This document shows positions 1 to 64,000 of a stretch of 64,000 bases of DNA, piece by piece. A program made the position numbers and the translations under genes. The stretch's first letter is position 1, and every line of letters begins with the position of its first letter. The stretch is taken from the NCBI GenBank assembly GCA_964247055.1, contig OZ176055.1, positions 7,378,001 through 7,442,000 on the forward strand, read 5' to 3'. The notes below the pieces were generated by a model that saw nothing but the letters and a program-made list of their open reading frames with translations, did not search any database and was not told the origin of the DNA. The DNA comes from Paragordius varius (Eukaryota; Animalia; Nematomorpha).

Positions 1-1866
1 ATAATTAGCAAAATATAAATGTAATGTTATCTAATTTTATAATTAAAAAATTATGAGGCTATGCCCAAAAACCAATTGTTTCATTTATACAAAATTGTTG
101 CCTTAGCATACACAAATTTTTATTAATTAAAATTATATTTTAAATATCTGATTTTCCATTCTCGCTTTACTTTGTAAATGTCGAACCTTAATAAATCACT
201 GACTTAAAATTTATCTATTTACTAATATGTTTGATTACAAAAATATTTTATATGGGAAATTCCCAAAAACAGCTAACATCGTGAACCACAAATTTTTCTG
301 ATTGTGAAGATTGGTGACATCCTTTAATAAAAAATGCGAAAATTAAAAAAAAACCATATTTTAAATTAACAAATAATCATTATTTTTTAATATATGTATA
401 AATTTGATTTTTAAAATTAACCTTCTTTCTTACATTAGATTACGATCCCTGAAAATGTTGGGATTATTAAATATTTTGGTGGTTACGGACCCCATCCATA
501 AACAAACATAGGCTGGAATGTTTGTTTCTATTCTATTTACTTTATTAATATAATATACTAATTAAATTAACAAATGCACACTCTATTGAATACAAATTAG
601 TATAATTTTTTTTTCAAAAATTCAATTTATAAATTTTAATGTAGTTCAATTTATTATTTGGCACGGGGCATATTTATTATGTATTCATATTTCATATATT
701 TAACACATTTCGACAAAAATGGGGGTCTTAAATAAATGTTTTGAATTGTATATTATTCGATAGCCGAAACCTGCATTAAATGAATATTGAAATGATTTAT
801 GCGGTTAAAATACTCGAAAAGAAGCTTTTACTTTTCTACTATTAGCCCAACACAAAAAAATTGCTTCATATTAGGTGGAATTGAAAAAATTTAACATAAC
901 AAAATATTGTTAATATTTACCAGATAACATTAAACGCAAAATGTAACTGATCTACATTTTTTGAAAAGATTAAGTAATCCCACTTTGAGGTCATATTGAA
1001 CCAAATATAACTTTTTTGGAAAATTTTTTAAAATATATTTTATATACACAATGTCCACATTTATGCTGAATTATTCATTAATTTTGGTTAATACAAAATA
1101 TTAAAATTAAACTGTTTTTTCCTTGTACTTGTTTATGGACAAAATTTGTTTTAAAACACACACTCATCAACAATATGTGAATGAGCCAACTTATAAATGT
1201 GCATACTGTATTATCCTATAAAGTTAAAGTTTACCCAATATATCGGGTTTAAAAAATAAGCCTTATAGAAAAAGAGAAATCTCAGACCAAGTTTGCTTCT
1301 TTGAATAAATATCTATTAATCAGTACTGTCTTGATAGGGGTATTCAGTCTTTCGGGAGAAAATTTTATTTCCATCCTTATAAATCTTTCTTTCCCCTGGT
1401 CTTCCTCTCACCTTTTTATCAATTCTTAGTTTCAAATATAAAACTTCTATCCTTGAAAAGGTTAAATGTTTCTCAAGTAGACATACATCCCACCCTTCAA
1501 GAATTTTCGTTCAAATAGTAATTAGCATATAATTTTTACCAAACATCCATCATTTGCAAAATAAATATTTTTATCTACGCACTATCATGCGAAAAAATTC
1601 TAATAATTTACCAGAAGATTCTGTCAATCTTTTTTATAAACATACTCTATACAATTTTTTTTGTTTAGATTTCTGTATTTGTATAAAAACAATTTATTTG
1701 ATGGTTTCAAATAAATTGTTTTTAATACGATTATAATATCCTTTGATTATGCTGCTTGACTAATATATGGCTGCCAAATATGGCTGAGTTTCGTTAATGA
1801 TATCATTTTCTATTTTTCATTAAAGTTTTAAAAAATTTTATGTTTTGGGTCCTGCTTTAAGGTTTG

Positions 1867-1902
<36 letters not shown>

Positions 1903-2171
1903 AGATATTTTATGCAGGCCGCAGCTTAGTGCCATCCTATTTTTTTTAATATCCAGTAATATTATTTGCACAGTTTACTCCAATAACATCGTAACTTATC
2001 TATTTCAAGAGAGAGAGAGAGCCAACCTTCATATAAAAAGTAATTAGTTTTTCAAAAAAATCAGTCTGGAATATAGCGTGCGCAACACCATTTATTAAAA
2101 TGTTTCCGAAATATATTTTAAAAAATATATAAATAAGGCAAGCAAAATAATGAACTAAATCCAATTATATC

Positions 2172-2175
<4 letters not shown>

Positions 2176-2215
<40 letters not shown>
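2176..2215. repeat. (TA)n microsatellite
   Basis: About 20 TA units. Others occur at about 1869-1898, 3815-3836, 10824-10852, 54270-54295, 57041-57058 and 57161-57190. Confidence 0.95.
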
Positions 2216-2216
<1 letters not shown>

Positions 2217-3135
2217 GAAACCATTTAAAATCTTCATTAATATTCATGAGGTTTTTATTAATGCACAGGACCGCAATTAAAATGATAAATAAGTCTTTTG
2301 CTTTTTTTGTTCGTTTAAAATTTATTATTTTATCAAATATATTGTGTTAATTTAATTTACCTTAAATTCATTTATAGTTAAACAAAATATTTTTATGTCT
2401 TTTTGTTAAATTAGTCACGAAACGTCTGCGCCGCTTATATTAAAATTCATTTTTCAAACCCTGAAACTCAACTTAAATCAAATTAAGAGTTTAAAATGCA
2501 TTCATTAGTCATTCCATTATAAAATCCATGACAATATTTTAAAATTTGCAAAGATTGTTGGAAATTTGGCATTTTTAAATAAAATTTAGATTAACTGGGA
2601 TTATTATATTTAAAACACTTTTAAATTTAGACTCTGATAAACAGATGAAAATAATATATCCACCGTTTTTAAAATAAAAATCGGGCAGTAAGGCCTATCT
2701 CAAGTTGGCGGAATAACTAAATTAATTTGAAATGAATACTTTTAACCATTGCAAAATTGTAATTAATAATTTAGTTCATAAAAAAAATTTGTTTTGAATA
2801 TTTATGCCTTCTTAGTTTTTGTCCATATTCTGATATACCATTATTTATCATTAGGCTATTGAGTTTTAAGTATGCAGCAAGCTTGTATATATACCATTTC
2901 TCAGTCACCACACTTTTTCAAGGAAATGCATTCCATTTAATGGAACTAAGAATGTTGCCTTTGTCTGAAAAATGGTATATATGGCAAATAAAATTAATAT
3001 TACTGCCTTGTCAAACTTACAACATGTCAACTTATTTGATGCATAAAATATACACTTCGGCTAAATTTTAGCAAAGGAGATACCACACAAATTTTGGTTA
3101 ACAATAACTCGAAGCTTAAAAGTTAACGTAAAAAT

Positions 3136-3334
3136 CAGAGGCGTAGCTTGCATTTCTGGCACCCCTTCCCCTCAACCCTTGCGTTTTAAAAAAATAATAT
3201 TCAAACCGTATTCATAAATGGGTTATTTTTTAATGTCTTATTTAAAATAATTTAAATATGTATTTTTTGAAATATTTTTTTTTAAATCCGACACCCCTTC
3301 AACTATGACGCCTCCCCCTTTAGCTACGGCTCTG
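3136..3334. mobile_element. hAT-like MITE (about 200 bp)
   Basis: TIRs CAGAGGCGTAGCT / AGCTACGGCTCTG (1 mismatch); flanking 8-mers GTAAAAAT / ATAAGAAT (6/8). Confidence 0.6.
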
Positions 3335-5899
3335 ATAAGAATCCTTAAAAAATATGGGTCTTTTATATAATTTTGAAGCGTTTAATATATTTGCGGTTTA
3401 TTTTCATAAATAATATTTTCGGATTTTAATTTTACCGAATATCAACCATTATTTATAATATAAGCATTACATTTATTTATTTACCCTTATAGAGGGAAGT
3501 TAATTATAAACACACAGATTAACATAAATTTGTATAAATAAATACCGAAATAAAAAAGAGTTTTATACAGGTACAATAATTTCTATGTGTTATCTCCGTT
3601 TTTGAACGTAATAAGGATAATATGGGACGTCCATCCTTTTCCCAAATCTCAATGGCATTTGATTTCTTTTGTAATCTCTTTCTGCTAAAAATATTATTTT
3701 CAAATACCATATTAAATCATCTAAATCCAACAAAGTGTAGAAAGAGTATATTCTTTAATACGCCTAAAGTTATGGCCGAATTAACAAAAAAAATGTAATT
3801 CACTAAAGAATTTTATATATATATATATATATATATAAGTATGTATAAATTTTTAAATAATTTAAAGATTTTCGGTGAAAAAATATAAAGTATAGGTATT
3901 TATATTACCAAATTGAAAGCCTTCATTGCCCCAAATAAACTTGCAACTCAAAATTATTATTAGCAAAACTCCCATAGAAGCAAAAGCCATATTAAAATTC
4001 ATTCTTATCCGGAATCTTTGGGCTAAATTTTATTACGAAAATAAATTGATTTGTCCTATAGTTGAAAATTTAATTAAAGAAATATTTATTTTAAAAAATA
4101 TAAATTTGAAGTAAAAATATAGGGTTTTCTTCAATTATTAAGCTTAGAAACCGCGTGTTAGGAAAACCCAACACACTAATTAATCAATATGTGATGTTAC
4201 AAATACTCCAAATATAAATAATTTAAGTATAAACAGATCTTAATATGCAAAATTTGTGGATGAATTGGGTTGGAAATAACATTTAAAACTTACTATTTGT
4301 AGCGTGAAAATAGTTACTTCGGGTTTTATGATTTCGAATTTGTTGATGTGGAAAATATTTAAAAAAAACACAGAAAGAATTCGAATTAGTAAAGTATAGC
4401 TTAAAAAGTGGCCTTTTATATAACAACGAGGTTGTGGTCCAAAAAACGCCGAAAAAAAAACAAATTAATTTAGGAAACGGTATAATATCTATATAATTAT
4501 ATATTAATATTAATATCGTGGATGGTTGGTTGTTCAAAACAATAAATATAGGAAAAAGTTTTTAGTTAGGTTAGCGTTGTGCTTATTACTTCCAAAAACA
4601 AGGCGCGCGTAAAATTGGAAAATATAAAATTATAAAGCAATGGATGCATTTAAAAAGCTTAAATCATTGTATAAGTATATATGGTGAAAATATGTTGCAT
4701 ATATTAATATAAAAATAAATGCGTCAATTGTGTGAAACTGCCTAATTAACCCTTTTAAAATTATGCTTTTTGCAAACAAAAGGTGTTTAAAGGAAGTGAA
4801 AATTACAATAATGGATTTAAAATATTCAATTATCGCAAAGCTTATTTAATTTTGGGCAAACTTTGGTCTATTATGCGTCTGAGTTTAGCGGTTTTTACAA
4901 ACACTATTTTTAACCACAAAGAAATAATAGTAATGTAATAACGGAAGCATTGCATATAACTATTATTATATTTAAATTATGTAAAAACTTTTAAAATGGT
5001 CGGCAATAGGGAAAGATAGAGATTGGCTATGCAGATGCAGTTTTTAGCTTTTAATTGGTGAATAAATATATATTCAAGATAGATTTTAAAAAAAGTAGGT
5101 TTAGACATGAATCTAAATTCTGTTGCCAGCGTTCCTACCATCCATTGATTAATTTCTTAACAAATGGATTTCAACATAGCCTAAACAATTTCTCTTTTGT
5201 AACTAATTTTAATTGTCATATGCATTTTCGACGTAAAAAGTAGCAAAAAAAAATTTTAATTGGATTAATTAATGCCTTTTTCCTAGATAAAAGAATTTAG
5301 ATGTTTAATGAATACAGAAAACGCTAATGCAACACCTTTGACACCAAAATAATAATAATAGATGTGAATGCGGAAGGCATGAATGGGGAGGAGAAAAATT
5401 TTAACAAAAAATATCGTCTAAATATTGTTAGCATAACTTTATATTTTACATTTTTTTTAAAAAAATCCTAAATATAATAAATAAAATAAGGTAAGAAGAT
5501 GTTTCCTTACAAGGTTCACAAATTTGAGATGTGCATAATGTAAAATCACAATGATTACGATAATTTTTAAAAATTTAAATTTTACAATCTTATTTTATTA
5601 TTTTTAGCCAATAGGTTATTGATTAAATTTTTTGATGTGAAGCTATAAATTTATATTTTTTAGCAGCTTATGACTATTGTATCTATAAACCGCAAATATG
5701 CGATGATAATTTATAAAATAGGGCTAAAATTGAAAATTATGGTATAGTTAGAAGGTTAAAATTTAGTGATTATTTTAAATATTTATTTCTCTTGATACTG
5801 ACTTATTCATCTGCTAATTTTTAATCTTAATCTGTTTTTGTAAAAACAAACGTTGATGTTGATTGAATCGACAAATATACCACTAATAGAAGTCATCAG

Positions 5900-6775
5900 C
5901 GAAAATTATACGGAGGATTATGATACAGATATCATTTCATTCATCTGACATTCGAACCATAACCATAAACAACCAAAATTTGAGTCCACCAAAATATATC
6001 ATCTTATTTTTATATATCAAGAATAATGCCGATTGCGCCTGAAAAAAAATTTGCGGTACGCTTTGCCATCAGAACAAGGCTGTTAATATTTATCGTTTGG
6101 TGGCTAAAATTTACATGTATCACAAAAAAAATGGACGTGTCTTGTTATTGAAACCAATAAACGCAAAATGCGTCCTACCAAGGAATGTAACAAAAATCGC
6201 AAAAAGGCTTGTGAAATCCTGCTTCAGCGTAACAAAAAAACATGTTTGCATTGAATTGGGATGGTTGAAAAGAAATGGCCTAACGTCATACCAAATCGAA
6301 AACATTGTTGTTTTCACCCTTTAAACCGGTCCATCAACACCAATGCCAAATTTCAAAAAGACTGATCATCTGGTGGGACAACGATATTGGATATTAGAAA
6401 CTTTTTGAAACCCGAGGAAACCAGTAGAAACGCTGTACTCAACAAACAATCAATTACAATGCATTAATTGAAAACTAGCGGAATTGGCCAGAAAACATGG
6501 CAAATTGATTAGCTACAAGATGCTCTACCTAGCACAGCATAACGAGTGAAAGAAATGATAAAATCTTTTTGATGGGATTTTTCGCACCATCTGAACTCTC
6601 CTGTTGTGGCGTTATTTACAAATTTGCATCGTGGAGGACACTTTATGGCATTCATTTATTACTAAACCATATGGAAATGTTAGGCCATTTTAAAAATTAA
6701 ATTGGTTGCCTTTCAAATTCACAATTTGTTAAATATAGGTAAAAACACTGATTGCATCTAGCATATCTATGAATA
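5900..6775 (+). mobile_element. Degenerate mariner transposon relic
   Basis: Interrupted frames resemble the mariner transposase: GPSTPMP, ELARKHGKLI, RVKEMIKSF*W, HHLNSP. Homologous to the 11.5-12.6 kb copy; many stops and frameshifts; boundaries approximate. Confidence 0.65.
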
Positions 6776-8465
6776 TATATAAAAAAATAAGCATCGATGA
6801 ATGAGTAACCTATACAGAATATTGTTCAAAGAACCATTTTTTATATAGATTTATAAGAAAGGCGGTCAATGAGGCCATTTAGCTTTAACTTTGCTGCTAG
6901 GTTTAAAAGTTTGCTTAAGGTTTTCTAGAGATTCGTTAGGACAATACAGATATTCTCTTAGCATGGTAACAAAATATTTTTTTGGATAACATTAAAATTT
7001 ACCAATAAAAAGCTGAAATTTGATATTTTCATCGTTATATGTTTGTAGGAAATAATCAATTTATTTTTTTGTAGTTAATATCATTTATGTTCATAACTTA
7101 TATACCTTCAACCAATGATTTTTTTTAATAAAAAATTTAATATGTGCAAAATTATTTTTAGATTAATTTATAATTACTTAGGGACTTCTTATTTTGTATA
7201 AATAATTTTGGTGTCCTTGAAAAAAATCTCAAATTATGATTAATTTTTATTAGATTCATACGTGTGCACAAATGTGCATTATTTAATTATATTGAAAAAT
7301 CGTTTTTTCAACAATAAATTTAATTAAAAAATAATAGTTATTTAATTCGTCAACAATAACTTATAATCCCTCAAGAAAAAGAAATTTAAATACTTAGGAA
7401 TATCAGAGAAAACTTAATATTTAATTAAAACAAGCTTTGAGTTAATTTATTTTTTGAATATAAAATTATTTAAAAACTTAAGCCTATACCAAAATAAATT
7501 ATTATTTTATTAATATAAAAATAGAAATTAAGTCACATCAGCATTATGGTGGCTAAATCATCATAAATTATTTAAAAGCATACATATACAGTAGCGTATA
7601 GGGTAAAAAATATTGTGTCCATAATTGATAAATGGAATTTATGTTATAATTTAGGGGATCTGGCAACCCTTTGTAGTTTTTTAGCATCCATTACTGTATG
7701 ATAAATTAATTTGCTTTTAAACCAAAATTAGCTCGCTTTTATTTGTAAATTATGTTAAATAGATGTAGGAATAATTTAAAAAACAATTACCTACTTTGTG
7801 CATTTATTTAAAAACGTTATGATAAAAACTTGTGGACGTGTTTTAGGCAGAGTGACAGTATATACATATTTTTTTGGCAATACTTAAAAAAACTAAATGT
7901 TTAATCACAATGTTGATTATTTAGATTGCAACAAACAGCCCGTATACAGAATACAGTACAGATTTTCAAATGCTTAAGAATTTTTACACTTTGATCACTG
8001 CTGTTTTTAACTTTCTTTTTTATATAAATCATACCAAGGGGTAAATAATTTTATTTGAATGGTCATTATATATCATAACTTTCACCGTTATTTGAATTGT
8101 ATTATTTTTTATAATATCTCATTTTTACAAAATATAGTTTATATAGAATTAGCCCTAAGTAAAAAAATAAAATTTGAAAAATTTCTATTTGGTTAGACAA
8201 AAGGTTATTTTGCTCAAGGTATTTTCACAGTAAAATGCAGTATAAAAAATTTTTTGAAGATGGAAACTAAATAACATAGAAACTTTATTAGCAAATTATG
8301 TTATATTTGGCCTGGAGTACGACAGATGCAGGATTTTAAGGGCAATATCTATTTAACTATACGTTATATAAAACTGTGTTGCAACGAATCCACCATTAAG
8401 AATAGCTTTTACTATTTTTGCTGGACCTAAAGGAACAAAATTAAACAAAAAATCAGATATTAAAC

Positions 8466-8731
8466 CAGGGCATTCGAAACAAATGGCTTCTCGGCCGCAA
8501 TGTAGTTGGAAAAACCCGAAGAGCCGTATTCACAAAATGTATGGGCACTAATAAAATAATTTTTTGGATTTTAAACATAAAACTGTTCATAAATTACGAA
8601 AACACTAAAACTATTTATTTAAACTTTTTTTGCTTCTCAAAACTTGGAAAGCCGTATTTTACTTACCGCTTTTTCGTAATAGCATTCTTTTGATAATAAA
8701 ATTTAATGGTATTTCTCGCTGGAAACCCCTA
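8466..8731 (-). mobile_element. hAT-like MITE family B, degenerate reversed copy
   Basis: CAGGGCATTCGAAACAAATGGCTTCTCGGCCGC is the reverse complement of the family end motif GCGGCCCGCGAAGCCATTTGTGTTGGACACCCCTG. Confidence 0.5.
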
Positions 8732-10821
8732 TAGCCTCTCAACATAAAAAAAAAAATTTTATATTTTAAATATGAGTATACAGTCGAGCTATTATCTCAT
8801 CAGTTCCCCAAAACTAAAAATCAGTGTTTTGTAATAATTTATATAAATTCGTGCATAGAACAACACTATACAATATTTCTATGATGTTTAAATTTTATAA
8901 GTTGGCAGATTATAGTCTTATAGATTAGGATTTTGTGTATCCTCATGGTGACATATTGTATCACAAAACACAAGAGAAATAAAACTTTTCACAAAATTGC
9001 TGGTTAACATAAAGATTGGGCAAAATATATATATCGATGGTATAAAATATTCTGATTCTTTGTTGATATATGATTAAATCATTATACCTAGTAGGATCGG
9101 TTCTATTATCCTCACATTATTTCTGGAAAAAAATTGGCCCCCTCTTTATTATTTTATCAGTAATTGGTTATGATATAATTTAACAATATTCATTAAATTA
9201 TGATTTAAAATCTTGATCCTGACTATTTAAAGTGTATATCACGCCAAAATATTTTAGCATATAAATTAATATTTGTCTTAACGTCGATGATATTTTTTAA
9301 TATAAAAAATTAGATTGGAAGATTCTTATGGAAAATGCAAATAATGATATTTTTATCTCTATTAACATATATTAATTAAATTTTATAGGGTTACCAGATT
9401 GATATGTATATATAAACATATAATATACCAAGGGTTGCAATTTTTAAGCTTTTCTTTTTATTCTTGACTTGAAAAGCGTTATGACTGAATTAATTTTTAA
9501 AGGAAAAAACCAATTATTTCTAGAATATTAATATTTAATCGATTCAAATTAATAAGCTAAAATAACATAAATATAAATTTGTTTTCAAGTTTAAAAACCT
9601 ATGGATGATTTTACGTTGTTATCATAAATTATTTATCCATAACTGTCATATATGAGATGTTTTATATACAAAAAATTCTTGATTCCTGATTTTATAGCAA
9701 AGTAATAGGGAGGAGTCAAATTAAAATCTAAAAATTAATTAATAATTTATAGAATGAGAATCAGAATTTGTTATATGCTTGTAATTTTGACATATATGAA
9801 GTATCGTATCCAATATAAATAATTTATGCAATTGCATTTTAGCAAATTTTGCAGTTACAAATTAATAAACAGCCTGTTTCCTAAAAAATGTAGGTTCATA
9901 CATATACTGGCTGTTAAATTAAAACACATTTGATTATTTGAATGAATTGGGATATATACATATCAATATATGGTTTACAAATAATTTCAAACTCTTGGTA
10001 AATTTAATAAAACTCATTAATATTATAAACATGCGGGAATCCCACTTAATTTTTATCCGAAAACGTAGATATTGGTTCTACATTAAAATCATAGTTTTTA
10101 AAAACCTCCATACATAACTGATAATTAACATTGCAAAAAGTGTATAAATATATTTTTTTATATAGTTCTTCTTGTTGAATCCATCTATTACATCGATATT
10201 TTTGATCTTGCAATAACATAAACCAAGTTCAAGGCAAATTGGAATTTTTAAGGATAGTCCTATCAATTTACAAAGTGTTTGTGTGCTCCAAAACATGCTT
10301 CACCAAATTTGATAAAATCTTAACGTAGAAAATGCCTTTCTACGAAAAACTGATTTTACTGTATTAATGCATATATTAGGATTTAATATCGAACAGTCTC
10401 AGCTTTATTCGTTCACTTAAACTGCCGATGGTATCGACGTTTGGATTAACATATACTAATATTTTATGTTTAAAATATAGCTAATAAATTATTTTATTAG
10501 AGTACAATAAAATTAAGATTGATTGCGCAATTTTATTAATATCTTAACAATTTAACCTAAATCTTGAAACCACAGAAAAGTCTTATAAAAAAAATTAAAA
10601 AAATCGATATAAAATTAAAGTGGATTAAATTTTTTGGTTGAATGGGATTCACAACTTGTCCGTTGTGTCTGGTAAATTATTTGGCCAAATTCATGATGTA
10701 TGATGACATTTATTTGCAAAATACAAATATATTATTATATATCATAAATTTATATATCGTGTTTTGATTAAATTAGGATACGTACGTTTCTTGTGATTAA
10801 ATTAAAGATATAGATGATATA

Positions 10822-10857
<36 letters not shown>

Positions 10858-11163
10858 TATAAATTAGGTTTTCCTGAGTGTCAAAGAAGAAAATCGAAAA
10901 TTAAAAAGTGCACAATAGCTAAGTTAAAACATTTTTTTTAATATGGTGGCGTTTAGATTAAATACGAAAGTTTATAAATGTAATTAATATAATGCTTTCA
11001 AGAGTAATGTGATGAAATTTTATTATAAATAGCCATAAAAATTTAGTTTTCGCTTTCGATTACAGTTCTGTCATATATGTGTGGTTTCAATCAGTTTCTA
11101 AGATTTTCTTTGAAAAGTCTTTTGAAAAATTTAATTCTAAAGTAAATAGGCCAAGACCACACA

Positions 11164-14100
11164 TCAAAGGGAATCCAAATCTAGCGAAGAGTATTCTTCA
11201 TAAAATGCCTAAGATTAAAAAATATATATATAAATAATCTCAATTTTAATTTAATTTATTATAAATGGATGAAGTTATAATCATATATATTATTATAACA
11301 TTTTATAATTCTTAAAAACGTCTAATTGCTATATTAATATGAAACCAAAGGTCCCAGAGGAATCTGAATTTCCAATAATTATAAAAGACATTGTAATAAC
11401 TAAACTTAGTATCTAATTAAATTATTGAGTTAGATACATTTATCAAAATCATTAAAGAATCGAGGATCAACAATATCTGGTCTAATCAGTCATAAGTTAT
11501 CGGTTTAACAAAGAGAAGATGCCATACAGACGATTAATTTACCACTACACTATTTTGTTCATCTAATATGCAAAGACACACAATTAATTCGCCAAAAGCG
11601 TTTTAATTTCATCATTCAGTAACCGAGGTCTCTACCTGAAAAAAAAATTTACGGCACGCATTGGTTTGCTTATTTGATCAAAAGAAAAATGCTGTTTAAT
11701 GTCATTTGCAAAAACATAGAGTCGGCATGTTTCATAGATTAAAACATGTAAAACGGTTTCGAAAATTATTTGTTATTTGAATGTGAATCGTAAAGCAAAG
11801 TTATTGGATAATGATTAAACTCTAACTCATCGGCAATCGATAAAAGTATTGCTTGTATCACATAACTAAACGTTTAAGAGCAAAGAAAAAATCAATAAAC
11901 TCGATAAATAGTCCCACACAATTAACGTCAAATTAAAAATCGCAAAGGAAACTGCTTAACCGTCAGGAAAGGATATTATTTTTGCGAATTTCAACGGGCG
12001 ATGGGAATTAGCTTTATTTTATAAATACAAACGGTAAAAATCCCTTACTTGCCAGGCCTGGCCATAAACACCAATGCCAGCTATAAGCCCATGCTAAGTG
12101 TTTTGGTTAAAAGAGCGGTATTTTGTACAATGGACTTTTGTCCGGTGAAACCGTGAATACAATGCTTTTGCCAACAATAAATAATTTATGCCAAGCATTA
12201 ATTGAAATACGAGTGGAAATCGGTGAGAAGACATGGCAAAGTCATTTTGCCACATTACAATGTCCCCTCCCACACAGCGGAACTAGTGAGTGACACCTTA
12301 TAATACTGTTTAAAGGAATTTCTTACGCATCCGCCATATTCTCCCGACCTAGCGCTATCTGACTATTACCATATAGCAACAATGGGGAGTAAAGAGCAGG
12401 TCTTCAAAAATTTTATAGATGTTAGAAAATGGGTTGCCAAATGGTATGCCGCAAAAGATAATAGTTTTTCCCGATAAGGCATCATACACTACCTGAGAGA
12501 TGGGCGAAATGTGTAGAAGCCAATCGACAATAATTTAATCATAATAAAATATTTATTTCCAAAACTACTAAAGACTTATGACTACACCTAATATATATCA
12601 ACATCTGATAAAAATGCAATAATTATGCTAAAATAGCAAAAATTGCAATTTTATAAAACATGTTACATACTGATATACATCAAAAATCTATTTTAGCAAA
12701 TTAACCAATTCCTTAACCCATTTTTTCTAGAAATTTATTCAAAGCATATAGAAAATAAATTAAAATTTCTTTTTGGAAAACTTCATCAAAATGCCAAAGA
12801 AACCTGAAATAAATCAATGCCTTGGGTTATGCTTGAAGTAGCAATCATTTCTCGTATGCTATGCATAGATAAAAGGGGTCCTCCCACATCAACTGTCGGC
12901 ACATTTAACAAAGCGGCCAATGTTGGGCCAATAGTGCTTCCAGATCGTAAATCATTACGTGTAACAAAATTCTATTTGATTTTAAACATTGTTTTATTGA
13001 AAAAAATATAAGGTATTTTATTGTGATTGCTAATACTTTGTAAAAATTATTGGTAGATAGTATATACACTAAAGAAAGAAAGAATCATTATTATTAGTTA
13101 AAAGTTAGAAAACGCAAAACGATACGTTCTTTCTTTTATGCACCAATATTAATTCGATATAACTCTTTGTAAATGCATATTTAATTAAATAAATAAATTT
13201 TACTTAAACTGTATTATAAATTGGTTTTTGAATAAAATTTTGTGGAAAAAATTTATTATAGTACATACTTGGAGTGTTATATTCCTTTTGTTAGCAATGT
13301 GCTTAAGAACTGAGGCCGAAATGGCTGATGTCGAATATTTTTGTCCAACGTGATATTTAAGGATAAAACCGCCGTCTAATGTGACCCGATGTGCATAATC
13401 ATGCTTTTCGCTAAAATTTATGTTAATATATTTTAGCAAAATATGATAAAAAAACTAATTTTAATATATACGGATAGTTTGGGTGAAACGCATGGCCCTG
13501 ATCTGCACTGATAAGAAAAGATCTTTCAAGAGCCCGTTCAAAAACATCCCCGTTAAATTTGTGAACTGGCTGAGTTGCATTACTTTTTTCAGAGATTGCT
13601 GTTTTTGTCGATTGAAGATTGCTTTGAAAAATTGGATTTTCAGCGATTCGACGTAACGTGGATCGTATAAAATTTGAAGCCGCCCCTTGAGAAGATTTGG
13701 AACCAACCTGGAGTTGCGTGTTTAAATAGGGCAAAAAAGGGATAAATATTTTAAGACAGGTATTAACAATCCATTAAGATTTGCATATTTTGGTTATAAA
13801 TTTTATATATTTTTACCAACAAAATATATACTTAGGAAGTAACAATATTTCATTTTTGCAATTATAAAACACTTAGTCATAATGTTGTTAATAAATTAAT
13901 AGAAAAATAACTACAAATCTATTGAAAAAATATATATATATAAACTTCTTCGTTATCAAACATGGCTAAGACACGGACATATTTTTCATTTTGAATGGAT
14001 GCATCATTGGTAGACAAAAGTCCCTAAATTAATATCAAATTATATGGAAATATAATTTCTACTCATTTAATTTAAAAATTCGGATAGTTATGACTAAGTT

Positions 14101-17100
14101 GAATATTTGACTCAAATATAATTAGAAACTATGGACTTGTCTTGTTAGAACCTGTTTGTTTAATTATACCTAAACTGATATGTACATACTAACGATATTT
14201 AAAGAAAGTGAGATACTTATTATATTAAGTGGGAGTTTTGAACCAAAATAATCGTTAAAAAAATATACCAGCTTATGATACTCATTATTAAGTAATAAAT
14301 TAGCGGTTGACTTATATAAATTTTTCACCATAAATTACGGATGAAAGCATTTTTAATTTATATTGTTAGGTTTGCTCATAACGGGGTTTAAGCGAACATT
14401 ATTAGCATTCATTAATTTTATAGTTATCATAAATATTATACGCAACAATACTCTATTATTTTCAAGTATCGATCCAAATAGTTTTTTAACAGCTACCTTA
14501 AGTAGGAAACAATGTTTTAAACAAAATTTAACAATAACATTATTTCCTATTCGGGAGATATTCTTTATAAACTTTATGAGACTCTTAAGGTGTGTGTTTT
14601 AAAACAATTTCATTTAAATTTAAGAATATTTTATCGCTGTATTTCCAGTGATAACATAAAAAAATATTTAGGGAAATATGAAAGAAACTGTAAAAACATT
14701 TATGTTCACTTCCCTCATTATCCGAAAAAAATTAGTATTTACGCGTTGGAATATATGCAAATAAAATTACAAATATATATAAATATACTTACTATTCGAT
14801 ATACAAATAATTAATAAATGATGTTACATAATTAATATCGTGATAACAAATATAATTAACCTTTAAAGCAGTGTATGTACCCATTAAATTATCTAGCCTA
14901 GGAGCATATATGAATTCATTACGTATTCCACCCAAACTCTAAAAAATATAATACAAAAGAAACAGTTGATTATAAAATAAATAAAACATTATATTAAAAA
15001 AAATTGTTTCTGTTTTAGTTGTATGTAGCGTGCTTTCAATTATTGGGTTTTTCTCCAAGTATAACTAATCTCAATCCACTCTTGTTATCTGAGGCTAAAA
15101 AGATTAAATTTTGGTCATTGATCTGATGTTTGTTTAACTATCCAAAACAATTGCTATCTTTCCTGTGGTTCTGGATGGGACACGAAAAGGCGTTAACGGC
15201 AAAGGTCAGATCTTTAAAGAACTGCAAAATTATTAAGTTAAGGGCATGGCCTTCATTAACCATAAATATTAAGAATAAATTACTGCACAGCCAAAAAAGA
15301 CCATATCATGAAGGTTGAGACTTATGAGTTAGTTAGTTTTTTGTATAGAGTTAAAACTTCAATGTATTGGGTTAAATAATTTATGCAAGGATTTTTCCAT
15401 CTAATTTCGCTTGTTTTTTTCATAGGTCAGATTACGTTGCCATAAAATATACGTGTGACTGTTACCAGGTTGTTTTATTACTTCAATACAATATAATTGT
15501 ATTAAAAATAATAAATAGCCGTTTTGGGAAAACGATGCTCTTATTATTACTGAAATCATTGCATTATATATTCCTGTTAGGGCTTTCTTTGGTTATCAAA
15601 TATGCATAATTAACTTTAATAGTATAATATTCAAATCATCATTTTTAAATTTTAAACCATATTTGGATTTAATTATTTTTCATTATAAGTGGATAAATTT
15701 TATTTCTGTTAAACTGTTTTATTAATGATGGTTTAAAAGCGCTTGAATTGGTTAGAGATTTTTAGGATGATTTGTTTAAAGTTAAACTTTTCGTAGTTCA
15801 TCAGCGAAGGTTAAATTAATTATCTTCATAGTTATTTTATGATTTATTTTGTTTTTTATGTTTAAGTGTTACATTCATCATTCTTGATCGGTATTCAAAT
15901 AACAAGTTCTGATATATTTTTTTCCATATTTTGTTAGCGTTTTTAAAATCAATTTTTCGTTGCTCTAAATCTTCTGTGATTGTTTTGTGTCATGTTTTAA
16001 AGTAACGACTTGGTAGAGCTTTTGAATCTAATTTATAATGCTGCATCTTTTTCAGAATATCATCATTTCGCTCAATGTGTCCTAAATAGCTTAGTCTTTT
16101 GGTTTTGGGTTAAATGATCAATCGAATCTATTTGACAGATTGTGTATACGTCAAAATTATTATCGAAATATATTTGGTTGGGTTAAATGCATAAAGGATT
16201 ATCTTGAGAATTTTAACTTCTGTTCGTAGGATTTTATTTTTAATCAGCGGTCAGGTTTTTGCGCCTTAGGTAAGGGCTGTTCGTATCGCTATAATCTATA
16301 TTTTGGCTTTGGTCTTAACGTTTATAAATTTGTTGTTTTTAATGTGCTTAATTGAATGATATTTTTTCCAAGCTTGGCTGGATCAGTGTTTTATTTCATT
16401 TCTCGTCCAGCGGTTATAACGTGGCTGAGGTATATAAAGAAATCACTGTTTCAATTGCATGGGGGTTACCAAAAAATGGTTTTGTATTTTGAATGGGTTT
16501 CAACTCAATAACGTGTTACATTCATAATATGTATTAGTTAAACTTTACTCATTGAACATAGGCAAAAATACTACCCATAAATACTATCTATTCTTCCATA
16601 TTCCTGTTTTTTAATATTTTTGTCTATTAGTGAATCAATACGAGGCATAATACAAGATGATGCATGAAATTAATATTTAATTGAATACAAAATATTTTAA
16701 ATCTGTTTGTCGCAATAATAACAGTGATGGGTTGATAGAGGGGTTTAGTTTTTGATAATAAATTAATAATTCAAAATGCAATAGAGAAAATATTTTTTAC
16801 TGCTGGTTGCGAATCAGATAAACAAATTTCCATGTCCAGTATATCGTCTGCCTTAACATTCAACTCATCTGCTATCAATTTGATTAGCGGATTAAGTGAA
16901 GTCTCATTCGAAGCATTTCTTCCATTTAATCCTATGACAGGAATTCTGGAATTAATGAAATATATTAATAAAAAAATATAGATAAAAGTTTAAAATTAAC
17001 TTAATCGTAGTTACCACTATTAACATATAAATAAACGCTAAAAAATATAATTAAAAATATAATTTACAGATGTCTTTCTCGATTTATGGCAAATTTATCA

Positions 17101-17727
17101 TGGTATTGGGAATGCAGGTGGATGGCAACAGTAGGGATGCGTAAGAGAAGACGTTTCAAAGAAACAAGTTCGGAATCGATATGATTATTTCGCTGTAGAT
17201 AAATAGTAAAATAAATTATACCCTATAAACAACCAATCCGGCTAAATAAAGGTCCCTATCAAACCATGTATACCAAATTCCACTACCATATGTTTGAACC
17301 AATACTTGCTGATAATTATCCGCCTCTTCAATAAAGTAATTGGGTTTTAACTAGCAAATTAAATAAAATTTAAAAAAATTGAATTTACCCTTAAGTTTGG
17401 ACTATCTACATGCGTGCCAATTATTGAAAAACCTCCATTATCAGAGGTATATTGACCACCAACTATAAATGCAACTAGCGTGGATTTACTTTTAACAATA
17501 AAATACTTTCCGTTTACACGTATTTTAAGAGATTCTGATGGATCTAATTCCGTGAAACCCGCTTCAAGTAAGATTTTAGAAGATGAGTTTACAGCTAAAA
17601 TTAATTTATTTTTACCATGCCATGGGGTTGGAGATTCATCAATAAATTTTAAAAATTTTGAAACATCATCATTTCTTGAATAATGATAAACTAAAAAACT
17701 ACTCAAAAAAATAAAAATATTTCTCAT
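11164..17727 (-). CDS. DNPEP: Aspartyl aminopeptidase (M18 family), 11 exons, about 487 aa
   Basis: Exons: 17727-17616, 17594-17389, 17350-17222, 17192-17068, 16945-16801, 14938-14861, 14023-13946, 13707-13472, 13410-13269, 12971-12804, 11208-11164 (1464 nt, in frame). M18 motifs are all present: [61 protein letters not shown]; C-terminus FQ|[14 protein letters not shown]. The start codon is uncertain. Confidence 0.93.
11474..12594 (+). mobile_element. Degenerate mariner transposon in the last DNPEP intron, antisense to the gene
   Basis: [14 protein letters not shown] at about 12327-12368; C-terminal [13 protein letters not shown]...[12 protein letters not shown]; degenerate TIRs share AGTCATAAGT (about 11488) and ACTTATGACT (about 12574). 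Confidence 0.85.
15950..16460 (-). mobile_element. RTE-clade non-LTR retrotransposon relic (RT C-terminal region) in DNPEP intron 5
   Basis: Broken frame reads FIYLSHVIT...AKLGK...PKYRL...EQKLKF...[13 protein letters not shown], resembling the FKYLGS / KIRLYK / RLRWLGHV motifs of RTE elements. Confidence 0.55.
17193..17221 (-). other. 29-nt micro-intron (DNPEP intron 3)
   Basis: GTATAATTTATTTTACTATTTATCTACAG; required for frame (VVYR|RNNH...LLLRIP). Confidence 0.85.
17351..17388 (-). other. 38-nt intron (DNPEP intron 2)
   Basis: GTAAATTC...TTTGCTAG; required for frame (NLR|LKP). Confidence 0.85.
17595..17615 (-). other. 21-nt GT-AG micro-intron (DNPEP intron 1)
   Basis: GTAAAAATAAATTAATTTTAG. 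Removing it converts [12 protein letters not shown] into the conserved PWHAV. Confidence 0.75.
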
Positions 17728-18077
17728 TTGAATTTAAACTTATGAATGTTTCACATTCAGGTGGAATGAACCTAATCATTATGTGAATTTATTTATGGGG
17801 TTTATATATTTATGGTTAGATCATACGTATTATATCATAAATTAGCAATAAAAATCTGATTAGAATATTTATAAAATTTATGAGCCCAAATATATGCAAA
17901 ACAACGCATTTTGCACATATAATAGATAATTGGAAAAATAAAATTATGTATTTATCGGTGATCCTAATAATTATTGGTAAAAATTCTGCAAAAATTAAAA
18001 TTTGCATTGAAACTATAAGATATTTAAAAATATTTTTTATGGTAAAAAATAGAATAGGGTCATTTTGGGGTAAAAAT

Positions 18078-18551
18078 ATAACATTTGGATACAACACATT
18101 CATTTCATTGATTCAAATTGGGGTAATTAGATATACCCCAGGCTTGTTTAAAATTAAATGTTTTAAAAATAATAGATTATTTTGAAACCAAGATTTGCAC
18201 TTATATATCATAAAGGAACCGAAATATAATAAATTCATTCAAAAATACTTGATATTACTTCGAGGTAAAATTCAAAAGGTAAAAATTTAGCCAACATGAC
18301 ATGTGTGCATAAGCGAAATATAAAAATAATAAGGATAATACCACTTTTTCTGTTTATATCAATGTTAATTGTAGTTTTAAATAAAAAGTAATTTTAGTTT
18401 TAGGCTTAGAACCTATTAAATATGATATTTTGCAAAAATGATGTAAAATAAAAATGGCGTCTAAGTAGTTTGATATGGAGCTTTTTTCCAAAACTAATTT
18501 TATTTAGATATTTTCTTTTTAATTAGCATAAATTTATATTTAAACCGTTTC
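18078..18551 (+). mobile_element. piggyBac-like MITE, truncated copy in tandem with the next copy
   Basis: Starts AACATTTGGATACAACACATTCATTT...TTGATTCAAATTGGGGTA; colinear with 18577-19156. Confidence 0.7.
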
Positions 18552-18576
18552 TTTCGCTATTTTTATAAAAATATGA

Positions 18577-19156
18577 AACTTGCATACAACGCATTCATTT
18601 TAGTCCTTCGATTCAAATTGGGGTAATTGGATACCCCAGACCTGTTTTAAATTAAATTCTTTAAAATATGGAAGGAATCAGAACCATGGTAAAGTTTTGC
18701 ACTTATATAATATTGATAAACCGAATATATAAAAAATCTTATTCAAAAATACTTGATATTACTTATTTTAAGCTAGAACCGAAAGGCAAAAAATTAGTCA
18801 ACGTGACTTGTGTGCAATTGTAAAATTAAAAATAATACAATATAAACCGCTTTTTCTGTTTCTATCAATGTTAGATGTGATTTAAATGAAAAATTAGCTT
18901 TAATTTTACCCTTAAAATTAAATGAAGGCGAAATTTCGCAAAAATTTTGTAAAACAAAAATGGCGTCGAAGTAGTTTGACATGGAATTTTTTTTTCAAAA
19001 AAAAAAATTATATTTAGATATTTTGGCATATTTATATAATTTTTATTGGGATAGAAGCATATATTTAAATTGGGACCGTTTTCTTATGTTGTTTCTTAAA
19101 ATTGCTAATTTAAATTTAGTCTGGGGTATTTAGATACCCCCATTTGAATCAAAGTG
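18577..19156 (+). mobile_element. piggyBac-like MITE (about 580 bp, CAC...GTG termini, TTAA target)
   Basis: Ends ...ATTTGAATCAAAGTG|TTAA; subterminal inverted motif TTCGATTCAAATTGGGGTA..TACCCCAGA; homologous to 34184-34762 (shared pseudo-ORF MSNY.DAIF...). Confidence 0.75.
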
Positions 19157-19467
19157 TTAAAACCATTAAAAGCTGAGGTACAATTCAAATTTTTGCGGGT
19201 TGTATAAAATATCATATAATCTCGTGGGCCCTGCCACATTTCTTAACACACAATTGTTATATGACATTCTCATATTTCATTTCTTTCATACTTTCATATT
19301 TACTCTGAACACCTAATTACATTTATTTTTTGGTAAGCGAATACATTTTGGGTAATTTTATACCCTAAAGTTATAAACCACTGTTTTGAAGGGTTTGAAT
19401 TTTTTATTTAACATTGCTCTCCTGTATATAAAAAGGGTTATATTTTTTTCAGTTTATATATATAGAG

Positions 19468-19724
19468 CAGGGGCATCCAACATGCTCCTCCGAGAATTTA
19501 CATACCCGCGAAATCTGGATATTCAAAATTTGCAAAATATGCTTATAATATCTTAAATAAATTGATATTTCTTAAACAATTTTAATCTATCCAATTGGCA
19601 AGACCTAAAAAAAATACTATTTGCGTTTGCATTTTACTATTTTTTTGATTGAAATCTAATAAATTATTTAAAAAATAGCCATGTGTATTTCAAATTAGGT
19701 GCGCGCCATTTGTGGACGCCCCTA
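19468..19724 (+). mobile_element. hAT-like MITE family B
   Basis: CAGGGGCATCCAAC ... GTGGACGCCCCTA; flanks ATATAGAG / ATCAAGAG (6/8). Confidence 0.65.
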
Positions 19725-20224
19725 ATCAAGAGTGCGAAAGTGTGAAAGCTTTAAAACTCGACTGAAAACAGCTGACCTTATTACAAAATATATCAATAAT
19801 TTAGATAAAATAGATTTAAAGCCCTCTGAAGTTTATTATATACCTTTTTTAACCATAATATACATTTATTAGCCTATTGGCCTTTTAAAAAATTCCAACA
19901 AAAAAATATTATAAAAAAGTTTAGGATTAGGATTTTTTACGTTTTTTTATTTTTTAATCATACGCTTAAAGGCTAATAACTGCATATATTTAAATTTTCA
20001 TCATATGTTTAAAACTTTTTGAGGTATTTGATTGTGGTATAAAACTACGCCAATTTAATAATGTGTTAAGTTTGGATAAGTATAGTAGAGAAAAAGGAAA
20101 AATACCTAGTAATTTGCCATATTCAATAACCAAATGTTTACTGACTACTATAGTAACACTCCGAAAATATTGATCACTCTTATTGCAGCTCAGAATTATT
20201 TATCCTTATATTAAGAGTTTTATA

Positions 20225-20450
20225 TGATATAAAACGATTACGTTTTCTTATATATCCTGGCCTTCAGTGATAGAGCATTTTTGGAGCCGCGCATGATTCT
20301 TGGATGGTGCCTCATCTTCACTGCTCCTGCCAAAAAACATATACACTTGATGACATATAAAATTTCGGTTCAGGGCTCGTTTATTTATGGCAGCATGTAC
20401 ACATCTTTCCCGCCCCTTTACTGCGCCACCGTTCGGGTTTAATCCCATTG
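20225..20450 (-). mobile_element. Possible short RTE-like LINE fragment
   Basis: GC-richer patch; one frame reads IMRGSKNALSLKARIYKK, resembling RTE L.SK.LSLK.KIRIYKT. Weak. Confidence 0.3.
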
Positions 20451-21032
20451 TATGTTAATATAGCGTCATTTAAAAAATACAAGAAAATTGTAAATTTTAA
20501 TCAATCCCTCATTTGATTAAATCACCCAGGCATATTTATTATGAAATATGTTTTCTATCGTTTTTGTATAAAGAGAACAATGGAAAAAGCTCTGGAATAG
20601 AAATAACAGAGATTTTAATAGTTAAAATTAAAATTAGCAAACATAAAGTTGTAATACGAATTGAACATAGACATATTTGGTAAATTTGCGAAACGCCGCA
20701 AATTTTGTAGCCATATGGGATTAGCTCTCAATGGGTTTCGCTTGTACTTTACATTGTATTACAATCAATAATTTTTAAACAACTATAAACACAAAATAAA
20801 TATGTATTATTATATCATTGTTTAATTTAATTTTTATATGCTTCTTTTTTGTATATCGGACTTTACATCTGCCAATAATTAACTTACCATGGTTTGTTAT
20901 GCTCAGTAATTGATTTCGAAAATTTTGTAAGGTCGTTCTAACTAAGGCTAAACTTTATTAATATTTTATCACCCCTATTTTAGCGAAAAGTCCAACCGTT
21001 GTCAACAACGTCTTTATGAATAACGTTCCTAC

Positions 21033-21321
21033 CAGGGGTGGCCAACGCGCGGCCCTCCAAAATATTTTTCCAGCTCGCGAGAAATTTCAAATACAAATTG
21101 TTACAAAATCTAAGTAAATTTTGTTTTTTTAAACAAATTTTCTGATGGAATCGTAAATTTTGGCAATGAACTTGCAAAAATTATTAATATAACTAATAGT
21201 CAGTCTTATCTTTGCAATATAATAAATATTTGTCGATTCCCTTTTATTTTGCGAATGTGGCCCGTCGGATTTTGCGATTCTAAAATGCAACCCGCGAAGC
21301 CATTAGTAATGGCCACCCCAG
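21033..21321 (+). mobile_element. hAT-like MITE family B
   Basis: CAGGGGTGGCCAACGCGCGGCCCTCC ... CCCGCGAAGCCATTAGTAATGGCCACCCCAG. Confidence 0.75.
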
Positions 21322-23149
21322 CTCCATACTATACCTTGGCAAACTGGCCAAATATGATAACATACTAGACGAGTCATCATTTTTGCTGAGTAATACGGCA
21401 AGACCGAAAAATTTGTTCCATTCCGTCAGTCTAATTTTTATACGGAAAACTATTGAACCCCACGCTTTAATTCGCTGATTTTTTATTTAATTTCTGATCT
21501 TGTCAGCACACGAAGATAGTTGCAAATGACAATATCGATAAAACAAAGCAAGTGTTACGGAAAAGCAACAAACTTAGAGCGTGCCGAAATGTGATTGGTG
21601 ATAAAAATGCGCGCAAACAGAAGTGTATACGCTCGACTAACCCGATTCCCAAACGAATATGGTGCTCGATCAGCAAGTATACCATAATTTTTAGTGCTAT
21701 TGTTTGTATGTTTTATATCTAATAAATTTTGGTCAAAAATTCTAAATATTTTAGCACAAATTTAGTTAAGTGAAAATAGCAGTTATTAAGGCCAAAAATG
21801 AAAAAAAGGATATTAGTTTGGATTTCTAGAATCGCAAACATTATATTTTCTGATGTTAATGTCAACATAAAATTAAAAAACTATACTCAATATCATATTG
21901 CGTCAAAACTAGGGTGTATCCAAAATATAATGATGAAATATATATAATCTGACAGATAAATAGTAAAAGGATTCTCGAGGTGCTTTGGGGTTTGGCCCTT
22001 ACGATCAATAAAATAAAATTATTGGCACTTTTGTGATAATTGCTCGATATCATATTGCAAAATTAGTGCACATCTTTATTCCCAAAAGTATCCTCAAAAT
22101 AAATTACATATAGAAAACAAAAAACAATATTATATATAATTTTAAATATGGACTCGGGTCTCAAATTTTTATGCCCTTAGAAAATAAGCTAGTTCTCTTA
22201 AAATAACGCAAAATTTCCGAGATTGTACGATATTAAATATATACTAAATTTACACATCAAAAAAACTTCTTTCCCAAAAAATGTTACGCTTAAAATTTAA
22301 TTTATGAAAAATATTTTTTTAGAGCGTATTTTATACTATTTTAATGTGATGGAAACTGTATAAAAACGCTTTAAAATTTAAAATCAATCCATATAGTTCG
22401 ATGATGCTGTATCAGCTCAATTCAAAGGTTCGTTTGCGATATAATTTGGGTTTTTTGTAAAAAGCAATTTATATTTAATATAATTTTTAAGACCGAATAT
22501 CTGAGGTGGTAAAAATGCTCGGAAACATCAAACTATATAGAAAAAGTGTTTTTGCTATCTTAAAGCCTTTTCTTATGAAGTGCGCTTAAACAATTTTTTC
22601 AAATTAAATTATTATGCACATCTATATTTTCGGAAAAAAACATTTTTTTATGTTATAACTTAATATTTAACACCATAACTTTTTGGGTTAATTTCTAGGG
22701 CCATTTGAAAATTTATTATCTCAAAAAATATTTTTAGCGGGGATTTAAAAAATAGCTTTTTCTTTTAGGCTCATAATACAAAGAATTCTAAAAAATATTG
22801 AATTGTAAAAAATCCTCATCCTAAACTTTCTCGCCGTCATTTTTTTCCTATTTTTTTTAAATAATTATGAATAATTTTCAATTAACCCTGAAAAGTTAAT
22901 TACAATTTACCAATTTTTTAGCTATTCATACAATCGTTTTTTAGATCCAAATTTGGGACTTGGAAGCCAAAAAACTGCCAAAATTAAATTATTATCTAAG
23001 ACAGGAGAAGAGGGGTTGAAAATTAAATTTTAACCAAATTAAGTTCTACAGTGGTTTGCGGGGTAGAAAATTACCCCAAAATGTAACGCGTACAATAAAA
23101 TGAAAATGTAATGAAGAGTTTAATATATCGCATCGGCATTTTAACCTGT

Positions 23150-23286
23150 AAATTATTTTTGGCCTATTTATATAATTTTTAATAGGATAGAAGCAATTTA
23201 AATTGGGATCGTTTCTTCAAGAGTTTTTTAAAAATATCACTTGATATAGTCTGGAGTATTTAGATACCGCAATTTGAATCGAAGTG
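23150..23286 (+). mobile_element. piggyBac-like MITE, terminal fragment
   Basis: ...TAGATACCGCAATTTGAATCGAAGTG|TTAA, the same end as the 19156 copy. Confidence 0.6.
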
Positions 23287-23880
23287 TTAAGATATTATAG
23301 CAATTCAGTTTACATTTTAATGTCCGGCCATAATTTCTTACGAAAAGGCTCCTCTTGAAAAGCGTTTGTGATTTTCCTATTATTTTCAAGTGAGAGATTA
23401 TGGTATAGACAAAATAATAAATATAAAGATATATTTTTAAAAAATAATAGTTTTAATAGGGAGAAAATGACTTGTGTCTAGTGTAAATGTTATGTAAATA
23501 AATGAAAAAAAGTGGTTGTGTTAAAATTTTTATAAGCTTCGAATGTTCTCTCTTTGAGGTTTAAATGAGCTAATCTTTTAATATTACATAAAAAATCTGT
23601 AATAACGATATTATTAACACCCGACATCCTTTTAAATTTATAGTTCGCATCCAACTTTTTAGGTTTGATTTTCTTAAATTTGATTTATATTGCAAAAGAA
23701 CGAACTTGAAGCTAAAGAATAGCGGTTGAAATGGTGTAAATGCCAGATTGTTATTTGAAAATTGATTTTGGGAAAAGCTTATTAGTCTTATCTAGATCTT
23801 TTTAAAGCGCATTTTAAGTTTGTGTAAAACATTAATTACAATCAATATAACACTTTCCTTATAATATGCTGGCGCTGACA

Positions 23881-24041
23881 TATCTAACATTTTGCATTAT
23901 TTGCGATTTCGTTAGTTGTTTACAAAACCCAACCATTTTATTTTTTGGACATTTACCTATATATCTAACATTTTGCATTATTTGCGATTTCGTTAGTTGT
24001 TTAAAACCCCAACCATTTTATTTTTTGGACATTTACCTATA
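23881..24041. repeat. 81-bp tandem duplication
   Basis: TATCTAACATTTTGCATTATTTGCGATTTCG...GGACATTTACCTATA occurs twice (starts 23881 and 23962), with differences only around AAAACCC. Confidence 0.95.
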
Positions 24042-25546
24042 AGAATTATTCTTGGTTAAATTAAAATTAATTTGGTGATTTTTTGCCTTTTTGTCTATTA
24101 GCCTTAAATGACTAATTATGGTTAATTACTAATTATTTTTAAAAAAAATCAAATTGCTCTATGAACACAACTCAATTATTAAGTTTCATAAGATTTGATA
24201 CCTAAACACGACGTGTTTTTACCATTAAAACAAAACTCCAAATAGAGCAGGATTAAATTAATTTTATTAGTTAATAAAAAAAATTTTTTTGTTGTTTCAT
24301 CCTCTCCATGTCCAGATCGATAATTGAGCCAAATCTCATTATATAATATAAGAAAAAATAACCTTAGCTTATTGGTGTAAGCTTATATTTTGTCACCACA
24401 AAAAAACAAGGTAGTTAGTCAGTTTTTCAGTCATCGTTGTTAAATTTTAATTATTTATATAATAAAATAATAATGACTTTTTTATACAAATAGTAACGAA
24501 AATATGAAACTAACACTTTAATCCTGATTTATGATTTAATTCGATTAAGAAGATAGAATTGTTGAAGAGTTTCTCTACGCTATTTCGTCCTCAATTCGAT
24601 ACAACTTTAACATAAGAATGTGTGACAAATTGCTGAAATGTTGGTTGTGTACATGGATATATTACTGGTGTTTCCTTTTTATTGTTAAAGCCAAAAATTA
24701 ATCAATTATTAAATTTATTTGAAAATTCCTTAATACACACATAATACCAATTTTCTTTTTATATAGGGGTCCCTGATAATAGCATAATATTTATTTTTTG
24801 TATCCAAGCAACATAAATAATAATATTTTTTTTATTAGTTACCAAAAATGACAATAAATTTTCATTAACAAGGTCTTTCTCTCGCTCATTTTTGGTATCA
24901 TGGGAAAAGGGAACAAGATTGCTGGCAGAATATTTTTATTTTCCTTGAAAAGTGTTGATGATTTTTAATTTTTATGTTACACAATATACAAATATCTTAA
25001 TATCCCCTATCTATATATTAATATATATAATTTTTTCAACATAAGCGTACATCACATCAAGATCTGAGAATAAAATATTTATCTGTCAAAATGGATTTCA
25101 ACTACTCTTCAAAATATACATAATGATTATTGTTTTTTGAAATATCATTTATAAAATGAGATGTTGAATAGAAATGTTATTGGAAAAAATATTTTATTTC
25201 TAGCGATGACATAATCCGGAAATTTAGTTAATGTATATATGGGCTCATGATAAAATGTTATTTGAAATGGAAAAACTACTTTTCCTTTTAATAGATAATC
25301 CCTCAACTTCATTGTGAAAAAAATACTTGTTCAGCTCCAATTAGAAAACCATTATTTATGTCTTTTAACACCACAAATACTAATCCATACGTGACGAATT
25401 GATTCCACAATTTCCTTAACAACTGTAAAAAAACATTAAATATACTTCAAATCCTATGTTCATTAAAAACCATTTTATCTTATTTTATATTCCTATCTAT
25501 TCATAAGGCCCAGGACTATTCGATAAATACAAAATAAACAGGATAA

Positions 25547-28500
25547 ATGTCGCTTGGCGTAGGGTACACCTCTTCCTCGCTAGGCGCTATTTTGGGAAAT
25601 TTTTCGGCTATAACGGAACGTTTAAGCCGTCAAACTACACCCCGTGTCTTAGCTACACGAGAAAAACTGCAGGAATTGGCCGAGGAATGGAGACAAAATG
25701 TGGCTCAACACGCGGAAACATCGCATTCGTATGCCCATTTGTTACGGCAAAAGAAAAAATGGCAACTTTTCCTAATCTCCGCAGTTATATGTGGCATTGA
25801 ACTAGCTTATGCTGCGGAAACGGCCTTCGTAAGTCCCATCCTGCTAAAGATTGGAATACCCACATCCTCCATGTCACTTATTTGGTGTTTAAGCCCACTA
25901 CTTGGGCTTGTCTTGGTCCCTATAATGGGTTCCCTGTCGGACAATTGTTATTCAAGGTTTGGGAGGCGGAGACCATTTTTATTACTCCTCTCGCTAGGTA
26001 TTATTTTTGGTTTAATCATGGTACCTAATGCACGATACATTGGTAAGCGAAGTGAAAATTCTAATGTACAATCTCCCTCTGATAATATCGCAACCGGGCA
26101 ACAAAATTTGTCATCTGCTCCAAATGCAATCGACAATAATCATAATATTTTGGATGTAACTACTGCAAATTCTCTTCTGAGCAATACAAAGGTCACAAAT
26201 TTAAACAGCATCATAACTAATCTAACCAGAAATCATTTAGTAAATGAAAGTAGTGAGGTGATATATTTGAGTAAAATCAATCGACATGGTTTAACATACA
26301 AAAATGGGATTCATTACAAAAGATTACCAGTCAGGGAAATTATCAAAAAGAATAAAGTGCGTAGAGGCATAAAGTTAGATGGGCTAAATATTGTAGAAAT
26401 TATAGAAGATGCGCCACAAAGCCCAAATTCTTCTAAAACTAGGGAAAGTCAAAAATCAAATCGTTTAAAGGGGGCCCAAAATGTAAAAAAAGTAATATCC
26501 ACAATATCAGTGCCAAAGCCAGAAACAAAAGACGAAAATGAATATTATTATGTTGATTATTACGTCGATGTAAGCGATACTCCTAAACCTAATCAGATGC
26601 ACGTAAATGTTATAGAGACATCTGACACATATACAAATCCAACAACTAAGTCACAGGATATTATAACACCTAGTAACTTGGCTAAACAGGTTGCTTTTGA
26701 CAATACTATTTCAAATAATTCTAAAGACAACAGCCTAGAATCCGATAGTGGAAGTGAAACCATTGCTAATATTAATGACACATTGGCAATAAATGCGATA
26801 GATAATTTAGAAGATGGTGCTTTTGCAAAAACCAGGGCCGAAAAACCAAGTACAACAGCAGTTTTCTTTACATGTTTGGGTGTTGTTATTCTAGACTTTT
26901 GCGCAGATGCTAGTCAAAGCCCAGCCCGAGCATATATGGTAGATGTCACATTACCTGAACAGCATACCTTAGGATTGAGCACTTTTACAATTTTTGCTGG
27001 GTTTGGCGGTTCCTTGGGGTATGCCCTGGGTGCCATTGATTGGAAGCGCAAAGTGGTTAAAAAAATTGTTAAATCTCCACATTCCTCTAAACTAATGAAA
27101 AAACAGGCCGCTCGAATTATTCCTCTTGATCATTACAGGATAGTGTTTGGAATTATCCTTGTGCTATTTTGCATATGCTTGATAGTTACCCTGACCAGTT
27201 TTAAAGAATTACCACTTGATAAGGAACCTACGATGTATGTTAAACCGGGTAGACCTAAATTCTCCATAGCCGCTATCAAAGAAATATTCGTTAAACCTAA
27301 TAGACCGAGTAGACCTAGCATATATAGTATAAGTAATGACAATCTTTCAGGCACCAGGAAAGTATCCCAAAAAGATGTTGCTGCGCACTTTGAGCAAAAT
27401 AATAATCCAAATGACAGTTTTAGAAATAATTCGTCAACGCCTATGGAAAATATTCCAGGTTTTGAAAAAAATGTTTTTTAATATACAAAGTTTATGGGTC
27501 AGTGGAAATTAAAAAATATAAGTATTTTTAAGTTACAAAAATCATAAGCTTTTAAAAAACGTAGGGAATATAAAACTTAATTTACTTTTGGCTACCAGCT
27601 GTAATTAACACTTCGTTACCTTTGAAGTAGTCTAACTAAGAGCAATTTGAAATTTAAATATCTTAAAAATGATTAAAGGTACTTTGTCATATATAAAAAT
27701 TTATTTTATTGGGCGCATGATTTAAAAAATTCTTGAAGAAAATAGAAAATTGTAAAATATCCTCAGCTCAAACTTTTTCACGGCGCAACAGTTGAATTTT
27801 ACCAGAAAATTTTCAATAAAGTTATTAAAAACAAGAAAAGTCGATTGTATTTTTTAGGTTTTAATGCTAAAATGCAACATGACTTCCATCTCAATGGTGT
27901 TTTTCCCAACATATAATTATTAAAAATTATACATTTTTTAAAATTTGACACATCATATATCATAGATTCCGTGCTTTTTTGACTTAATAAAAAATTTGCT
28001 GTAAAATATTAATCAATAATTATTCTTACCATTTTATGACCCGATAAAAGCACATATTTGTCCTAACATTTTTTAATATACCGGTAAAAACATGGGTTAT
28101 AATAGTCTCATAAGCAGAAGTGTTCAACATGCGGCCCTCCAAAATATTTTTGCAACCCGCGAAAACTCTCAAATACAAAATTTTACAACATCTAGTAAAA
28201 TTGTTTTTCTTAAACAAATTTTCTGAATAAATCTTTCCGATTTTGGTAATGTCCTTGCGAAAATTGTTGAAAATAGTAGTTTTTCAGTTTTATGTTTGAT
28301 GTTGTAATAATAAAATATTTTTTAATTCCCATATATTTTGCGAATGCGGTCGGATTGTTTGATCCTAAAATGCGGCCCGCGAAGCCATTTGTGTTGCTCC
28401 TACTTATAAGTATAAGCTTTTGAATAATTATTAATTGTTTTAATAACTTTTTCAGAAAACGATCAATTATCACCACATGAAATAAATTCCTCCTCTCCGT

Positions 28501-30013
28501 TTACTCTGACGGAAGAACCTGAATATTATAAACATTACATTAACGAGTCAAGATCTGATTCAATCGATACCAATCTTTCTATCCATGGATCAACGCCCAT
28601 AGTAAGAAGATTTTATAGGGTTGAATCCCGCCCATCCTTACCAGTGAACACGTTACCACCACCACCTCGCATATTGGATGAAATTGATAATGATTATGAA
28701 TATAATGACACTCAAAACAACGATACCAATCAAAACCATACCAGGTATAGTATGGTTCAAGGCACTGAACAAATGGAAACAAACGCTGTGGCTAAGAAAA
28801 GGAGTGGCGGCAAAAAGAAAAAAATTAAGGCACCGGTATCCTTATCTTCTTACCTTCGTTCCATCGTACATATGCCTAGATTCTTGCGATTGCTATGTAT
28901 AACTAATCTATTTTCCTGGATGTCTCTGGTCTGTTTTTCACTTTACTTTACGGATTATGTTGGCCAACACATTTTTGGAGGTGATCCTACAGTGCCAGAA
29001 GATGACCCACGACACGAAACTTACGAAAGAGGCGTAAGGTTTGGTTGTTGGGGAATGTCTCTGTACTCCCTTACATGTGCCGTTTATTCGCATTACATTG
29101 AACGATTTGTCTCAAAATATGGTAAGCTCTTCTTATTACAGACACTATTTTACATACATAATAATTTTTGATTTAACGACTAATATTATTTGAATAACCG
29201 ACATTTTCCCATTGTTTTATTATGTCGGAATATATTAACAGTAACTTTTATTTCATACAGCCGTGATAGTCCTTAAAACTAAAATTTGCGAATTTGCTTA
29301 TACGATATAAGTAAAATTCTATTTGGAATGGTAAATTTTCGAGTTCCTCTCATAAAATTATATACATTATATATTTTCAGGTGCTAAGCGCGTTTATGTC
29401 ATGGGACAATTAGCTTATTCGATTGGTATTTTTATGATGGCAATCAGTCGTAGCAAATGGGCCACTATAATGTTTTCTCCTTCACCGGGCATTATGTATG
29501 CCACACTTTTTACCATGCCCTACATCCTTATCACCCAATTTCATCAACAGGATTGTGTAAGTAGTTTTCGATTTGCATTCGCTTTTTTACAACCAATCTT
29601 TACACACTCATTTTTAAAATGCATAAAATCTTCAATTTATATTCTTACGCCATTAAAAATTTAAAGGTTACATAAAAAATAAATAAAACATTAGTTTTGT
29701 TATCCTTCTTATATAGGTAGAGACAAATAATGAAAAGTCCCAACCCCCTTATTCAATTGACGCTGAGAACCTAGATCCCAAATCATCAGTAACTAAAAGG
29801 GGAGATGAGATAAATGAACAACTCCGTGGCCTGGGAACTGATATAGCTATAGTAAGTTCCATGGTTTTTTGGGCCCAATTCATGCTCTCCTCTGTTATCG
29901 GCACAATGATGGATAAATTAAATACGACTGGTATCGTTCCTTACTTGGCATCAGTCCTAAGTCTCTGCGGTGCTATATGTGCATCACGCATTAATTATCC
30001 ACCAGGCATTTGA
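25547..30013 (+). CDS. SLC45-family (sucrose/H+ symporter-like MFS) transporter, 4 exons, about 1016 aa
   Basis: Exons: 25547-27458, 28456-29121, 29381-29556, 29717-30013 (3051 nt). Family motifs: GIELAYAAETAFVSPILL, SDNCYSRFGRRRPF, LDFCADASQSPARAY, CITNLFSWMSLVCFSLYFTDYVG, YERGVRFGCWGM, RGLGTDIAIVSSMVF. The paralog (A1-A4) cannot be assigned by eye. Confidence 0.92.
28115..28402 (+). mobile_element. hAT-like MITE family B in SLC45 intron 1
   Basis: CAGAAGTGTTCAACATGCGGCCCTCC ... GCGGCCCGCGAAGCCATTTGTGTTG; TSD CTCATAAG / CTTATAAG (7/8). Confidence 0.75.
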
Positions 30014-30239
30014 AAGGATTAATTTTTTTTTGTTGAACATGTCTACTAAATATAATTATTATTATTATATGTGTAAAGTAGAATAGAAATAGTACCATTA
30101 TACATAAATTAAAAATACATAAAACAAATTATTTATCTTGAAAATTATATAAATTTAAAAGGAGATTATAAATTATACATATTATATCGCTACATTTTTA
30201 GTTCAGTTTTTAAAGTAAAGATCAAATTGAGGCTTAATA

Positions 30240-31700
30240 AACATGGCATTTCATTTGAAACTAGTCATCGCATAATGTCTTTCTCTCCGAATTTCGAAAT
30301 TATTTTTGTCAATATGCAAAAATTAGCCGTTAGAATGGTTTGTTGATAAACAATCCGTTAGTATGGGTATGCAAATTAGCGAACGTTTTCGTTTCTTAAC
30401 TTGGCCTTCCGTAAATAAAACGCTACACTCTATTATGACACCCTATTCAAACATTGAGCGCATTTATTGTAAGGATGATTATAGGCTTAATATTTATGGA
30501 AAATTTTTTAAAAATTTTGTTTCCCCAAGATTTAATTGTGCTACTTTCGACATAAGATTTTCCATCATACTATATAAATACCAAAGAATTATCATATTGC
30601 CAAATTTAACAATGTAATTCATATGTTTTATATAAAAAATTACTAACCCAAATAAATAAATTATGGTCATGAATTGATGGTATTGTTTCGCCATTCATGC
30701 TTAAATATTTACCAATAGGTATTTATTATCAATCAGGTGTAATAATAGGTTTTACTGTCATGCCCATGCCTTAAAAACTAATGTCTTTCTTTGAGTGGCC
30801 CATTGATGCGATATTCTATTAATGAGATGGTCCCTGTCGGATATTTGGCGGATGTTATATGCCAATAAATCGATTACATGGTGTGTGTCCTTGGTTTTTC
30901 TACTTGAGACGGACAATCATGAAATTTCTATATCTTCCGACCAATTCTCGTTTTCGATTAATGAATGGTTTAAATTAATTATTTACAAGTGATAGTGTTG
31001 TGTAATAAGATATCACCGGGTTTCACAAGCTCACAATACGCTAAATCTCTAACACAAAACACAGAGGTCGGTCTTCGTGCTTAAGCGTCGGCATTGGTAT
31101 TGATAGACGGGCTCAAGCCATTCCGTTTTAGAGTTAGAAAAAAAGCCATTTCTCACCACCCGTCCCGATTTGATTCCCAAATGGTTTTTAATGTGACACT
31201 GAAGCAGTAAATCACAATAGATCCCATTTGTAGAGGTCTATTGATTGTTTTTTATGATTTGTATTGCCTCTACTAATTAATCTTGAGTTGGGATATCATT
31301 TAATAACTTACAATATCTTCTTCGAAGTTGGTGATTAAGTAAAGACTTCACGATACATTGAAATCACAACTTTTAGTATATTTATCATATGTTTCTGCTA
31401 TAAAACGACAACATTTGATATCTGATGGCGACGCCTGCCGCATATATTCTTTTCCAGGCAAAAAATTGAAATGATTACTAAATCATAAAAAGAAGGCGGA
31501 AGTCTTTGGCAATCTGAGCTTGTGTGTGTTTGTCATTTAATGCCAGATGAACAAAATGGGATTTGTATCAGATTAATCGTGTGCATAATTTTCGCTGACG
31601 TCTTCTCTTAGTTAAACCGGTAATAACTTATCACCATACCTGTTATTTTTTGTTGCACACTTTAATAATGGCTTATAAATTAATTTTAACAAACAGCTGA
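30240..31700 (-). mobile_element. Degenerate gypsy-like LTR retrotransposon pol relic
   Basis: Motif remnants appear in gypsy order on the minus strand: NADA(L)SR-like RNase H end (about 31080), HD..YW integrase Zn-finger remnant (about 30860-30920), DNKYLLV (about 30715-30735), AY.HP...LNR (about 30450-30490). Many stops; no LTRs found. Confidence 0.5.
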
Positions 31701-32500
31701 TTCCATAATAATTATCAAAAATTTGCTGATAAATTATAATTAACAAAAAATTGATTGAAAGCTATAATAGCGCAAAAAAATTAGAGAAAACATTATGTAC
31801 AGAACTCGATTTGAGTCTATAATTTCCTCTTTTTTATATATAAAAACCAATCTCTAATATTTTTCAAATCATATTTAAAACATATGTTTTTCAACTAATC
31901 CACAGTTTAAAATTATCAGTAATTTAAAAATTTGCGGTTTTATGATCTTATTAATTATTTTATCTGAAGTTATAAAAATGAGATTTTCAGTTTAATATAC
32001 AGTGGGAACAAACTAAATATCATCATATTCTTTAGTAAAATAATGGCTCAAACTGTTAGGGTGGATACCAATTCATTCCCTAAAATCTAAAAAATACATA
32101 TTTGGCAGCTATTACTATAATAAAAGAAATGCTTATAGCCAAGATATTTTCTATAATTTTAAATAAAGGAAGCTTAACATCGTTGTATTATTTTAATGTT
32201 TTGATCTAAAAGTTATGCATTTCGAAAATTGATTATACGCTAGTCTTTATGTTAACACATGTTTTTAATCAAGAGGGAAAGAGACGTAAACTTTCTTATA
32301 TCACTCGTAAGGGAAATAAAAATCATTAGGATAATCTTGTTACATTTTCCTATCAGAATATATATTTATTAATGTTATTTTTTATACCCCCTGATTTTCG
32401 CAGTGTAATAACATTTAAAAAGTTTTAGGATAATTATTCAGTTTGGTGTAACAAAGTGTAGTCAAAAATTATCCTAATAATATATTATGCTAGAAGAATA

Positions 32501-33098
32501 AATGTTTATTTAAATAAGCTTTTTATACCGTTTCCATCATGCCTCAATATAGTATGAAGTAAACTTCAACAAAATCTTTCTAAAAATCAAATTTTAGAAA
32601 AAAATGCATTTTTTAAAAAATATTATTATATTATCTAGGCTATTTTAAATAGCGTAAAAAATGAAACTTTTGGAGCCCGCATTTAAGATAAAATTTTTTG
32701 AAAATGTTTAAGTGTAGTTTGGTGCTTTTGGTCTTGTCTCTTATGAGTGATTTAAAAAATTATTTATACTTTTAGGTGCTCCATATATAAAAATTTTAAA
32801 ATTTGAGGACATTTTTTTTAAATAATTTTTTGGTGAAAGTTAAATGCTACATTCCAAATATCAATAAAATATATCATTAAACTACACTTAAACATTTTCA
32901 AAAAATTTTATCTTAAATGCGGGCTCCAAAAGTTTCATTTTTTACGCTATTTAAAATAGCCTAGATAATATAATAATATTTTTTTAAAAATGCATTTTTT
33001 TCTAAAATTTGATTTTTAGAAAGATTTTGTTGAAGTTTACTTCATACTATTTTGAGGCATGATGGAAACGGTATAAAAAGCTTATTTAAATAAACATT
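32501..33098. repeat. Near-perfect palindrome: 220-bp arms with a 158-bp spacer
   Basis: 32501-32720 is the reverse complement of 32879-33098, with about 2 differences by eye. Confidence 0.95.
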
Positions 33099-33730
33099 AA
33101 TCCGAGTAGAACAATTTTATCGCTTAAGAATTTTAATTTAAAGATTCGTTTGCTTTCACTCTTTGGTAAACTTTAATAAAAAACACAAATTATTTTTAAC
33201 ATATATTTGAAAGCGAAAAAATATATTAAAATTCTGAGGCGATAAAAAAGCTCAGCATCATCGTTTTATGGAGAAAAAGTGATTTAATATTTTAAAACTT
33301 TCTTAAACTGTTTCCACGATCCCTCAAAATCGAATGAAGCCTGTTTCAGCAAACTTCGGTAAAATATAAATTTTTCATTTTTAAAAAATTATTTATAGTT
33401 GATATCAAATTTAACATATCTAAAATTTTATCGCAGAATCTGGGCATTTTTGCCTATTTTAGGATTGGCCCACTTTAGATGAGTGAAAAATTTAGGTTCG
33501 GAGCTCATATCTAAAAATTAAATTTTTTAAAGCTTGCCTTTTATGAATATTTTAGTAATATATTTTAAAATTAAGCATTTTGCTTTCACCAAAATAATTT
33601 TATTTTTAAAAAATATGCAATTTTGCCATTTTTTGATATATGGAGCACTTAACACAAAAGTGTAAATAAATTTCTTAAATCACTTGTAGGGATTAAAATC
33701 GAAACATGATATTCCCGATACATTTTCTCT

Positions 33731-35255
33731 CAGTGGGGGAAATAAAAAAGTCGCACTTGACTTGTAAGTCAAGCGTGGCAAGTCGAGCAAGTTTACTTAA
33801 GCTAGCAAGTGTACATTTAAGATCGGTGATAAAAAAAACACTTAAATCAGTCTTTTGTTTATGAGTGTAACATTTTTTTGCCACCCAATTAGAATTTTAC
33901 GGAAATTTTTTTGATCGTTTTCAGCCAAAATTTATGATATAAGACACAAAAAGATAAATAATTAATAAAATATGCATTTATTGAATTAAACTTACTGGCA
34001 CGTATCTTATTTAATATTATATAATTTTCTAAATATTGAGCCTGGTAATATTTTTTAGATTGATGAAACCATACGCCCTTAAAACACTTTCCATTATTTT
34101 ATCACACTAATCATTTTGTTTGGAGTCTATTTGCAAATATAATGGGAAGATATTTATACAATATAACATATTATTATTTTTGACACTTCGATTCAAATTG
34201 GGGTATCTAAATACCCCAGACTAAATTTAAATTAATATTTTTAAAAAACTACTGAAGGAAACGGTCCCAATTTAAATTTATGCCTCTATCCTAATAAAAA
34301 TTATATAAATATGTCAAAATATCTAAATAAAATTTTGTCTAATAAAAAAGTTCCATGTCAAACTATATCGACGCCATTTTTATCATACAAATTTTTTGCA
34401 AAATATCGTCTTCATTTAATTTTAAGGGTAAAATTAGAGCTAATTTTTTATTTAAATTACATCTAACATGGATAGAAATAGAAAAAGCGCTTTATTTTGG
34501 ATTATATTTTAATTTTACCAATTTACACATGTCACGTTGACGGAATTTTACCTTTCGGTTTTAGCTTAAAATAAGTAATATCAAGTATTTTTGAATAAAA
34601 TTTTTTATATTTTCGGTTTAATAATGTTATATAAGTGCAAAATTTTGCCATGGTTTTGATTCCTTTCATACTCTATAAAGTATTTGTTTTTAAACAGGCC
34701 TGGGGTATCCAACTACCCCAATTTGAATCGAAGGACTAAAATGAGTGTGTTGTATCCAAGTGTTAATTAATTTATCATTACATTAATATATTTATGATGA
34801 TATAAATTTTTTACATTAGTTAATAGTAATTTAGTGTTTAATAAACGAAGATTTGAAATTTTTCAAGATTAATATTTAATTATTAATTATATAAAATTTT
34901 TGAGAATCCACTTTTTTGCAGTCACAGAATCGATATATATAGCATATTTTTATATGCCATGTTCTTAAATATTAGCAGTTTTATAAATTTCTCTTTTGTA
35001 TCCACCCAATGAATAGATTAATTAGCCAAAATTTATCAAATTAACAATTTATAGCATAAACAAAGGTTTATATTACATTAAACCTAAATTCTGAATCTTT
35101 AAGTTTTACTTGATCATATGATTTTTTATCACCTCCGAATCAAATTTCTTACTTGACTTAAGTCGTGTAATGTTAATTTTTTTAACACATGGAAGCAAGC
35201 CATGACTTGAAAAACTTGCGAGTCAAGGAAAAAAAATTTTTTTATCACCCGACCC
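33731..35255 (-). mobile_element. GGGTGGGG-terminal TIR element, copy 1 (interrupted by the piggyBac-like MITE)
   Basis: Colinear inverted homolog of 35418-36388 throughout; ends ...TTTTATCACCCGACCC. Confidence 0.7.
34184..34762 (-). mobile_element. piggyBac-like MITE, full copy inserted at TTAA
   Basis: TTGA|CACTTCGATTC...TATCCAAGTG|TTAA; the empty site is visible in the paralogous arm at about 35935-35975. Confidence 0.85.
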
Positions 35256-35417
35256 AGTATCTATATATTTCATCAGGTTATTTATTATACCCCCGATTTT
35301 GCACATTCTGTTATGTGTTCAAATTTTTCTATATACAATTAGAATAATAGTTAAAGTAACTTTCTTAAATCAGTATTTAACACCTCGATTATAGGGGTAT
35401 CAAATGTTCCAGACTAT

Positions 35418-36388
35418 GGGTGGGGTGATAATATTTTTTTAACTTGACTTTCAAGTCATAGCTTGCTATGTTATAAAAAAATAGAGGACTTAAGTCAAGC
35501 ATGAAAACATGATTCGGAGGTGATAAAAAATCATATGATCAGGTAGAACTTAGATTTTACAAGTGTGGTATAGGGCACACTTGACACATTTTAAAATATG
35601 GATAGAATAATTTTGCAAACTTTTTATGTATGTAATTTAGGTTTTATATGTAATTAAAACCTTTGTTATTGCTGTTTATTTGATAAATTTTGGCTAATTG
35701 ACCTATTTAAATTGGGTTGGATACATAAGAGGATAAATTTATAAAAACGCTAATATTTAAGATGGTATATAAAAATATGCTAAATGTATCAATTCCGTGA
35801 CCGCAAAAAAATTGTCAAAAATTTCTTAAAATTAATAATATTAATCTTGTAAAATTTTAAATCTTCGTTTGTTAAACGCTAAAGGTTACTTCACTATTAA
35901 CTAATGTAAAGAATTTATTTTATCATTTCGAATGTAATGATAAATTAATTAAAAATAATAATATGTTATATTGTTCTTCCCATTATATTTGCAAATGGAC
36001 TCCAAACAAAATGAGTAGAGTGATAAAATAATGGGAGGAAGAGAGAGAGAAAGAGAGAGTTTTAAGGGCGTATGGTTTCATCAATCTAAAAATTATTACC
36101 AGGCTCAATATTTAGAAAATTATATAACATTAAATAAGATACGTGCCAGTAAGTTTACTTCAATAAATGCATATTGTATTAATTATTTATCTTTTGTGCC
36201 TTATTCCATAAATTTTGGCTAAAAATGATATAAATAATTTCCGTAAAATTTGATTTGGATGGCCAAAATGTTCTCATAAGCAAAAGACTTAAATTTTTTT
36301 TATCATTCTTCAACAATTTCTGGCTTAAGTAAACTTGCTCAACACGCTTGACTAACAAGTCAAGTGGGACTTTTTTGTCACCCCACCC
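35418..36388 (+). mobile_element. GGGTGGGG-terminal TIR element, copy 2 (about 970 bp; 3-bp TAT TSD; PIF/Harbinger-like by termini)
   Basis: TAT|GGGTGGGGTGATAA ... TTGTCACCCCACCC|TAT; subterminal ACTTGACT..AAGTCAAG motifs at both ends. Confidence 0.7.
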
Positions 36389-36459
36389 TATATTTAAATT
36401 AATATTATTTAAAAACTTCTACAAGAAACGGTTTCAATTTCATTTAATTTGATATTTAA

Positions 36460-36686
36460 CTCATGCACACATGCCATATTGACAACTTATAATTTTGGGT
36501 TTTACCTCAGAATAAGTAATATTAAATTTTTGAATAAGTTTTTTTATATTTCGGTTATATATGTGAAACATTTTACATGTTTTTATTCCTATATTTTTCA
36601 AGTATTAATATTTTAAACAAGCCTGAGGTCTCTAACTACCCCGATTTTTCATCAAAGGACTGAAATGAATGTGTTGTGTCCAAGTG
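36460..36686 (-). mobile_element. piggyBac-like MITE, partial copy
   Basis: Ends ...GAATGTGTTGTGTCCAAGTG|TTAA. Confidence 0.65.
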
Positions 36687-37222
36687 TTAAAATGAAAAGC
36701 AGTATGAAATTTTTATTCGGTTATTTTAATTTATAGAATATATATTCGCATACACCCCCTCCCACCGATTTTATGCACTGCGTAGCATATTTAGAATATC
36801 ATAAATTATTATCTCGTAATCTTTCTTTTTTAGATACCAAAATAAATTTAAAGAGATCTTTCAAATATGTAAATAATAAATTTCATAATTTAAATACAAA
36901 AAAATAATTTTTTTTACCCAAAAATCATTCATATGCCAATTCTAATTGGCGGCTAAAATAAATAAATTTTACAATGATATATTATTGTATATTTACACGC
37001 AAATTTTACACACTTATGTCACTAATATTTTTGGATATAGATTCACAGTCCGTCTGGATAGAAAACTACCTAAAGGATCTCAAATTATTGGAATTAAATA
37101 TTTTATATAGATATAAATTCTTAAAATTTCAAAAGTTTGATATATGTTCATAGTGCAAAATAAATAGTGTGATCAAAAATCATAAGGTTTTTAAAACATT
37201 TTTATACTTTTACATACGCGAC

Positions 37223-40200
37223 ATGATTTTTAAATTTTTAAATTTTTATTTGATCCCGATAACTTTGGTAATTATTACATATAAAATATTATTTTGATAT
37301 AATTAGGGTTTTTATATTTTAATTCATACTTTTAATATATTTTTTTAGTTATTCACGATAATGTTTATTTAAATTTTATTATATTTTATTGTAATTTTAA
37401 CAAATAATTTTTGGGTGTTGTCCTGACAATATACACTATTTAAATTTTAATTATATTAATTGTAATATTTATAATCTGATCATAAATTTTTTTATATTAA
37501 TTTTTTTAACCATTAAACCACAAAAACAGATAATTTTTATCATTTGGCGACAATACAAAATACGACGAAGATCATATTCATGGTTTTTGAATCAACAAAT
37601 AAACAGCCAAACAATTTTATCTGGTAAAACTATTATAATAACTGGCGCTAATGCTGGCATAGGTATATATTTAAATTTTATGACAATATTTTTTGAAAAA
37701 ATTTGACCTGATGGGGGTTCGGTAAAAAAAATTTAATAGAGTAAATTTTTTTGTCATATTTTTTTATGTATATGCCAAAAAATTGTTAATGCACCTCATA
37801 CTGTTATTTGACAGTATCATATATATGTAAAGGTGTATAAATGCTATATTTAGGGACTTTTTAAAGTCATATATAATAATTGCTATAAGACATCCTTAAA
37901 CACTCTAAATATATTTATTTCACTAATAAGGATAATATAAGTATTAATTTGCGTATTTTTCAAAAATGTTGTCGTTCCAAGTTTTAATTTAAATTAACAT
38001 TTATCATTTTTAATCTATTGGAGTAAAAAAATTTAATTAATAAAATCTAATTATTTTATCATTCAAAATTAGTTTAATTGCCTTCATATCAATTTTTGTT
38101 CCGGCTAATGATAACTAACAAGGAAATAAAATGTGATTTTTACGGTTTTATAAAAAATTAAATTTGGTGAATAATTTGATATTTTAATGTTGTTTAATGC
38201 GACATCTAGGAAAAGCAACTGCAGCTGACTTGGCTAAACGTGGAGCCCGTGTAATTATGGCCTGCAGAGACATGGGTAGGGCCGAAAAAGCTGCTCATGA
38301 TATAATCCGCGATTGTCAGCTGGATTCTGATCAGATGGTTTCAGAACCAGAGTTAGCATTTATGAACGGTAACTCTCATGTTCCTAAAGGATTTCAAAAT
38401 GGTGGTCAAAATGTGAAAAATGATACATCTAGATATAAGGATTATCCCGAGCTGGTCATTAAACGGCTAGATTTATCTGACCTCACGAGTGTTCGAGCAT
38501 TTGCTCAAGATATCTTAGCTACTGAGTCCAGACTCGATGTATTGATTGCAAATGCGGGAATCATGAATTCCCAGCCTGTGGATACAACTCAAGGGTTATA
38601 TTTTGCTTTTCACTAATAATCAGATGATTAATCAGAAATTCACGACTTTTGAATGATTTAGGTAGATGCCGTGCCGTAGAGGTTTTCAATTTAAAGGATA
38701 TTTACATCTGCATTTTTAACAGAGAGACAAATCGATGGGGAAATTATAAATAATTAAATGCCTTTTTAAATATTTTTAAATTAAGTCATTAATAATATAT
38801 TGGAAACTCTAAGTGGACTTTCAATCCCGATAAAAAATAAAAAGCGGAGCCAGGGATTTTTTGACGGTTGGAACCGGATAAGATGAAATTAGAATGATAT
38901 AGAACCAATCTGATTACAACCCAAAAACCTGGTTTTTGGCAATTTTTAATGACTATGTTCTTGTTCCGAGTGGTTTTGGTTCGAAATTCAGCTTGAAAAA
39001 ATTATAATTTTTTTTCACATATATTATCTATAATATTTTCATTCCTGTGTTTTTATGCAATTCGTCGGTTGAATTTTTATTCTTTTTTATGGGTTATTTT
39101 CCCATTTTTAATAATGTTTCAGACTTTTTTTATTCAATCTGTTAACATTCATTTAACTATAGGTATGAACAGCATTTCGGAACAAATCATTTGGGACATT
39201 TTTATTTGACTCTTTTACTTTTACCATTGCTTGAATCGACAGCCCGGCAAAACATGTCTTCGTATTTTTCAAATACACCGCTTTTGGTGGGAAATAACGA
39301 TATATCCGTAAATGATAAACTTGTTAATAGAAAGCGTCCTAATAACGGACACGTAACTAATGATAATAATTATAATTATGTTTATAATAATGATTTTTCT
39401 ATCGTTCCATCCAATGTTACAAACCTTAAAAGTCGAATTGTTATCGTATCATCGGCCCTCCATAAACGGGGAGAATTAGACTTTGATGATCTTAAATTTA
39501 AACGCCGTGGATTTACGTATTGGAAAGCGTATTCAGCAAGCAAATTAGCTAACATTCTATTTACTAAGGAATTAGCTCGCCAATTACAATCTGGTTATAT
39601 ATAATGTTTGTTAAATTTGGATTTTAAATTTAAGTTATAAATTTTTTTAAGGCTTATTTGTACCAAAATTTCTTCTTTGGTTTCTATTAATGGATTTGCA
39701 GAACCCGATTGCAAAGTAATTTAAAATTTTCAGTTTCACCCATTATATATATTTGATTTTGGTTAAAATCTATATAAATTTATGAAAAATGAATAGACTT
39801 TGTGGCTATTTCCCAACTTAATGTTATAATTATCATATATTTTGTGTTCACTAAAATTTTAACATTTTTGCCATTTTAAAGCTATTTTTATATATTTTAA
39901 TGATTATTTTTGATGCATAATACTTGATTTTCAATGTTTTTTACTCATTTTATGCGATGACAATTTACCAAGGTAAAAATATTTTTTTGCGTTAAATTAG
40001 GCAAAGGTCTTGAACCCTACTTAAATTCCACTAAAGATGGTTCGCCTTACGCCATAACTGTCAATTCTCTTCACCCGGGCGTAGTTATAACTGAGATGAG
40101 TCGTAATGTCCGCTTGAGATTTGACGTTGGAAAAATGTTATTTAACGCTATAGGTCCACTTTTCTTAAAGAATGGCCATCAGGTTGCTATAGTTTAGAAA

Positions 40201-41290
40201 ACTACATTTATAACCGAAACACTACAGTAAAAACTGAAATTATACGGACAAAACGAAAAAATATAAAGACAAATATTTTTTTCTAAAAGACAACCATACT
40301 TTTTAAATCTATAGATTTATATCAATATAACTCATTTTTTTAAATGGCAAAGTGTGAAATAGAGTTTTAAAAAGTATGGTTATCTTTTAGAAAAAAATAT
40401 TCGTCTATATATTTTTAGGTTTTGTCCGTATAATTTCAATCTGCAAAATTTTATACATAAACGAAATGACAATATAAATAGGAAGCAATGTTTGGAAGCT
40501 TATTTAATATTGTAAAAAATTTTGGCCAAAAGAATTCAACTCTGTAATTTTATTGTTTTATAAATATACCAGTTAAAACTTTTTGTGCAAAGGTGAAACG
40601 ACAATATATCAAGTTTACATAAAATTAAAATTAAATTATTATGCGAAAGTAAAATCTGCGCAAGAAAGACCATTTTTTGTAAATCGGCTACGATACGAAA
40701 AAACGGGTGCATAGTAAATTTTTTGGAAATTTATATTTTTTTTAAATATTACAATAGTCTTTAAAGTAATAATTTTTAAATAAAGAGCCGTCAAAAATCG
40801 ATCTTGTCTACTTTGGGGGTGTATTTTGTACGTTTTTGAAGATTAAATTTTTTGGATATGTGAATATTTTGCTTTTAAAATTTCAAAAACATTGTGTGTC
40901 AAACTTCATATAAGAGAAATGAATGCAAAAATCAAAATATCTGAACAGGTGATTCTCATGACAATGTATTTCCAACTAATGCATGTCAAATAAATTAAAT
41001 TTCAAACAAACGGAGCAATGTTATCGATTTATCATTAAACACCCCCTGTTTCGCATTTAATTAAAATTTCATTTGTAATACGCATATTCTAGGGTGCTCA
41101 AACTAGCCTTTACTGTGCCTTAGCGCCAGAAATAGAAAATATTTCAGGCGAATATTTTGGTGATTGCCGATTAGAACAAAGTTCGATCATGAGTCAAGAT
41201 AAGGAATTAGCTCAAAAATTATGGGATTTTAGTATGTCATGCATTCAAAAGTTTGAATTACCTACAAACAATAGTTCTATCAATCAATAA
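37223..41290 (+). CDS. Retinol dehydrogenase 12/13/14-like short-chain dehydrogenase/reductase, 6 exons, about 457 aa
   Basis: Exons: 37223-37267, 37530-37662, 38210-38594, 39163-39593, 40001-40182, 41093-41290 (1374 nt). N-terminal hydrophobic anchor MIFKFLNFYLIPITLIIFIIW; TGANAGIG Rossmann motif; LDLSDLTSVRAFA; ANAGIM; FGTNHLGHF; catalytic YSASK; VNSLHPGVV; GAQTSLYCAL; KLWDFS. Confidence 0.9.
40225..40445. mobile_element. Tc1/pogo-like MITE (TA|CAGTAAAA...) in an RDH intron
   Basis: Long inverted ends GAAATTATACGGACAAAAC / GTTTTGTCCGTATAATTTC and AACCATACTTTTTAAA / TTTAAAAAGTATGGTT. Related ends occur at about 43933 and 46120-46146. Confidence 0.6.
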
Positions 41291-42004
41291 GTGCCCTTTA
41301 AAAGAAGTGATTACATAATTAGTATTATATTTAGGTCAAAGAAATGTTCAATTATAATTATTTTTACACAATTTTTATGTGAAAAAACCAATAGGCATTA
41401 CTGTGATCTTTTATTTTGTGATCAAATCATTTACATTTTTATATAGTTTCTTTAACAAACCACAATGTGTTAAAATTATTGTTAATTATTTATATACATA
41501 TTTGAGATTGGCTATAAATGCAATGTAAAATTAAATGTCTAATTAATCTACATAGCATAAAGCCAATCTTCAATTTTTATATACATGCGAAATCACATCT
41601 AATCTTGTATATATTTCATCATTTATTTTATCACAATCACATTTTTAACCAAATTTATTAGGATTTCATATATAATTTTTTATGTAGTGACCACTATATA
41701 TGGACGTCCTTATTGACTTTTTACCCAAAATTTTATTCTCAAATGAATATTTATTTATTGTATTTTATAATATTTTAACAAAATTTACTAGGAATGTATA
41801 CCACCATCTTTCTAATTATACATACATATTCATATAAAAAAAATAAATATATATATTAGTTTGGAAGAAAAAAAAAAGAGAAATAAATTTTTTAAACATA
41901 CGTACGACAAAGATTGTAAATTTTATAAATGTCATAATATGCCAATATATATGGGTTTGAGTCCCTTTTTTTTCTTTAAAAAAACATAGTGAAAAATTAT
42001 GGAA

Positions 42005-49917
<7,913 letters not shown>

Positions 49918-50093
49918 AATTTTTTTGGGTGTTTGTGCGAAAAGGTTAAACTTATGCCGAAGGCTTCGATAACATACGCGTTTCAGGTGTTAAAATTGAA
50001 AAATATATAAAAAAAAGTTTGCTTTTATAAATTATGTTATTAGATTTTTTATGTTTCATATATTTATTTATTTAAGTAAGGTCCATATGAAAT
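49918..50093. promoter_or_regulatory. Putative bidirectional promoter and 5' UTRs of ATP6V1A and SCYL1
   Basis: Divergent ATGs at 49917 (-) and 50094 (+), with 176 bp between them. Confidence 0.65.
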
Positions 50094-53000
50094 ATGTGGT
50101 CCTTTTTGTCAAAGGGCTTATCCAAAGAGCTTGCAAAATACGATATAGGTGATATCAAATATCCTAGTGATGAAAATTGTTTTTGGAATATCCACAAAGC
50201 TAAAAACAAGGCTACTTCAGAAGAATTATCGGCATTTATTTATGATATCAAGGCTCATAATGAAACCGAAACTATACAAGCTAAGAACGCATTTAAGCGC
50301 ATTAAAACATTGCGCCATCCCGGTTTACTAACATACCTTGATGGGGTTGAAGTTAATTTTTATGATATAATTTTCAGACTGATTCACATATTTATATAAT
50401 TACACCCAGTATTGAAAAATTAAGCGTTAGCGTATATAAAAAGAATTCAGATGAAGATCTACTTATGGCAGATAATCAATCATTCTCCTCATTTTCCAGC
50501 AATGATTGGGGCATTTTTAAATTAGCCAATATTTTACAGTTTCTTAACATTGATTGTGTAATCGTGCATAATAATATATGTGTTTCATCCATTTATTGTG
50601 ATAAAGCTGGCGAATGGAAACTATTTGGTTTAGAATATGCATATTCCTTTAGTGATCGAAAATCGTTGACTGCATCACATTTTCGAAAACCTAAAGGTTT
50701 AAGCATTTACGACTCGCCTGAACAGAAATCTTCTAATCAGGAATCTTGGTTTAACTATCATGTTTTTAAATTATGTTATTAAATTAATTGTTTTAAATTT
50801 TTCTTTGATATTTTTAAGTTAAACAAACGGTTATTTTAAATGTTTTTCATAGGAGCGTTGATGTTTGGTCATTTGCCTGTTTAATTTGGGAGTTGTTTAA
50901 TGGGCACCTCAAACAAAAATCCCAATTGAAAATTACCAACAAAGTTTCTTACCTTTAATTAGTTTTTTTACCTCATAACTTAATAAAAGCATCTATTTCT
51001 AAAATTATATTGCTTGATTGATTTAAAAGGAAACACCTCAAATACCTAATATAATTATTTTTTATACGGATCTAATTTTCTAATGATTTAATAATTTTTT
51101 TTTCATTTATTTTCACTAAATAATTGAGACTCAGAAAAATTATGATTAAAATTCTAAAAACCTATTAATGTCTTAGTTACCCAAAAGTTTGATTAGCCTG
51201 TACTGTGAAATGATGAACAGTAATCCATGCGCTCGTCTCTCACCCGCAAAATTTTTGGAACGATGTTTGGCTAAAAAGCCTTCCGGTTACTTAAACACTC
51301 CTTGTCTTGCCGCTATGCAGTTTCTCGATGAGATCCAAGTTTTTGCTTTGTTTAAGAAAGAAAATTTTAGTTCTTTTAAGATATTTTTGATATTATACAA
51401 AATGTTTAGCTTTGTTTGGTGTTTCAAAAGTAGTATTCCAAAAACTTATAAAAGCGAAATAAAAACTAAGTGTTATAAGTCTGCCAACATTTTTTTTGGT
51501 TTTTTTTGCAAAATGTGGCATTAATATAATATAAAGTTAAATTTCTTGAAGGAAACACCTTAATGCAAATATAATAAGGCTTTGAACCGGTGCGAAAAAA
51601 GGTCGAACAGGAACCGGATTAGTTCCAACCCAACGGCATTTAATTCTAATTTCGGTCCGAAGCCCTGATATGTATCATTACACATTAGTTTCAAATCTAT
51701 AAAACACGAAAAAACTATCATGAATGAATTTTTATTTAAAAAGACTCTTAAACATGTAAAAATATGAAATTTTTATCTTTGGCCAAATATTTTTTAGTTT
51801 TTTGTATTACTTAAATAAAATACACTTTATGGTCTTAGAAATTAACCTGTTAGTAAATATACGCCAAAATGTTCCCTCATATTAAGCTTCAAAATAAAAG
51901 TTACTTTTTACATATGAATAATTTTACAACCTAGATGAAAGATGCGAATGAGAAAAAGGCATTTTTTACGGGCACCCTACCACCCATGCTTGATTCATTT
52001 AGCCCCGATTTGTGTAAACACAAAATTTTACCACAAATTGTTCAAGCGTTTGATTATTGTGAAGCAGGGACATCCATACTTCCTTCACTTCTTAAAGTAA
52101 ATATAAGGGATTTTTATTTGGTGGATTAAAAAAATACGGTTTCGGTTTATTTTTTTTCAAAAACGGTCGTGATACTATTTTTGTTAAAATGATTCTAATT
52201 ATTTTATTTAACATTTGAGGTATATATTTTTTAAAATCTGTCTCAATTCTTTTTATGGCGCTAGCGCTTCAAAATTTTTCGGACATATATATATATATAT
52301 ATAATATATTATAAGATGAATAAAATATTAGGCTTGACAGGATTCACATTTATTAAAAAATAGCCTGTTTTTAGTTGTTGAAACGGTTCTAGAAATGTTT
52401 ATGATCATTATGGTTAACAAAATTGCTACTAGATTAAAATTCGTGTTAAAAAATTTTTATGAAAACTTATTTTATTTTTCCTCGTTCTTTGCATAAGATT
52501 GGAAATTCCATCAATGATCCACAAGCCTATGATAAATATATTCGGCCTTGCATTATTAAACTGTATAGTTTGCCGGATCGTGTAACACGTATAGCTTTGC
52601 TTGAAAATTTACACTTGTATCATGATAAGTTATCAACTCAAACCATAAATGACAATGTGTTTGGGCCTGTGGTCCAAGGTTTTGCCGACACGAATCCAGT
52701 AATTAAGGAAGCCACTATAAAGGTTTATTTTTTTTGAAAAAAAAATATTTTAATTTTTTTATTGGCAACTATACAAGAGTAAAAAACAGTTGTATTTCAA
52801 TATAAATATTTTTAACTATATCATTGGTCGGTATGAAAATGCAAACACCGAAAAAACAAAAAAAATTAGCTGTAAAATAAAACGACTTTTTAAAAATGGG
52901 CGTTTTGTAGCACGCTATTATTTTTTTTAAACTAGCTTAAATAATAATTTTATGTATATATACTAACAATAATAGACAAAAGGATAAAAAAAGTTTATTT

Positions 53001-53597
53001 CTACAAAATTAAGGTAAAAAATAGTAGGATAGTTCACAAAAACTGTCCGCATCAAAAGAGGTTGGTTTTAGCAAAAACATTTTTATGATTTTTTGTAACT
53101 TTTATTTTGGAGTAGGCTATGATATACATTGCACCCAAACTCAATTACAATAACTTGAATGTTGAATTGGTGAAACATTTTGCTCGATTACAAGGGACGG
53201 ATCCACATGGGGGAATACGAACCAATACAACTGTGTGCCTGGGAAAAATTGCTAAATACTTTGATTCGAAAGTCTATCACTTTTTAACAAATATTACTTT
53301 CCTTAGATCTGATCTGATATAACTTTTTCAAATGTTTCTTTAGCAGCAAGAATATAAAAACCAGTATATTGTTTTATCATTTTAAAACATTTTTGCACCG
53401 AGAAAGATGGGGAAAATTAGATTTAATTAAAATTGGAAAATTTTAATAAAAACTTATTAGATTTTTGTGACAATTTATATTTTTCTCACATATTTTTGGG
53501 TGTCTATACAAAATTGTAAATATTTAGTACTTTTTTGGTGTTTCTCACACTTACCATAATTATATGGAACAAATAATAAAAGTTGCTATTTAATTAC

Positions 53598-53659
<62 letters not shown>

Positions 53660-56600
53660 AAAAATTAGGCTTTTACTTTACTTATCTTACACCACCTTAT
53701 GTTTGTTATTTAAATTTTACATTTTACAAATATCATGAAGGTTCGCCAAAAAATATTGGTTTCAGCTTTTACGCGTCCGTTTCGCGATGAGTTTCCCAGT
53801 GCTAGGAAAGCGGCATTACAAGCTATTTCAGTCACCAGTCAATATTACACGATTGAAGATATTGGTTAAACATTTATATATATTATATATGCAGAGAATC
53901 TTTCTATAAAAATTCTTTAATTATGGTATATAGTTTTTTGTTTGTGAAGCTGTAAATAGATTTTTATTGGTTATTATTATGTAATAAATTATTTTTTCCC
54001 AACAGGAATAATGTATGATAAAAATGATTAAAAACAATAAAATTTTGTTATTTGAATTTTTTGTTTGTTAGTTATTGTTAGATTTTAAAAAGCTTAAAAT
54101 TTTGTATGAGAGTCAAAGTGAAATATTTAATAATTTAACTTAATTTTTTACTTGTGTTTTTATTTATAAACCATATTTTTCCATTATAGCCAAAAAGATT
54201 TTACCCAGCTTATGTTCATTAACCGTAGACCCTGAAAAAGAAATACGTGATTTGGTATAAATTATATCCTATATATATATATATATATATATATATACCA
54301 TTTACAAATCAAATTCACCTCGAAATAATTCACCCTTGAACAATTCAAATTCACCCTGAAAATAAATTATGTATTTTTGGGCTAACATAACTCATAATAT
54401 CTTAATGGTATAGTTTATTATTTTTTCTGTATTATTATAATTTTTGAATAAAATTTAATTTTTTTACAAAGTAATAAGTAATTTTTTTATTATTTGAACA
54501 CTTAATTTATTTTAAGCAAAATTTGAATCGTTCGAGGGTGAATTTGAACTGTAAATGGTATGTTATTAACATAACTCATATGATTGAATTAAAATTCATA
54601 TTATAAATTCATAGAGTTTTGAAATTCTAGAAGATTTTCTCGTACGAATCAAAGATGTTTCAGAAAATCCGGAAAAATTAACTGAATATAGTATAGATAT
54701 TGTTTATATTATAAATCAGGATGTCGTCCAACACGCGAGCCGCATGTGGCCCTCCAAAATATTTCTACAGCCCGCGAGAAATTTCAAATAAAAAATTTTA
54801 CGGAATCTAAATAAAATTGATTTTTTTTAAAAAACGAATTTTCCGAAAAAATTATTTCGAATTTCGGCAAACTAGCAAAAAAATGTTAAAATAAATAGTA
54901 TTTTTTACAGTCTTATGTTTAAAATCTAATAAAATATTGCGACTGCGCCTGCAGTTTTTTTTATTTAAAAATGCGACTCGCGAAGCCATTTGTGTTGGAC
55001 ATCCCCTGTTACAAAGCATATTATAAATTTTTGTATAAATATTTTTAAGAGAAATGATATTTATTATCTGAAAATTAAATTGCGCTCTTAATTTTCATGG
55101 TTAAACCTTAAAGAGTCAACCAATTCTTTTTAGGTTTTAACCCCTTATTCTGAATTCTACAACAAAGGACTTAAAAATGATATCTTTTTAAATTTGCTTA
55201 TGAATCCGTAAATTTTACAAACATTGGGTCCATTGTATATGAATTATAGTTTTAAATGTCATTTTAATAACTATTTATTTAAATTTTGGTGAATAATAAT
55301 GCAATAAAAATTTAGTTGTTGATATAACCCTTATTTTGTGATTTGTATAAAAAATAAACTATCGGGATCCCTAATTTTTATGTTTGCCTTGATTTGAAAT
55401 AACTTTTTCAGAATTTCTCCTGTTAAATAATTATTTTTAAAAAAAATAAGATTATAAGACAAAATATAAACACTTAAGGATAAATATAATTTTATAAAGG
55501 AAGTCATCCTTTTTTGACCTTATTTTTCTTTTCATATAATATTGTGTGGAGTTTTGAAACAAGGGAAGCAAAAACTTTCATATATTTTTCACATTTGTAA
55601 TCATATAGCTTATGTACAAAAACAAGCTTTAAAATATCATTTTTTTTATGTAAATGGTAAAATATTTGTGCCTTTTACTTGTAATCTTCTTTTACTGTGT
55701 GTGTGTGTAGATCATTTAGCTATGGTACCATCCGAATCAGAGTATTACACAGATAGTGGGAATAATAATCCTGTTGGTAGCCAAGCCCTTGCCCTGGGTA
55801 AAAATGCTCAAACCACCCTTCAAACAGCCGCTTCGAAACTCCTGGAAAACGTTAGGGGTGCAACTGAAATCTCTAGCAAAGTTGGAAGTAATATGGCTAG
55901 TAGTTTGCCTTTGAATTGGGTCTCCACCCTAATCACCAACAAATTTTATGGACCACCGACTACTGAAACGAATTCAAGTAGTTTATAATTGATTGTGTAA
56001 ATTTTGAGGATATAGGGCAACATCTAAATGAAAGTTTTTAATAAAAAAGAAAACCTATAATTTTGCAAAAATTTGTAATGGTAGTAATTGTTATATATTG
56101 ATTCAATTATTGCTATTTAACAAATTTTATGGATTTACTGAAAACTCTAGATATTATAACTTAAATATAAGTGAAAATTTTTCAAAAATTATAAATTTCT
56201 TTACAGTTGACCAAGATTACTAGTATGTATTAAAAATTTATGTTTTCAATATTTAATTATTTGTCAATTTACGTATTTCCAATTAATGAAAAGATTGTTG
56301 GTTTTTAGAACAATCGTATTTTTTGATTTTAAATATTTTTTATATAAACATTATGATTAATGATATGACACATGTTGAATATTTTAAGATTAAAATATGG
56401 TTGTCTATTTAAAGGTAGAAGTCTTTGGATTTTTATGCCATTTTGTCTTATCTTTGTTGTTTTTGTATTTACGTACCATATATTAATCATTATTTAATTT
56501 AAATTAATTATCAGAAAAAAATATTTTAGTATCGTTATTAATACATAAATGATTTATTTTATATATTTTAAAAAACCTTTAGATGTGTCTTCAAATGAAA

Positions 56601-57160
56601 CCAAAAGTGATAGAAATGAAAAGAACCAAGAAAAACAAAATCACATAACTTCAAATCAAGAAAGCCAACACAAAAATAATTTAAGTGATATGAAAAATAA
56701 GAAATCTACTAATGTAGCTCGCAACCAGTCCATTGATCTTTTGAGTCAAGATGAGGTTTTTTCAAAATTTTTATTGCTGTTTTGCTTTAGTTCCAATTAA
56801 ACGATTAAATTATAATTTTAATTTAACCCCTGAACAATTCAAATTCACCTTAAAAATAAATTATGTGTTTTCGAACTAATATCCCTCATTATTAATATGA
56901 AATATATCTTTAAAGGCATAGTTTATTGTTTTTTCAGTATTATTTTAATTTAAAACAAAGATTTTTAAAAATATATTAAAATATAGGTAATTTTAATCTT
57001 AAAAAACATCTATTTGTGGGTGAATTTAAATTGTAAATGCTATATATATATATATATATGGGTTTGATTATTTGGTCAAAAATATATTTTTTTAATTTTT
57101 TGTTAAAGTTTTCATTTGACATACTTGGTTTTGAGACATAAATTTATATACAGTATAGAA

Positions 57161-57194
<34 letters not shown>

Positions 57195-58258
57195 ATGATT
57201 CTTGTTGATATAGCCAAATACCATACCATGTGCAGCAAAGAGCATTATAATTGGCTAATAGCAAGAAAAAGCGAAAATAATAACTTAAGTCAATAATATT
57301 GCTCTTTGCTGTATATGCTATCTGGCCATATTTATTCAAGAACTAAAAATGTATTATTACCCATACTCTAACTTTTATATATCTTTATATCAGCAACCAC
57401 TTGACAATATTACCGATGATTTTGAAGAATGGGAGGTAAAATTATTTTTTCGATATAATATTTTTTAGTGCTTAAAACCGAAATTTAAATTTCATTTTTG
57501 GTCAATAAAATAAAATACGACGTTTGTATCTAAAACCTCAGGTTTTTACGAGTTTTTAAAACCTACCTACCTTTACGATTTTCACGTCCTATTTTATCTA
57601 CTATTTTTTCTACAATATTTACCACATTTCTTTATTTGAAGGATTTTAATCAAACCAAAACGAATTTAAACAACACCAGCGCTTCAAAGAATGCACAACA
57701 ATTTTCACTTAAACCAGCTAAAAGTGATTTTGAAAAGCGTGTTTTAACGTCCCTTTTTGACGAAGATGTTTCCTACAATAAATCAGCGATAAAATCAACC
57801 AACAAAAATTCTGCACCACATACAAATATAATTAATAATAAAACTGATGATAATTTTAGTGATTGGAATAATACGAATAAATTGAGCGTAGGGAGTGATT
57901 TTGATGGTTGGTCTACAGCTTTATCAAATGAAAAAACTGGCCCTACTACGCTAAGGCAAGCTAATAAAACTGAAACTAAGAAAGGTGCAATTTTAACTAC
58001 TTCAAATAAGTCACTCCATAATACAAATAGTCTGTTGGATGATATTTTAATGGAGGAAACTAAAGCTATGGTAAATTGTAAGACATTATTTTGATTAAAA
58101 TCTCGGTTCAATCATTTTTATTAGAATCATCAAATTTAAAATATATTAAAATACGCATTCCATGGTTTATTTAGTAAATTTAATATTAAGAAATTTTACC
58201 AATTAGTTTATTTTTGTTTTACGTTCTCGGTTATTTCCAGAAGGTTGGAAATGTTTAA
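50094..58258 (+). CDS. SCYL1: SCY1-like pseudokinase with HEAT repeats (N-terminal kinase-like protein), about 15 exons, about 870 aa
   Basis: Exons: 50094-50351, 50378-50748, 50853-50943, 51177-51338, 51935-52096, 52498-52722, 53116-53271, 53741-53864, 54190-54254, 54615-54690, 55711-55980, 56583-56755, 57394-57435, 57642-58070, and a putative last exon 58241-58258. Motifs: [75 protein letters not shown]. The C-terminal exons are less certain. Confidence 0.9.
50352..50377 (+). other. 26-nt micro-intron (SCYL1 intron 1)
   Basis: GTTAATTTTTATGATATAATTTTCAG; removal gives LDGVE|TDSHIYIIT in frame with the downstream kinase-like ORF. Confidence 0.88.
53599..53657. repeat. (TA)n microsatellite, longest in the window
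   Basis: About 29 TA units in a SCYL1 intron. Confidence 0.95.
54296..54560. mobile_element. TACCATTT-terminal MITE abutting a (TA)n tract
   Basis: (TA)n|TACCATTTACAAATCAAATTCACC ... GGGTGAATTTGAACTGTAAATGGTA. Confidence 0.75.
54717..55008 (+). mobile_element. hAT-like MITE family B in a SCYL1 intron
   Basis: CAGGATGTCGTCCAACAC ... GTGTTGGACATCCCCTG; flanks TTATAAAT / TTACAAAG (6/8). Confidence 0.75.
56825..57042. mobile_element. TACCATTT-terminal MITE, 5'-truncated, abutting (TA)n
   Basis: CCCTGAACAATTCAAATTCACC ... GGGTGAATTTAAATTGTAAATGCTA|(TA)n. Confidence 0.6.
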
Positions 58259-58269
58259 TGGTTTGGAAT

Positions 58270-58618
58270 CGGTGATTGGTTTGTCTTCGCTCTATGTTGC
58301 CCAAATATTAGTTTTTTCTTTTGTATAAATTTGCTTACTATATCCTTTTTGTATTGGGTTATTAAATTCGTTATTAGAAAACCAAGCTTTATGTATCTTA
58401 TATTCAGTATTTATCATTTCAGTAAGATATTTCTGTTTATGGGCCATCTTAGGGGGGCGTTCAGAGCTGACCTAACTCCTGATATATATTACAAGTATTA
58501 TTATTGTATGTTATACACATTTTATGTTATAAGGACAAATTTTTATGTGTGTGTTAACCTTTCTCCACCCATGTTAAATTCGTTTCCTTGTGTGATTTTT
58601 AGAATATAGGATCCATGA
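58270..58618 (-). mobile_element. 3' continuation of the same RTE LINE, left of the foldback insertion
   Basis: YHGS (KYLGS-like), GWRKV and an FG(H)IER-like remnant continue the RT in the expected order. Confidence 0.5.
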
Positions 58619-58620
58619 TA

Positions 58621-61600
58621 TACCATTTCCCAGTCTAAATAAACGTTTTCCCAGTCAATCGAAACATTTTCCCAGTCAATCGAAACGTTTTCCCAGTCAA
58701 TCGAAACGTTTTCCCAGTCAATCGAAACGTTTTCCCAGTCAATCAAAACGTTTTCCCAGTCAATAGAAACATTTTCCCAGTCAATCGAAACATTTTCCCA
58801 GTCAATAAAAACATTTTCCCAATCAATAAAAACGTTTTCCCAGTCAATAAAAACGGTTTTATTTTTGAAGATAAGTATCAAAACAAGACATAAAAATAAC
58901 TTTTTACCATTATCAGCGTAATATTAGGATATTAATTTTTATAAAATCCCAATTATTTAATGACAATATTTCCTATATATTCCAATACACAATCATTAAT
59001 AATTCATTCTTTTAAAGCTATATTTTATTAACTGGAAGATTTTATGGTTTTTAAGCATTTTTAAGAAAATATTTAATAATTTTTTTATTATATCGATGGT
59101 TCGCATTAATATTCGAGGCTAACTTTTAAGGTCTATAGTTACAGATAATAAAATATATAAAAATATACCATTTTTATCTCAAATTAGTCATTTAACACTT
59201 CATATTGGGTCTTAAACATGTCGAATTGTGTAAAAAATACTGTCGGAAAAAAATTTGAACAAAACATGGTTTTATATATGTTTTTCATTTAAAAATATTT
59301 TATAAAAAAGGATATTCTAACACAATGGCTTTGCGGGCCGCATTTTTAGGCGTTCCGAATTCGTATTATATAAGGACATTCATAAATAATTTATTCGATT
59401 TTAAACATAAGACTGTAAAGTACATACACAATATTTTTTTATTCATTGTCAATTTTATAGACTCATTTAGAATAATAGCGTAAGAAATATGAATTTTACT
59501 AGATCTTGTTGGCAAATTTTTGCATTGGATTGTCAAATTTTTCGCGGACCGCACAAAGATACTCGGAAGGCCGCCTTAGGCCTCCCATGAATCAAATGAT
59601 AAATATAAAAAATAGGGAATTTATGTTTAAGACCCAATATGAAGTGTTAAATGACTAATTTGAGATAAAAATGGTATATTTTTATATATTTTATTATCTG
59701 TAACTATAGACCTTAAAAGTTAGCCTCGAATATTAATGCGAACCATCGATATAATAAAAAAATTATTAAATATTTTCTTAAAAATGCTTAAAAACCATAA
59801 AATCTTCCAGTTAATAAAATATAGCTTTAAAAGAATGAATTATTAATGATTGTGTATTGGAATATATAGGAAATATTGTCATTAAATAATTGGGATTTTA
59901 TAAAAATTAATATCCTAATATTACGCTGATAATGGTTAAAAGTTATTTTTATGTCTTGTTTTGATACTTATCTGCAAAAATAAAACCGTTTTTATTGACT
60001 GGGAAAACGTTTTTATTGATTGGGAAAATGTTTCGATTGACTGGGAAAATGTTTCGATTGACTGGGAAAACGTTTCGATTGACTGGGAAAATGTTTCGAT
60101 TGACTGGGAAAACGTTTCGATTGACTGGGAAAACGTTTCGATCGACTGGGAAAATGTTTCGATTGACTGGGAAAATGTTTCGATTGACGAATGCGGAATT
60201 GACAGAGTAGGTTTTTCACTCAATCGAAACATTTTCCCAGTCAATCGAAACATTTTCCCAGTCGATCGAAACGTTTTCCCAGTCAATCGAAACGTTTTCC
60301 CAGTCAATCGAAACATTTTCCCAGTCAATCGAAACGTTTTCCCAGTCAATCGAAACATTTTCCCAGTCAATCGAAACATTTTCCCAGTCAATAAAAACAT
60401 TTTCCCAGTCAATAAAAACATTTTCCCAATCAATATAAACGGTTTTATTTTTGATGGTCAATATCATAACAAGTTAAATAAATAACTTTTCATTATCAGC
60501 GTAATATTAGGATATTATTTTTTATAAAATCACAATTATTGAATGACAATTCCAAGTATAATCTAGTGGACCATCATTAATGACTTATTCTTTTAAAATT
60601 ATATTTTTGGAGTTTGAGATGTTTTTAAGATAATATTATTTTATTGATATTTCGCATTATTTGCGGCACTTACAAAATCTATAGTTACGGATGAAATGCT
60701 AAAAATAAAATAATATACCATTTTTATCTCAAAGGTCATTTAACACTTCATATTGATCTTAACATAAATTTTACCCTAATTTTATAATATTTATCATTTG
60801 GTTCATCGGTAGCCCAACGCGGAGTGCCGAGTATCTGCGGCCTACTAAAAATTTATAAATCCATAAAAAATATGCCCACAAAATCTTAGTAATATTCATA
60901 TTCCTTACGCAATTACTCTTAATGAGTCTCTTAAATTGGTAACAAATTAAAAAAAATTGTTAAATTTTTGTATTTTACAGTCTTATATCTAATCGAAAAA
61001 TTATTTATGAAATATATCAAATGCGGAACACCGTGCTTTTTGAGTAATGCGGCCCGCGAAGTCATTTGGTTGGATACCCCTGTTTTAGTCAAATATCTTA
61101 TTAAATATTTTTAAAATTAGATATTTTTTAAGACAGTATTTTTATGGAAAAACCTGACAAGCGTTCGGCAAACATTAATGCGAACCATCAATAAAATAAA
61201 AAATATTATCTTATAAACATCTCAAATTACAAAAAAATATAACTTTTAAAGAATAAGTCATTAATGATTGTCCATTGGAATATACTTGAAAAATTGACAT
61301 TCAATAATTGTTTTTTCATGAAAAATAATATCCTAATATTACGCTGATAATGGTTAAAAATTAATTTTATGTCTTGTTTTGATATTTATCATCAAAAATA
61401 AAACCGTTATTATTGACTGGGAAAACGTTTTTATTGATTGGGAAAACGTTTTTATTGACTGGGAAAATGTTTCGATTGACTCGGAAAACGTTTCGATTGA
61501 CTCGGAAAACGTTTCGATTGACTGGAAAAACGTTTCGATTGATTGGGAATACGTTTCGATTGACTCGGAAAATGTTTCGATTGACTGGGAAAATGTTTCG

Positions 61601-63103
61601 ATTGACTGGGAAAACGTTTCGATTGACTGGGAAAATGTTTCGATTGACTGGAAAAACGTTTATTTAAACTGGGACCCAGTCTAAATAAACGTTTTTCCAG
61701 TCAATCGAAACATTTTCCCAGTCAATCGAAACGTTTTCCCAGTCAATCGAAACATTTTCCCAGTCAATCGAAACATTTTCCGAGTCAATCGAAACGTATT
61801 CCCAATCAATCGAAACATTTTCCCAGTCAATAGAAACATTTTCCCAATCAATAAAAACGTTTTCCCAGTCAATAAAAACGGTTTTATTTTTGATGATAAA
61901 ATATCAAAACAGGAATATAAAAATAAATTTAAATCATTATCAGCGTAATATTGGATATTATTTTAATATAAACACAATTATTGAAGGACAAAATTTCCAA
62001 GTTTATTCCAGTGCACAATCATTAATGACTTATTCTTTAAAGGTTATATTTTTGGAATTTGAGATGTTTTTAAAAAAATAATATTTATTTAATCGATGGT
62101 TCGCTAATATGTGCGGCTAACATATAAAATCTATATTTACGAATGAAATAATAAAATTTATAAATATATACCATTTTTCTCTCAAAAGTCATTTAACACT
62201 TCAAATTGGATTTTAAACATAAATTTTACCCTAATATAATATTTATCATTTGGTTCATCGGGGGCCTAAAGGGGGCCTTCCCAGTATCTTAATGCGGCCC
62301 GCGAAAAATTATGAAATTTATATGCAAAAATATGGCCCCAAATTCTTAGCAATATTCATAATTCTTACGCAATTATTCAGAATCAGCCTATTAAATTGGT
62401 AGAATTAAAAAAATTATTATAATGTGATTGTATTTTTATATGTCAAATCGAAAAATTATGTGAATGCCCGTATTTTCGAATGCTGAACGATGTTTTGAGT
62501 TAAAGCGGCCCGAGAAGCATTTAGTTGGACACCCTTGTTTAATCAAATATCTATTAAATATTTTTAAATCAAAAACATTCAAAAAAATATTTTTTGTTTG
62601 GATGTTTTTTCCGACAGTATTTTTAACGATAAACTTAACATATTTAAAAACAGTTGTAAAGCGTTCTGCAAATATTACTGCGCACCATCGATAAAATAAA
62701 AAACATTATCTTAAAAACATCTCAAATGCAAATAACCTTTAAAGAATAAGTCATTAATGATTGTGCACTGGAATAAACTTGGAAAAATTTTTATTCAATA
62801 ACTGTGTTTTTATGCAAAATAATATTCTATATTAGGCTGATAATGATTTAAAATTATTTTTATATTCCTGTTTTTATCTAAAATAAAACCGTTTTTATTG
62901 ACTGGGAAAACGTTTTTATTGATTGGGAAAATGTTTCTATTGACTGGGAAAATGTTTCGATTGATTGGGAATACGTTTTGATTGACTGGGAAAATGTTTC
63001 GATTGACTGGGAAAACGTTTCGATTGACTGGGAAAACGTTTCGATTGATTGGGAAAATGTTTCGATTGACTGGGAAAACGTTTATTTAGACTGGGAAATG
63101 GTA
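58621..63103. mobile_element. 4.5-kb composite foldback element: three head-to-tail units of about 1.5 kb, each with long TIRs made of 21-bp arrays
   Basis: Termini TA|TACCATTTCCCAGTCTAAATAAACG ... CGTTTATTTAGACTGGGAAATGGTA|TA. Units are about 58621-60188, 60220-61674 and 61675-63103. No transposase ORF. Confidence 0.85.
58640..63085. repeat. Six 21-bp minisatellite arrays (GATTGACTGGGAAAAYGTTTC)n in alternating orientation
   Basis: Arrays at about 58640-58856 (-), 59993-60188 (+), 60220-60432 (-), 61398-61668 (+), 61690-61880 (-), 62891-63085 (+), about 9-13 copies each. They generate the IDWENVS / LTGKMFR repeat ORFs. Confidence 0.95.
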
Positions 63104-63105
63104 TA

Positions 63106-63560
63106 CATTAAGTGGTCTCTACTTGTGTATTAAATTCTCATCTATTGTCACATTTGTAGAGAATCTGTGTTTGGGATTGAATATTATTTGCAGTCGTTCT
63201 GCATTTTAAGTTTTTTATTTTGGTGCTTGTGAAACCAGAATCTTGACAACTTTGTCACATATGGTGTATACCTATTTGACACTGTCTATGATATACCTGA
63301 TAGTTATTTGTCTTAGTAATTTATTTTCATCATTTCTATTGTGAGTGTCAGTTTAATAGATGTCATCTGCAAAAATTAATTCCCACCCATGGAAGGTTTG
63401 GTAAAATAAAATCAACGTTTGTCTTAAATTCCATTTTATTTGATTTCTTGGAATTCGATCAAATGTTTTCACGAAGTATTAAAATTATTCCAAAATCAAA
63501 GCGAACAAGTCATTAGGTTTATGTAAGCTATCAGTCGATTTTCTCAAACCAAAATATTGA
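63106..63560 (-). mobile_element. RTE-clade LINE reverse transcriptase relic, 5' part
   Basis: GLRKSTD...FVKTFDRIPRNQIKWNLR, then (P)W.ELIFADDI, the RT catalytic FADD motif at about 63360-63375. Confidence 0.7.
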
Positions 63561-64000
63561 TATAACAGGAAAATTAAAATTTTTTTATGAATTTATATTT
63601 AAATTATGAGCCAAATATATTTTTATAATATTAGAAAAAAACCACATTAAGCAAACCATTGATTGCCGAAAAGATGCCAAGCAAATTAAAAACTGTTCAT
63701 CAAAATGATTCTTGGGAAAATTTTTAATTCGCGTCCAACAAAAAAATACCCTCTATCGCTTTATTAAATGAATAATTATGACTAATATATATCGCAATTT
63801 ATATAATTTAAAACACATCAAATTTTTAATAAATTTTTAACATTTCATATATTTACAGTAATCCACATCTTCATAATTACTCTGGCAATCGTATTTTGGT
63901 AAGAAGGCTTTTAAAGATGATAAATTGAGGAAAAAAGTTTTTACTATATAATGTTTTAATAGTATTTAATATATGCTTTAAAATAGGCTTAAATTTATGA

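What the first reader, a model, noticed from the sequence alone, without database searches (positions are those of the whole stretch)
17595..17615. 21-nt, in-frame, stop-free intron in DNPEP
Seen: GTAAAAATAAATTAATTTTAG has a branch-like TTAAT directly abutting TTTAG, so donor, branch point and acceptor fit in 21 nt. Retention would insert GKNKLIL into the conserved SPTPWHAV motif. Established: 3n introns lacking a stop escape NMD and are generally under-represented. Inference: it is either among the shortest spliced animal introns or a retention switch giving two isoforms. Standard gene predictors would read straight through it.
Basis: partly seen in the sequence, partly recalled or inferred. 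Interest (0 to 1): 0.7.

Follow-up and report, generated by a model that had tools for sequence, protein, structure and literature searches.

The report
Ancient DNPEP intron shrunk to 21 bases
The 21 bases sit exactly where aspartyl aminopeptidase genes of sea anemone, limpet and horsehair worm carry an intron, so this is an old intron shrunk to near the smallest size known in animals; its removal from RNA could not be shown.

Summary
Observation confirmed. On the minus strand, 17615..17595 reads GTAAAAATAAATTAATTTTAG inside the first open frame of an intact 10-exon M18 aspartyl aminopeptidase gene (17727..12786). It is 3n and stop-free. Read through, it inserts GKNKLIL after the invariant His of SPxP[WF]H.

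It is an intron by descent:
- None of 136 M18 representatives has an insertion there.
- The same codon and phase (phase 1) holds an annotated intron in both Gordionus genes (44 and 41 nt), Nematostella (473 nt) and Lottia (430 nt).
- The gene's own paralog, 1.5 Mb away, has a 23-nt GT..AG segment at that spot. Read through, it hits TAA, so it must be spliced.
- All nine introns of the window gene share position and phase with these relatives.
- The segment has 10% G+C against 36.5% in the exons.

Splicing itself is inferred. I found nothing for a regulated retention switch. Being stop-free is about a 50% chance event for a 21-nt phase-1 intron of this composition.

Animal introns under 30 nt are published only for myxobolid Myxozoa and Dicyema. 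This scan has already noted 20-32-nt introns many times elsewhere in this genome, apparently a horsehair-worm relative. This is one more member, notable because nonsense-mediated decay could not detect its retention.

The parts
17595..17615 (-). Intron 1 of the M18/DNPEP gene: 21 nt, GT..AG, phase 1, 3n, no in-frame stop, 2 G/C of 21
   Evidence: sequence and frame; 7-aa gap in all homologs; homologous introns at the same codon and phase; composition
17616..17727 (-). Exon 1 (112 nt): ATG at 17727, hydrophobic N-terminal leader, ends ...SPTPWH plus the first base of the Ala codon
17389..17594 (-). Exon 2 (206 nt): (A)[13 protein letters not shown]...[10 protein letters not shown]
17351..17388 (-). 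Intron 2, 38 nt, phase 0. Same position as the Gordionus 39/41-nt, Nematostella 168-nt and Lottia 331-nt introns
17222..17350 (-). Exon 3 (129 nt)
17193..17221 (-). Intron 3, 29 nt, phase 0, obligate (read-through stops after 1 codon). Same position as the Gordionus 47/44-nt introns
17068..17192 (-). Exon 4 (125 nt)
16946..17067 (-). Intron 4, 122 nt, phase 2 (HL|IPVIGL). The acceptor was set by eye
16801..16945 (-). Exon 5 (145 nt)
14939..16800 (-). Intron 5, 1862 nt, phase 0. Holds a multi-copy repeat
14861..14938 (-). Exon 6 (78 nt)
14024..14860 (-). Intron 6, 837 nt, phase 0
13946..14023 (-). Exon 7 (78 nt), ends FDNEEV
13708..13945 (-). Intron 7, 238 nt, phase 0
13472..13707 (-). Exon 8 (236 nt)
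13411..13471 (-). Intron 8, 61 nt, phase 2
13269..13410 (-). Exon 9 (142 nt)
12972..13268 (-). Intron 9, 297 nt, phase 0
12786..12971 (-). Exon 10 (186 nt with TGA at 12788-12786). The 3' end is uncertain, because homologs have one more intron after ...LFK/Q

Best explanation
The 21 nt are a true U2-type GT-AG spliceosomal intron. It is intron 1 of an intact M18 aspartyl aminopeptidase gene and sits at an ancient phase-1 position that predates the cnidarian-bilaterian split. In this lineage it has shrunk from hundreds of bases (Nematostella, Lottia), through about 40 (Gordionus), to 21. It is most likely removed from most or all transcripts, joining CAT G to CT GTA and giving the conserved SPTPWH-AV start of helix 2. 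Shown here: sequence, frame, homology of position and phase, absence of the insert in relatives, intronic composition, and an obligate 23-nt intron at the same site in the paralog. Inferred: the splicing itself, and its mechanism (a GTAAAA donor, the A's of TTAAT 5-6 nt before the 3' end as branch site, and a four-T tract before AG). Because the intron is 3n and stop-free, any unspliced mRNA would escape nonsense-mediated decay and give an enzyme 7 residues longer. I take this as a chance property of the intron, not a designed switch.
For:: PDB DNPEPs align with an exact 7-residue gap at GKNKLIL; of 136 M18 representatives spanning the site, 129 have 12 residues between the His and the G of AGF. 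The other seven, checked by eye, also have 12 or 13. Read-through gives 19; that His is invariant and the Val two residues on is at least 90% conserved in 43 sequences; the paralog has CAC G|GTTATATTTAATTATATTTTTAG|TG GTT, which is 23 nt, at the same codon and phase, and stops at TAA if read through; there are introns at the same codon and phase in the Gordionus P0151 gene (44 nt), the Gordionus P0152 gene (41 nt), Nematostella (473 nt) and Lottia (430 nt); all nine intron positions and phases (1,0,0,2,0,0,0,2,0) match these relatives, and the 1437-nt exon chain has no internal stop; the intron has 10% G+C against 36.5% in exons, and only 1.9% of exonic 21-mers are this AT-rich; there is an obligate 28-nt intron in the V-ATPase A gene of the same window. 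PMC13644364: animals with conventional U2 machinery splice 20-27-bp introns in large numbers.
Against: No RNA evidence. No listed holder of the locus is on record as RNA, and the one guessed RNA run I laid gave nothing. The frame stays open without splicing, so the sequence does not force splicing. My own evidence reaches down only to 23 nt for an obligate intron in this genome. The 20-22-nt cases are other agents' unchecked notes. A branch A only 5-6 nt from the 3' end is unusually close.
Confidence: 0.8

Rival explanations
1. Exonised intron remnant. The old intron shrank to a 3n, stop-free length and is no longer spliced, so the protein carries a lineage-specific 7-residue insert (GKNKLIL) in the first turn of helix 2.
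For: The frame is open through it. Seven residues is about two helical turns, so a helix could absorb it (the site lies in helix 40-53 of the Gordionus model). No RNA shows removal.
Against: GT, the T-tract and AG are intact, and G+C is 10%, as in the neighbouring short introns. None of 136 homologs tolerates any insertion here. The insert would separate the invariant His from the near-invariant Val. The paralog's homologous 23 nt must be spliced.
Confidence: 0.08
2. Regulated retention switch, like an exitron. Both the spliced and the retained mRNA are made on purpose and give two enzyme isoforms.
For: The intron is 3n and stop-free, so a retained mRNA would be stable and translatable. Ultra-short introns can be spliced inefficiently in some lineages (Microsporidia, cited in PMC13644364).
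Against: Being stop-free is about a 0.52 chance event for this length, phase and composition. The peptide has no counterpart in the ortholog, the paralog or any homolog. The homologous introns in Gordionus and in the paralog carry stops. The composition is intronic, not coding. No RNA data were obtained.
Confidence: 0.07
3. Artefact: an assembly error, or a decaying pseudogene in which the 21 nt mean nothing.
For: The gene is more diverged from Gordionus (46%) than its paralog is (61%). Its 3' end differs from homologs.
Against: Contigs from two separate studies contain the segment unchanged. All 10 exons are open, all phases are conserved, and catalytic-region motifs are kept.
Confidence: 0.02

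Closest known systems
Ultra-short (under 30 bp) introns of myxobolid Myxozoa and Dicyema japonicum (PMC13644364, Mol Biol Evol 2026)
   Same: Animal GT-AG introns of 20-27 bp at conserved positions between conserved exons. Splice-site motifs are reduced to about GTa...AG, with a few A's shortly before the AG as the likely branch site, and they cluster with other short introns in the same gene.
   Different: Those lineages have compact genomes. Here the tiny intron shares a gene with introns of 837 and 1862 nt that hold repeats. The organism's nearest relative in the libraries is a horsehair worm (Ecdysozoa), a lineage that paper does not mention. Those introns were supported by Iso-Seq; this one has no RNA support.
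Homologous intron 1 of DNPEP genes: Gordionus (44 and 41 nt), Nematostella (473 nt), Lottia (430 nt), and the same genome's paralog (23 nt)
   Same: Same codon, directly after the invariant His of SPxP[WF]H, same phase 1. In Gordionus P0151 and Lottia even the flanking bases are the same (CAT G|gt...ag|CT GT).
   Different: Length. This is the only one of the six that is 3n, and it is stop-free.
Tiny introns of Paramecium and other ciliates, where 3n stop-free introns are depleted (PMC5014332; PMC8997360)
   Same: Similar size (about 25 nt). The same logic applies: a retained 3n stop-free intron escapes nonsense-mediated decay.
   Different: Those are protists, and the depletion is a genome-wide statistic. 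I could not measure it in this genome. This single case says nothing about selection.
Exitrons: 3n introns inside coding exons whose retention gives a protein isoform (from my own knowledge, Marquez et al. 2015; not checked here)
   Same: 3n, stop-free, and flanked by coding sequence in one open frame.
   Different: Exitrons derive from coding sequence and look exonic. This element derives from an ancient intron and looks intronic, and no retained isoform is shown.

Membership tests
U2-type GT-AG spliceosomal intron | GT at the 5' end and AG at the 3' end, on the coding strand | tested here: met
U2-type GT-AG spliceosomal intron | Removal restores the conserved protein sequence without an indel | tested here: met
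   exact 7-residue gap in all homologs
U2-type GT-AG spliceosomal intron | Position and phase homologous to introns in orthologs and paralogs | tested here: met
U2-type GT-AG spliceosomal intron | Absent from mature RNA | not testable with these tools
   no listed holder of the locus is on record as RNA; only DNA contigs, no joint at 17616/17594.
U2-type GT-AG spliceosomal intron | Branch site and pyrimidine tract | tested here: inconclusive
   TTAAT fits yUnAy and TTTT precedes AG. But the A is only 5-6 nt from the 3' end, and there is no experimental mapping.
Ultra-short (under 30 nt) animal introns | Length under 30 nt in an animal nuclear gene | tested here: met
   21 nt. Animal origin is inferred from metazoan-conserved intron positions and a Gordionus best hit.
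Ultra-short (under 30 nt) animal introns | Other obligate introns under 30 nt in the same genome | tested here: met
   23 nt in the paralog; 29 nt in the same gene; 28 nt in V-ATPase A
Exitron / functional retention switch | 3n length without an in-frame stop | tested here: met
Exitron / functional retention switch | Coding-like composition and conservation of the encoded peptide | tested here: not met
   10% G+C; no homolog has the insert; homologous introns have stops
Exitron / functional retention switch | Both isoforms present in RNA or protein | not testable with these tools
   no RNA run available
M18 aspartyl aminopeptidase (Pfam PF02127) | Matches to the family model over its cut-off along the whole length | tested here: met
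   exon-wise matches covering model positions 1-121 and 271-429; alignment to Gordionus DNPEP over residues 6-492.
M18 aspartyl aminopeptidase (Pfam PF02127) | Conserved metal-site motifs (H.DSP, DNEEVG, SADQ.HA.HPNY, SMHSIRE). That these are metal ligands is from my own knowledge. | tested here: met
   [24 protein letters not shown] and LSMHSIRE are present; the matching columns are invariant.

The most novel reading that the evidence does not exclude
The 21-nt intron is spliced inefficiently. Because nonsense-mediated decay cannot see its retention, a real share of the enzyme carries GKNKLIL in the first turn of helix 2. That would make it a micro-intron working as a protein-isoform switch, or show that this lineage tolerates 3n stop-free tiny introns, unlike the ciliates studied in PMC5014332.
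Probability: 0.12. Interest if true: 0.7.

Novelty: new member of a known kind. Interest (0 to 1): 0.5.

Why it matters
Introns under 30 nt in animals were published only in 2026, and only for two parasite lineages with compact genomes. This locus adds a clean case, anchored by homology, from a third lineage (a horsehair-worm relative): one ancient intron position can be followed from 473/430 nt to 44/41 nt to 23 and 21 nt. Here the tiny intron sits beside kilobase introns full of repeats, so overall genome compaction cannot be the cause. Because it is 3n and stop-free, it is also a handy natural reporter. A 21-nt size shift in RT-PCR, or one diagnostic peptide, would measure how accurately an animal spliceosome removes a 21-nt intron without decay of the unspliced mRNA hiding the failures. 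In practice, standard gene finders will read through it and annotate a false 7-residue insert next to an invariant His.

Tried and rejected
1. RNA evidence. The look-up of sequencing runs listed only DNA-like holders. Read laying on X1, X3, X5 and X6, with 5,101 letters, gave DNA contigs only and no joint at the intron.

2. A protein from this organism's own transcripts. The word search with exon 1 found nothing. The full HMMER search and a word search with the Gordionus ortholog returned nothing above 61% identity to either gene. No product of this species is in those libraries.

3. A census of micro-introns in 264 kb (the window plus 200 kb fetched). I scanned on open-frame length, AT content and a codon log-odds score. 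GT..AG candidates were no more frequent than decoy dinucleotide pairs. Decoys near a true intron also restore the frame, and repeats give long open frames. So I could measure neither the intron length distribution nor any depletion of 3n stop-free introns. Candidates of 18-22 nt, such as a 22-nt one in an N-myristoyltransferase-like gene (L011:7714-7735), stayed ambiguous.

5. A 34-nt candidate in the V-ATPase A gene (48123-48090), picked by the frame scan, was rejected. The next conserved exon lies about 500 nt further on.

6. Exons were searched by reference. Only frame bookkeeping and pairwise junction scoring were done, in local scripts.

Full report
**1. The observation**

The gene is on the minus strand. 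Window 17615..17595 reads GTAAAAATAAATTAATTTTAG. It lies inside the open frame 17727..17359. The read-through translation is [51 protein letters not shown]....

The segment is 21 nt, in frame and stop-free. Removing it joins CAT G to CT GTA and gives H-A-V. The DNA is not an assembly slip: contigs from two separate studies cover it. X1 record 6 spans 16402-17800 with its listed differences elsewhere, and X5 record 19 spans 17174-17678 with none.

**2. What the gene is**

The whole-genome scan with Pfam PF02127 (Peptidase_M18) matched this locus exon by exon. It also found a second M18 gene 1.5 Mb away on the same 10.1-Mb contig. The genome is 110.5 Mb in 44 contigs, and the window has about 26% G+C.

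The best homolog in the 1.84-billion-protein library is an aspartyl aminopeptidase-like protein of Gordionus sp., a horsehair worm. The window gene is 46% identical to Gordionus P0001/P0151. The paralog is 61% identical to the second Gordionus gene, P0152. So the duplication is probably older than the split of the two lineages. I take the organism to be an animal related to horsehair worms. I did not establish its identity.

**3. No relative has the seven residues**

Solved DNPEP structures align to exon 1 with a gap of exactly 7 at GKNKLIL. I then looked at the 136 M18 representatives whose alignment spans the site:
- 129 have 12 residues between the motif His and the Gly of AGF.
- Two have 13.
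- Five appear to have 19-26, but inspection shows their alignments are shifted; counted from the sequences they also have 12.
- Read-through gives 19.

In an alignment of 43 full-length sequences the His is invariant, and the Val two positions later is at least 90% conserved. In an AlphaFold model of the Gordionus ortholog (mean pLDDT 86) the site lies in the first turn of helix 40-53, directly after the SPSP turn. Confidence there is 96-98.

**4. The position is an ancient intron**

I fetched the genomic loci of four annotated DNPEP genes and mapped each protein back exactly. All have a phase-1 intron directly after the His codon plus one base:

| Gene | Intron length |
|---|---|
| Nematostella | 473 nt |
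| Lottia | 430 nt |
| Gordionus P0151 gene | 44 nt |
| Gordionus P0152 gene | 41 nt |
| This genome's paralog | 23 nt |
| Window gene | 21 nt |

The Gordionus P0151 gene reads CAT G|gtatat...attag|CT GTT. The paralog in this genome reads CAC G|GTTATATTTAATTATATTTTTAG|TG GTT at the same spot. That segment is not 3n, and read through it gives SPWHGYI followed by a stop. The paralog, which is otherwise intact, therefore needs a 23-nt intron removed at this very site.

**5. The whole gene model agrees**

I scored junctions against the Gordionus protein, pair by pair, and set one acceptor by eye. This gives 10 exons:
- 17727-17616
- 17594-17389
- 17350-17222
- 17192-17068
- 16945-16801
- 14938-14861
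- 14023-13946
- 13707-13472
- 13410-13269
- 12971-12786

The introns are 21, 38, 29, 122, 1862, 837, 238, 61 and 297 nt. Their phases (1,0,0,2,0,0,0,2,0) equal those at the homologous positions in Gordionus, Nematostella and Lottia. The exon chain is 1437 nt with no internal stop.

The first three homologous introns are 44/39/47 nt in Gordionus and 21/38/29 nt here.

Composition also marks the segment as intron. Its G+C is 10%, like the other short introns (11-17%) and unlike the exons (36.5% overall). Only 1.9% of exonic 21-mers have two or fewer G/C, against 11% of intronic ones.

**6. Can such a short intron be spliced here?**

My own evidence for obligate tiny introns in this genome is:
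- the paralog's 23 nt;
- the 29-nt intron 3 of the same gene, where read-through stops after one codon;
- a 28-nt intron in the V-ATPase A gene of the same window. Its exon 1 ends at residue 27 of the solved chain, its exon 2 begins at residue 29, and the split codon supplies residue 28.

Other agents of this scan have noted 20-32-nt introns at many other places in this genome, one of them with RNA support for a neighbouring gene. These are unchecked leads that agree with what I see.

In the literature, introns under 30 bp in animals are reported only for myxobolid Myxozoa and Dicyema japonicum. There the 20-27-bp length classes each hold at least 1,000 introns, and the U2 machinery is conventional (PMC13644364). 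So 21 nt is within what animal spliceosomes can remove, but near the bottom.

**7. The 3n, stop-free property**

In ciliates, short 3n introns are depleted and enriched in stops (PMC5014332).

As a single case, though, it is not surprising. In a phase-1 intron neither GTA... nor ...TAG falls in frame. With the base composition of the other short introns, a 21-nt phase-1 intron is stop-free in 52% of simulations.

Nothing points to a purpose. The peptide is unknown in any homolog, and the homologous introns in the paralog and in Gordionus carry stops. Some retained transcripts, and hence some enzyme with 7 extra residues next to the invariant His, may exist as noise.

**8. What I could not do**

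- No listed holder of the locus is on record as RNA, and the runs I laid are DNA contigs.
- The species' own proteins are not in the protein libraries.
The length distribution and any depletion of 3n stop-free introns in this genome therefore remain unmeasured.

**9. Verdict**

The element is, almost certainly (about 0.97), an ancient intron reduced to 21 nt. That it is spliced in most transcripts is likely (about 0.8) but not shown. A regulated retention switch is unsupported.

It is a new member of a recently recognised kind, ultra-short animal introns, in a lineage not named in that literature. This scan has already met the class repeatedly elsewhere in this genome. Its particular value is as a natural reporter of splicing fidelity that nonsense-mediated decay cannot mask.

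Noticed in passing
window 49811-49838 (minus strand): The V-ATPase catalytic subunit A gene has an obligate 28-nt GT..AG intron (GTTTGCTTTATATTTTGAAAAATTTTAG, phase 1) between ...YGVSGP and [19 protein letters not shown]. The exons align to residues 5-27 and 29(31)-71 of solved chains.
   Followed up: yes
G000:C6:8920416-8926783 (L010, L002; minus strand): A second, intact M18 gene, ortholog of Gordionus P0152 (61% identity). It has a 23-nt intron 1. It also has a 36-nt intron (3n, with an in-frame TAG) between ...SYTAL and GFIDAMK, where Gordionus has 46 nt. Its other introns are about 400-1100 nt.
   Followed up: partly
window 17670-17727 (minus strand); Gordionus P0151 residues 1-20: The window gene and its Gordionus ortholog both begin with a hydrophobic, signal-peptide-like leader ([14 protein letters not shown] / MKSYLLYVIILKFIV; low pLDDT in the model). 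The other paralog pair lacks it. This may be a secreted or membrane-targeted DNPEP copy in this lineage.
   Followed up: no
window 15949-16119 (inside intron 5): Contig depth rises about eightfold (3977 against about 450 in X1; 1401 against about 100-170 in X3), with many contigs ending there. This is a multi-copy repeat or transposon fragment inside the 1862-nt intron.
   Followed up: no
window 12786-12810 (minus strand): The reading frame ends ...[14 protein letters not shown]. Homologs have a phase-0 intron right after ...LFK/Q and one more short exon (EFYENY...). The bases after CAG here are GTTTCT, so either the last intron is read into and the protein is slightly truncated, or a last exon remains unfound.
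   Followed up: partly
window 12700-17800, runs X1 and X5: X1 shows two haplotypes in the introns (paired contigs at about 200x each, differing by SNPs and indels). X5, labelled as a different organism, holds identical sequence at only 3-7x depth, as if this organism's DNA were a minor part of that sample.
   Followed up: no
L011:7304-7940 (G000:C6:7449304-7449940, minus strand): An N-myristoyltransferase-like gene (FWETQPVP ... IRLDPYPLPPGF). Its first two open frames can be joined by a 22-nt GT..AG segment (GTTTACTGTTATATATTTTTAG). The joined region is not conserved, so a larger intron cannot be excluded.
   Followed up: partly
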